This document shows, piece by piece, positions 1 to 64,000 of a stretch of DNA of 64,000 nt (position 1 is the stretch's first letter; every line of letters starts with the position of its first letter). The translations under genes were made by a program, and so were the position numbers. This DNA is from a bacterium (lineage in GTDB: Bacteria > Hinthialibacterota > Hinthialibacteria > Hinthialibacterales > Hinthialibacteraceae): assembly GCA_963662285.2 (NCBI GenBank), contig CAXXMV010000006.1, positions 832,001 through 896,000 on the forward strand. The letters run 5' to 3'. Under the pieces are notes generated by a model that was given only the letters and a program-made list of their open reading frames with translations, ran no database searches and was not told where the DNA came from.

Positions 1-1
1 G

Positions 2-814
2 GTTTATGGACTGGCGGGTGACAATGGGGCGGGGAAAACCACTACCATAAAAATGATGCTGGGTATGTTGCGGGCTAATTCCGGTTCGATTCGGGTGTTG
101 GGATTTGATCCTTGGGATAACGGGGTGGAACTGAAAAAAAATATCGGTTACGTCTCAGAGAACCGCGAACTATATGACTGGATGACGGTAACAGAGATTA
201 TCTGGTTCAACTCACAATTCTATGAAACGTGGGATGAGACTTTGGCTGCGGAGACGTTGAAGAGCATGGAACTTGATCCTAAAAAGAAAATCAAGCAACT
301 ATCGCGTGGTATGAGGGCCAAAGTCTGTTTGATGCTGGCTTTGAGCCACCGCCCCGACCTTTTGATTCTGGATGAAGCGTCTTCCGGCCTTGATCCATTG
401 GTGCGCCGTGAAATTTTGGAGCACATTATAACTTTGATCCAAAGTGAAGGACGCACTGTCTTTTTCTCATCGCACCAGATTGATGAAGTAGAGCGCGTGT
501 CAGACAGGGTGGGCATCTTATGCGAAGGCGACCTGCTGCGCGATGAGTCGCTGGATGATATTAAAGCAACCTCAAAAATAATCCGCGTGGCCTGGAATAG
601 CGATATGCCTGACCATACGAAATTTGAAAATGTCACCTGCATAGAAGAGTCAGGCCGGGAAAAAGCCTATTTCACCGATTCATTCAGCGATGAGTTATTG
701 CAACAATTCAAGCAACTTAACCCGGCAATGATTGATGTGCAGGATTTAAAACTGGAAGAGATCGTAGTCGAAACTATCCGGGCGCAGAAAAAACGAAGAA
801 CTGCATCGGTTTAA
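2..814 (+). CDS. ABC transporter ATP-binding protein (YtrB/CcmA-like exporter), 5' truncated by window edge
   Basis: Frame open from base 2: VYGLAGDNGAGKTTT (Walker A); LSRGM signature; LLILDE Walker B; SSH switch. Confidence 0.92.
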   Translation, partial: VYGLAGDNGAGKTTTIKMMLGMLRANSGSIRVLGFDPWDNGVELKKNIGYVSENRELYDWMTVTEIIWFNSQFYETWDETLAAETLKSMELDPKKKIKQLSRGMRAKVCLMLALSHRPDLLILDEASSGLDPLVRREILEHIITLIQSEGRTVFFSSHQIDEVERVSDRVGILCEGDLLRDESLDDIKATSKIIRVAWNSDMPDHTKFENVTCIEESGREKAYFTDSFSDELLQQFKQLNPAMIDVQDLKLEEIVVETIRAQKKRRTASV

Positions 815-860
815 GACGCGCAATGATTTTCTCATCTTGATGATATGCAGGAGAGATAAC

Positions 861-3092
861 ATGGTTGACATGCTGAAACAATTCAAAGCCATATTGTGGA
901 AACAATACCGCCAGGCGTTATCAATGATAATTGGCGCATCTGTAATTGGCGTTATCATTGCCTGGGTGTGGGCTTACAAAAATAATTATCCATTCGATGC
1001 ATTTTACGACTGGCAGGGTATACTTGGATTTATAAGTGCTTTGTTAATTATTCTTCCCATCGCCTCAGTGGAATCTGAGAAGAAGACGCTTGGTTTTCTG
1101 GCTGCAAAACCTACAAGTTCAAACAGGATATGTATATTGGAACTGATATCGGCTTACTTTTTTGCGTTTATACCACTGATCATTTCTATTCTGGTTTTTC
1201 TGTTCATGTGTAAAGTTTTACGGACTAGAGAAGAATTTATAACGCATCAATATTCTGTTATTCAACTCTTCCAGACGTATTTTTCTTACAGCGCATCTTC
1301 ATTATTCTGTTTTGGGTTGTTTTTCTTTTTTATTTCAACCTGTACTACCAACCGGATTCGCAGTTTCTCTATGGCTTTTGTCTGTTTTGTGGGAGGCGCC
1401 ATATTTCTGGAATATATGGGAAGAGCCACTCAACAATATTATTCGGGGTGGATTAAGAATCTATATACTTTAATGGTAATTTATAGTTTAAATGTAAACC
1501 CAAAAACTATTATCACTCTGTTCAGCCTATTACTTTTACCTATATCGTTTTTGGCGTTTCGTTTTCAAATGACGCGAAGTTTTTATCGGTGGAACCGATA
1601 TGCCTTGGTATTTGTTGTAATCATAATTGCCATCACTTCGGTATTCGCTATTACCATTCCCAATCGTAATATTACTTTTATAGGAGTAACTCAAAATTCT
1701 TTGGACGAACATGCTAAGCCACTGATCTACCGCATCCAGGGAAGTGAACTGGCTAAAACAGATCATATACGGCAAGACTATGCAGTGCGTCAAAACTATT
1801 ACATATCAGTTGAGGGAGATAACAGTCGAGGCGCCTACAAACCGGATGATCAACGATTTGTAAGTTTATCAATTAAAAAATTGCATGTAACTAATGAACC
1901 CGAAATAATCTTTGATAAAAGCATCATCGATTGTTTTGGCGAAGACATTATAAAAAAACATAACCTGGATATTGAAAATTCTGTTTTTAGTAACCGTGAT
2001 GATTGGCATATCCATGTTGCTGGCGACAGAGGCGCTTTATTTGGCCGAATGCGTTATCGCCCCAAAGGCTTACCATATGATGACGACGGAAACCCTATTG
2101 AACAAAAGGCGCCGCCTAACAGCGAATGGCTGTTCGCAGGTAGTTTTTCGCTGGAGGATAAACCGGTATTCACGCCTCTTAAAAAACTTACATTAAATAT
2201 ACATGGCGTTAATGGTAAAGAAACCCGTATTATCAATTGCGTTGAACCTGGTTTATTTCCTTATCAGGAGCTTAATATCACTAAAACAATATTAAGCGAA
2301 TATAAAAGACGCAATAAAAGCGCTGAAAAAGAAGTTGATAAGATATACCTGGAAGATGCTAACATGATAGTCTCTGCCTTTTCCATATACAACTTTTCGA
2401 ACTCATCAAAAGAAAAGTTTCTGGATCAATATAATGAGACGCGTTTATATCGTATCGACTATGAGAGAGACCGAACTGAATATCTCTGGCCTATTATTAC
2501 ATGTTATGATTTTTCAAAGCCGGATAATATAATCATGTCATGCGGTATTGAATATAAAGAAACTTTACCGACAATACGCCTTCGGTTGAACTATTACAGC
2601 CCATACGCCAGCCCTGATTATTTCGCTATTGATGATGATAAATTGTACTATGTATTTCCTGTTGATGATGGTGATATGCTAGTGGTTTCCGATATATCTG
2701 ATCCTACTAACATACGGGAAATTGTGCGGCGTAAAATTCACAAATCATTATTTCCAAATAACTGGAGAATGATAGACCATAATTTCAAACTCAAAATCAA
2801 CAATGGTAAACTGATCATAAGTAATATATTGGGCGTTTATATTTATGAAATACAAACCGATTATTCGCTCAAGCCATTGGCGCGCAAGACTCATTTACTG
2901 CGATACAACCGTATTGAAGATACGCAATTAAAGAATGATATACTGACGGTCTATGGCAGCGAAAACTCTATCACCCAATATACGCTAGACTCTAGCGTAT
3001 ATAAGTTTGAACCATCTAACCATAAATATTTCAAAATTGACGGCGATGGAAGATTTACTCTTCCATCTAAGAGTGAATTTTTTATCCCATAA
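861..3092 (+). CDS. ABC-2 type permease with large C-terminal soluble domain
   Basis: About 7 hydrophobic segments, ESEKKTLGFLAAKP motif typical of ABC-2 permeases, then ~470 hydrophilic aa; GGAG before ATG 861. Confidence 0.65.
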   Translation: MVDMLKQFKAILWKQYRQALSMIIGASVIGVIIAWVWAYKNNYPFDAFYDWQGILGFISALLIILPIASVESEKKTLGFLAAKPTSSNRICILELISAYFFAFIPLIISILVFLFMCKVLRTREEFITHQYSVIQLFQTYFSYSASSLFCFGLFFFFISTCTTNRIRSFSMAFVCFVGGAIFLEYMGRATQQYYSGWIKNLYTLMVIYSLNVNPKTIITLFSLLLLPISFLAFRFQMTRSFYRWNRYALVFVVIIIAITSVFAITIPNRNITFIGVTQNSLDEHAKPLIYRIQGSELAKTDHIRQDYAVRQNYYISVEGDNSRGAYKPDDQRFVSLSIKKLHVTNEPEIIFDKSIIDCFGEDIIKKHNLDIENSVFSNRDDWHIHVAGDRGALFGRMRYRPKGLPYDDDGNPIEQKAPPNSEWLFAGSFSLEDKPVFTPLKKLTLNIHGVNGKETRIINCVEPGLFPYQELNITKTILSEYKRRNKSAEKEVDKIYLEDANMIVSAFSIYNFSNSSKEKFLDQYNETRLYRIDYERDRTEYLWPIITCYDFSKPDNIIMSCGIEYKETLPTIRLRLNYYSPYASPDYFAIDDDKLYYVFPVDDGDMLVVSDISDPTNIREIVRRKIHKSLFPNNWRMIDHNFKLKINNGKLIISNILGVYIYEIQTDYSLKPLARKTHLLRYNRIEDTQLKNDILTVYGSENSITQYTLDSSVYKFEPSNHKYFKIDGDGRFTLPSKSEFFIP

Positions 3093-3204
3093 TTGAACAC
3101 AGGGGATTGGCTCTGAGTGAACTATATAACAATTAAGTGAATGTGAATTAACTTGATAACCGGATCATTCCACGGATTCTATCAAGAATGCTAGGAGAAT
3201 CATC

Positions 3205-3906
3205 ATGGAACTGACGCGCCAACTCGCCGTCGCCTGGAAAGAAATCAAACAACTTAAGTTAGTTTATATATTATTCGTACTGCTAACAATTCTGAATGTA
3301 TATGTCATATTGGAAGGATCATCAAAATCAGATATAGATAGAATCCAGAGAGCATTTTATCAAATGCTGTTTTTTTACGCCCCGATTATCGCTTTCTTAC
3401 TGGGAGCAGGCAACCGTATCAATGAAGCATCAGGTAATTTGGAGTCATTTCTGATATACCGCCCGATTCGCCGATTTTCGATTGTAACAGTTTATTATTT
3501 ACAAGGCGTATTCGGATGGTTTGCGTGGTTGACATTGTATCTTCTTATGCAAGCGGCGATGTATGGAATTGATATCATCCGGCCAGCGACATATATTTCG
3601 CAGGGCCATACAGTTTCGCTTATTCCATTAACAAGTTTTGTGAATTTTACTCTCCTATACCTATCTGTCTATACAGCAACCTTCAGCATAGGTTTGCTGG
3701 CGCCCCATTACGTCTATTGCGGCTTCACATGCGCTGGATACTATATAGCCGCAGTGTTACTCATAACCTCAGATTACTGCATGGATCAAAACATGGGCGA
3801 TCAATTATATTGGGCGGTCTATGCGGCGCTGATTGCGTCATTGCCGATCATTCTGATTCCGACCTATTCAATCTACAAGCGCATCCAAATCGGCGGTCGG
3901 TCATAA
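3205..3906 (+). CDS. ABC-2 type permease subunit
   Basis: AWKEIKQ start, EASGNLESFLIYRPI motif, ~6 TM segments, AGGAG RBS. Confidence 0.7.
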   Translation: MELTRQLAVAWKEIKQLKLVYILFVLLTILNVYVILEGSSKSDIDRIQRAFYQMLFFYAPIIAFLLGAGNRINEASGNLESFLIYRPIRRFSIVTVYYLQGVFGWFAWLTLYLLMQAAMYGIDIIRPATYISQGHTVSLIPLTSFVNFTLLYLSVYTATFSIGLLAPHYVYCGFTCAGYYIAAVLLITSDYCMDQNMGDQLYWAVYAALIASLPIILIPTYSIYKRIQIGGRS

Positions 3907-4040
3907 TAATCAAAAATTTTTTCCCCAATCTAATTTAGAAATCCGCTGCAAACCATTGTTTCTTGTTCCTTAAAGGGATAAAATAAATAAAGATTTGCAT
4001 AGGATTGAATTTTAATATCTTATTCAAACCAATCATTTAT

Positions 4041-4117
4041 GCGCCTGTGGCTCAGCTGGATAGAGCACATGATTCCGGTTCATGGGGTCGGAGGTTCGAA
4101 TCCTCTCAGGCGTACCA
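4041..4117 (+). tRNA. tRNA-Arg(CCG)
   Basis: GCGCCTG/CAGGCGT acceptor stem, CATGA-TTCCGGT-TCATG anticodon arm, GGTTCGAATCC T arm, encoded CCA. Confidence 0.97.
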
Positions 4118-4301
4118 CTTAAACCCCTTAAATAACTGGACTTAATATTAAAATATAGCCTCGATATATATGGAATCCCCGGAAAATCAGAAAATGTTTA
4201 CTTTTTTGTTTGTATGAAACTCTATAAGCAAAAGAACCGAGCGTCTGGGTGTCAGAATCTGTTATATCAAAAATAACGTTTCTGTTTGCAAGAAAAAATG
4301 C

Positions 4302-4330
4302 TTGACATCAAAAATCAATCATGAAATAAT
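4302..4330 (+). promoter_or_regulatory. sigma70-type promoter for the large protease gene
   Basis: TTGACA-N17-AATAAT with TG extended -10. Confidence 0.6.
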
Positions 4331-4460
4331 TTGTAACGTATTAATAAAGTGAATATTATTTCGCAGTTTATAATGGGATTTCCGATTGCAATGTTGTTTT
4401 TTTGAACTGGTTATTTCACCTTTGTTTCCACACCTCAATTCCATCTTTATAAGAAAGAAA

Positions 4461-7400
4461 ATGCAAATGAATATTTCAAAAACCATTAAATGTGCGGCGC
4501 CTAGAATTGGAATTTACGTTGTATCTAGTTTTTTGGTATTAGGTTTCTTATTTTTCTTTTCATTTTCCAATCCGTCATTTGTTTATGCGGAAATGGAAAT
4601 ACAGGAATTGAATTTGTTCATCGCCAGCGATGAGGTTTTGACTGAACCATTACCGGTTACTCAGAATAAACCTATTCTTCGATCCCGAATGGTGATGCTC
4701 AATACTGACTTGCTTAAGGAAGTATGTAAAGAAGACCAAATCCCGATCTTTTTTAACCTCTTCACTGATGTTGCGCTCGAGGGGATTGTTAATGATAAAG
4801 TGATCCGTTCAGCCAGGAATTATACGTTGTTTGGATCTATTGATGATGATCCTAATAGTTATTTTGCAATCACCATGCATGAAGGAATTGTTTCCGGAGG
4901 GATTAGAACTGGAGACAATCAACATTATGAAATCGATTACGCGGGCGGTTCTCTTTATCAGCTCTGTGAAATCGATGAAGCGGAATATTCCAAACAATTA
5001 AGCATTCAAGACGTTCAATCACACCAGAAATTAAAGCAACGAGAATTATCCCAGGCGAAAGTACTTTCTCAAGCAAATAGTGATGAAGGAAACTTAGATA
5101 TTGCCAGTGATGAAGGAAGCACCGTCGATATTATGATAATGTACACGCCTCTCGCCCGAAGCAAAGCGGGTAGCGACGAAGCTATGGGCGCCGCGATTGA
5201 CCGGGCAATTGATGAAATGAATTTGTGTTTCAAAAACAGCGCTATCTCTACCCGGTTGCGTTTGGTCCATTATATGGAAATCCCGTTTACTGAACATCGT
5301 GATATCGACGGAAATTGGGAAGATCATGATGACCGGTGGATGATGGAAAATTCAATTGAGACTATTTTATATCGTGACCAATACAAGGCTGATCTTGTCT
5401 GTTTTTTTACGCAAGGGATAGGATCGGGAGTGCGAAATTGGCCATTTTCACTTGTGGGCTGGCATTCGGCAACTAGTGGAGGTTTCTTGTTTGCGCATGA
5501 AGTCGGCCATAATTTCGGGGGGCATCACGCAGTTGGCGATTCAGGGAATGGATCATGTCCGGGACTAGACCGGACGGATGGTGGAACATGCCCCTCTTAT
5601 GGGCATGGGTGGAACATATATGTGGGCGGACAGCGCTATACCACTGTAATGGCGTATCACCAAACCATGTGTAATCAACCTGGAACAGGTATTAAAATTC
5701 CTTACTATTCTAACCCGAACGTGATGTATAAAGGCGCCCCGACAGGTAATCCTATAGGACATCCAGACGAATCATTTGTTGCGAAAGTTATTGAAGACAA
5801 TTCTTATAATATGGTGAAATGGAAGGATTCGATTCCCAATCCCGGCGCCCCGCAAAATGTTCAGGCCACCAATGGTACGGATGATAAAGTTACAATTACG
5901 TGGAATCCGGTTGCGGATGCAACTCATTATCGCGTTTATATGGTGGAGAGTTTGACTGATATTCCCGAAGCCATCAGTCCATGGCAGGAAGCATTACGGT
6001 TTGAATATCAGGATATGGAATCGAATAAACCGTTCTATTTTTATGTCAAAGCGGCCAAAAGCCCGGTGGGGACGATTCCCAGTGATTTCAGCGCCCCGCC
6101 AGTTCAAGGAAAGCGCATATTAGCCTCGCCCCAAGAATTAAATGCCACTGATGGAGATTATTCGGATTCGGTTATCATTAATTGGAAGGCCTCGCCATAC
6201 GCCACGCATTACCGGCTCTATCGCTCGACTCAACAAGATGGAATTAAAGAACCGATAACAGATTGGATCAGGAGGCTGAGTTTTATAGATTGGGATGTGG
6301 AACCACATCAGCCCTATTATTATTGGGTGCAATCAGCCCTAGATGAAGAAGGTAATTTTGCCAGCCGTTACAGCGATGAAGAAAGTGGCTGGGCGACAAT
6401 AGCGCTTTCATCAGTAAGCGCGACGGATGGAGATTATTCAGACCGGATCAAAATAACCTGGAACAAAGTTAAAGGCGCATCCTATTATCAATTATATCGC
6501 GCTGAAAGCGAAGATGGCGCCAAGAATCCCATCAGTGAATGGCAACAAGGGAATACTTTTGATGACTTATCAGCCGCGCCCGGAAAACAATATTATTATT
6601 GGGTAAGCGCATCTAATAATAGTTCCGGATTTGATGCAACCGGATATAGCACCCCTAATACCGGTTGGAGGAATTTTGCAAAGCCATCCGGAATTAAGGT
6701 CAGTGAGGGAACCTATCCCGATAAAGTTGTTATCTCATGGAATGCCGTTCCAGGTAATCCCGCATACCGGATTTATATGTCAGAAAATTCAACTGGAGCG
6801 ATGGATGTCATAGAGTCCGGATGGATGGAAGGTACTGAATATGAGTATTCTGGCTCTATGCCTGCTGGTTATACATTTTATTTCGCTGTATCCGCTGTTA
6901 CCGATAAAAATGCAACCAGTGAAAGCGAGTTAAGCAACCGGGCATCCGGGTGGAGATATGTACCTCCACCTACCAATGTACAAGCAAGCGATGGCGCTTA
7001 TACAGACCAGATTCATATAACATGGAACGCAGCGTCAAGCGGTTCGATCTATTACAAACTTTTCCGGGCTGATAAAGCCAATGGAACGAAATATGCAATT
7101 ACCTCCTGGATTAGTAACCGTTACTATTTTGACCGTGGTCTTGATCCAAGCGAAAGTTATTATTATTACGTGAAAGCGGCGATTGATTCCAGTGGAACCC
7201 GCGCCAGCGACTATAGCCGGGGCAACGGCGGATCAACAGGACTTACGCCGCCAGAAAATGTCAATGCTACAAAAGGTACGGATACAAGCAAAGTCGCAAT
7301 TTCCTGGACCAGACTTTCCGGCACGCATTATTACCGTGTTTACCGGGCGGATGATATTGATGGAGAACGTACGCCTATAAACGACTGGACAGCGCAAATC

Positions 7401-10394
7401 TTACGATATGAAGATTTAAATGTCCGGGCGGGAGATATCCATTACTATTGGGTTAAAGTGGCGGCCAATAGAAATGGTCTCAATGAGAGTGCATTTAGCG
7501 AAATGAGCGTTGGATATAGGTATCTTCCCCCTCCTGAAAATATACAGGCTTCCGTTGGAGTTTACGAAGGTCTTGTAATTATTACTTGGGATGAACTTCC
7601 CGAAGCGACTCATTATATGGTGTTTCGTACTGATGAGCCTAATGGAAGCCGTAAAAGCATATCCGGCTGGCAAACAGAAACCACATTCAGAGACAAAGAT
7701 ACCATCCCGGGCCATACGTATTATTACACCGTAAAAGCAGCTGGCAGTGAAACCGGCGCCGGATTAAGCAGCCATAGCCAAAGCAATGGTGGATTCAGCC
7801 GGATGCCTCCTCCAGACCCAATAATGGCTTCTGATGGAACTTACGCCGATAAAATTCGGATTTCCTGGCAGAGTGTGGAAAACGCGCAATATTTCCAAGT
7901 TTTCCGAACGGAAGATCCAGATAACAATGAATTGAACCCCTTAAACGAATTCGAGAGAATCACAAGGTTTGACGATATGACGGCGGAACCAGGAAAGATT
8001 TATTATTACTCCGTTGCCGGCGCCAGAAGTCAAAGTGGCTATGGTGATACAAATATCAGTCAATCAAATTCTGGTTTCATATCTCCAACCGTTCCACAAC
8101 GGCCGGTAGTCAGCAATTCGGAGTATGGAGACAAAATTGTAGTCAGCTGGCCTGCAATCGCTGAAGGCGTCTATTACCGCGTCTACCGCAAAGATTCTCC
8201 TAGTGGAGAATTGGCGGCAATTGGAAACTGGCAGTTAGAAACATTGTATGAAGATACAGAAGTATTGGCTGGACCGACATACTATTACGCAATCCAGGCG
8301 GGGAGCAATGAAAACGGAGATCGTCCCAGCGATATCGGCGTAGCTTATGGAGGTTCCCGCAAGATGCCGCCGCCCTCCAATTTATATGTCGCGCATGGCG
8401 CTGATCCCAATGAAATCCTGATTACGTGGCAGAAAGTGGAGAATGCGGTTTATTACCAACTGTTCCGGTCAGACTCGTTGGAGGCGGAAAAAATTCCGGT
8501 TACTGGATGGCAGCGAGGAACTATTTTCAGAGATCAAAATGTTGAACCATTGAAAATCTATTATTACTGGGTGAAGGCATCGCGTAGTTTTTCCGGATAT
8601 AAAGATACTGATCTGACCGCGCCAGAAGAAGGCTGGCTGCAACCACCCGCTCCAACCAATGTGGTTGTCTCCAATGGAGAACATCTTGATAAAGTTAATG
8701 TGCAGTGGGATTCCACAGTCACCAATGGCTTCTATAGCGTTTCCCGGTCAGAAGCGATTGATGGAGAGAAGATGCTGTTAGGAAATTGGAAACCAACCTT
8801 ATCGTTTGATGATAAAGAAGCAGTCCCTGGAAAAACCTATTATTATTGGGTGCAAACTTCCTTGCGTGAGGATGGAGATGGTCCCAGTGACTTCAGTGAT
8901 CCGGTTACAGGTTGGAAAAAGATGCCCGCTCCTGAAATTCCATCGCAACCCAACCCTGCGAATAATAGCCATGACATCGATGTTTCTGTAAATCTGGATT
9001 GGAATGATAGCCAATGGGCGGAACGTTATTATGTGCAGTTATGGGAAAGCACGGAAACAGAAGGCGCCCTCAGAATTTTCTCTCAATTACCTGATGATCC
9101 AACTTTCAATTATCTAACCGAAAGTATAGTGATAATGCCTTATGATCTTAAATATGACACAGAATATTCATGGCAGGTGACCGCAGAAAACCAGAGTGAA
9201 ATAATCAAAGGACCGGTTTGGTCATTTACGACGATATCCAAAATCGATCCAACTGCTACTAATACGCCGGTATCCGCTAATATGCCGACGGCGACCAATA
9301 CGCCAGTGGCGACCAACACGCCAACCGCAACCTATACGCCAAATAATCTACCGACGCTTTATCCAAAACCCACGAATACTCCAGCTGATATTCCCACGGT
9401 CTATCCCAGACCAACGGATACGCCGACGCCAACGTTAACTCCTACTATTGCTGATCCAACCAGCACTCCGGTTCTGCAGAATCCTACGCCAACGCCTATC
9501 TCCTCAGATGAGATCATCGAACTGCTGGTTAATTCACCAGAGCCTTATCTTGGCCATATTTCATCGGTGAGCGGCGCTGATGAAGATGGAGATGAAGATT
9601 GGTATCAATTCCGTCCCTATACGACCGGCATTCATATTATTGAAACGCATCCGGTTTCCGGCCAGGATTCAATGCACACGATCCTTTATCTATACGGTCC
9701 CAATGACCGGACCAGTTTGATCTCGTTTGACTATACAAGCGGTTATGGCGCGTTTTCCAGAATATCCCATGTTTTAGATGAAGGCCAAACCTATTACATC
9801 ATGGTGATCGAAGAGGGCCGGGATGCTACAGGACATTATGCAATTGACGTGATCACCAGTATAGATATCCCTACACCCGTTCCTGTGGAACCGTCTCCTA
9901 CACCGAATTTAACAGGCGATTGCGTGGAGGCCAGTGATTTTTATATTTCAGAGGCTACAGGATTGTTGCAGGTGAATTTAGGTTCTGTAGAAATAACGGG
10001 AGCAATGATGGCGGATGGAAATCAAACGCCATTGCATATAATCCCGTCCGATGAGCCGGAACGCCTGCATATCGAAATCCCGTGGTCGGAACCACCAATG
10101 GAGCCTGCCACGATTCTATTTTCTATTGATACCTGTGGAGGCAATGCGCCTCAACAGGTTCACTTGTACTTGCATTATGAAAAACCGATTCGGATTTCAA
10201 CTCTGAATGATTTAATGATTGTTGCTTCTACAGAGGAGTATTCTCCACCAGAATCTGGTCAAATACAGCCCATTATTCTCAAAGATCCCGCCGGGATTCG
10301 TTTGATAAAATTGGAAAACTCAAAAATCATTATCCAAAAAATCTGTTGGCAATGCCAAGCCGAAACCGGTGTCGAAATGTGGAGTAATTATTAA
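4461..10394 (+). CDS. Large secreted M12/reprolysin-like zinc metalloprotease with FN3 array, Pro/Thr linker and PPC-like domain
   Basis: Signal-like N-terminus ending VYA; [11 protein letters not shown] zinc motif and TTVMAY Met-turn; 11 tandem ~95-aa FN3-like repeats plus one variant; PTATNTP linker; start chosen at ATG 4461. Confidence 0.85.
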
Positions 10395-10781
10395 GATATA
10401 GAGGTTAACAAATCCATTGACGCTCACACACGAAGCCTCCTGTACGCAAAATCCCAGGCTGAGCGTGATGCGGTTTCTCTTAAGATTCTCGAATTAGAGG
10501 GGCAGGATTTTGATTTATTGCCGTATATAGGTCAGGATATTGTCAAGAAGGCAAAGAAAATCACAAGCGAAGAATCCAGCATGAAGGACAGGACTGAGGC
10601 CAAGGCATGGTTGCGTGAGCGGCATATCAAGCCTAAAGACGCGCTTAGATTGTACGAAGAAGCATTGAGGGCGGAATATGCCAAAAGGAATGAAGGGGAA
10701 CAGCCGTGGAAATATAAGAACGGGAATACTACGGCTTTCAAACAAAACTTATCTCGACTTAAAAAGCGACTTGGTCTTTGA
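10395..10781 (+). pseudogene. Start-less open frame, probable 3' gene fragment
   Basis: Stop-free from directly after the protease TAA to 10781 with no clear RBS or start. Confidence 0.4.
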
Positions 10782-10982
10782 CCCCAGTGAACGAACTTGG
10801 TCAAAGGCCGTAAATGGAGTGCAGATTAGGCGGATGATTATGGTGTAAAAAACGCATTCCCAAAACAGCAACCGGAACCATAAAAACCCAAAATCCACCT
10901 TCTTCCCAGGTGCAGACCAAGTTAAACCCGCAACAACCATGAACGCAATTAGTATCCCCATGAATGATAAAAAGTTTTTCAT
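10749..10982 (-). CDS. Small hypothetical membrane protein
   Basis: AGGAGG RBS before ATG 10982; two hydrophobic segments. Confidence 0.45.
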   Translation of the reverse strand: MKNFLSFMGILIAFMVVAGLTWSAPGKKVDFGFLWFRLLFWECVFYTIIIRLICTPFTAFDQVRSLGSKTKSLFKSR

Positions 10983-11011
10983 AGCAACCCCTCCTAAAAA
11001 CAATATATCGA

Positions 11012-11109
11012 GGTGACTAATAGTCGTCAAATCTTTTTTTTAGGGTGACCATCGGGTGACCAAAAAGGTGACAGAAATAGCCGTAAATAGCCGTATTTTC
11101 GTGTCACCC
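11012..11109. repeat. Clustered GGTGAC repeats and AAATAGCCGT duplication next to the tRNA-Ala 3' end (att-like)
   Basis: GGTGAC at 11012, 11044, 11055, 11067, inverted GTCACC at 11103; AAATAGCCGT x2 at 11075-11094. Confidence 0.6.
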
Positions 11110-11116
11110 AAAAAAA

Positions 11117-11141
11117 TAACCCCTTGGATTCCAAGGGGTTA
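11117..11141 (-). terminator. Hairpin terminator after tRNA-Ala
   Basis: TAACCCCTTGG/CCAAGGGGTTA followed by a T run on the minus strand. Confidence 0.75.
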
Positions 11142-11151
11142 GGATTTTCGT

Positions 11152-11224
11152 TGGAGCTGAGGAGGATCGAACTCCTGACCTCCTGACTGCCAGTCAGGCG
11201 CTCTCCCAGCTGAGCTACAGCCCC
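11152..11224 (-). tRNA. tRNA-Ala(GGC), CCA not encoded
   Basis: Minus strand GGGGCTGTAGCTCAGCTGGGAGAGCG-CCTGA-CTGGCAG-TCAGG...GTTCGATCC...CAGCTCCA; G3:U70 pair. Confidence 0.96.
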
Positions 11225-11483
11225 GAAAACTGTTAGAATATTATCCTTTATAATCATAAAATCAAGACTTCTAGGCGTCCTAAATGGCTTTTATGTAATT
11301 TTTGGGTGAATTTGATTATTTTCTTAACGATTCGCCCCAATCAGATTTTTTTTAAGATAAATTAATATGTTGCTATTTTATAAACTTTTTATATGTTTAC
11401 TCTATTATAAAATTAGGTTATATTAGTTACGTTAACGATATCTATAACGCAGAATTTTATATTCTAACCAAGTGAGAAGACCT

Positions 11484-12017
11484 ATGAAAAAGCAAGCCTT
11501 TACTCTTATTGAATTGCTCATCGTCGTGGCCATCATTGGAATCCTGGCTGCCATTGCCGTCCCTAATTTTTTGAATGCCCAGATTAGAGCCAAGATCGGG
11601 CGGGTTGAATCGGAATTCTCAACTATACGGACCGCATTTGAAATGTACCGCATGGATCAAGGCGGCAAATTACCCGATGCATGGGCGGTTGGATGGTATG
11701 GCGCATGGAAATCTTTTACTACTCCGATCTCTTATCTGCCAACCGTGCCTATCGATATATTTCAACCTAAACAAAAAGATCAATTTGTTAATGAGCATAA
11801 TTTTTATGAATTCGTTGAAGCCTATAAAGCTAAGACGGGTACCAACAAGGATTGGGCGCTGGCCAGTTTGGGGCCGGATCATCAAGATGATACCCTATCA
11901 TTCGGCGCTTATCCTAACTCCAATAAATGGGTCTCATATTCAACCTCAAACGGCCTGATCAGCGATGGCGACCTGCTTTTTGAAACCCATCCGGGCTTGA
12001 ATCCCGTCACATGGTAA
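11484..12017 (+). CDS. GspG-like prepilin/pseudopilin (orphan)
   Basis: QA|FTLIELLIVVAIIGILAAIAVPNF type III signal with E5; SLGPD motif near the C-terminus. Confidence 0.88.
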   Translation: MKKQAFTLIELLIVVAIIGILAAIAVPNFLNAQIRAKIGRVESEFSTIRTAFEMYRMDQGGKLPDAWAVGWYGAWKSFTTPISYLPTVPIDIFQPKQKDQFVNEHNFYEFVEAYKAKTGTNKDWALASLGPDHQDDTLSFGAYPNSNKWVSYSTSNGLISDGDLLFETHPGLNPVTW

Positions 12018-12031
12018 ACCAGTGAAAATGA

Positions 12032-12066
12032 AAAATGTAGAATCTTCTTATTGGATTCTTCATTTT
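12032..12066 (+). terminator. Imperfect hairpin after pilin gene
   Basis: AAAATGTAGAATC...GATTCTTCATTTT. Confidence 0.45.
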
Positions 12067-12180
12067 TCTTGTTATAATTATTTATAAGGGATTACGCTTT
12101 CTGATCTACCAATACGAATGTCGAACTGATGACTGTTTAATTACAGCGTTATTTTGACATCAGTGTTTTCTGCTTTGGGC

Positions 12181-12290
12181 AAAAAAAATGCGGAGTCATA
12201 AGCTGGGCAGCCAGACTCCGCTTGAGCAGAATAATGGGAGGTAGGTATAGGGAGGGTAGTCCCTATTGTATTTTATGTTCTTTCTTATCT
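12181..12290 (-). ncRNA. Candidate small RNA with C-rich anti-SD motifs
   Basis: Hairpin ATAGGGA-CTACCC-TCCCTAT, single-stranded ACCTACCTCCC, terminator GCGGAGTC/GACTCCGC + T8; no ORF; 5' end approximate. Confidence 0.55.
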
Positions 12291-12505
12291 ATACTATGCG
12301 TTCATCACAGGAAAAGTTATCTGGTACTAATATCATGTGGTCGTACTAAATAAACGAATTAAATCCTTATTGTGTAACGTACGCATTTTATAGTTTTTAC
12401 TTTTTGATTTATCCCTCGCTTTAATACAGGTTCTCTTATTTCATTCAAGTTATCTATCGTAAAAAAATAAATCTAAACTAATTTATATTATCATTCTACT
12501 ATATA

Positions 12506-12532
12506 TACGAATGCTAGAGCCAATTTGTTTCA
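12506..12532 (-). promoter_or_regulatory. ECF-sigma-like promoter
   Basis: TGAAAC-N17-CGTA on minus strand. Confidence 0.5.
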
Positions 12533-12612
12533 TTTTTTGTTAATTATTTTATCCCTCATTGGATGTTCTGAATAATTAGCAACAAGCACCAAATTTTAGA
12601 TTCATTATATAA

Positions 12613-12638
12613 GACGATTAGAAGAAGGATTTTGTTCA
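12613..12638 (-). promoter_or_regulatory. ECF-sigma-like promoter
   Basis: TGAAC-N17-CGTC on minus strand. Confidence 0.5.
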
Positions 12639-12668
12639 AAAAAATTCAACAATTCATAAAAATTTTTT

Positions 12669-12780
12669 TTCTATCAACTGTTAAAAACTCAAAAAGTAAA
12701 TTCTATCAAATGTTAACAACTCAAAAAGTAAATTCTATCAACTGTTAACAACTCAAAATATAAATTCTATCAACTGTTAA
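12669..12780. repeat. 32-bp tandem repeat, 3.5 copies
   Basis: Unit TTCTATCAACTGTTAACAACTCAAAAAGTAAA starting at 12669, 12701, 12733, 12765. Confidence 0.92.
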
Positions 12781-12791
12781 GATGATCATGA

Positions 12792-14039
12792 TTAAACGCG
12801 CTCAAGTTGTGTATTATCAGTAGTTTTGTTGCGTCGCAAAATGGAGAATCGGCTGAGGGGATTATCGCCTTCAATAGTAATATGGACGCTGGTTCCCGGA
12901 TGCGCTTTTTTGACGTAATGGTTCTGTTTATCCAGGATCGAACCGATGGTAACAAAACCGCCCTTGGATTGCGGTCCGATCCATTCCAGTTTTTCTCCCA
13001 CATCAAACGGATGCTTGACTTGCACTAAAGTCGAATCGTCATTGATCGATTCAATAATACCTACGTAATCCTTAGTACCAATATCTACATAAGAGGCTTG
13101 TAATGCTGCAGGATTCTCGGTGGGATACCCGAACGCGAAACCGGTGGCGTAGGGGTGGTGGCGCACAGAATTTACGTCATCAAGCCAATCCTGCTTCAGC
13201 GTGTAGTTGTCAGGGTCTGCGGCGTAGGCGTCCAGAGCGGCGCGGTAGGATCGTGTTATGGAGGCGATGTAATATTCGCTTTTCATCCGTCCTTCGACTT
13301 TGAGCGAAGCTACCCCGCTTTGCACCAGGGCGGGGATATGTTCCAACAAACACAGGTCGGTTGAACTGAAAATGATGGTCTTGTTATCCGCTTCAACTAC
13401 CGGATACGATTCGCCGGGACGTTTCGCCTCTTTAACTTCCCATTGCCAATGACATGAGTGTTTACACTGGCCTTTTGAAGCGTTAAAGCCAGTCATATAA
13501 GCCGACAGCAGGCAACGGCCTGATACTGCCACGCACATGGCGCCATGCACGAAAATCTCCACCGGTAATGTATCCTGTTCCGTTATCTGTCTGGTCTCAG
13601 CCAAAGAGCATTCACGGGCCAGGATAATCCGTTGAGCGCCTGCATCTTTCCAGAACTGCGCTGCCAGCGCGTTGGCCGTGCTCATCTGGGTTGAGATATG
13701 GATTTCCACATCAGGGCGCAGCTGCCTGGTCAGCATAAATGTAGCCGGATCAGCCACGATCAAAGCGTCGAATGCAATATCCCTGGTCTCCTCCAGCCAT
13801 TGCTTTAGCGCAGGCAGTTCGCTTTGCATTATCAGCGAGTTAACTCCAACATACAGCCGCTTGCCATATTGATGGGTAAGCGCAACGCTACTGCGCAGTT
13901 GATCTATAGAGAACGAAGCGCCATCAGGACGCATCGAAAAACCCGCCGCTCCGACATAGACCGCATCCGCCCCGTATTCCAAAGCCACATGCAGTTTTTG
14001 TTCAGTTCCGGCGGGAATTAAAAGTTCCGGGATAATCAT
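12792..14039 (-). CDS. U32 family protein (TrhP/YegQ-like tRNA hydroxylation)
   Basis: PELLIPAG, GADAVYVG, HGAMCVAVSGRCLLS...CKHSC Fe-S Cys motif, SLKVEGRMKS. Confidence 0.9.
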   Translation of the reverse strand: MIIPELLIPAGTEQKLHVALEYGADAVYVGAAGFSMRPDGASFSIDQLRSSVALTHQYGKRLYVGVNSLIMQSELPALKQWLEETRDIAFDALIVADPATFMLTRQLRPDVEIHISTQMSTANALAAQFWKDAGAQRIILARECSLAETRQITEQDTLPVEIFVHGAMCVAVSGRCLLSAYMTGFNASKGQCKHSCHWQWEVKEAKRPGESYPVVEADNKTIIFSSTDLCLLEHIPALVQSGVASLKVEGRMKSEYYIASITRSYRAALDAYAADPDNYTLKQDWLDDVNSVRHHPYATGFAFGYPTENPAALQASYVDIGTKDYVGIIESINDDSTLVQVKHPFDVGEKLEWIGPQSKGGFVTIGSILDKQNHYVKKAHPGTSVHITIEGDNPLSRFSILRRNKTTDNTQLERV

Positions 14040-14120
14040 CAAAATTCTTCTTTATTATGAATTTACATACATTAAAGAGTTAATCTTATATCAAACAAAA
14101 AGCAAGTATTCCGAACCATG

Positions 14121-14146
14121 TAGGGGCGCACCTTCGCGGTCGCCCG
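14121..14146 (+). repeat. Single GTAG REP-like hairpin
   Basis: GTAG-GGGCG...CGCCC. Confidence 0.5.
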
Positions 14147-14210
14147 GTTATACAATAATCCCCAATCAAAAAAATCCAGATTCAGACAAAAAATGCTCAA
14201 ATGTTCATCT

Positions 14211-14226
14211 TGGCACAAAACTTGCA
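14211..14226 (+). promoter_or_regulatory. sigma54 (-24/-12) promoter
   Basis: TGGCAC-N5-TTGCA, 36 bp upstream of ATG 14263. Confidence 0.75.
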
Positions 14227-14262
14227 CAAAGACGTTCCAAACCAATTTTTAGGAGGAAAATC

Positions 14263-14640
14263 ATGAACGTCGCCGTTGCCAATCAATTTGAACAAGAGGT
14301 TTCATCGGTGTTTGAACATTGCATAAGCAGGATCGCTGCTGAACTTAAGAAAAACTTTGATCCCAACAAAAAGAACTTGATCGCTCTGTTCCGTTTATTC
14401 TGTTCTTCAGTGAAGACCAGGAACTCATGGATCAGCAGCATCAACAAATCCAAGCATAATAATTACCAAAGCCAACCGCCAATCAATAAAACCAATGGGA
14501 AAACCAAGAGCGTACAACAAGAAAATCCCACGCCTCTCGATAAAATTCTCTCTTTTGCAATACCCAAAAAGAAAGGCGCCGAATATCAGCATCCCATAAA
14601 ACCAGAGCACATGAAGAGCGGATTGCTTATGAAAAGATAA
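14263..14640 (+). CDS. Hypothetical protein
   Basis: AGGAGG RBS and sigma54 promoter upstream; no family recognised. Confidence 0.7.
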   Translation: MNVAVANQFEQEVSSVFEHCISRIAAELKKNFDPNKKNLIALFRLFCSSVKTRNSWISSINKSKHNNYQSQPPINKTNGKTKSVQQENPTPLDKILSFAIPKKKGAEYQHPIKPEHMKSGLLMKR

Positions 14641-14804
14641 AATCCGGTTTTAAACTCATCATTACGCTGTTCAGTTCGCAATAATATTTCTGCGTCTATT
14701 GCGAATACGGAAATTATTTATTCATTTTTAAGTACTCTTTTTCTACGATATAATATTGGTGTAGCAATGTGTCTCTTCATACTTCTATAATTAGGAGGAG
14801 AAAA

Positions 14805-15434
14805 ATGAATGCCGCTGGTAGTGTCTCTGGTAATATTGTGAAACCGCAAGTAAAAGTTGATCCTGAGTTGGAGAAGAAAGAAATTCGCAAGGCGCTATGT
14901 ATCGCCGGAGTGATATTAATCCCCATTTTGGGTACGCAATTAGGCATTTGGAGCGAACGGCTTAGTGGAAAGATGAATTTCGGATGGCTGTCTCTGATCG
15001 ATGAATTCTTCTCTCTTCTGGCGCTCTATCTGGTTCAGTACATTTACTATGGATTGTCAACCTTGATTTCCTATGGTCAAATTTTCATTCTACCCACTCT
15101 GCTGCTGGGATTGTTTTTTTATCTGATTCTATTTGGAAAATGGAAATGGCTGGCGCCCATACTTATCAGTATGCTGTTGATCAGTCTGCTTATCACGCCA
15201 TTTTTGAAAAACAATCGCGACAGATTTATCGCCAGTTACCAGAAAGTTGAAGCCTATATCGGGCAATCAGTTTCCAAAGATCAATTCCTGCTCGAATGCG
15301 GAGAACCGGCCTTTTACAAACCGGTAGGACAAGCCAGTCATTGGGCTTACACCAACGGCCAATTCATAATCCCCGTCCGATTCGATGGTGACGTCGCCAT
15401 CATCTCGGATAATGTATACCATTTGTTTGATTGA
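14805..15434 (+). CDS. Hypothetical membrane protein
   Basis: AGGAGG RBS before ATG 14805; ~4 TM segments plus small C-terminal domain. Confidence 0.7.
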   Translation: MNAAGSVSGNIVKPQVKVDPELEKKEIRKALCIAGVILIPILGTQLGIWSERLSGKMNFGWLSLIDEFFSLLALYLVQYIYYGLSTLISYGQIFILPTLLLGLFFYLILFGKWKWLAPILISMLLISLLITPFLKNNRDRFIASYQKVEAYIGQSVSKDQFLLECGEPAFYKPVGQASHWAYTNGQFIIPVRFDGDVAIISDNVYHLFD

Positions 15435-15531
15435 AAAACTTATTGAAATTACTCTCATTCACCTAATGATCTATGTAAATTATTAGTAGAGCGATTATCA
15501 AAATTATATTCGTTAATAATCACGTTTAGTC

Positions 15532-15564
15532 TTCGTAGAAGCCAATCTTTTCTGGCTTCTACGA
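15532..15564. terminator. Inverted repeat / possible terminator
   Basis: TTCGTAGAAGCCA...TGGCTTCTACGAA. Confidence 0.5.
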
Positions 15565-15749
15565 ATCGACAATCAGAACGTTATTATGAAATCTACTCTA
15601 GAAGCATGGTCATTTCAAAATATCTCGTTGACAAGAGCAAGCCATTATGAGAAACTCGGTTAATCAAATATAGACTCTAATTTTACCTTGGATCATCCAG
15701 GATAAAGATTCATAGATCAATTTCCACATCACATCATGAGGAGGGAATT

Positions 15750-16871
15750 ATGCGTAATCTTTATATCATTGCATTAACCACACTGTTTGTGCTTCCACTT
15801 TTCGCGCAGCAGGAAACCGGTGAAATAGTTCAAGAAATTATTTTTGATGACTATGAACCGGCTGGTTTTTCTATTCAGGGCAACATTACAGTCGATATGG
15901 ATATTTGGGATGAGCTCGGTTATGATGGTACGCCCGGTTGGGAATTATATATCGAAGGCGGCTCAACCAGTCCATTTGATTCGCAAATTTTCCGTAATTT
16001 AACTTATGACAGCACCGGGCAAACAATCTGGCGCTTGCAATACAGGATTTGGGCGAATTCTTCTCCCTTTCAGATTACTTCTTCATTGCGTTCTGTGGAC
16101 AGCCCCTATTTAGGCATTTATCACCATTTCCTCATTCCTGAAGGATTCGAGCAGCAATGGATACTGGTGGACTATGCTTTCGGACCCGCGAGTTTCTATG
16201 AAGCCTCACGCGTCAGTCTGCAATTCAGACTGGGTAACCAGCAGGAACAGACGCTGCATTTTGATGATATCCGTTTATTCAACAGCAACGTTTTGGCCAG
16301 TTCTTCCGGCTTCAATATTACACAGGATAAAGAACAGAACTTCTTTGATGGATATATCGATCCTGGAAACGATGAAATTCCCTACAACAATTCTTTTGAA
16401 TTGCCCGTAAGCAATGTAATCACCAAGGGCGTTTCAACTGAGCGTATTAAGGAAACAGAGGCGCCGGATGGAGTCCAGTTCCTACGAGCATCAATTACAA
16501 ATGCAGGTAGCACTCTTTCTGATTCTTCGATTGGATTGATTTGTCAGAATGACAGCAGCTACACCGGCGCCTATCGCCTCAATGTCAGCCTGCGCAGCAA
16601 TGCAGCGCCGCTGGAAATCAAAGGCGGGCTGGCTGGCGCCGTCGATTTATCCACTTCCAAACGTTCTGCGCCTGAGACTGTTGTTCTCAATGATCAAGAT
16701 TCCTGGCAGCGCGTCTCTTTTCTGATTCCCGCTGGTGATTTCACTGGCGAACACATCTATCCTTTCCTCGAATTTGGAGGCCAGGGTGAGGCTATAGTTG
16801 ATGTTGACCGGGTATTCATTATGAGAACGGATGAAGAAGTTACATCAGTACCAGGATGGGAAATGTTTTAG
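15750..16871 (+). CDS. Secreted protein with two carbohydrate-binding-like (CBM4/9-type) beta-sandwich domains
   Basis: Sec signal ending LFA; paired domain ends LHFDDIRL and VDVDRVFI; ends TSVPGWEMF. Confidence 0.6.
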   Translation: MRNLYIIALTTLFVLPLFAQQETGEIVQEIIFDDYEPAGFSIQGNITVDMDIWDELGYDGTPGWELYIEGGSTSPFDSQIFRNLTYDSTGQTIWRLQYRIWANSSPFQITSSLRSVDSPYLGIYHHFLIPEGFEQQWILVDYAFGPASFYEASRVSLQFRLGNQQEQTLHFDDIRLFNSNVLASSSGFNITQDKEQNFFDGYIDPGNDEIPYNNSFELPVSNVITKGVSTERIKETEAPDGVQFLRASITNAGSTLSDSSIGLICQNDSSYTGAYRLNVSLRSNAAPLEIKGGLAGAVDLSTSKRSAPETVVLNDQDSWQRVSFLIPAGDFTGEHIYPFLEFGGQGEAIVDVDRVFIMRTDEEVTSVPGWEMF

Positions 16872-17047
16872 ACATGATCAGTTGCCCAAAAAACTGTAAT
16901 ATATAAATTGAAACCAATCACCCGTGATAAAGATAATGTCATTAAGTTAACCGTGTCGTCCCCTTTCCCTCCGGTCTACTCTCCGTACACAAATCAAAAG
17001 AGGATAATGAAACGGGGAGCATCATAGAATGGGGAGTATTATAGAAT

Positions 17048-17297
17048 GGGGAGCATCGGCTTCTAGCCGGTATGCCAAATAGAATATAAAGAGCCACATT
17101 ACGCATAATCATTTCCATAGAGATAGGGGGATGAAAAAGGAATAACTGATTTGTGTTGTGATGCCGGATCACTTGCACATACTTCTTACGCTATTCGAAA
17201 TTCCAAACCTTGGATATCATTCGATCACAACAATACTTCATATTTGTATGAAGAGAACCGACGGGATTGGTGTACCGGCTAGAAGCCGATGCTCCCC
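17048..17297 (+). mobile_element. Degenerate REP-associated tyrosine transposase (RAYT) remnant between perfect 25-bp inverted repeats
   Basis: GGGGAGCATCGGCTTCTAGCCGGTA (17048-17072) and its exact reverse complement (17273-17297); inside, after a stop, LICVVMPDHLHILLT...HSITTILH. Confidence 0.7.
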
Positions 17298-17458
17298 TGT
17301 TTTATGCTCCCCTTTTTGATGCTCTCTGGTTATTGATAGAGTGTTTTTTTCAGTTTATCAGAGGTAGGTGTATTGCCACTACTTCCATTTCACAACAATG
17401 TGTACGGAGAGTAGCCCCACGGGAGAGGGTTAGGTTGAGCGGGATGACAAACAACTAA

Positions 17459-17497
17459 ATAGTCCAAAGTCTCTTTTCATGGAAACTTTGGACTATT
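17459..17497. terminator. Hairpin downstream of FucI-like gene
   Basis: ATAGTCCAAAGT...ACTTTGGACTAT. Confidence 0.55.
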
Positions 17498-17518
17498 AAT
17501 TGTTGATCAAAACAATGC

Positions 17519-19132
17519 TTACGCTTCGGTTACGTTATCCCATTCTATGCCCAGTTTTCGAGCGGCGAAGCCGAACTCTTTGAGATAATCGCCATAGCAC
17601 ATCATCCAATGCGAGTCGCGTACTTCATGCAGCAACTTCTGCCACTTGCCTTCGATCTTGACATCCTGCTGTGAGCGGCAGATTTCATAGAACGGATTAT
17701 CTTCTACTGCGCCTCTGAATCCCAGCCAACGACCACGGGTGTATTCGGGATCGATGAAGGTCAACTGCTGTCCGACGGGAATCTCTACCTTAGGCGCTGA
17801 ACCGTAGTCGGATTCTTCATGAGTCATTACGATGGTCGGTTCGTAGCGGTCGCCATTCATCCTGCGGGGAGCGGAGCAGTGAGCGCAGGTCACGATACCT
17901 TTATGGGGGAAGGTGGAGTTATGCATAAAGATCGGCGTACCGGTGATGTGCCGCATCAACACTCCCGCTGGCATAACCACGAAATCCGACTCGCAAAAGG
18001 CAATCAAACCTTCGTCATTGAGTAGACCAAGCGTCAGGCAGGCGGTGGTTTTGGACATGGGAATAACCACATCCATACAGCTTTTGATAGTCATAGCTGG
18101 CGCGCCGTTTTCGATCATCAGCTCTTTGAATAGTTCGTAGAGCATAAAGCCGTTTACCACAAAAGATTCATCAGTCTGCAAAGTGGTTTGGGGCAGGGAG
18201 AGATAGCGCTTGGTCCACTTACGGGCGCGGTCCATACGTTTTACATCGTTCAATGCACTGGTGATCCGTGGTTCGAGTTGATCGTAGGTAACCTCGACCA
18301 GATCCATTTTGAATTTATCGCGTGCGATTTGAGGAGCGTCGCCAGCGTATTTTCCCCAGACGCCGCCTATGGCCATCATCTTTGAACCAACCAGATTATG
18401 GACGCCATATAGCGCCCGCAAACGCCATTTCAGTTCATCCATATCGTCAACTACTACATCATCGACGTGCATGTTTTTCAATCTTGGCGGATCGCCCTGA
18501 CGGAATTCTTCGCGGTCGGTTTTGAGGTAGGCGACGCTCAATGATTCATACCAGTAATAAACCGGGCCGGATTTATGTCGCACGAAGATCAGAGTATTTT
18601 TATCTTCTGAAACGCAGGCTTGCAGAGTGCTGCCTGAACCTGACGCCGGATAGACGATGAATATATCAGCGTCTGCTTTATGAGCGCGTTGGGCGTCTTC
18701 AACTGTTTTAACTTTAACAGGCTTCAAACATTCGATGGGGAACTCGGTTTGCTTGGCCAAATCTTGCAACTCATTATCAATGCGCTGCACTTCCTCATTA
18801 GCGGACTGGTCAGTCAAGACGCCGCCCCATGAGCGCCAGGAGCGTTGCTTTCTGGGAGTGGCGACGGTATACATCAGTATAGGTTGAATGCGCAGCGGCT
18901 TGCCCCATTGCACAAAATCTTGATTCGGATCCCACCCATCCAAAGCCCATGCAGGTCTTTCGGTTTTCAATCTTGATTGACTCCAGGCCTTACCTGAAGC
19001 CAGTGTCAAGGCGGCTACAGCCGAGCCGCTTTTAAGGAATGATCTCCTGCTATGCATGCAGCAGCTTCCACTGCACATATCGTCCATGTCATCATGATGT
19101 GAATGATCGCTCATACTAATTGTCTCTCCCAT
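17519..19132 (-). CDS. Tat-exported L-fucose-isomerase-like protein (B)
   Basis: SRRSFLK twin-arginine signal; TACL, CESD, AHC motifs of the FucI/AraA-like fold. Confidence 0.7.
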   Translation of the reverse strand: MGETISMSDHSHHDDMDDMCSGSCCMHSRRSFLKSGSAVAALTLASGKAWSQSRLKTERPAWALDGWDPNQDFVQWGKPLRIQPILMYTVATPRKQRSWRSWGGVLTDQSANEEVQRIDNELQDLAKQTEFPIECLKPVKVKTVEDAQRAHKADADIFIVYPASGSGSTLQACVSEDKNTLIFVRHKSGPVYYWYESLSVAYLKTDREEFRQGDPPRLKNMHVDDVVVDDMDELKWRLRALYGVHNLVGSKMMAIGGVWGKYAGDAPQIARDKFKMDLVEVTYDQLEPRITSALNDVKRMDRARKWTKRYLSLPQTTLQTDESFVVNGFMLYELFKELMIENGAPAMTIKSCMDVVIPMSKTTACLTLGLLNDEGLIAFCESDFVVMPAGVLMRHITGTPIFMHNSTFPHKGIVTCAHCSAPRRMNGDRYEPTIVMTHEESDYGSAPKVEIPVGQQLTFIDPEYTRGRWLGFRGAVEDNPFYEICRSQQDVKIEGKWQKLLHEVRDSHWMMCYGDYLKEFGFAARKLGIEWDNVTEA

Positions 19133-19201
19133 ATATATAAGGCTGAAAGTTTATCTATGATTGTTCCGAATTATTATGAAACCAATTGACATATTAGTTA
19201 T

Positions 19202-19275
19202 GTAGGGTGGGTCACGCCTTACCGACCCACCGATAATAATTGATTCAGTGGGTCAAAAAACGCGATCCACCGTAC
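19202..19275. repeat. GTAG REP-like doublet
   Basis: GTAGGGTGGGTC...GACCCACC with degenerate inverted mate. Confidence 0.6.
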
Positions 19276-19294
19276 GGGAACTTAACAGGGTAAA

Positions 19295-19323
19295 GATGAG
19301 GGGAATTTAATATTCCCCTCATC
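19295..19323. terminator. Hairpin terminator
   Basis: GATGAGGGGAAT/ATTCCCCTCATC. Confidence 0.65.
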
Positions 19324-19331
19324 AGTTTTGA

Positions 19332-20897
19332 TCAGGTCTCTTTGACTATCTTCCATCCCATGCGGTCGGCTAAATCAAAAATGGGTTCTTTAAGGTCGCC
19401 GTAGGTTGTGACGCGGTGCCAGCCCCATTGATCCCACTGGGAGAAGAGTTTTTCGATATCTCCGACAGGTTCGACAGCTAGTTTGGTGCGGCATGCCCGG
19501 TCATCAGGATCATTGGCAACGGTCTTGCCTTGATGGAAGATAATTTCTTTACGCTGTTGGTTAACTTTTATAGATGTGGTCATATAACCCAATGGAAGCA
19601 TCGAACGCACTGAAGCGCCCTGGCGGTCTTCTGAATGAGTCATAATTGAGAACGGATTGGTTTCGCCATCTGGTCCAAAAACTTTATTTGAAGCCACGCA
19701 ATGGGCGTAGATAATCTGACGTTTGGATGTATCGATAACCGGATCGGAGATGTAACCTGGGCGTCCCTGAGTCAACGCGGTTACTGCTACCATTGATGCG
19801 GTAGAAGATGTATCGCATTCACAGGCGCCGATCAGGCCTTCGTTATTCAGTTCGTGGAATCCCAGGCAGGGATAGGCGTGGATGTGTCCACCGTAGAATC
19901 CTCCCAGGCAGTTGATGGTGATGGCGTTGGCGTTATGTTTTTTGAGAACTTCTTTCATGCCCAGATACATGGCGGCGGAGGTCAGGAGCGTCTCTTTGGA
20001 TACATCAATGACGTCTGTGGCGTTTCTGAACCATTCTTCTGCAACCTCATGGCTTTTATCTTTATCGGCTTTCTCCCAGGCTTCATTTACTTCGGCGAAA
20101 GTAATAAATTCCATGGGGATGCCGAAGATATCTTCAGCGGGTTTAGCATTCTGATCGAGAACCGCCAGAATCCTTGATTCTTTCAAGCGCTTTACGCATT
20201 GTTCTGTAGAAAGAAGCGACAGGGGGTCATCTATACAACTGAGGTCGCCGCATTTGGGGGTATGAGCCATCCGCACTTGCTTGGTGGCTGCCGCGAAATC
20301 AGCGGGTGATCCGCCTCGTTTAACTACTTCAAAGCATTTAACCGCGTTGACCAAGTCCTCAAATTTGGATGAGGCCACGAAACCCAGGTTGGGCGTCTTG
20401 TCACGCAGGAAACGCGCGGTGTAAACCAGGAATCCGCCGCTGCCGCCATATTGGAAGTCGGCGTAGAGAGTCGGTTTGTTAGAGGTTGCGATGGTTTGAA
20501 CTACCCGGTTCCAGCAGTTCAATTGGTAGACCAGGTAACCGTCAATGTTCTCTGAACTATCTTTGGCCAGGATCGCTTTGGCTTCTTCTTCGCCTTTGGC
20601 CATAGAGGTGACAAACTCGAAACCGGGGAATTGTTCGGCTAGTTGTTTATTTGTTTTTTCCATGAAAGGCTTAAAATCGAAACCAACGTTAGGCCAGTCC
20701 GGTCCGGGTTGAACCTCAGCATGTAGTGAATAGATGATGCGGATTTTAACTTTGGATTTGTTCTGTTCCGCATTTAGCTGGCTGGGATTTGCCAGGATTC
20801 CTGCTGCTCCAGCTCCGGCGATGCATCCGGTTCTAAGAAAATTACGGCGGTTCATTGGGCATTTAGCGCAATTCAATTGCGTCTTCTGAAAGTTCAT
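19332..20897 (-). CDS. Tat-exported L-fucose-isomerase-like protein (A)
   Basis: NRRNFLR signal; YPCLG, CECD, ISDP, YAHC, CRTK, HRV motifs. Confidence 0.72.
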   Translation of the reverse strand: MNFQKTQLNCAKCPMNRRNFLRTGCIAGAGAAGILANPSQLNAEQNKSKVKIRIIYSLHAEVQPGPDWPNVGFDFKPFMEKTNKQLAEQFPGFEFVTSMAKGEEEAKAILAKDSSENIDGYLVYQLNCWNRVVQTIATSNKPTLYADFQYGGSGGFLVYTARFLRDKTPNLGFVASSKFEDLVNAVKCFEVVKRGGSPADFAAATKQVRMAHTPKCGDLSCIDDPLSLLSTEQCVKRLKESRILAVLDQNAKPAEDIFGIPMEFITFAEVNEAWEKADKDKSHEVAEEWFRNATDVIDVSKETLLTSAAMYLGMKEVLKKHNANAITINCLGGFYGGHIHAYPCLGFHELNNEGLIGACECDTSSTASMVAVTALTQGRPGYISDPVIDTSKRQIIYAHCVASNKVFGPDGETNPFSIMTHSEDRQGASVRSMLPLGYMTTSIKVNQQRKEIIFHQGKTVANDPDDRACRTKLAVEPVGDIEKLFSQWDQWGWHRVTTYGDLKEPIFDLADRMGWKIVKET

Positions 20898-21061
20898 TTT
20901 TTTTCTCCCGCATTAATAAAATCCATCTATTGATATCATGCGACTCAATATATCTATTAGGTCATATATATCGCATGTTGTCAATCGGATAAAGAGATAA
21001 TTTTATATCAGGATGGCTACAGGAGAAAATGGCTTCTTTGAGTAAACAAACGGAGCATTTG

Positions 21062-21385
21062 TCAGGATTTGCGGGAAAGTAAACGATCCCGGATGCCATG
21101 AGGGTCAAAACGCGATTCATTTTGTCGTCGAATTTCTTTAGACTTTTGACGCCTGTCGTTAAGGTAAGCGTTAATCTCATCTGTTTTTTGTAGGTAATAG
21201 CTAATTACATGGTATACATCCGCCAAATTCAGTGATGGATATTGTTGCACTATCTCCTCTGCTGTAGAGCCATTTCTAAAAGTATCGATAACTGTATCCA
21301 GCGTAACCCGTGTTTCTCCGACGCGGAGTACGCCATCAGCATCATAGGCTAGTGGTACGGGCAGAACCGGTATGGTTAGAGTCAT
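21062..21385 (-). CDS. DUF433 family antitoxin-like protein
   Basis: RVGETRVTLD, TAEEIVQQYPSLNLADVYHVISYYL; GAGGTG RBS. Confidence 0.88.
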   Translation of the reverse strand: MTLTIPVLPVPLAYDADGVLRVGETRVTLDTVIDTFRNGSTAEEIVQQYPSLNLADVYHVISYYLQKTDEINAYLNDRRQKSKEIRRQNESRFDPHGIRDRLLSRKS

Positions 21386-21537
21386 AATCAATCACCTCAA
21401 CTATATCTATTCTAATAGAACTTTTAATAATGGACAATACATTAATTGAGAGAGGAGAATAGAATCTCTTTGGATTGTTTTCAGGTCAAATCAATAATAA
21501 AATATGTTTTATACTGAAAGTGAGTATTTATTCATTT

Positions 21538-21837
21538 ATGAAGCCTAAACAAGAAGATTGCGTAATATTTCCCGGCCGGTTGCCCAAGAAGGATATTGGA
21601 TTCGTCAATGCACTGCTTGATGACCATGAAGGCATGGTGGTGGTTCGTACTGTAGAAGCTGAAGAAGGCCGGATGGAGTATTGGGTATCGCCGGATATGG
21701 TTGAAGAATTCAAAATCTTTGCTGCTTATATCCGCGACGAAATCCATATCAATATGACGCTTGACGACCCTATACCGATAACGGATGAGATGGTTGATTT
21801 TTTAGAGAAGACGGGTGGAATAATTGCAGACGCATAA
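21538..21837 (+). CDS. DUF4911-like protein
   Basis: DIGFVNALLDDHEGMVVVRT motif. Confidence 0.7.
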   Translation: MKPKQEDCVIFPGRLPKKDIGFVNALLDDHEGMVVVRTVEAEEGRMEYWVSPDMVEEFKIFAAYIRDEIHINMTLDDPIPITDEMVDFLEKTGGIIADA

Positions 21838-21840
21838 ACC

Positions 21841-21868
21841 AAGGGGCGTCCGATGGGACGCCCCTTTT
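21841..21868. terminator. Terminator between convergent genes
   Basis: AAGGGGCGTCC-GATG-GGACGCCCCTTTT. Confidence 0.8.
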
Positions 21869-21894
21869 AGTCAATGTGAATGTAATTACGCAGT

Positions 21895-24108
21895 TTATTG
21901 TAATTCCCAACCAGAGACGCTAGTAGATTTCATATCCAACGCTTTTTGGACGGCGGCGGCCATATCGAGGCGGCCATAGCCATATTGCTCATTGAAGCCA
22001 TCGGCATTATAAGGCAGATCGCCGATCTTTATGGAAGTTTCCTTCAATACATCCAATAATTCATCAACCGATAAATCGGGATTAGCGGTAAGCGCCAAGG
22101 CAACAACGCCACTGGCCAACGGGCAAGCCGATGAGGTTCCGCCAAAGGTTGAATCGTAAGCTGAAACGGGATCATATCCCAAACCCGGAGCAGATGCATC
22201 CGTAGTCGTAATCGACTGATTGTATGATCCACCATCACTGGGAGCGAGAAACATAATTTCCGGTCCCCATTGGCTGTATGAAGAACGAACATCCTGATCG
22301 TTGCTGGCGCCAATATTGATAACTTTTGGATGTAGATTTTCTCCTATCAGTGGAGATATATTCTCAGGCATATCTCCACTGAATGGTTGTTCTAAAAGAA
22401 TCTCTTCATCCTGTTCATCATATCCAAGAAACACATATCCGTCTGCTTCTTGACCATCAATGAGAATACGGAAAAAGTCCTTATCTGCTTCTGAACTTAT
22501 TCTAAAATTAACATACAGATAAGATTCTGCATCAAAATCAGTTTCCCAAACCAATACGCTGGACTGATTATCATCTATATCACCGCTTTGAAATACATAA
22601 CCATCTTCGGTTAAATCTGTTGGTATGATCTGGAACGGGGCATCTCCCTTGCTGCTTAATTCATCAAGAAAATCAGTTGAATCAGCGTAAATTATTACGT
22701 AATTACTCTCATCTTCAATATCATCCAAATAGGCAGATCCAATCATAACCATATCTTCGCCGGATGATCCAGAAGCATCTTTTTCATAGACGAATTCGAT
22801 GGTGTGTTGACCCGGTTCCAGAGAGTAATCTGCTTCAAAGGTATAGAATGAACTGGCGTCGTTGCCTGAGGCGAATAAAACGGGGACGCCTTTATCTCCA
22901 CGTTTCCCCTGATCAGATGTCGCGAAATCCAGTGCTGAAAAAACCAGATCGGCCTGATCTATGCTTCCCCACGAATTGTTAATTACATCAGCGTATTTCG
23001 CTGCATAGCGAAGCGCGTCGGCAATGGATGACTCTACTGCCAGATCATCTTCTTCAGTAGGTTCTTCTTCACTACCAAAATATATTTTAGCGGGAAGAAT
23101 AGCGCTGCCAAAAGAAGCGCCTACAACGCCGATAGCATTATTTCCAATAGCTGCCGCTACTCCAGCTACTGATGTTCCATGCGCTTGTTCTGCATTATCA
23201 GGACTGGGGTCATTATCATTATTGCCGAAATCCCAGCCATGGATATCATCGATCAGGCCGTTGTTATCATCGTCAACGCCTTCCGTTCCAGCGGCTTCGA
23301 TGGGATTGGTATAGATATTTAAGTCAGGATGGTTAATGTCAACCGAGTCGTCGACTATCGCAATAACCGTATTGGCGCTTGGCATCTGCAAATCCCAGGC
23401 GGCTTCGGCGGAGACATGGGCGCCGGGCTTACCGCCGTTTTGACCAGTGTTATTAAGATGCCATTGCTTAGGATACATGTAATCATTGGGCTTAAAACGT
23501 TTCTTAATCTGTTTGGCGAAGTTTGGATTAGACCAGACCACGTCAGCATCATTCCATAAACTATCAGATACCGTAAAAGGATCGCGGGATGCATCAAAAC
23601 CTAGTATGAATTGATCATCAGTGAATAGAAGCGGCCGGATAATCGTCATATCATAGCGGTTGGCGATTGATTCGATATTGGCGCCCGGAGCTACGCATAC
23701 GATAACTTCTGGTCGTGGATAGACTAAGAGTTTGCTTCCAGGCCGATGGTATACCGGATAGATGAATTGCGTTTGATCGATTGATTGCAGAGAGTTTTGC
23801 TTTGGTTGAGGCGCGCTTGAATCATTGGTAGTGACTACTGTAAGTCCTCCGCCGATATAGCGCGAACTGGTTATGTTCTGCATTTGCGATTCGAGGCTTT
23901 TGATTGATTGCAGCGCTCTGCGTTTCGTACTTGCGCTATCTTTTTCAATAGAAACTCCAACGACATACTTGTTGGGAACCTGAATCAAGCGGTGAGTTTT
24001 TCCACTACTCTGATAGGTAGTTGTTTGAGCATACGAAAGAGAACTTGCGAACATGAAAATCATACAGGTAGAAGTCAATAAGAGAGTGGATTGAAAAAAA
24101 CGCTTCAT
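21895..24108 (-). CDS. Secreted S8 (subtilisin/kexin-like) serine protease
   Basis: Signal peptide ending SYA; VDDS, HGTSVAG, SGND, GTSSACP; AAGGAG RBS before ATG 24108; ends TSVSGWELQ. Confidence 0.92.
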   Translation of the reverse strand: MKRFFQSTLLLTSTCMIFMFASSLSYAQTTTYQSSGKTHRLIQVPNKYVVGVSIEKDSASTKRRALQSIKSLESQMQNITSSRYIGGGLTVVTTNDSSAPQPKQNSLQSIDQTQFIYPVYHRPGSKLLVYPRPEVIVCVAPGANIESIANRYDMTIIRPLLFTDDQFILGFDASRDPFTVSDSLWNDADVVWSNPNFAKQIKKRFKPNDYMYPKQWHLNNTGQNGGKPGAHVSAEAAWDLQMPSANTVIAIVDDSVDINHPDLNIYTNPIEAAGTEGVDDDNNGLIDDIHGWDFGNNDNDPSPDNAEQAHGTSVAGVAAAIGNNAIGVVGASFGSAILPAKIYFGSEEEPTEEDDLAVESSIADALRYAAKYADVINNSWGSIDQADLVFSALDFATSDQGKRGDKGVPVLFASGNDASSFYTFEADYSLEPGQHTIEFVYEKDASGSSGEDMVMIGSAYLDDIEDESNYVIIYADSTDFLDELSSKGDAPFQIIPTDLTEDGYVFQSGDIDDNQSSVLVWETDFDAESYLYVNFRISSEADKDFFRILIDGQEADGYVFLGYDEQDEEILLEQPFSGDMPENISPLIGENLHPKVINIGASNDQDVRSSYSQWGPEIMFLAPSDGGSYNQSITTTDASAPGLGYDPVSAYDSTFGGTSSACPLASGVVALALTANPDLSVDELLDVLKETSIKIGDLPYNADGFNEQYGYGRLDMAAAVQKALDMKSTSVSGWELQ

Positions 24109-24298
24109 AAAAATCTCCTTTGGAATATAAATATGGTACAAAGTACGCATAATGCTTAATATTAACAACTGTTAATAGTATCGGCAATTTTATGATTCTA
24201 CTTGAAATTTCAGGTAATGAGAATATTTATTCAAGCGGAGTCGTGAATTAAACTGATTCCATGCTAATATGTATCAAAAATAACGGTGGAGGAAACCG

Positions 24299-24670
24299 AT
24301 GAGTTTAATATGGGAAATGTATCAACAAGGCCGGATTGCCAAAGCGGAGTCAACCGCGCACCATAGTGCGGAAAAAGCTGTTGATGCAGCCGCAATGGTG
24401 CAACAGTTCCAGGATAAAATCGACAAACTGGTTTTGATTAATATGGCTATATGGGAACTATTAAAAGAATCCTCCGATGTTACTGAGGATGATTTAATGA
24501 AAAAGATGACAGAGATCGATCTTTCTGACGGTAAACTTGACGGTAAATTCCGCCATACGGCTATCACCTGCACCCAATGCGGGCGAACCATGTCCAATAA
24601 GCACCGCCGCTGTCTGTATTGCGGACATGAACCAGAAAGCCAGGGCGCTTTTGATTCTGTTACAGGTTAA
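24299..24670 (+). CDS. Hypothetical protein with C-terminal zinc ribbon
   Basis: CTQC...CLYC; GGAGG RBS. Confidence 0.75.
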   Translation: MSLIWEMYQQGRIAKAESTAHHSAEKAVDAAAMVQQFQDKIDKLVLINMAIWELLKESSDVTEDDLMKKMTEIDLSDGKLDGKFRHTAITCTQCGRTMSNKHRRCLYCGHEPESQGAFDSVTG

Positions 24671-24695
24671 GCAAGTATTGGTTTTGCAGGCTTTT

Positions 24696-25280
24696 TTATT
24701 CAGATAATTCATTCCACTGACGGTCAGGGAAATCAAATGATATTTCCTGGCCGTTTCTTGTTGCAGTCAGCGTGAACGGTGGATTGGGGGGATTGTCAAT
24801 TTCCCATTCGAAGCCGGTAACATCCGCTTGGAGAGAAATTTGTTCTTTAGTCAGGGTGATCGATGCATCTGGAGTGACATTGCCGTTTAATTTCGTATCT
24901 TTTCCTCCCGTGATGGATGCAGCATTGTTCACGATCAGGAATATTTTATCGTCTCTCAAGGCTTGATGATAAGCGAACATGGCATTGATTTCATGATCCG
25001 ATGAAGCAACCAGTTTGGCTGGTCCTTGCATCATGTTACGAATTTTCGCAACTAGATTGGCGTCTTTAATTTCTTTGAAACTTTCTTCGAAATCAGAACC
25101 GTTCTCTCCATGACATTCAGCGCAGGAATCTGCAAAAGATTCAATGGGACCAACGTATAAGTTGACTAACTTTCCCTGGTTTGTTTCAGCTGAATCAAGG
25201 CTTTGCCGGTTGCAGCCGTATATCAAAATCAAGGCAATAAACAGGCTGGTTAATGTCACGAGTCGCATAAAAGGTTTCAT
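24696..25280 (-). CDS. Monoheme cytochrome c lipoprotein with C-terminal beta domain
   Basis: LIYGC lipobox, CAECH heme motif, downstream Met. Confidence 0.65.
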   Translation of the reverse strand: MKPFMRLVTLTSLFIALILIYGCNRQSLDSAETNQGKLVNLYVGPIESFADSCAECHGENGSDFEESFKEIKDANLVAKIRNMMQGPAKLVASSDHEINAMFAYHQALRDDKIFLIVNNAASITGGKDTKLNGNVTPDASITLTKEQISLQADVTGFEWEIDNPPNPPFTLTATRNGQEISFDFPDRQWNELSE

Positions 25281-25515
25281 TATTATTTTTCTTTGATTAT
25301 TTACCGTTGCATCATTTATATTTGCATCGAATGACTGGCGGTACATGAGTTCTATTGCACCATAAATAGAGTGTTGGCGTACAATGGCAAGAGCCGGACG
25401 ATTAGGGATTTTACCGTTTTATCCAATATCCATCAATAGCGATGCATAACGGCGTCAGGCAGTATAGTAATGAGTTACTATACAATTTATCCATTCTATT
25501 TTCCTTATGTTTGTA

Positions 25516-25905
25516 TTACTTGTTTGTTTCAGTTGGAGGCATGGATTTCAGGCGCGCCGCCGGGAGGCGTTTGAGGCTTTGGCTGCGTGGGTCGACTTCA
25601 ATGCCTAAGGATTCCAGGGCGGTTACACCCAGGATTGGTTCGGCGTCGTCGGCGCCGAAAATTATGGTTGAGCCTACCAAGTCACCCATGAACTCGATTT
25701 CCGCTGTTGTGATATCCAGTTTCACTTCGCTGCCGTCGGCAAGTTCATAAATCCGCTTGCCGCGTGGTTCCAGCCCGATTGCCCGTAAATGCTTCGCCGG
25801 AACCAGGCAATCGACCGCCCCCGTATCAACCAGAAACAATCCATCCCATGACTTGTCTAATTGAGCTGGATTGTGGACTGTTACTGTGACGTGCGGCATT
25901 GACAT
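25516..25905 (-). CDS. Clan AA aspartic protease (AF_0612-like)
   Basis: LVDTGA, LADG, ILGVTALESLG. Confidence 0.88.
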   Translation of the reverse strand: MSMPHVTVTVHNPAQLDKSWDGLFLVDTGAVDCLVPAKHLRAIGLEPRGKRIYELADGSEVKLDITTAEIEFMGDLVGSTIIFGADDAEPILGVTALESLGIEVDPRSQSLKRLPAARLKSMPPTETNK

Positions 25906-26060
25906 TTTTCTTTCTCCAATTGAGACTTTGCGGAACTCCAATTATAGAATTTTTACTCCATAAAGCCAAATTATCATAAGTATTCTTGTCTCAAAAAATC
26001 ATTATACAGCAGTATTACGAAGAAAAAGCAACTATTTTATTGATTGCGATAAACTTATTG

Positions 26061-26687
26061 CTAAATGTTTTGCTTATTTATGATCAAGTCGAGTGTTTGT
26101 GGAATTCTCTTTATTATAATCTCACCTGATTTTGTAATGGTTAGTTTTACTTTCTTTCCAATGTAGAAAGCATCAAAAATGAACATTCTATCTTCATACT
26201 TTATCCCGTTTCTGGTAAACGAATATTTAACAGCCATAGAAGTGTGAAATCTATATTTCTTTTCAACAGTTTTATTGGGCGAGACATCACCGAATTTATA
26301 TGATTGTTTTGGGGATGATAAACATATATCCTTGATAACAATATCTGACTGATTCTCAAAAACAGCTGTGCTTGTGTAGACTAAAGAACTAAATAAGATT
26401 GAGATGCCTATTGAAATTGGAATATTAATGATCAAAACGAATAAAGCCTGTAGAGTCTTTTTTGGAAGATTTTCAATATTTCTTTTTCTGGCTTTTTTGT
26501 AAGATATTGTCAGGCATATTCCGCCAATGAAACATAAAGGTAGGCCAAAATATAAATGTGGTAAACATGTTAAAATTAAAATTAGCAACAAACTGTTTTT
26601 AACAAGCAAGCATGCAAGGATCAGGCTGATACTGATGCATAATGGTATCAGTCCACACACTAAAGCGGTTCGATATAATTTATTCAT
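26061..26687 (-). CDS. Hypothetical membrane protein
   Basis: Three TM segments plus soluble domain; overlaps HNH stop; AT-rich. Confidence 0.6.
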   Translation of the reverse strand: MNKLYRTALVCGLIPLCISISLILACLLVKNSLLLILILTCLPHLYFGLPLCFIGGICLTISYKKARKRNIENLPKKTLQALFVLIINIPISIGISILFSSLVYTSTAVFENQSDIVIKDICLSSPKQSYKFGDVSPNKTVEKKYRFHTSMAVKYSFTRNGIKYEDRMFIFDAFYIGKKVKLTITKSGEIIIKRIPQTLDLIINKQNI

Positions 26688-27270
26688 TATCTAAGATTTC
26701 TCTGGTTTGCTTGGGAAACTTTTTTATCAACCACTTAAGGGTTTCAACCTGGTCGCTGCTTTTTGCCCTTCTAATCTGTATCAAAAGTTTTTGCAAAGAA
26801 GGTCGTTCTAAGGTTAGATTAGAGGCGCCTTCATTGCAGATTGAACATAGGGCGCGAAGGTTTGAAGGATCATCTGTTCCACCCAGGGACTTGTCAACGA
26901 TATGACCTATATGGAGCCGGGTCTTTCGTGATGGATCATAAGGGTGAGGTTCGCTGGCTACAGCGCCGCACATCTGGCAAGTGAAACCGTTTCTATCCAG
27001 CACAAAAGCGCGTGTTTCTTTTGAGATACTGCGTTCAAATGCTGGCTGAGGATTTGGGTTTTCAAGAATATATTGGCCGGGTATCAGGTCACTACGGTCA
27101 TTGTGAGTTTGGATTTGATATCCTTCTTCAGTGCGCAGTTCTCTTACCCTTCGCGCCCATTCAGTTATTCCACCAGCCACTTCACGTAATTCATTAGAAT
27201 CCATGATTCTGCCAATATTGTCAAGAAAATATTCTCTTAGTTTTGTTCTTGCGCCTTTCTTTTTTGACAT
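26680..27270 (-). CDS. HNH endonuclease with N-terminal HTH-like region
   Basis: CQMC, LHIGHIVDKSLGG, NLRALCSICN. Confidence 0.88.
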   Translation of the reverse strand: MSKKKGARTKLREYFLDNIGRIMDSNELREVAGGITEWARRVRELRTEEGYQIQTHNDRSDLIPGQYILENPNPQPAFERSISKETRAFVLDRNGFTCQMCGAVASEPHPYDPSRKTRLHIGHIVDKSLGGTDDPSNLRALCSICNEGASNLTLERPSLQKLLIQIRRAKSSDQVETLKWLIKKFPKQTREILDNE

Positions 27271-27282
27271 AACGTGATTCCT

Positions 27283-28242
27283 TTATCCTGCTAAAGTGAA
27301 TATTTTCCTCTGCGATAAGCACTTGTGTATTTGTCTAGAAACCGCATGTGCAACAGGTGGAGGGAAAGCATTACCAATTTGACGATAAGCTGGAGTCTTT
27401 TTACCAGTGAAATGCCAGTCATCAGGAAATCCTTGAATTCTTGCTACCATTTCAACGGTCAATTTTGGCATACCTACAAAGTTTTTTTCAGGTGGTTCAT
27501 TGGCGATGCCCATTCCATCAACGCCAAGCGTCGCCCATGCTCGTTTGGCGCGTGTGGGACCCAAATCAGGTCCACCGTGTTTTCGGGATCCACCCACAAT
27601 GGTAGGCCCAATATCATCGGCTTGTTTCATCCATTTCTTGGCGCCTTTCCAATTACATGACGCCATTAGGTCATAAAGTAATTCACCAATGCTTGGAGGG
27701 TTATTGTCATGAATTTTTGGCCAGGAAAAAAGTTCAGAAATATCTTTGCGGATAGCAACAATAACAAAACGGGGTCTTAACTGTGATACGCCAAAGTCAG
27801 AAGAGTTAAGCAATCTCCAATCGACAACATAATTCATTTTTTCAAATTGCCGTTTCAACTTAGAGCGATAGTTCTCAAAGACCGCATCTAAAAATCCACG
27901 TACATTTTCTAACATCACTGCACGGGGTCGACATTCATCAACAAGACGCAATGCTTCGGGAAATAAGTCACGTTCATCCTTTTTGCCTAATTGCTTACCA
28001 GCTTTTGAAAAAGGGGGACAGGGTACGCCACCTGAAAGAAGATCGATATTTTTATAGTTAGTTGCGTCAAATTCTCTGATATCAGCTTCGATTACATTCC
28101 AATTAGGTCTGTTATATCTAAGGGTATTACAACAATGCTTGTCAATTTCAATCAATGCCTCTGGTTCAAAACCAGAACGCTCAAGGCCTAAAGCCTGCCC
28201 ACCAGCCCCGGCGCAGATTTCTATACAGTTTAGTTTTTCCAT
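27283..28242 (-). CDS. DNA (cytosine-5) methyltransferase, NgoMIV/NaeI-like
   Basis: CAGAGG, GVPCPPFS, ENV, QLRPR, YRQIGNA; TRD PTIVGGSRKHGGPDLGPTRA resembles GCCGGC enzymes. Confidence 0.93.
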   Translation of the reverse strand: MEKLNCIEICAGAGGQALGLERSGFEPEALIEIDKHCCNTLRYNRPNWNVIEADIREFDATNYKNIDLLSGGVPCPPFSKAGKQLGKKDERDLFPEALRLVDECRPRAVMLENVRGFLDAVFENYRSKLKRQFEKMNYVVDWRLLNSSDFGVSQLRPRFVIVAIRKDISELFSWPKIHDNNPPSIGELLYDLMASCNWKGAKKWMKQADDIGPTIVGGSRKHGGPDLGPTRAKRAWATLGVDGMGIANEPPEKNFVGMPKLTVEMVARIQGFPDDWHFTGKKTPAYRQIGNAFPPPVAHAVSRQIHKCLSQRKIFTLAG

Positions 28243-28440
28243 TATATTCCGTCTTGAATTCCCCTTTGATTCTGTTCGGCAACAAAGAAATCCGCTTTGA
28301 GCAGTTCACCATATCAAGTCTCCGGCTCTGTCAAAGGTAGATGACTTCTCCAATCGAAAATCTTATCCTTGCATCACTACGATTTTAGCATTAACGCTGC
28401 ATAAAAGTCAATTAAAGTTGTTATGCTGCTAAATGCTAAA

Positions 28441-28473
28441 AAAATCCCGGCGGATAATCACCGCCGGGATTTT
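28441..28473. terminator. Bidirectional-type hairpin terminator
   Basis: AAAATCCCGGCGG/CCGCCGGGATTTT. Confidence 0.8.
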
Positions 28474-28495
28474 CATAATTACATGGTAGGTGTTA

Positions 28496-30313
28496 TTAGA
28501 ATAGTTGCCATTCAGCAACAGGTACGGGCTGTTCAAGGGCTGATAGGTCCCAGTGGGCGTCGCGGCTGCTGAAGCTGGAGCGGCTTGGGAAGGCGAAGTT
28601 TAATCCTGGGTCTTTGACTTGCATTCCGATGTGTCCATAGGAATCGTAGCCGGTAAACATGTGTTCGATATCAGCGATATCTACTGAGAACTCGGCGGCC
28701 CAGGTGTTGGCGTCGATGATGTAGGCGTTGTATTGGAATGAAGGAGCGTTCCAATCCGTTCCGCCTGCTGTGTCGGGAGAGATGTCATCCCAGTATCCAG
28801 CTGAATCGCCGGCGAATTTTACATATTCCTGACCGTCCACCGTTCCGGGATTGGGTGCAAAGACGATTTCCCAGGAGTCGGTCTGCCATTTGAGCAGAGT
28901 ATCGTTTTCGGAGTCGGTTACCAGTGAACTGGTGTCGGGATCGACCAGAACAAAGGCGCAATATAGTTTGACGCCATCGGTCAGGATGTATGAGCGGGTC
29001 ATGTTGTAAGGCTCTCCAACGGGTAGGTAGGAGTCGTCTTCCCATTGGGAAATCTCGTTAGCCGATTCGGCGTATACTGCGTCAAGCGCGTCGTCGGTTA
29101 CGTCGGGAGCATCTGCAGGATCAATGCGGTTAACGGTGTAGTTAGGATCAACCGGTTCACTAGGAATGGTTATGATTTCGAGTTGGTCGATATAAATAGC
29201 CGCTTCAAAAGCGTCTACAGGTTCGCCGCCCACGCCTTGGATGGAAATTTCCCAACCAATCAGGCTGCCCCGGTTGGCTTCTATATCCGGATGAGCGTCC
29301 CAGGGATTTTCTTCAAAGGCGCTGAAGGATGCTGTGATGGTAGTCCATTCAGCCGATTTGGGGCCGACCGCGTCAAGATAACGGATCACTTCGCCAGTGT
29401 CGTCGCGCAGCTGGAAGACGATCAATACCGCATCGTCGACCAGGTTGTCGGGGTCGCCTTTGACTTGATAGCGTATCGCTTGATCAGCGTTAAAAGCGAA
29501 TGGCGCTTGATTCATCGAACGTACGCCAGCGTATCCCCAGATGCCGCCGTCAAAGCTCATAGCCAGTTTCATGGAGTTGGCGCCTTCAACGCTATCGGTT
29601 GATAATTGGGCTGAGCCTAGCCCTGAAGTTCCCGTTCCGGCGTAAGCGTTGGTGAGGGCGGTTTGATTCTCATATTCATAATCATCCAGCACCTGGTCGC
29701 CGCTGGCGGCGGGCGCTTCGTCGTTGATCTTTATGTTGTCGAGATAGATGGTGGCTTCATAGGGATCAATAACTTCTCCCCCAACGCCCTGAACCAAAAT
29801 TTCCCAGTTAACAATGTCTTCCAGATTGGCTGATACATCAGGATTGGCGTCCCAGGGGCTGTCTGCGAAAGCCCGGAAAGGAACTCTGATTGTTGTCCAA
29901 GCCGATGATTTGGGGCCGGTGTAATCCAGGAAGCGGGAAATTTCACCAGCGGAGTCGCGAAATTGGAAAACCAGTACTACGCCATCATTAGTAAAGTTTT
30001 CTGGATCGCCTTTGATGTCATAGGTTAAGACCTGACCATCCTGGAAAGAAAACGGTTCTGTTTCAAATGCTTGAACTCCGCAACTGCCCCATATCGCGCC
30101 GTCATAGAATAGATATAGTTCCATGGCATGAGAATCGGCGTCGAGATCGGCGAGATAGGCCTCGCCTGCACCAAGCCAGTTGTAGTTGTCAAAAATCATT
30201 CCGGGGTCTTCATACTCGAAGTCATCCAGGATGACTTCTTGAGCCTGCGCATCAGGTAAAAACGCCAGGCATAACAATAAGGTTGCGCCATACAAATAAC
30301 TTTTTGCTATCAT
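28496..30313 (-). CDS. Secreted acidic protein: two CBM11-like repeats plus CBM9/DOMON-like domain
   Basis: AAGGAG RBS before ATG 30313; signal ending AQA; internal duplication (LDDFEYE...IYLDNI / LDDYEYE...IYIDQL); ends VPVAEWQLF. Confidence 0.65.
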   Translation of the reverse strand: MIAKSYLYGATLLLCLAFLPDAQAQEVILDDFEYEDPGMIFDNYNWLGAGEAYLADLDADSHAMELYLFYDGAIWGSCGVQAFETEPFSFQDGQVLTYDIKGDPENFTNDGVVLVFQFRDSAGEISRFLDYTGPKSSAWTTIRVPFRAFADSPWDANPDVSANLEDIVNWEILVQGVGGEVIDPYEATIYLDNIKINDEAPAASGDQVLDDYEYENQTALTNAYAGTGTSGLGSAQLSTDSVEGANSMKLAMSFDGGIWGYAGVRSMNQAPFAFNADQAIRYQVKGDPDNLVDDAVLIVFQLRDDTGEVIRYLDAVGPKSAEWTTITASFSAFEENPWDAHPDIEANRGSLIGWEISIQGVGGEPVDAFEAAIYIDQLEIITIPSEPVDPNYTVNRIDPADAPDVTDDALDAVYAESANEISQWEDDSYLPVGEPYNMTRSYILTDGVKLYCAFVLVDPDTSSLVTDSENDTLLKWQTDSWEIVFAPNPGTVDGQEYVKFAGDSAGYWDDISPDTAGGTDWNAPSFQYNAYIIDANTWAAEFSVDIADIEHMFTGYDSYGHIGMQVKDPGLNFAFPSRSSFSSRDAHWDLSALEQPVPVAEWQLF

Positions 30314-30401
30314 TGTTTCTCCTTTTCCATATTTGAATAAAGTGTTTGGTTCCTTCCCTATAATTGGGTAAGGTTCGGATAGGGTTGGATATGTTGAAGA
30401 A

Positions 30402-30440
30402 CAACCCCCCTCTAACTCCCCCCCAACTTGGGGGGAGAAT
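30402..30440. repeat. C/G-run REP-like hairpin (family 2)
   Basis: CAACCCCCCTCTAACTCCCCCCCAACTTGGGGGGAGAAT; related copies at 31814, 40212, 53339, 53440, 53649. Confidence 0.75.
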
Positions 30441-30509
30441 GTGAGGTCTAATATTATTTTAATGGAAGTTGGTGATAAAACAATTATTGCGGAAAGGGAT
30501 TGTTTCTTA

Positions 30510-31748
30510 TCATGAAGCGAATGATTCGAAATTGTTTCCAAAGAGACGCTTAACGTCGCGCTGGATTTCTTCTTCGGTAACAGTCCAACCGGAAATAAGT
30601 ATATCTGAATACTTATCGGTCAGGACATCGGCGATGATGCGTCGTGAGTGAGGCCATTTATAGAGCAGCTGATCCAGCACCCGCGCATCGGAATGCTGCG
30701 GTACGAAACTCCATCCCAATAGTTCCAGGCGTTCGCGGGTGATCTCTTCGATGATGCTGGGATTATTCATATACCACCAGCAGCCGAAGGGCAGCAGGTT
30801 GCCGAATTTCCGTGCGATGATGCATAGTTCATGCTGGTTCTCGCGGCTCAACATGGTTACCAGGAACCGGTTGTCAGGATGTTTCAGGCATAAATTTTCG
30901 ACGCAGGATAGATCGGTGCGTCCCACGCTGTCGCCCGCCAGTTGCAATTCGGGATTAAGCAGTTTCTTGACGCCGATCATGGCGGCGAAGGGCAGGTTGC
31001 GTTCACGGGCGAAAGGCAGAATGCAGGTTTTGAGAATACGGGTGCGGATGCTGTCATCGGGATATTTGAAACTGGGCGGCAGTGAAACCGCCAGATAACG
31101 CGGATTGATGCGGTCCGACCAATCACTCAGGAAGCGGCGCACCTCTTTAGCCGAAGCATCGGTGAAATCGGTTCCAACCTCATAACCCGTTTGGCGCAAC
31201 GTCGAAGAGGCGACATCCCAATCCATTAATAATGGATCAATGCGCAGAGCAGCCTGAAAGCGGGGATGATTGGAACCGACATTATCCCATACTTCGCGCT
31301 CTACCGGATCGAAGGGATCATTGGTCATCACGGCGTAGGTTACATTGGCTTTTTGGAAAACCGTCTCTATATATTGATCAACTGTTTGTTCACGGAAATA
31401 AGCGCGGATTGATTCGAGGTCGCGTTCAGCTGGATCGAATCCCAGTGACTGAATGCAGGTGACGACGCCCCGGCATGCTTCAGAAATGGGAGCGCGTTCG
31501 ATGAACAGATGCTTCCAGATATGATCGGCCTGTTCAGTTTTTGACATTGACCAGTATTGCGCATAAGGTATGGGATCAACGCGCATTACTTCCGCTACCA
31601 GGTAATGGTATGTCAGAAGTTCGTCGATGCCCCATAGCAGGATAGAACCGAAAGACGGGGGGAATAAATGGGTGTGCATATCCACCACTAGCGTCTCGTG
31701 GACAATATCATTTACGGTCTGTTCTATATTAGTTATGGAAATAGTCAT
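30510..31748 (-). CDS. uxaC: Uronate (glucuronate) isomerase, Bh0493-type
   Basis: DMHTH, LLTYHYL, MTND, FGCWWY, PQHSDARVLDQL. Confidence 0.85.
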   Translation of the reverse strand: MTISITNIEQTVNDIVHETLVVDMHTHLFPPSFGSILLWGIDELLTYHYLVAEVMRVDPIPYAQYWSMSKTEQADHIWKHLFIERAPISEACRGVVTCIQSLGFDPAERDLESIRAYFREQTVDQYIETVFQKANVTYAVMTNDPFDPVEREVWDNVGSNHPRFQAALRIDPLLMDWDVASSTLRQTGYEVGTDFTDASAKEVRRFLSDWSDRINPRYLAVSLPPSFKYPDDSIRTRILKTCILPFARERNLPFAAMIGVKKLLNPELQLAGDSVGRTDLSCVENLCLKHPDNRFLVTMLSRENQHELCIIARKFGNLLPFGCWWYMNNPSIIEEITRERLELLGWSFVPQHSDARVLDQLLYKWPHSRRIIADVLTDKYSDILISGWTVTEEEIQRDVKRLFGNNFESFAS

Positions 31749-31813
31749 TTAATGCTCTCCAGTTTTCTCTGATGCAATCATGGTAAGTACTTAGTAATAT
31801 CATAATTCCTCAA

Positions 31814-31893
31814 CAAGTTTGGGGGAGGTTAGGAGGGGGTTGTTTGGTCGAAACGCAACCCCCCTCTAACTCCCCCCAGGCTTGGAGGGAGAA
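31814..31893. repeat. Family 2 REP-like doublet
   Basis: GGGGGAGGTTAGGAGGGGGTTG...CAACCCCCCTCTAACTCCCCCC. Confidence 0.75.
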
Positions 31894-32111
31894 TTCTATC
31901 ATCAATGCTTTGTATCAAGCATAGTTTATATCTTATCACTTTATTCGGATATCACGTAAAGTTCCGAATATGATATGCATATCATACTGCTTGACAAGGT
32001 CTTTTCCAGATTTCCTGCAAGATGAACCCTGACCATGAATTCTTTTTGCGTGATAATATATAAAGCTTAAACCAAATATAATGAAACGCAACTCTAGGGA
32101 GGGTTAATATA

Positions 32112-32768
32112 ATGAATCCAGAAAAATTACTTGGCGGATTGATGCGTATGGGCATGGGGCGCGGCATGGGTATGGGAACCAAGGCAGCGGTTGGCATGGG
32201 TGCGCTGGGAGTGGCGCTGGCGGCTTTTGACCATTTCACCAATCAGTCGCAATCTTCACCCACATTCTCATCCTCGGCTCCACCAAGACCTACGGCGCCT
32301 GGTAATCCGACGCCGCCGCCTTACGCCGGAGCAACTCCACCTCCGCCTCCCGGCGCCTCAGCTGCAACGCCGCCGCCTCCTCCGCCATACGCTGGAGCGG
32401 CGAATAATGATGACGCCGCCGGGCAGGAAGCTGTGCTTTTGATCCGCGCCATGATCGCCGCCGCTAATGCGGATGGAGTAATCGATCAGGATGAGCGTAA
32501 CCGGATTCTGGAAAAATTCCAATCGGCTGATTTGGATGATGATGAGCGCAGTTTCATTCTGCATGAGCTGTTATCTCCCGCTGATCTGGAGACTATAGTA
32601 GGTCTGGCTAATACGCCTGAATTGGCGCAGCAAGTCTATGCCGTTTCGTTGTTATCAATCGAAGCCGATACTGAGGCTGAACATACCTATCTGAGAACTC
32701 TGGCGGAACGGTTGGCCTTAGACGATGATGCTATTCAGAATATTCATACTCAATTGGGAATAGCATGA
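32112..32768 (+). CDS. DUF533 / TerB-like protein
   Basis: LIRAMIAAANADGVID, QVYAVSL, EHTYLRTLAERLAL; Pro-rich linker. Confidence 0.85.
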   Translation: MNPEKLLGGLMRMGMGRGMGMGTKAAVGMGALGVALAAFDHFTNQSQSSPTFSSSAPPRPTAPGNPTPPPYAGATPPPPPGASAATPPPPPPYAGAANNDDAAGQEAVLLIRAMIAAANADGVIDQDERNRILEKFQSADLDDDERSFILHELLSPADLETIVGLANTPELAQQVYAVSLLSIEADTEAEHTYLRTLAERLALDDDAIQNIHTQLGIA

Positions 32769-32899
32769 GGGTTGTGTGATAAACCAGGAATTTTGAATAA
32801 ACGTAACGTCTTTAGCGTATAATTACTATCTGTGCTATACAAAATTTTAAGTAACTTTTTATTAGAATTCAAAAAAAGAATAATTCTGGAGGGTATATC

Positions 32900-33889
32900 A
32901 TGTCTCAGTGGTTTCTAAGTTACGAAGGGCAGCAGTTGGGTCCATTCGATCAATCAGAAGCAGCCCAGAAAGCGCAAGCCAATCCCAACGGATTCGCCTG
33001 GCGCGAGGGTTTAGCCGAGTGGGTTCCGATTTCTCAGGTGGCCGAATTATGTCAACCTTCTACGCCATCCGCCCCACCTCCATCATCCAGACCTACTATC
33101 GCGGATGAAATTGATTTCAAGATTTTCGGAACTGAAATGCAGTTCGTCGAGATTGAACTTGATCCCGGCGAAAGCGCAGTGGCTGAAGCGGGCGCCATGA
33201 TGTACAAGGATAGCTGCATTCAAATGCAGACCATCTTCGGCGACGGCTCGCAACAGACCGGCGGTTTCATGAGCAAACTGCTGGGGGCGGGGAAGCGGCT
33301 GTTGACCGGAGAAAGCCTGTTTATGACCGTCTTCACCCATGAGGGCAGCGGTAAAGCGCATGTGGCTTTTGGAGCGCCGTTCCCTGGAAATTTGATCCCC
33401 GTAACCCTGGGAAATATGGGCGGTTGTTTGATCTGCCAGAAAGACAGTTTCCTGTGCGCCGCTAAAGGCGTATCTATCGGGATTCATTTCCAGAAAAAAA
33501 TCCTGACGGGATTATTCGGCGGTGAGGGCTTCATCATGCAGAAACTGGAAGGCGACGGCATGGCCTTTCTACATGCTGGCGGTACGATCATGGAGCGTAC
33601 GCTCAAACCCGGTGAAGTGCTGCATGTCGATACCGGCTGCGTGGTGGCCATTGAACCGCGGGTGCAATTTGATATCCAACAAGCTGGCGGCATCAAAAGC
33701 ATGTTGTTCGGCGGAGAGGGACTCTTCTTCGCAACCCTGCAAGGCCCCGGAAAAATCTGGCTGCAATCGTTGCCATTCTCCCGCCTGGCGGGACGTATGC
33801 TGGCGGCGGCCCCCAAAAAAGGCGGCAGCGTTGGTGAAGGCTCTATCCTGGGTGGATTAGGTAATTTGTTGGATGGGGATAATCATTAA
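32900..33889 (+). CDS. AIM24 / TIGR00266 family protein with N-terminal GYF_2 domain
   Basis: WF...GQQLGPF...WREGLAEW; AEAGAMM, GESLF, GGEGF. Confidence 0.88.
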
Positions 33890-33905
33890 TTTAAGCGCGT
33901 AGCGC

Positions 33906-33997
33906 GTAGGGTGGGCTAAAAGCCGCGAAGCGGCGTAGCCCACCATGATGCATAGGTGGCTTCCGGTGGGCTACGCTTCGCTTTTAGCCCACCCTAC
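33906..33997. repeat. GTAG REP doublet (REPIN-like)
   Basis: GTAGGGTGGGCTAAAAGC...GCTTTTAGCCCACCCTAC. Confidence 0.85.
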
Positions 33998-34058
33998 TTT
34001 CTACTATTTTCTACTTTCACTAAGTGAACTCATATCTGCTAATATTGCAAATAGTTCA

Positions 34059-34091
34059 GTAGGATGGGACAAAGCGGCAGCGTGTCCCATC
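34059..34091 (+). repeat. GTAG REP (family 1)
   Basis: GTAGGATGGGACA...TGTCCCATC. Confidence 0.8.
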
Positions 34092-34295
34092 GCTTTGGTG
34101 TATCTCATGTCTTTTAATACAATGTGAATTACAAATATCTAGGGTATGTTCTATCAGGATTTTATGTTTAGGAATAGGGCGGTTCGGGTAAACTTTACAT
34201 GGTTGATAAATGTGTAGGTTAATAGAAATCCGATGTGATACGTTTTCGCTTTATCCTATTGACCTTTTGCCTATGTTATTCTTACATAATCCCCC

Positions 34296-34324
34296 TTGAT
34301 CTATAGAACTAGGTACTATAGAAT
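34296..34324 (+). promoter_or_regulatory. TA promoter with overlapping palindromic operator
   Basis: TTGATC-N17-TAGAAT overlapping CTATAG-AACTAGGTA-CTATAG. Confidence 0.6.
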
Positions 34325-34341
34325 AGATTCTGGTTTGGCAG

Positions 34342-34737
34342 GTGAAACAAATGAGTATGATACTTCTTAAAAACAGGTGGTTTGCCAAATTTGCTAGAAA
34401 AAAATGTATCCATGATGCTCAGTTACGCCAAGCGATTAGGGAGATAGAAAAGGGGCAAATAGATGTTGATTATGGTGGAGGGGTAATCAAACAGAGGATT
34501 GCTCGCACCAACCAAGGTAAATCTGGAGGATATCGGTCAATTATTCTTTATCTGCAAGGGAGCAGGGCTTTTTTTGTTTATGGTTTTTCCAAAAGTGAAC
34601 GGGATAATATAAGCGAATTGGAAAAACGGGATTTCAAAGAATTGGCTAAGATTACTTTTGCTCTATCTGAAACAGACTTACTGAAACTTATCGAGATGGG
34701 CGCCTATCAGGAGGTACAGTGTGATGAAAAAGACTAA
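34342..34737 (+). CDS. RelE/ParE family toxin
   Basis: WFAKFARK, DYGGGVIKQRIAR, GKSGGYR, YGFSKSERDNI; true start may be 34351 or 34357. Confidence 0.9.
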   Translation: MKQMSMILLKNRWFAKFARKKCIHDAQLRQAIREIEKGQIDVDYGGGVIKQRIARTNQGKSGGYRSIILYLQGSRAFFVYGFSKSERDNISELEKRDFKELAKITFALSETDLLKLIEMGAYQEVQCDEKD

Positions 34738-35047
34738 AACCTATAAAAGCGAAGCGTTCGCTGCAATCCATGAAACTGTATCCGATATGTATGAGGCGGG
34801 GGTGATTGATAAACAGACCATGCGGCGGTTTGATGATTCCTGTTTGACGCCTATTCATGAGTTTACGCCGGAAGAAATACGGACATTACGGGAACGGGAA
34901 CAGGTTAGCCAAGCCGTTTTCGCTCACCATCTGAACATCTCCAAGGAATCCATTAGCCAGTGGGAACGAGGCAAAAAAAAGCCTCGAGGAACTTCATTAA
35001 AATTGCTTTCCCTTATTGCGCGTAAGGGACTTTCGTTTATTTCTTGA
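34721..35047 (+). CDS. XRE-family HTH antitoxin
   Basis: IRTLREREQVSQAVFA...ISQWERGKKKP; overlaps toxin. Confidence 0.9.
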   Translation: MMKKTKTYKSEAFAAIHETVSDMYEAGVIDKQTMRRFDDSCLTPIHEFTPEEIRTLREREQVSQAVFAHHLNISKESISQWERGKKKPRGTSLKLLSLIARKGLSFIS

Positions 35048-35054
35048 GAAAATC

Positions 35055-35097
35055 AGGTGGTTTCGATGGGACGCGCTTTCGTTTTGTCCCATCCTAC
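35055..35097 (-). repeat. GTAG REP (family 1)
   Basis: AGGTGGTTTCGATGGGACGCGCTTTCGTTTTGTCCCATCCTAC. Confidence 0.85.
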
Positions 35098-35237
35098 TTT
35101 TACTACTTTACTGCCCTTGGCGCCCGTGTGTTTGAAGATATAGAGCGATAATTTTCCGGTTAAATTTAGGGAATCTTATTCTATAATGTAATTGCTTCCT
35201 GTTGTGACCGTACTCTTGAGGAGAGGCAGACGGGGAA

Positions 35238-35900
35238 ATGGATTATACAAGAATTCGTAAATTATCATTACAGGTATTCATTGGTTTTTTAGCGTTAACA
35301 GCGCTTATTGCTATTGCCGCGCTATTGAGTGGCAATAGCGATCCAGTTACAGGCAAGATACTGTTAACCAGTCTAACCATATCCGGCGCAAGTATTTGTT
35401 CCATGTCATGCGTGGCTTTTCTGGAAAAACGAAAGAAATTGATTGCGCTTGGCTTTTTTGGCATCTTCCTTTCAATTATTGCAGCCATCTTGATCACCAT
35501 CGGGATCTGGCCTGATATCCGAAATGAACTGTATTGGAAAAGCACATGGAATATAATTGTATTCGCTATCGCATTCGCTCATGCGTTTCTTCTCTCGAAT
35601 CCACATCTGGACCTTGGACATCAATGGATTCAGCCTGTTTCAGCGATAACAATCGGGATACTTTCGATTCAAGTCAATTTCGCGATTTGGAGTAAAGTTG
35701 ACAATGATTTTTATCTCCGGCTACTTGCTGTGACTGCGATCCTTGTTGCATTAGAAACCCTCATTATCCCGATACTCATGAAATTACGCAAAGAAACACC
35801 TGCAAAAGGTACTACTCTAACCTTAGAACATATCAAAGATGATTTGTATCAGGATTCGAATGGAAAAGTATATGTCTTAACAGAAAGAATTGAAGAATAA
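35238..35900 (+). CDS. Hypothetical integral membrane protein
   Basis: Six hydrophobic segments. Confidence 0.75.
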   Translation: MDYTRIRKLSLQVFIGFLALTALIAIAALLSGNSDPVTGKILLTSLTISGASICSMSCVAFLEKRKKLIALGFFGIFLSIIAAILITIGIWPDIRNELYWKSTWNIIVFAIAFAHAFLLSNPHLDLGHQWIQPVSAITIGILSIQVNFAIWSKVDNDFYLRLLAVTAILVALETLIIPILMKLRKETPAKGTTLTLEHIKDDLYQDSNGKVYVLTERIEE

Positions 35901-35906
35901 AGTGAT

Positions 35907-35949
35907 AGGCGGCTTAGATGGGACGCGCTTTCGCTTTGTCCCATCCTAC
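35907..35949 (-). repeat. GTAG REP (family 1)
   Basis: Near-identical to 35055-35097. Confidence 0.85.
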
Positions 35950-35955
35950 TTCTTC

Positions 35956-37365
35956 TCATCCTGCTTTTTTTAATTGATCTACTTTATGTCTGCTTATATT
36001 TTTATCACGCCAAGTTCTTAACTGCTTCAGTAATTCCTTGGATTTATTGGGATTTTGTTTGGCTAAATTGTGTTGCTCTCCGATATCTTTGTTAAGATCG
36101 TACAATTCAATCTCGTTTGTATCATAGAACTCAATCAGTTTCCAGTTTTGGGAGCGGATGGAGCCTGCTGATCTTCCTCCGAGAAAGTGAGGTTTTTCGA
36201 GAGGGTAATACCAGTATAGATTTCTTTCGGGGAAATTATTGTTCGGTTCTTTAAGAAGAGTTGAGAAGGATACGCCATCCAGAGGATGTTGTTTTGGAAT
36301 AGATGTTTTTGCCAAATCGCACAGGGTCGGGTAGAAGTCGATGCTGCAAACGGGAGTTTGACAAACGTTTCCCGCTTTGATGTTTCCTGGCCAGTGAACG
36401 ATTAATGGTTCACGAACGCCGCCTTCGTATAGGGTGGATTTCCCCGCACGAAGGGGGTGGTTGGTGGTGACGCGGTCTTCTCCGCCGTTATCGGAGGTGA
36501 AGACGATGATGGTGTCATCGAGTAACTGTAGGTCGCGTAACTTATGCACGATGTCTCCTACGCCTTGGTCGATACATTCTAACTGAGCCGCTAAATGGGG
36601 ATTGTTATGCTTGGCTTTGTGATCTTTTCCCGCGCCGGGTTTATTTTGATATTTTTGGACGAGTTCGGGCTTACCGTCCAATTTTGTGTGAACGGCGTAG
36701 TGGCTTAGATAGAGGAAGAAAGGTTCTTCTTGATGGCGTTCGATGAAATCAAGGGCTTCCAGATTACTGCGGTCAACCAGGTGTTCCTTGCCGGGGATTT
36801 TTTTTGTGATTTCACGATTGAAATGATAGGGGAAGAAATAACTACCGCTGGAGATGCCTCTGTTTTCAGAGATGATTACTTCGTCGAAGCCGTGTTTGTC
36901 CGGAGAACTTTCATGGGCGCCGTGGTTTTTGTAGCCGGTTAAATGCCATTTGCCGATGATGCCGGTTTTGTAGCCTGCGTTGTGGAAAGTTTCGGGCAGG
37001 GTGACTAAATCTTCATCCAGGTGTTTGGGGTCGTTAGGGCGCAAGTAGTCGGTAATGCCTACGCGGGCGGGATATTGTCCGGTCATCAAACTGGCCCGGT
37101 AGGGAGAACAGACCGGAGCGGCGGCGTAGGCGCAGTCGAAGCGGATTCCGTTTCGGGCAAGGCGGTCGAGGTGGGGCGTTTCGTTGAAGGTGTTGCCGTA
37201 GCATCCCAATTCGGCCCAACCCAGGTCATCGGCCAGGATGAAGATAATGTTGGGTTTTCTTTGCTCTGTGTTTTGGGTCAGGGCTTGAGATGGATTTAGT
37301 CCTAATGCAGCCAGTGCGCTTATAGAACGTAAGAAATTACGGCGTGGAATTGGGATTGGTTTCAT
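35956..37365 (-). CDS. Tat-exported sulfatase
   Basis: RRNFLR; ADDLG; CSPYRASLMTG; GKWH; SDNG. Confidence 0.93.
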   Translation of the reverse strand: MKPIPIPRRNFLRSISALAALGLNPSQALTQNTEQRKPNIIFILADDLGWAELGCYGNTFNETPHLDRLARNGIRFDCAYAAAPVCSPYRASLMTGQYPARVGITDYLRPNDPKHLDEDLVTLPETFHNAGYKTGIIGKWHLTGYKNHGAHESSPDKHGFDEVIISENRGISSGSYFFPYHFNREITKKIPGKEHLVDRSNLEALDFIERHQEEPFFLYLSHYAVHTKLDGKPELVQKYQNKPGAGKDHKAKHNNPHLAAQLECIDQGVGDIVHKLRDLQLLDDTIIVFTSDNGGEDRVTTNHPLRAGKSTLYEGGVREPLIVHWPGNIKAGNVCQTPVCSIDFYPTLCDLAKTSIPKQHPLDGVSFSTLLKEPNNNFPERNLYWYYPLEKPHFLGGRSAGSIRSQNWKLIEFYDTNEIELYDLNKDIGEQHNLAKQNPNKSKELLKQLRTWRDKNISRHKVDQLKKAG

Positions 37366-37401
37366 TTGTTATATACCTTTTAGTTTATGATTATGATGTA
37401 T

Positions 37402-37444
37402 AGGTGGTTTTGATGGGACACGCTGGTGCTTTGTCTCATCCTTC
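37402..37444 (-). repeat. GTAG REP (family 1, degenerate)
   Basis: AGGTGGTTTTGATGGGACACG...TGTCTCATCC. Confidence 0.7.
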
Positions 37445-37456
37445 TTCTTCTTTAGC

Positions 37457-38962
37457 TTAGAAATCTCCTCTTGCGCTGCGAATAATATTTCTGTTTTTAT
37501 CCATCCAGTGATCCCGGTAGTAGGTGGACTCTTCGAAATTGTCGTTAAGCGAATGGATTTTTTTCTGCAGAGCGGTCCGGTATTTTTCCATAAGGTTCTG
37601 ATGGACGCCGCCGTAAGCCAGGTTCTTCATCTGGTATGGATCGTTTTGGTGGTCGAAAAGCATTTCCTGGTGGTCCTTGCGGAATATGGCATAGGTGTAC
37701 CGCTTGTCACGCAGGGCGCGCCATTCGTGACCGTTTTCCCATGCGGCGCAGGTGCCGGTGTTCATCAGCAGCGCGTATTCCGGTTCGGGGGCGTTTTCGC
37801 CAAAGGCTATGCGGCTCAGGTCCATGCCTTCAACGGAACCGGGGATTTCCAGGTTTGCCATTCCAAGCAAAGTAGGCATGATATCGACGGTATTAAGGCA
37901 GGCGTCTGTAACGGTATCCGCCGGGATCATTTTGGGCCAGCGGATGAGGAACGGGATGCGGGCCGCTTCGTCGAAGAATATATTCTTTTTCATGCGCCCC
38001 TGTGCGCCGAACATCTCGCCGTGGTCGGATGTAAATACTACGATGGTGTTATCGGCGAGACCCATTTTTTTGAGCGCGTCCATCAAGCGTCCCACGTTCC
38101 AATCCAGGTTTTCGGTCATGGCGTAGTAGGCCCGTTTCCAGTCGCGGATTTTTTCGGGACTTTTATCGATGTTCGACCAATCGTCGCCGTAGGGATCGAG
38201 TTTGTCCGAGTAGTTAGGCGGGATGGCAAATTCCTGGTTCTTGAAATGGTCGTAATATTCTGTGGGGACGTTTTGATCAGTCCAGGGGTCGTGCGGGGTT
38301 CCGTAGGAAAGAACCATTGCGAAAGGTTTAACAGACTGGCTGGCTTTCTGTATGTATGATATAGCCAAGTCAGTTTGGCCGTCGGGTTCGTAGACGCCTT
38401 TGTCGAAGTGAATCTTTTCCGGCGATTCGGTGTGGTAGTAGGCGTTTTCGCCGTAATACTGATGGTGGAAATTATAGGCCGCCCAGTAGCCATCAAAACC
38501 GAGGCGGTGGGGACCGCGCGGAACGAAGGAATTCTTGGGATCGAAATGGTTGCCCAGTTCATTGGCGTATAAATGCCACTTGCCGATGTATCCGGTGTTG
38601 TATCCGGCTTTGGTTAAGCAATGTCCCATGCAGGTTTGGTTTGGATTCATGCGCAGTTCGTTGATGACCATGCCGGTGCTGGTGGTATACTTTCCGGTGA
38701 ATAGCGAAGCGCGGTATGCGGAACAAACCGGCATGGAAGAGACCGCCTGTCTAAAGTTGACGCTTTGCATGGATAAGAGGTCGAGGTTCGGCGTCCGCGC
38801 TTGTGCGTCGCCCGTGTATCCGCAGGATTGATAGCGCAGTTGGTCGGCCAGGATGTAGACGATGTTAGGTTTTTTAGAATCTTCGGCGAATCCGTTGGCG
38901 GCGATGGTTGCGGCCGAGAGTCCGGCGGCGGTGGTTTTAATAAACTGTCGTCTGTTTTGCAT
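37457..38962 (-). CDS. Tat-exported sulfatase
   Basis: RRQFIK; ADQLR; CSAYRASLFTG; GKWH; SDHG. Confidence 0.93.
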   Translation of the reverse strand: MQNRRQFIKTTAAGLSAATIAANGFAEDSKKPNIVYILADQLRYQSCGYTGDAQARTPNLDLLSMQSVNFRQAVSSMPVCSAYRASLFTGKYTTSTGMVINELRMNPNQTCMGHCLTKAGYNTGYIGKWHLYANELGNHFDPKNSFVPRGPHRLGFDGYWAAYNFHHQYYGENAYYHTESPEKIHFDKGVYEPDGQTDLAISYIQKASQSVKPFAMVLSYGTPHDPWTDQNVPTEYYDHFKNQEFAIPPNYSDKLDPYGDDWSNIDKSPEKIRDWKRAYYAMTENLDWNVGRLMDALKKMGLADNTIVVFTSDHGEMFGAQGRMKKNIFFDEAARIPFLIRWPKMIPADTVTDACLNTVDIMPTLLGMANLEIPGSVEGMDLSRIAFGENAPEPEYALLMNTGTCAAWENGHEWRALRDKRYTYAIFRKDHQEMLFDHQNDPYQMKNLAYGGVHQNLMEKYRTALQKKIHSLNDNFEESTYYRDHWMDKNRNIIRSARGDF

Positions 38963-39010
38963 TTCGTTCCTCGCTAATTCGGTATGTCATTATATGGTGA
39001 GTCGGCGAAA

Positions 39011-39053
39011 AGGTGGTTTTGATGGGACGCGCTTTCGTTTTGCCCCATCCTAC
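39011..39053 (-). repeat. GTAG REP (family 1)
   Basis: Near-identical to 35055-35097. Confidence 0.85.
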
Positions 39054-39085
39054 TTTGCTTTATAATTGAAACGCTGTTTTGGGTT

Positions 39086-40159
39086 TCATGAACGTTTTCT
39101 GGGTGAGATAGTCCCGCCGCCTAGTATTTCATCATTAACCGACAGAACCAATGCCTGACCTGGAGCGACTGCATATTGGGGATTTTCGAATTTAACTGTA
39201 AAGCCATTTTCATCCAGTTGCGTAACCATCGCGGGCGACGGCGTATGCCGCGAACGGATCTGCCCTAATACTTGATCGCCTACCTGTGGGGCGTCTATCC
39301 AGCGAGGTAGAAAAGCGCTTACTTCAGAAACCGCCAGGTCTTCTTTTTTACCGACTATGATAGCATTATTCTTCACGTCAATTTCACATACGAAGAACGG
39401 TCCATCAGTTAATCCAATGCCTTTGCGCTGCCCGACTGTATAGTGAATCACTCCGGGATGAGTTCCCAGTTGTTCGCCCAGTAAATCAAGGATGGGGCCT
39501 TCTCTATCTTCGACGTATTGCGCCAGGAACTCATTATAAGAACGGCCTGTGGTGAAGCATATCTCCTGACTTTCAGCTTTGTCGGCGGTGGGTAAGTTCA
39601 ATTCTTGAGCTATGGCGCGGACTTCTTCTTTGGTGATCTCACCCAGGGGGAACCGGATTAGCTTGAGCAACTCGCGCCTTATGCCATAAAGAAAATAACT
39701 CTGGTCTTTCTCGCGGAATTTAGCGCGGTACATGCGGGGAGTACCATGCTGCTCATGAATCAGCTGGGCATAATGCCCGGTAGCGACATAACTGCAATCG
39801 TGTTCCTGCGCCAGTTCGTAGGCCTCCTCGAAACGGACGAAACTGTTGCAGTAAACGCATGGATTGGGAGTTAGTCCATCCTTATAACTTTGGATGAAGG
39901 GTTCAATCACCTGTTCGCCGAATTTTTTCATGGTGTTAACCGCGCAATGTTCGATGCCCAGTTTATCAGCCACCGCCCTTGCATCAAGAATAGCTTGCCG
40001 GGAGCAACAGGCGTCAGACTCATCCACTGGAATCGAATCAATCTGATTCATGGTGACGCCCACCACTTCAAACTTGCGGCGTTGCAGCAGCACTGCGGCG
40101 ACGCTGCTATCTACGCCGCCGCTCATTAAGAGTAATATTCGTTGGTTCATTGTTTGCAT
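39086..40159 (-). CDS. mnmA: tRNA 2-thiouridylase
   Basis: MSGGVDS, TPNPCVYCN, ATGHY, KDQSYFL, ESQEICF, APGQ. Confidence 0.96.
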   Translation of the reverse strand: MQTMNQRILLLMSGGVDSSVAAVLLQRRKFEVVGVTMNQIDSIPVDESDACCSRQAILDARAVADKLGIEHCAVNTMKKFGEQVIEPFIQSYKDGLTPNPCVYCNSFVRFEEAYELAQEHDCSYVATGHYAQLIHEQHGTPRMYRAKFREKDQSYFLYGIRRELLKLIRFPLGEITKEEVRAIAQELNLPTADKAESQEICFTTGRSYNEFLAQYVEDREGPILDLLGEQLGTHPGVIHYTVGQRKGIGLTDGPFFVCEIDVKNNAIIVGKKEDLAVSEVSAFLPRWIDAPQVGDQVLGQIRSRHTPSPAMVTQLDENGFTVKFENPQYAVAPGQALVLSVNDEILGGGTISPRKRS

Positions 40160-40211
40160 AGTAGCGTTTTGATTTTCGTTTTAGTATGAAACAGGGGTGG
40201 TTTTATATAAT

Positions 40212-40246
40212 CCCTCACCCTTACCCTCTCCCGTGGGGAGAGGGGA
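40212..40246. repeat. Family 2-related hairpin
   Basis: CCCTCACCCTTACCCTCTCCCGTGGGGAGAGGGGA. Confidence 0.55.
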
Positions 40247-40329
40247 TTTTTTATCCGGTGTTTTTTGTTGGAGAAATTACTCGCGTTTTATATGTATATA
40301 ATATAATAGTCAATCCGTCTAAAAAACAA

Positions 40330-40367
40330 AGCGGGAGTTGGAGATCAAAAGATTTCCAACTCCCGTT
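40330..40367 (-). terminator. Hairpin terminator after porin gene
   Basis: GCGGGAGTTGGA...TCCAACTCCCG with T-rich tail on minus strand. Confidence 0.7.
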
Positions 40368-40399
40368 AATTTTAATAAGCCAAAGTCTTTGTATAAATT

Positions 40400-41779
40400 C
40401 TAGAATTTATACATTAAAGTCGCCTGGAAGCGTATGCTGTCTCCATCTTCCCGGTCTTTGTATTCTGTATCCCAATACGATATTTCAAGACCAGTCAATA
40501 CAGACTTATTCAGCTGCCAGAATACGTTTCCAAAGATGGATGAATTCTGTGAACGCTGAGCTGCATTAAGGTCGTCATTGTCAGGATCATCAATGGTGGC
40601 GCCGATGGTGTAAGTTAAGTCATCGAATGGCCCCAAAGCTAAAGCAGCCCAACCGCCGTTACTGCGGATGCCTTCCAGAGGATATTCAGCGCCGTTAGCT
40701 GGATTACCGTCACGGTCGACGCCATGGATTCCCTGGGCGATGCCGCCAAGATAAGCATCCATGTTTTCGCCTATCCAGGCTTCACCCTTGAGCGCTGCTT
40801 TTTCGCATAGTGGCATGTTCAGGTCTAATACGCCCGACCAGGTGTCAATATCATTGCCATTATCGAATAGATCGGTGTCTACCTCTTCCTGTCCCCAATG
40901 ACCTGATAAACCAATGGTCGTGTCTTTATCGGACAGTAGAGGGAATGAAAGGGCTAAACGTCCTTGCAATGTCGGGAAGCCGGAATCTTCTCCAGCGCTT
41001 CCTGCATTCATGCCAAAGATTGAATCGCCGATGGTGCGGGTCAATGCGCCCTCCATTTGCAGGCGGACTTCTTCATTTACGGCGAATCCTTTGGTTAAAC
41101 GGAACTGTGGGCGACGGTAGCCGATATCTCCAGCCCACCAGGCTACAGAATAATTAATTGTGTTAGGCACCAGAGGAGCAATGACGTCACTGGTCTGTCC
41201 GGCGATGATATTAAAATCATAATCAGGCCAATCAAGTTTCATGAAGGCATGACGCATCATCAGGTGAGACTTGTTTTCCGCACCGCCGCCGTAGAAATCG
41301 ACTTCAACCTGGCCGCTGGTTTTGGCATCGCCTAAATCAGGACCATGTAATTTCATGCCAAGGCGGGTCTGGTTGGCGGTTGCATTGAACCGGTCATCAT
41401 CATCAGTTACCGAATCTGATACAGCCCATTGCGCAAAATTTCCCACGCTGGTTTGATCGGTATCATACGAAGCGTCAAATTTCAAGTATCCGTATAGTTC
41501 GATGGCTTGCGAGCTGCTTACCGCCGGTTTATCTTCCTTCACAACAGATGTTTCAATCGTCTGGGTAACTTTTTCCTGCTTTTGCAGACGATTTTGCAGA
41601 GTTGAGTTGACGCCTTCCAACTCCGTCACTCTTGATTGAAGCGCTTTGATCTGTTGCTGCATTTCGCGCAATATCTCTTTTTCAGTTTGCGCGTTTGCTT
41701 GCCCAGCCCAGCATCCAAATAGGATGACAAGCCCCAATACTACTGGAATAAACTTACAATGATACACTCTCATACACAT
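40400..41779 (-). CDS. DcaP-like outer-membrane porin
   Basis: Signal peptide, coiled coil, LYGYLKFD, QTRLG, VEVDFYG, RRPQFR, terminal YKF beta-signal. Confidence 0.8.
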   Translation of the reverse strand: MCMRVYHCKFIPVVLGLVILFGCWAGQANAQTEKEILREMQQQIKALQSRVTELEGVNSTLQNRLQKQEKVTQTIETSVVKEDKPAVSSSQAIELYGYLKFDASYDTDQTSVGNFAQWAVSDSVTDDDDRFNATANQTRLGMKLHGPDLGDAKTSGQVEVDFYGGGAENKSHLMMRHAFMKLDWPDYDFNIIAGQTSDVIAPLVPNTINYSVAWWAGDIGYRRPQFRLTKGFAVNEEVRLQMEGALTRTIGDSIFGMNAGSAGEDSGFPTLQGRLALSFPLLSDKDTTIGLSGHWGQEEVDTDLFDNGNDIDTWSGVLDLNMPLCEKAALKGEAWIGENMDAYLGGIAQGIHGVDRDGNPANGAEYPLEGIRSNGGWAALALGPFDDLTYTIGATIDDPDNDDLNAAQRSQNSSIFGNVFWQLNKSVLTGLEISYWDTEYKDREDGDSIRFQATLMYKF

Positions 41780-42110
41780 ATACCTCCCTAATATATTTTT
41801 GTACTGTACCTGTTTACGAATAATTATCCCTGCGTACAGATTTGTCTTTTATTATAAATGTATTATCAATAATACAAAGGAAAAGGATATTCTACTTCAA
41901 ATATTTAATATTACGGAACTTATGAAGGTTTAGTGAAACATTGTATAGGTACTATTCATATATCTGGGCTATGTGTAAATAATTTTGCAGGTTCGATGAA
42001 CATGTTGGATTGGTTTTATGAAAAATTTTAATATTTAAAAATACGTAGAGTGCTTCCCCGCAAAGAGCGTTGCGAATTATTATGGTGATGAAAATACTAT
42101 CGGGGTCGCG

Positions 42111-42776
42111 TTATTTTTCCGGCTTGAAGATGAGAAAGTATTGGTATTCGAGCACATCCTTAATTTCTCTAACCAGTTTCCAGCCTGCGTCATTCATTTC
42201 CTTGGTGAGCATCTCCTGTGAGTGGTTATGGCTTGGTGGAGGACCGATTTTTTGTCTTTTTTTCTTCCAATCAACTACAACCAACTGACCATTTTTTTTG
42301 AGCAGGGGGATCAAGCCTTTGTAATATTCAACCCGGTTTGAAAGGTGGTGGTTGGTATTGCAGAAGAAGATATGATCCAGGCTATTAGGAGGCAGCATGG
42401 GACGATCCATCGCGGCGTATACTGTGACTATGTTTTTTAATCCTTCTTCCTTAGACTGATCCTGTAAGAATTCGAGTAGATTGACAGCCAGGTCGCAGCA
42501 ATAAACAACGCCTTCAGGGCCGACGGTTTTAGCGAATGGACGAGAGAAATAGCCTGAACCACCACCGATATCAGCAATGGTTTCACCTTTCTTAAGTCCG
42601 AAAGCGCGGATTACATCATCGACCTTCTGCCACTGGGCGCGAGAATCTATTTCAAATTGGCCGGGAGTATAATGGTGATCCCGTTCAGATTCCTGAGAAT
42701 GTGCAGGCATCGAGCCATAAAGACCAACTAGTAGAGCTAATGAAATAATTAACCTGGGTGAAATGTTATAGTTCAT
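42111..42776 (-). CDS. Exported class I SAM-dependent methyltransferase
   Basis: Signal peptide; IADIGGGSGYF; VVVDW, GPP. Confidence 0.85.
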   Translation of the reverse strand: MNYNISPRLIISLALLVGLYGSMPAHSQESERDHHYTPGQFEIDSRAQWQKVDDVIRAFGLKKGETIADIGGGSGYFSRPFAKTVGPEGVVYCCDLAVNLLEFLQDQSKEEGLKNIVTVYAAMDRPMLPPNSLDHIFFCNTNHHLSNRVEYYKGLIPLLKKNGQLVVVDWKKKRQKIGPPPSHNHSQEMLTKEMNDAGWKLVREIKDVLEYQYFLIFKPEK

Positions 42777-43292
42777 TTAATCTTCTCCACGTTTAAGATA
42801 AAAAGAGGGAAGCATATAACCCGCTATTGTGAGCAAACTGAGCCATCCTAGCACCATGTAAGGCCAGTTGGAAGCAATAACGAAACCGGCGGTGGGCAGC
42901 CCGGCGAACAACCATACGAAGCCCAGCGCTTTTTTGAGGTCTTTGGTTTCCAAGGGAGCGTCGAGCGCCATATCCTGGGGCATCTCTACGAAACTGGCGT
43001 CGGATACAATCTGATGCGGCGCCGCTATGAGAAAATAATAAAGTACGCGACCGAATTCCGCTGAAAGTAGCAGAAGCAGTAATACCGCCCAAAAAACCGA
43101 ACGGGAGCGTTTGCGGCAATGCGGGCAGCGCGATATCCAATAGAGGTGGATCATGCGATAGACGGCGTTCAGCACCAGCCACACGCCCAGGGTGGCAACG
43201 CCCAAAGTAAGGTGAAGGCTTCGTGATGGTTCCGCTGCTTTGACTTCGAACGATTTATGATCGCAGCGGCAAGAGAATTGATAGGTTTCCAT
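42777..43292 (-). CDS. Hypothetical membrane protein with Cys motifs
   Basis: CRCD, HLTLGVATLGVW, CPHC; several TM segments. Confidence 0.65.
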   Translation of the reverse strand: METYQFSCRCDHKSFEVKAAEPSRSLHLTLGVATLGVWLVLNAVYRMIHLYWISRCPHCRKRSRSVFWAVLLLLLLSAEFGRVLYYFLIAAPHQIVSDASFVEMPQDMALDAPLETKDLKKALGFVWLFAGLPTAGFVIASNWPYMVLGWLSLLTIAGYMLPSFYLKRGED

Positions 43293-43342
43293 GCCGGATA
43301 ATCCTTGTTCTGCTAAAGCCGCTTTGGTTTATGTGAATCACT

Positions 43343-45190
43343 CTAAGCGCCCATCAATTTGTAGGCGGCCCACAACAGTAATCCTGTATCAACCCAAAGG
43401 GCTAGTTCATCTTCTGTATATGTTTCCATAAACCATACTTGTTCGTCCAGCCCTGCGCTCAGGGACATTGGTTTACTATTCGCGGCAAGTTCGTCAAACA
43501 GAGCGTTGATATCTTCTTTATGCGTGAAATCGTCTGGAATTTCTTCTTTTTCCGTATCTAAAATAAAACGGAAGAAATCTTTGGAGAATACAGTTTCGAT
43601 CTGCGCTGGAGATTTAACCTCATTGAGTAGATCACGCATTGCAGTGGAACGCGTATTATCTTTATTGGTGAGATAGTTCTGCGCCGCTTCACGGGCGTCG
43701 AACAGGTAGGTTACGGCATCCCGCTCAATCAATAATAACTCCTCAAAACCCAGCATCTGGTTTATGGGATTATCTTCGAATTTATAACTGGCGCCGGGCA
43801 GCATGGCGATCTCTATTGAACTGGAAGTAACTGAAGGCATAGACGCCAGTTGCTGCAAAGAAGACTGATCTGAATTCAGTCCGGGGAAAGCCATTGTCAG
43901 CGTCGGTGCGTCATTGTAAAAACCGTAGATGTTCAAGCCGATAGTCTCTCCCTGGGGGAGCAGCTGAGATATCATGCGCAGTTTCATCTTATTGATAAGA
44001 CCATTCATGCGGCCTTTACCGGGTATGCCTTCGGGCGCCTCTTGCTGCATTTCTTTCATCAGCGCAATATTTTTCTTTTGTTCTGCGCGTTTAGTTTTTC
44101 TGATTTCACGTTGCGACATGTCTCCGGATGACTTTGTGATCCCAATTGGAGCGGGTGCGCCATTGACCGGGATTTGCTCAGCGGCGGTCGCTGAGATGGG
44201 GGATCCGGCATGAGGCCATCGAATGGCCAGTTCCAACAGACCCGCAGGATCGTCATCGCCGAAGGGGAACTTATCAATCGGCTTCCATTGTTCCATCCAG
44301 GGCGCTTTTGTTTCACTTGGAGCGACGATGGTCATGCTTCCGCCTTTTTCTTTACATTGGAACAAGACGGCTGGGTGCATCACTCCCAAGGCGCTCAATC
44401 TTTGCGTAATCATGCCAAGCGCACCGGGCAGCGGTTCACCGGGATGGGTTGAGTTTGAGAATAGAGCCAAAAGCGTATCGGGATGTTTCGATAATATCTC
44501 TTGCGTAGGATTAACGGCGTCGGCTTCTGCAGGAGGCGGCGGCGGTTGATTCCAAAAATGCTCCAGGGCGGTTGGGTTGTTGCAAATCCATAAAAGCCCG
44601 CCATCCTGCATATAGGCGTATTCTCCTATGGGAGAAGCAATGGTTTTTATGATTGCTGGTCCAGCATGAATTTCGGATGTGGCTGAATCGGGATTGGCGC
44701 TGATGAAGGCGTCAATTCCGGGAAGCGTATCGGAAGCCTCGGTGGCGCCGCTTAACTTAAATGTCGCGATAAAGACGGAGGTGGGGATATCATCCTTGGG
44801 CGGCAGCAAGTAGAGGCGCATCTCATCGGAAGAAGAGAAAAGTCCGCTCAGGGTTTGGGTAACTCCCTGGGGCAGGGAAGCGCAGAACTCTTTATAAACG
44901 GTTGCCACAGCTGGTTGCTCCAGGAATGAATTGAAATTCCCGTTATTTTTGCGCCACTGATTGATGTCGGCGTAGAGCCAATAGGGCGCGGTACTGGGCA
45001 GGAAATGCTCGCTCATAACTTTGGCGGGAGAGAGGGCCGCCGTATCTTTCCCATCCTGTTTTGATGATTGATCTTCGTTGGCGGCGACGCCTGAAGCACT
45101 TTGTTTATTTGGATCGAATTGGCGATTCACGGCAATGCCGCAGATGATCCCCGAAGCGAAAATGAGAAGGACGAGTAGAATTTTTTTCAT
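43343..45190 (-). CDS. Hypothetical N-terminally anchored exported protein downstream of gspD
   Basis: MKKILLVLLIF hydrophobic N-terminus; long ORF co-oriented with the gsp operon. Confidence 0.7.
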   Translation of the reverse strand: MKKILLVLLIFASGIICGIAVNRQFDPNKQSASGVAANEDQSSKQDGKDTAALSPAKVMSEHFLPSTAPYWLYADINQWRKNNGNFNSFLEQPAVATVYKEFCASLPQGVTQTLSGLFSSSDEMRLYLLPPKDDIPTSVFIATFKLSGATEASDTLPGIDAFISANPDSATSEIHAGPAIIKTIASPIGEYAYMQDGGLLWICNNPTALEHFWNQPPPPPAEADAVNPTQEILSKHPDTLLALFSNSTHPGEPLPGALGMITQRLSALGVMHPAVLFQCKEKGGSMTIVAPSETKAPWMEQWKPIDKFPFGDDDPAGLLELAIRWPHAGSPISATAAEQIPVNGAPAPIGITKSSGDMSQREIRKTKRAEQKKNIALMKEMQQEAPEGIPGKGRMNGLINKMKLRMISQLLPQGETIGLNIYGFYNDAPTLTMAFPGLNSDQSSLQQLASMPSVTSSSIEIAMLPGASYKFEDNPINQMLGFEELLLIERDAVTYLFDAREAAQNYLTNKDNTRSTAMRDLLNEVKSPAQIETVFSKDFFRFILDTEKEEIPDDFTHKEDINALFDELAANSKPMSLSAGLDEQVWFMETYTEDELALWVDTGLLLWAAYKLMGA

Positions 45191-45286
45191 TATATTTGGC
45201 GCCATTAAAGATATTTGTCTAATATCAACATAAAACATATTATGATTTTCATTCACTTTATTTAATATCACTGGTGTAATGATTGT

Positions 45287-48115
45287 CTAATGAACTCCAA
45301 CCCGAACATCGATGTCTTTCATTATCTCCTTGAAGCGATCATATTTCTTGATACGGTCGCTCTGATTTTCAAGTATTCTGAAACGATCCTCCTGGCTGGC
45401 CAGGATATATGGTGTTATGAAAGTCAATAGCTCGGTTTTTGATTGTCTCTTGCCTTTAGTTTTGAAAAGATGTCCCAGAACCGGTATGTGCATTAAGCCG
45501 GGTATTCCGTTTTCTGAATCGGTGAAACTGGTATCAATAACGCCGGAGAGAACCGCTGTCTCCTGGTCTTTAATAGTTAAGCGCGTCTCGACTTTTCGAC
45601 GGGAAAATGCAGGCGCCGAACCATTGGGCGTTACTAAAGCGAATTGTTCGAGAATCTGACCTGTCTCCATATCCACTTCAATAGTAACCGTGGATGCGTC
45701 GTTGATGTGGGGGCTGACATACAACTTAAGACCGACCTCTTCGTATTCGATCTCCTGAGTGGTGGTGACATTGCCTTGAGAAATTCCTGACAGGCGGGGG
45801 ATGCGGTTGATAACCTCAACAAAAGCCCGTTGGTTGTCACCCGCCAGGATGTTGGGACGGGCGATAACGTTGGTTTTGGCATTCGACGCCAGGATATTGA
45901 TGGCGGCGTCGTATTTCGCAGTAGACAAAATCGCCGCCCGATCAAAGTTCATTCCACTTATAGGAGCGTCTAAAGTTCCTTGGGCGTTCAGAGTCAGTTT
46001 GTCGCCCCAGTCGATGCCCCATTCGTCGTCTTTAACATCAATGATTTCCACAATAAGAATTTCGACTAATACCTGGGATATTTCTCTATCCAAATCGTTG
46101 ATCAGAGTATTGATGGAATCGAAATATTGTGAACTGGTAGTCACTAATAGAGAGTTGGTGCGCGTTTCGGATACGATGCGCACGTTGCCGATTAGGTTGC
46201 TGATGTCTTCTTGCTGGTTATTGGATTGTTGGTTGGTATACCAATAGAAGCCGCGGTTGCCTTGATTCTGGCGGTCTTCCTGGAATAGATCGTTTAATTG
46301 AGTCGCCAGATATCCGGCGTCGGCGTTTTTGAGAGGATAAACTTTGGTAGTGCCGAATTCAGGGGCGATGCGGTCAAGTTCCTCTATCAGTTTCTCGATA
46401 ACGCCAAAGGCGCGAGGGGTGGCGGCTAAAACGATCAGTGAGTTGGTGGTCGGATCGGCAATGGTTTTGATCTTGCCGCTGAATCCGGTAATCTGTTGCT
46501 GTTGCTGATTTCCTCGACTGTAACCATAGAAATAGTCGAACGAATTATTTTGTGATTTGGCCGAGAATATTTCATCCAGCATATAAGCCAGATCAGTGGC
46601 CCGGACATTTTTAACCGGATAGACCCTAGGTTCTTCTTTTGAATTAGGGAGAGGTTGATCCAGTGTGTCGATCAGATCTTCAACCATGGGAAAATCGGAT
46701 GGTTTCGCTGTAACAATTAACGCATTGAGCCTTTGATCTTCGACGATCTTGATTTGGTTTTCTTCATCGCCGCGTCGGCTGCGGGAACTGTAATAGGAGT
46801 AATAATAACTGCGGTTGTTATTATTAGAATCTTCATCGGTTAATAGTTGTTTGATCATCTGGCTGATGACAATGGCGTCCGCATTTTCCAGGACATAAAC
46901 CCGTGTCAGTTTGTCGTAGGATTTTTTATGATCCAACACAGAGAGGACTTCGCTGATGGATTTCACGTCTTCTGGATAAGCATGAATGACAATTGAATTG
47001 GTGCGCGAATCGGCGAAGACAACCGGATGGTACACCTGGTTGCGCTTATTCATGGTGAATTGCTGTAAACCCTGCGCTACTTGTGATGCATCAGCATTGA
47101 CCAGGGCGACAGTCTTGGTTTCCAGATTAACGGTGGAACTGGTATCCATTTTGTCAATATAATCGGTTATCGTGTCGAGTGCATCCTGCGGCGCTGAAAG
47201 AATGAGAGAATTGGTGCTGCGGTCGGCCAGCACTTCGCACATATCGTCTGCGGTGCGACGTTTCTGCTTATCATCTCCCGGAATTTTCGCCGCCACCAGA
47301 TTGACCAGTATGTCTTCCATATTGCGGGCGATTTCGGAGGCGCTTAGGTAGCGTAACTTAAAAACCTGAACCGATGCGCCGATTTTAGCGCCTTTTTGAT
47401 CCAACTGCTTGATGATGCTTTCCAGGCGGGTGATGTTGGCCATTGTATCGGTAATAACCAAGGTGTTAGTACGGTCATCGGCGATGATATTGGAATTCTC
47501 TGTGACCAGCGGCGTCAGCGCTTCTTTAAGTTGAGTTGGTGAAGCGTACTCCAGGTGAATTATTTTATTCTGAAATTGTGAACCGGGGATGCTTTCATCA
47601 AACTTATCGGTTACCTTACCCAGTCGTTGCTTGGCGGCGGACAGGGGCAGCACAATTATCATTTGATCAGTCTCTTCAAAGGTGATGTCTTGAAACCGGA
47701 ATGCGGTGTCAATGATGTGCATGGCTTCTTCTTTGGTCACCTCGTTGGGATTCATGATGGTGAACTGGCCTTTGACGTCTGGAGTTTTCAAGACCAGTTT
47801 CTTGGTCATATCACTTAGGAATTTAAGCACCTGATCAATTTGGGAGTTGTTGAAATTAAGTTTGAATTTTTCCGGGCCGCCGGGAGTGGCTGATTCAATG
47901 GCTTTAGCCGTTGCTCCATTGGGGTAGAAGATTTCTCCCGATTTGAGCAGGTTCTTGATTGAATCGGCGAACAGTCCGCCGAGACCGGCGTTATTCTTCA
48001 CCGCGGCATCTTCTTGATCTATTTGCTCCTCTTCTTGAGCGTATACCAAAGCAGTATTTTGAAAGCCGAAGAGCAGCGTGAATACCATGATTATCAAAGC
48101 GAAACGTTTTAACAT
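45287..48115 (-). CDS. gspD: T2SS secretin, extended
   Basis: N0 (LNFNNSQI), six NolW-like repeats (D.RTN.L), QVLVEILIVEI, VGLKLYVSPHIN, GIPGLMHIPVLGHLF, TELLTFITP; start ATG 48115. Confidence 0.9.
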   Translation of the reverse strand: MLKRFALIIMVFTLLFGFQNTALVYAQEEEQIDQEDAAVKNNAGLGGLFADSIKNLLKSGEIFYPNGATAKAIESATPGGPEKFKLNFNNSQIDQVLKFLSDMTKKLVLKTPDVKGQFTIMNPNEVTKEEAMHIIDTAFRFQDITFEETDQMIIVLPLSAAKQRLGKVTDKFDESIPGSQFQNKIIHLEYASPTQLKEALTPLVTENSNIIADDRTNTLVITDTMANITRLESIIKQLDQKGAKIGASVQVFKLRYLSASEIARNMEDILVNLVAAKIPGDDKQKRRTADDMCEVLADRSTNSLILSAPQDALDTITDYIDKMDTSSTVNLETKTVALVNADASQVAQGLQQFTMNKRNQVYHPVVFADSRTNSIVIHAYPEDVKSISEVLSVLDHKKSYDKLTRVYVLENADAIVISQMIKQLLTDEDSNNNNRSYYYSYYSSRSRRGDEENQIKIVEDQRLNALIVTAKPSDFPMVEDLIDTLDQPLPNSKEEPRVYPVKNVRATDLAYMLDEIFSAKSQNNSFDYFYGYSRGNQQQQQITGFSGKIKTIADPTTNSLIVLAATPRAFGVIEKLIEELDRIAPEFGTTKVYPLKNADAGYLATQLNDLFQEDRQNQGNRGFYWYTNQQSNNQQEDISNLIGNVRIVSETRTNSLLVTTSSQYFDSINTLINDLDREISQVLVEILIVEIIDVKDDEWGIDWGDKLTLNAQGTLDAPISGMNFDRAAILSTAKYDAAINILASNAKTNVIARPNILAGDNQRAFVEVINRIPRLSGISQGNVTTTQEIEYEEVGLKLYVSPHINDASTVTIEVDMETGQILEQFALVTPNGSAPAFSRRKVETRLTIKDQETAVLSGVIDTSFTDSENGIPGLMHIPVLGHLFKTKGKRQSKTELLTFITPYILASQEDRFRILENQSDRIKKYDRFKEIMKDIDVRVGVH

Positions 48116-48225
48116 GAGATTTCCTCGATTGGGATTTTTTATATGGATGTTTCTGTATATTCCTGACATGTTTTTAACCTCTAATATATTTAATGATATT
48201 TCATGTGTTTTCATGGTTGATTAAT

Positions 48226-49026
48226 TTAGCGCTGTCCACGGAATCGATTTTTCAGCATTTCCTTTTCGCTGTCGCTCATGCTGTTAGCCAAATTCATCTT
48301 TTCTTCATTCGATAAATTCTTAAGTTGATCCATAGACATGCCCCGGAAAGTGAATCCCGCAGGCGCCTCCATGCGGCCCATACGCTTGAGGCCGGGAGGA
48401 AGAGAGGCATTTGGTGATCTATTTGGTGATCTATTGACTCTTGATGATTTGTTGTTGCCGTTGTTTCTGGTCGGTGGTTGTTGCATTGGCATGGGAGAGG
48501 GTGCGCCGCCGCCTTCTCCACCCTGGAATAATTGTACTGTAATCGGGTTGCCTTTTTCATCTTCCAGCACCACAGAAAATATGTTGATCTCTTTAAGTTT
48601 CGCTGTGCCGACATTTTGTCCAACAGAGACAGGTTGTCCGTTGATAACTGCTTTATCAAGATAGATAGCCGACAGCATGTAGTTGACTTGCACCTTCATA
48701 AAGATATTTTTAGCTGGTTTTTTCTCTTGTGGAGGAGTTCCCGCTGGATTTGCGCCTGGATTTCCACCGGAAGGAGGGCCGCCCGGATTCATGCCTTGGG
48801 GTGCGCCGGGAGTTGCCGGTGTGGGGCCATCTTTGGTTTGCAGGGCGGCAGGCTCAGTGTTTTTAGTCTGCTCAATAAGTTTGTCGACTTTGCTCAGTTC
48901 AATGGCGGATACTCCCCAGGCGATAACTTGCGAACAAGCCAGTAAGGCTAAAACCGCCAAAGCAAGGGGTTGCCAATATGCGCGGGCTAATTGTCCAATC
49001 CGGTTAGAAAATAAGGTTCTCATCAT
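48226..49026 (-). CDS. GspC-like T2SS protein
   Basis: Single TM, Pro/Gly linker, LSAI..KAVING..VGQ.V...LKEI HR-domain-like pattern; position before gspD. Confidence 0.55.
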   Translation of the reverse strand: MMRTLFSNRIGQLARAYWQPLALAVLALLACSQVIAWGVSAIELSKVDKLIEQTKNTEPAALQTKDGPTPATPGAPQGMNPGGPPSGGNPGANPAGTPPQEKKPAKNIFMKVQVNYMLSAIYLDKAVINGQPVSVGQNVGTAKLKEINIFSVVLEDEKGNPITVQLFQGGEGGGAPSPMPMQQPPTRNNGNNKSSRVNRSPNRSPNASLPPGLKRMGRMEAPAGFTFRGMSMDQLKNLSNEEKMNLANSMSDSEKEMLKNRFRGQR

Positions 49027-49602
49027 TTACCTCTGAGCCAGAGCTGATGGCGTGACTGGCTCTGGCTGTGCATTTAATAGATATGTCGTCAGCGTCATGG
49101 TTACATCAAGATCAGGTTTTTGAGGGTCTTTCAGTTTGCTTCTCAGTGAAGTTGGCTGACAAATGTATTTGGCATTTCTAATGCTATCAAGGAATTTTAC
49201 CAGTTGCTCGAACTGACACTCCAGTGATACCCTGATATCCAGGCGCGGCAGCGGTTTGGCGCGTTTGTTGGTGTTGGGATCCCAATTCTTTATTTTAACG
49301 CCGCAACGTCCGGCGACTTGCTCTATTTCGGCGATCAATTGAATTATTTCATTTTCGCTGGCGAAATTGCCTTCTTTATTGCCCAATTTTTTGCGCATTA
49401 TGTTGTTGCGCACTTTCTGGGTATCAATATCTTTCATCTGTGCAAAAAGTTCTGAAAAATGCACCGCAGTGTTTTCGGATAGGGCTGAATCGTCTGCCTG
49501 ATTGAAGAAGACGCCCCATCCCATAAATAATATGCCAATTGCGGCCGCAATTGCGGTGATTTTTGCAAGCCTTTGTTCCCGCTCGGATAAACTCATTACC
49601 AT
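49027..49602 (-). CDS. GspM/PilO-like protein
   Basis: LSEREQRL + TM, FEQLVKFLDSI. Confidence 0.75.
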   Translation of the reverse strand: MVMSLSEREQRLAKITAIAAAIGILFMGWGVFFNQADDSALSENTAVHFSELFAQMKDIDTQKVRNNIMRKKLGNKEGNFASENEIIQLIAEIEQVAGRCGVKIKNWDPNTNKRAKPLPRLDIRVSLECQFEQLVKFLDSIRNAKYICQPTSLRSKLKDPQKPDLDVTMTLTTYLLNAQPEPVTPSALAQR

Positions 49603-49636
49603 GAATCCCTTCGTTTTACAAAACTACCTCGTCAGC

Positions 49637-51133
49637 TTAACGGGAAGGTTGTAATTTGCCCCTTAAATATATGATGAATCCTTCTTTTTCGACTACAGAT
49701 CGATCTAGTACGATATCACGGAAGAACGGGCTATCATTCAATTTTTGTTGTAAATCGACTGCTCTTTGATTGTTGCCGCCTTTGAGCGCAATCTCCACGC
49801 CTGATTTGAAATCGAGATTGATGTTTTTGATCATGATTCCTTCGGGCAGGGTTTCGGCGAGGAAAAGGAATAACTCGGCGAAATTGACATTGGCGCTGAG
49901 CATCTGCCTCAATCCAACCTCTTCCAGTTGCAGTTTGTTCGAGAGTTTTATCAGGTCTTCGCCTTTATCAAGACGCGCTTCGACAGCATGGCTAAACCAT
50001 ATTCCCTTGCCAATCCACAGCACCAGGAATATCCCCGCCAACGAGCAAGCCATAGTAGTGAATTTTTTAGAAGGTAAAGCCGCCTCTGGCAGGAAATTCT
50101 TCCAGTTTACATTTTGCGCAGCATCTTCTAAAAGGTTTGGTCCGGCAATATCTCTGTTGAGTGAGCAATATGCAATGCACAGTAAGGAGAGATGGCCTCC
50201 AATGATATCATCATGTTTACCGGAAAAATATTTCAGGATATGGCTTTTGGTTACTTGCGATAGTTCCAAGCCATTATTGTGAGCTACGGTTTTGATGCGG
50301 TCGAATGACCAGTCTTCGAATCCACAGCACAACATCCCTTTGATCGATCCACGCGCAAAACGGTCAGCGGCATAATAGAGGGTTCGTTCGATTTCCTGCG
50401 CCAGCGAGTATTCTTCGGCGCCCGCTTCATCCAATTTTTGGCTTGCAGGGATATGACGTTTCAGAGGAACCGAGCGGGTCAGGTAAATCGCTTTACGGTC
50501 TGCGATAGTAATTGAAGCGCGTCCGTCTTCTTGAGTGATAATCATTGATGGTTCATCCAGGAACGAAGGATCAGCGCCGAGGATGTATTCATAATAACCC
50601 CAGAAGTCAGGTGTTACTTGAGTGGGCGCCAGGCGGTCTTCCGGCCACGAATGAAGTAATTCGTCAATGTATTCTTTGCGGGCGGCAACCCATAACAGCT
50701 GAGTTTTCTCTTCAGCTTCGCGACCCGAAGAGATCAACATATCCCATGATATATCCTCAATAGGAACATGCAGCGCTTCGGAAACTTCGAAGGATACCAG
50801 GTCGCTCAGCGTTTCTCCTTCCGCCGCCGGAGCTTCAAGAAAACGAGCGGTTAAACGGTGGCTGGGGGCGATTACGATAACTTCGTGTTTTGTCATCCAC
50901 CCCAGTTTCAGTTTACGGTTGATGGCTTGAAGCGCAGTTTGCAGAGCAGAAGAATCCTGTTTCAAAGGTTGCTCTGCATCTTCATTATTTACTATTGGCT
51001 CGAAACCGGCGCCCAGAATGTTAAGGGAGTCATTCTCCCTGAGGACTTCCAGCCAGTAGATGCCGGTGGATGCCGGTTGCAACAAGATGAGATGCATGGC
51101 CCGTTTTTCTGGTTTCATCGCAATACTTTCCAA
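49637..51133 (-). CDS. GspL / PilM-PilN-like protein
   Basis: Actin-like N domain (VSFEV..LHVPIEDISWD, AQEIERTL), TM, PilN-like C domain (LPEGIMIKNI). Confidence 0.7.
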   Translation of the reverse strand: MESIAMKPEKRAMHLILLQPASTGIYWLEVLRENDSLNILGAGFEPIVNNEDAEQPLKQDSSALQTALQAINRKLKLGWMTKHEVIVIAPSHRLTARFLEAPAAEGETLSDLVSFEVSEALHVPIEDISWDMLISSGREAEEKTQLLWVAARKEYIDELLHSWPEDRLAPTQVTPDFWGYYEYILGADPSFLDEPSMIITQEDGRASITIADRKAIYLTRSVPLKRHIPASQKLDEAGAEEYSLAQEIERTLYYAADRFARGSIKGMLCCGFEDWSFDRIKTVAHNNGLELSQVTKSHILKYFSGKHDDIIGGHLSLLCIAYCSLNRDIAGPNLLEDAAQNVNWKNFLPEAALPSKKFTTMACSLAGIFLVLWIGKGIWFSHAVEARLDKGEDLIKLSNKLQLEEVGLRQMLSANVNFAELFLFLAETLPEGIMIKNINLDFKSGVEIALKGGNNQRAVDLQQKLNDSPFFRDIVLDRSVVEKEGFIIYLRGKLQPSR

Positions 51134-52506
51134 TATCGAATTTCCGGTGGCTCGACTCCGCGATCCACAACGGCATAAATTTCTTTGTAAGCCCGCGAAC
51201 GTTCAATTTGTCCTGATGAGCGTGCGGAAAAGACGGATGATTTCGCGCAGATGCTTCCGTTAATGGTGATGAATTTACTTTTTGACATTCCCTGAATGTC
51301 CATTAACTCGCCGATATTGTCGAACGGCGCTTCGCTTGATTTACGGTATTCAATAATTTTTTCAACCAGGTCTTCATCATTGAACAGAATATTTAATACC
51401 ATTTTCGGCGCAGTGTTTATGTTTACTTTGCCGATCAAATTTTCTTCATCTGAAACAGTTATTTTATCGGCGATATTTTTGAATTTTTCTTTGCTGATGG
51501 ATATGCTGTTGGAATTAGTGTTATTATTCCGATTGTTATTTCTGTTATTATTGCTGTTGTTATTGGAATTACTGTTGACTGTTTTTTCCATCAGTTCGCC
51601 AATCGAAGCGAATTGCTCCTGGTCGCGTACTGATATAATGGCGTCGATTTCATCATCGGATAATTCGCTGCTAAACTGCTCTTTTAGTTTTTCCTTATTG
51701 GCTGTATTGATATTAATGCGGGCTTCTCCCTCGCCGGAGACATTTTTTTCATAAGAATAAGCTGTGATGTATGGATACCAGCCGCGTTCCAGCTCTCCAT
51801 CGCTGTTATCCAGGGGCGGCGTTTTGGCGCCATCGTTTTCATTGGCGTCGAGCAGGCCGTTGGTGTTGGTATCTTCTCCATAAAGCAGGTCGAGGGTCAT
51901 ACCCTTTACTAATAACATTTCCTCCACCGAATCGTAGAAAGCGTTTTTGGTCTGGTATGGTTCGGGTAATGTTTCGTAATATTCGCTTTCAGCGCCATAA
52001 GTTCCCGGATTGTCATCATCGTCGCGCCAATCGATTATAGCGTCAATGACTTCCTCTTCCGCATTAGGCAATCGAAGCAGGACATCCCGGCTGGCGGTAT
52101 TGATATTAATTTTACTGCATTCATCCACTGCGCCATATTCTATACTGTTTTCACTATCGGGCGTTGAGCGGGTCAGGCTATAAGTCCCGTTGCCTAACAT
52201 GACGTTTCCGAAGGCTTCAGAGTTTAGTGACCATGATTCGTCCAGGCTGTCATAAGTAGTTTCAGTTTTATCGTTAACCAACTCAGCCATCAGTCGATAG
52301 ATGCCGGCTTCGGCCAACATGCGCGCTTCACTGGCATTATTTGTATTACGATTTACTTGTAGAGAAAGTGTGGCTTGCCGGTTAAAAAGCATGGTAATTG
52401 AACCTAGCACCGCCACTATCCAAAGCACAATGATGAGAGCCATACCGCATTGTTGATTATGTGATTTATCTCTCACCGCTTTGTCCTCCTTCATCAGACG
52501 ACTCAT
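51115..52506 (-). CDS. gspK: Minor pseudopilin GspK
   Basis: G|MALIIVLW, LAEAG, DECSKININ, AIIDWRD, HhH repeats. Confidence 0.9.
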   Translation of the reverse strand: MSRLMKEDKAVRDKSHNQQCGMALIIVLWIVAVLGSITMLFNRQATLSLQVNRNTNNASEARMLAEAGIYRLMAELVNDKTETTYDSLDESWSLNSEAFGNVMLGNGTYSLTRSTPDSENSIEYGAVDECSKININTASRDVLLRLPNAEEEVIDAIIDWRDDDDNPGTYGAESEYYETLPEPYQTKNAFYDSVEEMLLVKGMTLDLLYGEDTNTNGLLDANENDGAKTPPLDNSDGELERGWYPYITAYSYEKNVSGEGEARININTANKEKLKEQFSSELSDDEIDAIISVRDQEQFASIGELMEKTVNSNSNNNSNNNRNNNRNNNTNSNSISISKEKFKNIADKITVSDEENLIGKVNINTAPKMVLNILFNDEDLVEKIIEYRKSSEAPFDNIGELMDIQGMSKSKFITINGSICAKSSVFSARSSGQIERSRAYKEIYAVVDRGVEPPEIRYWKVLR

Positions 52507-53164
52507 TTGAATCTGAGGTTTGTCTGTAACTGGCTATCCAGACAGTAGTTGAGAACTTCTTTATATTCATCGGCGAAGGTTCTTCATTAGGTAGGCTGGC
52601 TTCGAAAAGCCCGATGGAAATATTTACCGCAATGGGTATGGCGCTTGATGAATCCCATTCGGGCCACCATGCTTCTCCATCAAAATATTGCAATTCGAGA
52701 GAGACCACGCGTGGCCCCAGCAGCGCCAGTTCCCCTCCGCTGAAGGGATCAGTATCAATGGTGTAGTCCATCCGGCGCAGCAGCCAGCGTTCGGGAGTGG
52801 TCTCGTCCAGATCGATATAATACTGGATTTCTGCGATATCACAGGCGCCAGCGCCTGTTTCGGCTGGATTGTTGACGCTGCTGATAAAAGTGAGACTGTC
52901 AGTATCAAGTTCGCCGGTCATCTGGTCGTATCCCACAAACCGGGTGACATCCTCATGCGGTGATAGGAAAGTCGCTTCCAGATCAGTACGCATACGGTCG
53001 AGAATCAGGCGGGCGGTTTCAGCCATATTGGTTTTACCGCCTAATTCTTTGTATGCTCTAAGAACAACAGACATAGAAGCAAAAGCGCTGCCTAACACCA
53101 TCGCTGTAATGGTGGCGGCCAGTAATAACTCAACCAGAGTAAACGCTTTTTGTCTGTTTTTCAT
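52466..53164 (-). CDS. gspJ: Minor pseudopilin GspJ
   Basis: KA|FTLVELL; YFDGEAWWPEWDS...PIAV. Confidence 0.85.
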   Translation of the reverse strand: MKNRQKAFTLVELLLAATITAMVLGSAFASMSVVLRAYKELGGKTNMAETARLILDRMRTDLEATFLSPHEDVTRFVGYDQMTGELDTDSLTFISSVNNPAETGAGACDIAEIQYYIDLDETTPERWLLRRMDYTIDTDPFSGGELALLGPRVVSLELQYFDGEAWWPEWDSSSAIPIAVNISIGLFEASLPNEEPSPMNIKKFSTTVWIASYRQTSDSNESSDEGGQSGER

Positions 53165-53240
53165 AATGGTTTAACGTTTGATATCTCTATATAATTCAAT
53201 CTTTAGCGTATTTTTTTTCTATCCGCCGCTTGAAGAGTCA

Positions 53241-53720
53241 TATTCCTCTCCCAAGCCACTGATCCTTACCCACAAGTTTTGTTTGGATTCATTGCCTCCT
53301 AACATTGTTGGGTATTTCTTTACAAGGGTGGTCGTTATCAACCCTCTCCTAACCTCTCCCAATCTTGGGAGAGGAATGTTAGACCACGGTGTTTTGTATG
53401 ACTAAGTCAAAATGATATAGCTGGTTATATCTGCAAAATCCCTCTCCCCCAAGTTGGGGGAGAATTCAAGAGGGGGTTGTTTTCTATAACCTTAGATTTT
53501 TCAATTGGCGTTATAATCATAATCTAATAGTTGTTTTTAGGATTATAGGTGGACTCAATCAAGGGTAGAAAATACACTACCCTTGCCACCCGGTATTCTC
53601 TAATCCTTAACCCATAAAATATTATTTATATTTGTGGGTTAAGATCAGCCCAAGCCTGGGGGAGGTTAGGAGGGGGTTGCGCAACCCCCCTCTAACTCCC
53701 CCCAGGCTTGGGGGGAGAAT
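53241..53720. repeat. Compound repeat cluster inside the gsp operon
   Basis: Family 2 hairpins at 53241, 53339, 53440, 53649-53720; family 3 at 53553-53592; 49-bp palindrome at 53600-53648. Confidence 0.8.
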
Positions 53721-53731
53721 ACTATATATAT

Positions 53732-54217
53732 TCATCTACCGCTTGAACTTGAACTGCTTTTGGAACTTGAACCGCCGCTGGAAGCATCTTCCGCCATACT
53801 GAAATAATGGTACGTTGTATACTTTAATTCGTGGTCTCTGCTTCCCCTCTTCCACATAACTTTCATTTCCACTTGATAGAGGTCAGTCATATCGGTGTAT
53901 AAATAAGTTACAGTCCATTTAAAGCCGGACTGAGTGGTAAATTCGCCTTCGTTTGTATCATAAGGAGAGAACTGATTCGTACGTAGATTGCCATGCAGTT
54001 CTCCAATCAGCGTTGATGCTATGGAGTAATCCTCCGAAAGTTTCCCCGTCATAATTGATGCTGAGAATGTAGTCAGAATGCTGGTCACCGCAATTCCAAG
54101 AATTGTCATGGCCAGCAGCGCTTCCACCAATGAAAAAGCTGCCGCGCCGCGACTTTCTTTAGTGCGTTTAGCGGTGCAGATAAAAACTGACAGATTATTG
54201 ATAAACCATTTATTCAT
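53732..54217 (-). CDS. gspI: Minor pseudopilin GspI-like
   Basis: AA|FSLVEALLA; FKW, LYQVEMKVMW. Confidence 0.75.
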   Translation of the reverse strand: MNKWFINNLSVFICTAKRTKESRGAAAFSLVEALLAMTILGIAVTSILTTFSASIMTGKLSEDYSIASTLIGELHGNLRTNQFSPYDTNEGEFTTQSGFKWTVTYLYTDMTDLYQVEMKVMWKRGSRDHELKYTTYHYFSMAEDASSGGSSSKSSSSSSGR

Positions 54218-54223
54218 AACTAC

Positions 54224-54787
54224 TTACTCATAAAAACTCTCTGTCATACGGTTCCAGACCATGACTTGCCCGGTTAGTCCCACGATACCCACTGTATAAG
54301 TGTTTTCGTACTTATCTATCATATATATGAAGGTGTCAGACGTTGTCCCGTCTGGCTGGAAAGTGATTTCATTTTCCTTTTGCGAACCGGATAAGGTTCT
54401 TTTATCTATCTTGGCTATAGATGTATCTGTGCGGTATTTTTTGGGATATTTAATCGGCAGACGAACTGGTTCATACGTACCTGGAGCATTAACCGGATCG
54501 CTTTCAATAGATATCTGAATTATTCCGGTTTCCTGATCAAATAAAATCTGGGTTACGGCGCTGCGTTCAATGGCCAGACTCCTGGTATATCTCAGGATAT
54601 GGCTCAAGGTTTGCGCGGCGTGTTTGAGAGTGGTTCCTTCAAGAAACGGTTTGAACATAGGCGTGATGCCGCCCAGCATGATAGCCATTAAAGTAATGAC
54701 CAGCAGCATCTCCACCAGAGTGAATCCTCTGGAGAATATCCTGGGATTGTTATCCCGTTTAATATCAAGTCTTTCTTTGTTATTCAT
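54224..54787 (-). CDS. gspH: Minor pseudopilin GspH/FimT-like
   Basis: RG|FTLVEML; RSLAI; ITFQPDG. Confidence 0.8.
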   Translation of the reverse strand: MNNKERLDIKRDNNPRIFSRGFTLVEMLLVITLMAIMLGGITPMFKPFLEGTTLKHAAQTLSHILRYTRSLAIERSAVTQILFDQETGIIQISIESDPVNAPGTYEPVRLPIKYPKKYRTDTSIAKIDKRTLSGSQKENEITFQPDGTTSDTFIYMIDKYENTYTVGIVGLTGQVMVWNRMTESFYE

Positions 54788-54800
54788 TATCTTTTATATG

Positions 54801-55072
54801 CGGGCGCCAAGGGCAGTGTATTTTCTGCCCTTGATTGAGTTCACCTCTTTTATTTCCAAAATTCTTATCAACGATCCAAGTAAAAGTAAGATTCATCATT
54901 CACTTAATATTTTCGGCAAATGTATTCATGTCTCTCAAATTTAATATAAGATAGATCATTAAGTTGAATTTATTGTTAATTTGTAAAAAATCATAGAATT
55001 AAATCCATGTAACTATAGTTACCAGTCAAGGGCAGAAAGGACACTGCCCTTGGCACCCGCTTGGGGGAGAAT
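54801..55072. repeat. Inverted pair of family 3 hairpins between gspF and gspH
   Basis: CGGGCGCCAAGGGCAGTGTATTTTCTGCCCTTGA (54801) and TCAAGGGCAGAAAGGACACTGCCCTTGGCACCCG (55026). Confidence 0.8.
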
Positions 55073-55093
55073 TTGAGTCTTAATGCTAACAAA

Positions 55094-56323
55094 TTAGTTG
55101 ATCATCTTCCCTATGTTAAGAATTGGCAGGAGGAAAGCGAATAAAACTCCACCTACGCCAATAGCCATAAGAATAATAACCATCGGTTCAAAAAGGGTGA
55201 TGAATCGTTTGATGGCGTGCTGTACTTCCTGATCGTATGTTTCGGCCACCTGATCCAGCATTTCATCAAGTGAGCCGGATTCTTCGCCCACCGCGATAAG
55301 GTTAGTAACCATAGGGGGGAAAAACCCAGTCTCTTTCAGGGGTGATGCAAGTCCCTGACCTTTCTGGACTTTCTCGCATACTTCCCGTAAACAACGTGAA
55401 AGAATTGAACTGGAAGTCGTGTCAACCATCAGGTTAAGAGATTGCAAAACCGGGATGCCGCTTCTTACCAGGGTTCCCATGGTTCGCGAGAATCGGGCGA
55501 TTTGCGCTTTTATGAGCATGGTCCCGATTAAGGGAAGCCGTTCGCATATTATATCCAGCGTCTCCTTACCTTTGGGAGTGTTCTTAATCTTGCGAAAGCC
55601 ATATCCCAATCCGATCATAATCAACAGAATCAACCAGGAATAACCTAATATTACATCGCTGGTTTTAATTAATACTCGCGTTAAAAGCGGTAGTTTATCG
55701 CCGAAATCCGCAAAGACAGAACTAAGCCGGGGGATGACGAATGCCACCAGCATGAAAATTGAACCGATTCCAACCACTACCACCAGCAATGGATAAGCCA
55801 GAGCGGTGAGAATATTGGAGCGAAGCGCGTTTTCGGCCTCCATAAAACTGGCCAGTTGCTTTAATACGACATCAAGCACTCCGCCGGACTCTCCGACGCG
55901 GATCATACTGCAATAGAGACGGCTGAAATGTTTGGGGTATTTGCCTAATGCTTCAGATAAACTGGCGCCTTCATGAATTCGATGACGCAGGTCGCCAATT
56001 ATGTCCGACATTGAGCCGCTTTCCGATTGTTCTTCAAGGATGGAGAGCGCCTGCGACATGACGATTCCCGCTTTGAGCAGAGCGCCTAACTGGCTGGTGA
56101 AAACCAGCACATCGCGGGATGTGATTCGTGAACGGCGGCTTTTAGTAGTTTTGGATGCTATGTTTTTGGCGGAAATAGATAGTTCTTCGCCTTCCTTAAC
56201 GCCAAGAGGTCTCAGGCCAAGGTCTTTGATCTGATTGACCGCTTCTTGCCGGTTTTCCGCTGTCAGCGTCCCTGAAGATGTCTGGCCTTCCGTAGATAAG
56301 GCGCGATATGAAAAAATTGGCAT
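55094..56323 (-). CDS. gspF: T2SS inner membrane platform protein
   Basis: FTSQLGALLKAG, GESGG, ALAYP, GEESGSL, LFEP. Confidence 0.93.
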   Translation of the reverse strand: MPIFSYRALSTEGQTSSGTLTAENRQEAVNQIKDLGLRPLGVKEGEELSISAKNIASKTTKSRRSRITSRDVLVFTSQLGALLKAGIVMSQALSILEEQSESGSMSDIIGDLRHRIHEGASLSEALGKYPKHFSRLYCSMIRVGESGGVLDVVLKQLASFMEAENALRSNILTALAYPLLVVVVGIGSIFMLVAFVIPRLSSVFADFGDKLPLLTRVLIKTSDVILGYSWLILLIMIGLGYGFRKIKNTPKGKETLDIICERLPLIGTMLIKAQIARFSRTMGTLVRSGIPVLQSLNLMVDTTSSSILSRCLREVCEKVQKGQGLASPLKETGFFPPMVTNLIAVGEESGSLDEMLDQVAETYDQEVQHAIKRFITLFEPMVIILMAIGVGGVLFAFLLPILNIGKMIN

Positions 56324-56549
56324 AGTTATTCCCGTTTATAATATTAAACGCATGAAAATTACATCTGGTTTCAATAATCTTTGGTTTTTGTTAAAATAAA
56401 TAATATGCAACCAAAGGCATCGCTGAGTAGTAATAGAGGTTAATAAATACTTATTCCTATCGAAAACGCCGGATTTGTTCGAAATCCCATCTTTTTTGAC
56501 TATGAACTACAGTTTGGACGCAGGTTATTTTGAGAAAATCTCAATATAT

Positions 56550-58232
56550 CTATAGATTAGATATTTCGTCTTCCTGCGTAACGCGTATTATCTCTTCCAC
56601 TGTCGTTGTTCCATCCAAGACTTTTTGCCATCCATAATCTCTGAGATTCTTGATGCCCGCCATTTGATGAACCTGATTGGATGAAGGTCTCGTGAGAATC
56701 AATTCTCGAAGTTCATCATTGATGGGCAGCAGTTCGAAGATGCCGTTGCGTCCTTTGTAGCCTTGATTATGGCAAAACTCGCATCCTTTGCCCTTGTAAA
56801 CCTGCTGGCCGGGGGGGATTTGCAAACCGGCGAGACGTAGCAATTCCGGATCGGGGGTATAGGGTTCCTTGCATTTTGAACAATTAACCCGGATCAGGCG
56901 CTGCGCCAGAACGCAGGTGACGGCGGAGGATATCAAAAACGGATCGACTCCCATATCCATAAGCCGGGTAATGGCGCCGGAGGCATTGTTGGTATGAAGC
57001 GTACTGAAGACCAGGTGTCCGGTCAGCGCAGAACGGATAGCGATTTCCGCCGTCTCAAAATCGCGGATTTCACCAACCATGATGATGTCGGGGTCCTGAC
57101 GGACTATAGCGCGTAGTCCGTTGGCGAAGGTTAATCCACGTTTGGGATTAACCTGCATCTGGTTGATGCCTTCGATGTTGTATTCTACTGGATCCTCGAC
57201 AGTTACGATTTTTACCGTAGGATTTTTTATGACGTTCAATCCCGCATATAGGGTAGTTGTTTTACCTGAACCGGTTGGACCGGTGACCAGTATGATGCCA
57301 TAGGTTCGGTTGAGGATCCGTTCGAATTGTTCCTTCATGTCCGGATAGAAGCCCAGGTCGTCAATCTGGATCAAAACATTGGTTTTATCCAGGATGCGCA
57401 TTACCACGCTTTCGCCGTGGACGGTCGGTATGGTTGAAACGCGGAAATCAAGTTCCCTATCGGACATGCGCAGCCGAATATGACCATCTTGAGGGGTGTA
57501 GCGTTCAGCGATGTCCATCTCTGACATAATCTTGATGCGCGAAATGACGGCGGGCTGCAAATGCTTGGGAGGGGGTGGAATCTCGCGCAGCATACCGTCG
57601 ATGCGGTAGCGGATTTTCAGTTCGTTCTCGAAAGGTTCGATATGAATATCGCTGGCGTCTTCTTGCACCGCCTGAAAGATAATCAGGTTAACCAGGTTCA
57701 CTACTGTCGGTTCGCTGGCTAATTGGTGCAGATCGGAAATATTATCAGAAACTATAATCGGGCTGTCTTCATCGCTCGGGCTGAGGTTGGCGATCATCTT
57801 TTCGATGCTGGCCCCGAAATAGCGCTCAATATTTTCTAGTAGTTCTTTGCGCCGCGCCAAGACGATTTCTATTTCAAAGCCGGTCAACATGCGTAGATCG
57901 TCGAACACCTGCAACTCGCTGGGATCGACCGCCGCGACGGTCAGCGAGCCATTCTCTTTGATTAACGGAAGGATGCAGTGCCGCAAAGCGAATTCCGCTG
58001 GCACCAGATTGACTACGCTGGGAAGTATCTTTTTCGGTATTTCCACCCAGCGAACTCCAGTCGCCTGGCTTTTGGCGTCCAAAAGACTGTCTTCATCAAT
58101 GTAATGATGGCGCAGTATAATATCTTCAAGGCAGTCGCCGGTCTCCTGTTGCTCCTGCCGGGCTTTTTGCTGCTTCTCTTCAGATAGAAGTCCGGTATCA
58201 ATTAATACGTTCAATAGGTCAGCATCAGTCAT
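56550..58232 (-). CDS. gspE: T2SS ATPase GspE/PilB
   Basis: ASDIHIEP, GPTGSGKTT, EDPVE, RQDPD, GEIRD, CxxC...CxxC. Confidence 0.95.
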   Translation of the reverse strand: MTDADLLNVLIDTGLLSEEKQQKARQEQQETGDCLEDIILRHHYIDEDSLLDAKSQATGVRWVEIPKKILPSVVNLVPAEFALRHCILPLIKENGSLTVAAVDPSELQVFDDLRMLTGFEIEIVLARRKELLENIERYFGASIEKMIANLSPSDEDSPIIVSDNISDLHQLASEPTVVNLVNLIIFQAVQEDASDIHIEPFENELKIRYRIDGMLREIPPPPKHLQPAVISRIKIMSEMDIAERYTPQDGHIRLRMSDRELDFRVSTIPTVHGESVVMRILDKTNVLIQIDDLGFYPDMKEQFERILNRTYGIILVTGPTGSGKTTTLYAGLNVIKNPTVKIVTVEDPVEYNIEGINQMQVNPKRGLTFANGLRAIVRQDPDIIMVGEIRDFETAEIAIRSALTGHLVFSTLHTNNASGAITRLMDMGVDPFLISSAVTCVLAQRLIRVNCSKCKEPYTPDPELLRLAGLQIPPGQQVYKGKGCEFCHNQGYKGRNGIFELLPINDELRELILTRPSSNQVHQMAGIKNLRDYGWQKVLDGTTTVEEIIRVTQEDEISNL

Positions 58233-58479
58233 CAGTTTTTGTCTTATCCATGAGAAATTGGCAAATGCGTTGGAGTATATTAAATGATTCCAACATGCAA
58301 ATTGCTTTATTGTATTATGAATACTACTCTATATATAAAAGAAATAATATATAATAAGATTACATCCTTACATATATAACGCAGTAGAATACTAAATCGC
58401 TATAAAAAAAATCAAATTTTATTTATACTTATTATTTAGTCGTACTTTTTACTGATTTGGTTCATCAAAATTTGATTAG

Positions 58480-58507
58480 TTGACTGTGATCAACATGTAA
58501 CTACAAT
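58480..58507 (+). promoter_or_regulatory. Promoter with overlapping FNR/CRP-like box
   Basis: TTGACT-N16-TACAAT; TTGAC-N4-ATCAA at 58480-58493. Confidence 0.4.
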
Positions 58508-58541
58508 ATAATAGTAATCAATATAGAAAAAGGTGTCAAAA

Positions 58542-58778
58542 ATGCCAATATATGAATTTTTTTGTAAGAAATGCGGACAAAATTTTGAAGAACTAGTCTA
58601 TTCTCAAAATGAAAAAATTAGTTGTCCTAAATGCAAAAGTGAATCCGTCGAAAAGCAACTATCCACCTTCGGCGTAAACACTCCATCTGCGTTTCCCGGA
58701 TGCGCCAGTGGATCATGCGATATGGCTAATCCCCCGGCTGGCTGTGCAGATGGCTGTTGTCCCGGCTGCAAGCATTAG
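58542..58778 (+). CDS. FmdB family zinc ribbon protein
   Basis: MPIYEFFCKKCG...CPKC, Cys-rich tail. Confidence 0.88.
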   Translation: MPIYEFFCKKCGQNFEELVYSQNEKISCPKCKSESVEKQLSTFGVNTPSAFPGCASGSCDMANPPAGCADGCCPGCKH

Positions 58779-59064
58779 AGCGATTCGCTAAATTAAGTGT
58801 GTCAATGTGGTAGTTAAAATCCCTGAAATATGGGACTTTTAACCAATACTGCGCTTTCAATGCGTATATACTTTTGTTAAGCGCTATAACCTCATATATC
58901 TATATTTATGCATTTCCCACGTTTTTTAGTATAATAAGCGGTTTGTGTGAATTGACGAATATAATAATTCCCTCTTTAATAGACGATTACTGCTTAAAGA
59001 ATATTTCATTGTGAAAGGTTTAATTGCAAATCCTCTCACAATTTAGATAAGGGGTTCTACAGAT

Positions 59065-59766
59065 ATGTCTGCGTCCAAAATGGATCACAAAGAGTTGCAA
59101 CGCCGCTTGAAAGAAGATGAAGTCGCGGTGTTCATTACCGAAGTCAAGGATAAAGTAAAGATGCTTTATTCGGATTATGGTCGGCAATCATTGTTGGCTA
59201 TATGTCTAATAGCAGTTGTTTTATTTGCCAGTCATTTTTGGAAAGCGAAACGAATGAACGATTTTGAAGCGTCTCAGCGTTTATATTCCAATGCTGTGGC
59301 GTTTGTTCAGCAATCTCAATACCATGATGCGCTTAACGATCTAGGGACGTTGTTAGATGATTATTCAGGTAGCAAAATCGCTGTTATGGCAAAGGTTATG
59401 CGCGGCAACTGCTATTCCCAGATTGGAGAATACGATCTGGCTTTGGCCGATTATCAAGCCGTTGTTTCAAAATTAGCTCCCGAAGAGGCTTCAATGGTGC
59501 GGCTTTCAATGGTTCAAACATTGCGCAGCCTGGATAAACCTGATGACGCTCTGCAAGAACTTGCTATTGTTGAAAAACAAGTTAAATCCCCATCAATGAA
59601 AGAACAGATTATTTACCTTCGTGGTTGCTGCTATGAAGATAAGAATGATGTTGATCAGGCATTGATAGCCTTTAAGGCGATTCCTCCTGAATCGAAGTTG
59701 AATTCATTGGCTTCGGATAAAATCAGCATTCTGGAAGCGCCGACAGTTGAACCGATCAATCCCTAG
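59065..59766 (+). CDS. Membrane-anchored TPR protein (YfgM-like)
   Basis: LKEDE N-terminus, single TM, TPR-like helices. Confidence 0.75.
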   Translation: MSASKMDHKELQRRLKEDEVAVFITEVKDKVKMLYSDYGRQSLLAICLIAVVLFASHFWKAKRMNDFEASQRLYSNAVAFVQQSQYHDALNDLGTLLDDYSGSKIAVMAKVMRGNCYSQIGEYDLALADYQAVVSKLAPEEASMVRLSMVQTLRSLDKPDDALQELAIVEKQVKSPSMKEQIIYLRGCCYEDKNDVDQALIAFKAIPPESKLNSLASDKISILEAPTVEPINP

Positions 59767-59820
59767 ATCAATTATCGATTTGTTTAAGTTTGTTTAAGTT
59801 TATTGTAATATAAATTTTTA

Positions 59821-59860
59821 ATTTCAAAAAAGCCCTTTAATATGGGCTTTTTTTTGAAAT
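59821..59860. terminator. Hairpin terminator
   Basis: ATTTCAAAAAAGCCC/GGGCTTTTTTTTGAAAT. Confidence 0.75.
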
Positions 59861-59925
59861 AGAGTCTAACAAAAAACAGTCCACCCACCCCAGGGCGGCT
59901 TGTGACCGGATTTGCCTGGAATATT

Positions 59926-60981
59926 ATGGATTTGAAAGAGCGTGCGTTCTCTCCATCTGAATATGCAGATAAAAAAGAACTGCGCCGCTTTATGCGTGAA
60001 AAACGATCTCTGCAAGATCCCCGCGCTATGCAGTTGAAGAATCAGCGAATTGCTGAACGTTTTATCTCTATCCCCGAATTTGCTGATGTTTCATCTATAG
60101 CGCTCTATGCCTCTCTCTCAGATGAATCTCAAACTTATGCTATTGCTTCGTATTGCTTACAAATGGGAAAGTCCATTGCCTTTCCATGCATAGAAGAGAA
60201 AGACATAGTTTTTCGCCAGGTGAAAGATCGAGAAAAAGAGTTGCGCTTACAGGGTTCTTTCGGCATCCGTGAACCGGATAAAGATCTATGTCCTATAGTA
60301 CCTATTGAAGAGATTGATCTGTTCGTTATTCCTGGAGTTGTATTTGATATCTTCGGCTCGCGCATCGGATTCGGCGGTGGATATTATGACCGGGCGTTGG
60401 CTCAAAAACGGTCAGATGCATTGTCTGTCGCCCTTGCCTTTGAGTTTCAAGTGGTTCATGCAATCCAATCTGAACCGCACGACCAGCTGGTTGATATGAT
60501 TGTTACCGATGCAACGGTTTATGCTCCACGGCAATCAATTCACCTATGTAATTCGGAAAAGGATACTCAAACCTTTGCCAAACGGTTGTTTATGAAAGGG
60601 CTTCGGGAACAGGAAATTATTGCTTTACATGCTGACTTAGGCGTCGGTAAAACTGTTTTCGTCCAGGGTTTAGCCGATGCTTTAGGCGCCAATGATGATG
60701 TAATCAGCCCGACATTCATGTATAGCCGTGAATATCAATCCAACCCGCCTTTGACGCACATGGATGCTTATCGTTTGGATAATCTTGCTGATGTAAGCGA
60801 TCCGTTCTGGACGGAATTATTGGATCATCGCGGCATTTTGGCTATAGAATGGGCTGAACGGCTGGGCAGCCGGTTGCCTAAAAGCGCCATTCACTGTTTT
60901 GGAGAAATTATTGATGATCAAACCCGTCAATGGACCCTCTTTACAGCTATTAATGAACATAACCAATTAAATGAGATATAA
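59926..60981 (+). CDS. tsaE: Fusion: 5-formyltetrahydrofolate cyclo-ligase + TsaE ATPase
   Basis: N-part KKELR, FGIREP, PGVVFD, RIGFGGGYYDR, EPHD; C-part ADLGVGKT, SPTF, HMDAYRL, IEWAE in one frame. Confidence 0.88.
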   Translation: MDLKERAFSPSEYADKKELRRFMREKRSLQDPRAMQLKNQRIAERFISIPEFADVSSIALYASLSDESQTYAIASYCLQMGKSIAFPCIEEKDIVFRQVKDREKELRLQGSFGIREPDKDLCPIVPIEEIDLFVIPGVVFDIFGSRIGFGGGYYDRALAQKRSDALSVALAFEFQVVHAIQSEPHDQLVDMIVTDATVYAPRQSIHLCNSEKDTQTFAKRLFMKGLREQEIIALHADLGVGKTVFVQGLADALGANDDVISPTFMYSREYQSNPPLTHMDAYRLDNLADVSDPFWTELLDHRGILAIEWAERLGSRLPKSAIHCFGEIIDDQTRQWTLFTAINEHNQLNEI

Positions 60982-60984
60982 AAT

Positions 60985-61689
60985 ATGTTGATTCTGGCCA
61001 TTGATACATCATCCCCCACCGGTTCCGTCGCCTTGCGCGATGGTAGCGGGACTATCGGCATTTTGACCGCCTGCGTCGATTTGACCCATAGCGAAGGTCT
61101 TATGCCCGCCGTTGATGATTTATTAAAACGCACCGGGAAAAATGTTGATGATATATCGGCTTTGGCATGCGTCACTGGTCCGGGATCATACACCGGATTA
61201 CGGGTGGGCATCGCTACTGCTCATGGTCTGGCATTAACCAAGAATCTGCCTTGCGTGGGAATATCTTCTCTAGAAGTGCTCTCTTGGATTTTACCTCATT
61301 CCCGTTATCTTCTTTGCCCGCTTCTGCCAGCGCGAAAAGGATGGGTCTATGCCAGGCTGTATCGCTGGAAGGATTCCGCTCCAATAGCGCTTACTGATGA
61401 ACTTAATGTTGAGCCGGATGAACTGATTCGCTCGATTCATGAATCCACTGTTTTTTATGGTCCGGGACTGGCGCCCAACCGGGATGATCTAAAAGCCATG
61501 CTGCAAGATCAATTTATTGAAATACCGGAGGTCTGCAATCTTCCCCGTGCGGATATCCTGGCGCAATTGGCCGCGCATCAGTTGGAGTCGGGCAATGGCG
61601 TATCAGCCGAAGAATTGCTGCCCCATTATCTTGGTTCTTCACAAGCTGAATTAAACTGGAAAAAGCGCCAGAGCGTACTATCAAAATGA
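60985..61689 (+). CDS. tsaB: t6A biosynthesis protein TsaB
   Basis: ILAIDTS, HSEGLMP, GPGSYTGLRVG. Confidence 0.95.
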   Translation: MLILAIDTSSPTGSVALRDGSGTIGILTACVDLTHSEGLMPAVDDLLKRTGKNVDDISALACVTGPGSYTGLRVGIATAHGLALTKNLPCVGISSLEVLSWILPHSRYLLCPLLPARKGWVYARLYRWKDSAPIALTDELNVEPDELIRSIHESTVFYGPGLAPNRDDLKAMLQDQFIEIPEVCNLPRADILAQLAAHQLESGNGVSAEELLPHYLGSSQAELNWKKRQSVLSK

Positions 61690-62153
61690 CCTGCTTAATT
61701 CGACCACTCTCTGAAGATGATATTGATGCCATATGCGCTATAGAGAATGCGTCCTTTTCCAACCCTTGGACGCGCAAAATGTTCTTGGCGGAATTGAATT
61801 TTCAAGGCTTTCATTTTTCCCGCGTGGCCGAAGATGAAGCATCCGGTCAACTGGTGGGATATAATTTCTTCTGGATTGTTCCCGAAGACGAAGTGCAGAT
61901 CGCCAATATAGCAGTCCACCCCGATCACCGCCGCCAGGGAATCGCACAGCTACTGATTGATGACGCCATTCAAGAAGGTAAAGTCAGAAATGTAACCAGC
62001 GTCAGCCTTGAAGTGCGTGAATCCAACCTCCCCGCCCGGAAATTCTATGAAAAACTGGGTTTCAAACAAGTAGGCAACCGCCCCAACTACTACAATCACC
62101 CCAAAGAAGACGCGCTGATCCTGCGGCTGTTTTTCGGGGATGATTTAGGATAA
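61686..62153 (+). CDS. rimI: Ribosomal protein S18 alanine N-acetyltransferase
   Basis: IENASFSNPW, NIAVHP..RRQG, LEVRESN, RPNYY..EDA. Confidence 0.93.
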   Translation: MTCLIRPLSEDDIDAICAIENASFSNPWTRKMFLAELNFQGFHFSRVAEDEASGQLVGYNFFWIVPEDEVQIANIAVHPDHRRQGIAQLLIDDAIQEGKVRNVTSVSLEVRESNLPARKFYEKLGFKQVGNRPNYYNHPKEDALILRLFFGDDLG

Positions 62154-62186
62154 TATTCAGATTTTTTTTTTGATAAGTCTACATCC

Positions 62187-63050
62187 TTAAGTATTTCCAT
62201 GGGATTCATCTGACTGATCATCTGGTTGACTCATCATCATTTCGCCGGAAAATGGCGTAGTTTCGCTTGTGGTGATTGTTTTTTCTTGTTTCGCTTTAGC
62301 GGTTTCTTTTTCTCGTTGCGCCTTTTTTATTAAACGTTTTACGTTTTTGGTTGCCTCTTGAAATTCTTCGCCGCCTGAGATTTCTCGTTTAAAAACTTCT
62401 GATTCAAGGATTGTTTTAATATCTTCAATTTGGATTTGAACGCCGGGTGAAACGCGCCTAACTTCACGGCGAATAGATACAAGCACGGGATCGCTAAGAA
62501 TGATTGCGGCAAGACAAAATTTGTTCGTTGCTTGCTTCTGTGTATGAAAATCTTCAAGAGCGGATTTTCGGATCGCATCGCGTGTGAGGAGAAATAGCAT
62601 TTCAAGATGAGATTCATTTTTGGGATTTAAGTTGAGGATATTGAAATACAATATATGTTCATGCTCTATAGGGCGTTTAAATAAGATCCGGTAAACATGC
62701 CACTCTTGCACGTTTGTGAGGATAACCCATTCAACTCCATCGTTGGCGGCATAATCGACTACTTGCTTCAAGTGGTTGTCCTTAAGTTCAATCCCTATCG
62801 CTTTGACTTCAATTAGAACACTAATTTTACCATCAAGTTTAACTGCCAGATCACAATAGGTTCCTCGGATTGCATATTCGCTTGTTATTTCAGAATACTT
62901 ATCATAACCGAACATATCCCCCAGCATGTCTGTTGTAATGGTTACAGTATCAGATTCATTTATGTCGCGGTTTTTAGCAGATTCGATGATTGGCTGGAAT
63001 TTTTTAAGAGACTGAATTAAGCGTTCTTTGATGCGTTTCGGGATATCCAT
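62187..63050 (-). CDS. Stand-alone HsdR N-terminal-like PD-(D/E)xK nuclease protein
   Basis: NESDT, EYAIRGTYCD, IEVKA, QVVDYA, WVILTN. Confidence 0.8.
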   Translation of the reverse strand: MDIPKRIKERLIQSLKKFQPIIESAKNRDINESDTVTITTDMLGDMFGYDKYSEITSEYAIRGTYCDLAVKLDGKISVLIEVKAIGIELKDNHLKQVVDYAANDGVEWVILTNVQEWHVYRILFKRPIEHEHILYFNILNLNPKNESHLEMLFLLTRDAIRKSALEDFHTQKQATNKFCLAAIILSDPVLVSIRREVRRVSPGVQIQIEDIKTILESEVFKREISGGEEFQEATKNVKRLIKKAQREKETAKAKQEKTITTSETTPFSGEMMMSQPDDQSDESHGNT

Positions 63051-63290
63051 TTGCTTCTCCTTGAATATTTCTTGGGAATTTGAACTATTTACAAAATAAC
63101 AAAAAAATTATAAAAAAATAGTAGAATTTGATTTAAAATGGATAAAATAACTTTTTTTCATTTATCTTGAAGATAATATTCCTTATAAATGCGCAATTTT
63201 TATCAAAGTAAATCTAAAAGTTATGATTTGTCGCACTTATGGTATTTTTTATTTTTTACAACTCTACAGTAAATCGAAAATATGTATAAA

Positions 63291-63322
63291 AAAATGGGGC
63301 AATCGTAACGATTGCCCCAATT
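63291..63322 (-). terminator. Hairpin terminator after LamG gene
   Basis: TGGGGCAATCGT/ACGATTGCCCCA with T tract on minus strand. Confidence 0.8.
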
Positions 63323-63345
63323 CTGTTCTCAATCAAGCAACTCGA

Positions 63346-63999
63346 TTAATACAAAGACCAGTGATTAACCTCGACGGGTCCTGCGGCGCCGTGGAATGTT
63401 GCGTCGCGTCCGTTGCCGCTGATGTCGGTTAGAACGCCTTCTTCCATCTGGCGGGAGGTATAATACATCATTAAGCCGTTATCTTTCATTTCGCTGATAT
63501 TTTCCTCTTCGGGAGGCGTTCCCAGCAATGCTTGAATCTCGGTTTCGCTTAGGGCGCGGTTCCAAATTCGGATGTTTTCCATGGCGCCTTCATACAATGC
63601 GCCGTCTTCTGATAATGCGCCGATATACAGAGGCGTTCCGCCCCAGGGGAGCATGCCGAAGGCGTCCACGTCATCCACCAGCACTCCGTTGTAGTAGAGT
63701 TTCATTAATTCCATGTCGTAAGTTCCGCATAGATGCACCCATTGTCCGGCGGGCGGCATGGGGGCGGCGGCGTCTCCGGCATCTGGTACGAACATGTGGA
63801 TGCGGTTGCCGTACTGTGATCCTCCAAACAGACTGAATTCTTCACCAGAGCCGCCGCGGCCTACGATGCCCAGATTCGTCATTTGGCGGTCATGGAAAAC
63901 GGGAGTCAAATTCACCCAGGCCTCGATTGTGATATAGTCTATTTCAAATAAATCCGGATCATCAAAAACCGCGTAATTGGTTTGGCCGTCGAACACGAT
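63346..63999 (-). CDS. LamG/concanavalin-like domain protein, 5' truncated by window edge
   Basis: ITIEAWV, WVHLCGTYD, LYYNG, IRIWNRALSETEI, DISGNG; ends VEVNHWSLY. Confidence 0.85.
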   Translation of the reverse strand: MVFDGQTNYAVFDDPDLFEIDYITIEAWVNLTPVFHDRQMTNLGIVGRGGSGEEFSLFGGSQYGNRIHMFVPDAGDAAAPMPPAGQWVHLCGTYDMELMKLYYNGVLVDDVDAFGMLPWGGTPLYIGALSEDGALYEGAMENIRIWNRALSETEIQALLGTPPEEENISEMKDNGLMMYYTSRQMEEGVLTDISGNGRDATFHGAAGPVEVNHWSLY

Positions 64000-64000
64000 G

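Follow-up and report, generated by a model that had tools for sequence, protein, structure and literature searches.

Between a prepilin-type gene on the plus strand (11484-12017; Pfam N_methyl, E = 4.9e-8) and a U32 peptidase gene on the minus strand lies a gap of 774 bp (12018-12791), which holds the element described here. The window, the whole stretch of 64,000 nucleotides that was analyzed (G000:C6:832001-896000), belongs to a genome of 7.29 Mb in 8 contigs, which we call G000, and all features of the element are read on the minus strand of the window; the prepilin-type gene is its convergent neighbor, and the U32 peptidase gene is the nearest upstream gene on the same strand, ~530 nt away. 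Because that gene ends at 12792, the terminator that closes the element follows no gene, as the original prediction had stated. The same prediction had placed a GC-richer island in an AT-rich, ORF-free gap of ~770 bp, and this picture is accurate: GC is 0.44 at 12150-12299 versus 0.19-0.31 in most of the remaining gap, and there is no minus-strand ORF of at least 30 aa in 12018-12791. Elsewhere in the gap, at 12669-12780, just past the stop codon of the U32 peptidase gene and before the promoter-like motif P1 described below, sits a tandem repeat of 3.5 copies of a 32-bp unit (93% matches), which is unique in the genome, is found at neither of the corresponding loci of the relatives G005 and G017, and could be a protein-binding array. 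The wider neighborhood includes a 2,002-aa ORF (4386-10394, plus strand) whose product has a signal-like N-terminus, a region with HExxH and numerous repeats of a module of ~95 aa, and a tRNA gene followed by an 11-bp palindromic hairpin that is terminator-like on both strands (11117-11141 and 11152-11224, minus strand).

The module proper occupies 12266-12181 and is read 5' to 3' as hairpin, single strand and terminator. The 5' hairpin (12266-12247) pairs AUAGGGA with UCCCUAU over 7 bp around the loop CUACCC, and its 3' arm holds the first of two CCUCC motifs. Directly 3' of it comes ACCUACCUCCC (12246-12236), the first part of a 25-nt C-rich stretch, ACCUACCUCCCAUUAUUCUGCUCAA (12246-12222), which is predicted to be unpaired and is our candidate seed. 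The two CCUCC motifs fall within 12256-12250 and within 12242-12236 (the second at 12240-12236). The terminator (12221-12181) is built from an 8-bp outer stem, with arms GCGGAGUC (12221-12214) and GACUCCGC (12197-12190), a 4-bp inner stem and the loop GCCC, and its 3' arm is followed by an A and then U8 (12188-12181); it thus has the form of an intrinsic terminator, a G+C-rich stem-loop and then a U-tract on the transcribed strand. Every piece of this arrangement in the original prediction, the hairpin, the C-rich stretch, the two CCUCC motifs and the strong terminator with its U8, is present in the minus-strand sequence. RNAfold predicts both hairpins, the 5' one in the minimum free energy (MFE) and the centroid structure alike, and leaves 12246-12222 unpaired in the centroid; consensus folding of an alignment likewise leaves the seed unpaired. 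Folding by itself is just modestly unusual, since the energy of a 156-nt stretch (-32.3 kcal/mol, z = -2.0) was equaled by 6 of 200 shuffles; it is by conservation, and not by fold energy, that the module stands above chance.

When the whole 774-bp gap was compared by BLAST with 40 relatives, the only strongly matching part was a segment of 77 nt, 12257-12181, with copies of 92% identity in G005 and 91% identity in G017, which represent two other genera of the same family. A 36-nt core, ACCCUCCCUAUACCUACCUCCCAUUAUUCUGCUCAA (12257-12222), is invariant in the three genera, with 36 of 36 columns identical in G000, G005 and G017. Mean column identity over the alignment, A1, is 62%, and the surrounding intergenic DNA is barely alignable; G000 and G005 share 78% identity in the adjacent prepilin-type protein, whose ortholog in G005 and in G017 is likewise encoded convergently with the module. 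The original prediction had named a lack of conservation in relatives as a reason to abandon it, and on this point it survives, given 91-92% identity in two genera and the matches in 12 of 35 genomes described below. Within G000 the module is single-copy by BLAST and by both of our covariance models, and we rejected a repeat or mobile element on these grounds.

Sequence changes in the terminator stem largely respect pairing. Among the three genera, the base of the stem varies as G-C, G-U and A-U, and pairs inside it as U-A/U-G and G-U/G-C. Where these pairs are G-U, the plus strand would carry A-C mismatches, which indicates that the constraint acts on the minus-strand RNA. In an alignment of nine homologs, outer-stem positions are paired in 72 of 72 cells and all stem positions in 97.9%, whereas sliding the partner by 1-3 columns as a control lowers pairing to 31-46%; pair 1 occurs as G-C/G-U/A-U and pair 7 as U-A/U-G/C-G, and 3 of the 12 stem pairs vary on both sides, via G-U intermediates. 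The covariation score was equaled by 23 of 500 shuffles, and five of the eight outer pairs never vary, so the support from covariation is moderate.

A first covariance model, R1, built from the three copies, gave weaker matches in other genera of the family, which we judged to be homologous because they share synteny and layout. In G005, G014, G013, G019 and G006, one and the same membrane-protein gene precedes the module by a few hundred nucleotides, with both on one strand; the shared layout consists of CCUCCC or CUCCCC 14-20 nt before the terminator and of GCGGAG in the terminator 5' arm. A second model, R2, built from nine sequences and applied at E <= 0.01, matched 12 of 35 genomes of the class, all of them in family f1 (11 of 19 relatives, together with G000), and none of the 15 genomes of the other five families. 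There is one copy per genome, bar a dubious second match in G004 (L104), which has no C-rich motif and is treated as a false positive for that reason. A run of at least six U residues follows the stem at every credible homologous locus (12 genome loci and the metagenome contig L034). The 5' hairpin is more variable: 8 of 13 loci have a predicted hairpin just 5' of the C-rich stretch, with unrelated sequences, and it is weak in G005 (4 bp) and missing from the MFE structure of G017. In metagenomes, four contigs match the terminator pattern, all of the genus-g7 type, and a scan with the exact 23-nt core pattern returned no matches.

The element had been presented as an unannotated, structured, C-rich RNA, and the Rfam scans agree. 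With Rfam 15, whose families include RsaE, 6C and other C-rich sRNAs, two tRNAs alone pass the gathering score in the whole window; a permissive search of 11950-12850 gives no overlap with 12181-12266 at E <= 10; and at 11 homologous loci there is nothing at the module at E <= 0.5. The sub-threshold matches of the permissive search fall outside the module or on the opposite strand, among them BjrC1505 at 12073-12156 on the plus strand, which scores 21 bits against a gathering score of 50. Another locus, L027:2377-2425 (plus strand) in G013, gave a sub-threshold match to Acido-Lenti-1 RNA (24.9 bits, E = 0.093; gathering score 37), which is not at the module. Judged from these comparisons, the module is a conserved RNA element that is restricted to one family of an uncultured lineage and belongs to no Rfam family.

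The three-genus alignment contains further conserved blocks ~300-460 nt upstream of the module, which follow a common pattern: a T-run, TGAAAC, a 16-17-nt spacer, CGTA and an A/T-rich stretch. In passages of one source, Bacillus subtilis sigma-W promoters have TGAAAC as their -35 and CGTA as their -10 element, and the spacers of ECF promoters measure 14-17 bp (PMC5758882); the upstream pattern is a motif match to an ECF-type promoter. The better of two such motifs in the window, P2, reads TGAAAC-N17-CGTA (12532-12506, minus strand), resembles a sigma-W-like ECF promoter of presumptive activity, and would give rise to a primary transcript of ~315-320 nt with its 3' end at 12181. The weaker P1, TGAACA-N16-CGTC (12638-12613, minus strand), is preceded by a T-run and may be an ECF-like promoter as well; its counterparts are TGAACG-N16-CGTC in G005 and TGAATA-N16-CGTT in G017. 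The putative primary transcript would consist largely of a poorly conserved, AT-rich body (12505-12267, minus strand) with no conserved ORF and with weak structure, its consensus over a 342-column alignment reaching just -20 kcal/mol. No conserved promoter lies directly beside the 5' hairpin. A transcript of ~110 nt, as originally proposed, finds no support in this arrangement, in which the sole conserved promoter-like element stands ~320 nt upstream.

A scan of ~600 nt upstream of the module finds the strict motif, TGAAA[CT]-N16-17-CGTA, in 8 of the 12 genomes (G000, G017, G014, G013, G019, G006, G011 and G009), at distances of 300-540 nt, as well as in the metagenome contig L034; across the whole genome of the window it occurs 80 times, or 0.0055 per kb per strand. 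The other 4 of 12 lack it or have a degenerate form, with looser variants in G005 and G002 and no motif upstream of the module in G004 and G015. The genome has genes for at least 32 ECF-type sigma domains, and none of these 32 candidates has a clear autoregulatory copy of the motif before its gene. From the motif, transcription of the module would be expected to depend on an ECF sigma factor. A loose genome-wide motif scan gave mainly noise. Further instances of a T-run with TGAA-N16-17-CGTA occur in the window at ~32794 on the plus strand (G000:C6:864794) and elsewhere in the genome at C1:708291 (plus strand) and at C2:1209706, C4:122897 and C6:136477 (all minus strand); several precede, by 66-175 nt, genes whose products have signal-peptide-like N-termini, and the motif at C1:708291 has no called gene within 2.9 kb. 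It is possible that these sites mark members of the same ECF regulon or, in some cases, another orphan RNA.

The relatives place the module in a different light. In 7 of the 12 genomes (G014, G013, G002, G004, G011, G015 and G009), a conserved ORF of ~62 aa separates the promoter motif from the module, which is then its 3' UTR and shares its terminator with a protein-coding mRNA; the window does not have this arrangement. The small ORF (L021:1282-1464, L027:1236-1424, L022:1304-1489, L101:1633-1821 on the minus strand, L102:1275-1466 and L103:1264-1452) has its own Shine-Dalgarno (SD) sequence and encodes a protein with a basic N-terminus and a conserved C-terminus containing FLENRGCP and IRW, for which Pfam, NCBIfam and PDB sequences offer no family; the genomes that carry it have the C-rich motif CCUCCCCA. 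The remaining 5 of 12 loci, those of G000, G005, G017, G019 and G006, are without the ORF. At the window locus, tblastn with the relatives' small protein found nothing at E <= 10, and a small ORF there was rejected on that ground and because the short ORFs of the three genera are unrelated. G000 does carry a homolog of the small gene ~270 kb away (C6:1166805-1166996, or L105:506-697 on the minus strand), with TGAAAC-N16-CGTA ~290 nt upstream and a CCUCC locked in a hairpin in its 3' region. The upstream neighbor of the module in G005 is also that in the ORF-bearing G014 and G013, so that the ORF-less loci have presumably lost the ORF and kept the promoter and the 3' module. The free-standing gene of 110 nt that had been envisaged is better described as a 3'-end module, given that the module is a 3' UTR in seven related genomes.

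What such a module might do depends on what its C-rich stretch can meet. The 16S rRNA of the genome ends in GGAUCACCUCCUUUCU, with the anti-SD sequence CCUCC. GGAG stands before 37% of predicted starts versus 4% internally, and GGAGG before 9.8% versus 0.7%, an excess of SD motifs that is overstated because the choice of starts itself favored them; with this reservation, the reported complementarity of CCUCC to the GGAGG ribosome-binding sites in use here stands. An Hfq gene is present in the genome (84.1 bits, above the cut-off), and the anatomy of the base-pairing sRNA class is thereby assembled: an unpaired conserved seed, a U-tailed terminator hairpin and an Hfq gene. The scans for targets were less telling. 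Over 5,150 predicted start regions, duplex energies showed no excess relative to composition-matched shuffles: 309 genes fell below -20 kcal/mol with the real core, 190-331 with five shuffles and 403 with the reversed core. An exact k-mer scan likewise revealed no obvious regulon. The original claim of trans action on SD regions thus draws no support from duplex scans, which did no better than shuffled controls.

One group of genes did emerge from the exact matches. A complement of at least 9 nt near the start is found in 66 genes, of which 10 are prepilin-type as against 111 of 5,149 overall (Fisher p ~1e-6, a value to be read in the knowledge that the family was picked after the list had been viewed and that its paralogs are not independent), and none of 30 shuffles reached 10, the maximum being 5. 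The signal is driven by ribosome-binding sites resembling AAUGGGAGGU, and it was not replicated when the 9-mer was tested in the relatives (in G005 none of 11 non-self sites precedes a prepilin-type gene, and in G017 1 of 20 does), so that an enrichment of prepilin-type targets is at best weakly suggested by the sequence matches. The prepilin-type family is itself a very large paralogous one, with ~111 predicted G000 genes carrying the N-terminal motif FTLIELL.... The neighboring prepilin gene was considered as a target and discarded, its 5' region having no conserved complementarity to the core.

The best reading of 12266-12181 (minus strand), in our view, is that it forms the conserved and functional 3' module of a gene for a non-coding RNA, which we infer to be transcribed. 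Since the lineage of the window lacks the ORF at this locus but keeps the promoter motif and the module, the locus there would be a stand-alone sRNA of the 3'-UTR type. We posit that the ECF-type promoter at 12532-12506 gives a primary transcript of ~320 nt, perhaps with later trimming to the 3' module; that the C-rich seed, unpaired and with a CCUCCC anti-SD-like motif, would pair with G-rich ribosome-binding regions of other mRNAs, probably together with Hfq, and lower their translation; and that the sRNA could in this way serve as a non-coding arm of an ECF sigma response. Transcription, processing, pairing in trans and the choice of targets are here all read from sequence features. For the explanation as a whole, a 3'-end-type sRNA behind an ECF-type promoter whose C-rich seed acts on G-rich ribosome-binding regions, we would put the chances a little short of even.

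The principal alternative is that the module acts in cis and no more than that, as a terminator joined to a stabilizing or autoregulatory 3' UTR (e.g., of the icaR type), and that the copy in the window is a relic devoid of trans function. Its position as the 3' UTR of the small ORF in 7 of 12 genomes is what such an element would predict, as is the hairpin-locked CCUCC in the 3' region of the small-gene paralog of G000, and passages of the icaR study (PMC3868564) describe a C-rich 3'-UTR motif that pairs with its own SD sequence. Yet cis pairing of the module with its own start region proved unremarkable at 6 of 6 ORF-bearing loci, where it was no better than background and 15-64% of background regions do at least as well, and the module is kept in the ORF-less window, in G005, in G017 and in the g7 genomes, with 36 nt invariant across three genera, which is unlike a relic. 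We regard an exclusively cis-acting role as unlikely, if worth serious consideration.

The preferred reading, a trans-acting 3'-end-type sRNA, can be extended into an evolutionary account, in which a stand-alone sRNA was born from an mRNA 3' UTR. The ancestor would have been an ECF-driven mRNA for the ~62-aa protein with an anti-SD seed in its 3' UTR; the ORF would have been lost from this locus in 5 of the 12 genomes, with promoter motif and 3' module retained, a two-motif, invariant seed of 36 nt would have been elaborated in three of those genera, and the product would serve as a non-coding arm of an envelope-stress response, throttling part of the prepilin-type family. Taken with all of its parts, this account is speculative, and we think it rather improbable.

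An RNA of similar build could instead serve as a decoy or sponge, its C-rich stretch being bound by the basic ~62-aa protein or by a ribosomal component. An invariant stretch of 36 nt is longer than a typical 7-12-nt seed needs, the scans produced no convincing mRNA targets, and the gene linked to the module encodes, in 7 of 12 genomes, a small basic protein that falls in no known family, all of which would suit a protein ligand; against this, no repeated protein-binding motif is evident, the succession of hairpin, single strand and U-tailed terminator is the architecture of a base-pairing sRNA, and in the genome of the window the small protein is encoded elsewhere, so that we find protein binding improbable. 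Least probable of all, to the point that we give it little credence, is a terminator shared by convergent genes and kept to end the plus-strand prepilin-type gene, or a site that acts at the DNA level: the module is indeed convergent with the orthologous prepilin-type gene in three genera, and the end of its U-run lies 15 nt from the prepilin stop in G005 and 43 nt in G017, but in the window that distance is 163 nt, the other 9 genomes have a different downstream gene, the plus strand has UUGAGCAG and no U-tract after the stem, the G-U pairs of the stem would become A-C mismatches there, and the invariant C-rich stretch would be left unexplained.

If the module is merely a 3'-end element, it is an ordinary finding; the interest would be greater if both the passage from a 3' UTR to a stand-alone sRNA and a regulon of envelope proteins hold true. 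The candidate is defined by a covariance model with 12 genomic instances and comes with a putative ECF promoter and a small protein gene linked to it, and it opens posttranscriptional control in this group to transcriptome and reporter tests; a full-text literature search of limited scope found no published regulatory RNA for Omnitrophota. The ORF-bearing and ORF-less versions of one locus, moreover, form a natural series in which to follow how 3' UTRs become independent sRNAs.

Among known systems, the module is akin to C-rich anti-SD sRNAs and to ECF-dependent or 3'-UTR-derived sRNAs, yet it fits no described family. RsaE/RoxS of Firmicutes are, in the passages drawn on here, C-rich sRNAs that pair with SD regions (PMC6158497, PMC8216469). 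The module shares with them, as far as those passages describe them, exposed C-rich motifs complementary to G-rich ribosome-binding sites and an end at an intrinsic terminator, and differs in matching no Rfam model, in belonging to another lineage and in having a putative promoter of the ECF type. RsaE/RoxS carry their C-runs in loops, whereas the CCUCCC of the module lies in a linear stretch between two hairpins. The 3' UTR of Staphylococcus aureus icaR, in the portion of the report considered here (PMC3868564), is a precedent for a C-rich anti-SD-like motif in a bacterial 3' UTR; unlike icaR, the module pairs with its own start no better than background at 6 of 6 loci, and the window locus is without an ORF. 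MicA, RybB and MicL, and FoxI/FoxJ of Fusobacterium, are described in parts of two reports as ECF/sigma-E-dependent sRNAs of envelope stress (PMC1851643, PMC11005410). Resemblance to what is described there extends to the ECF-type promoter motif, the Hfq gene and the U-tailed terminator, with envelope (prepilin-type) mRNA targets as a weak hint; the sequences are unrelated, ECF dependence of the module is presumed from the motif, and its targets are candidates. CpxQ, finally, is a 3'-UTR-derived sRNA from the cpxP mRNA. In much the same manner, the module in 7 of 12 genomes uses the terminator of a small protein gene that is apparently driven by a stress promoter, whereas at the window locus the parental ORF is gone and the putative transcript would be wholly non-coding.
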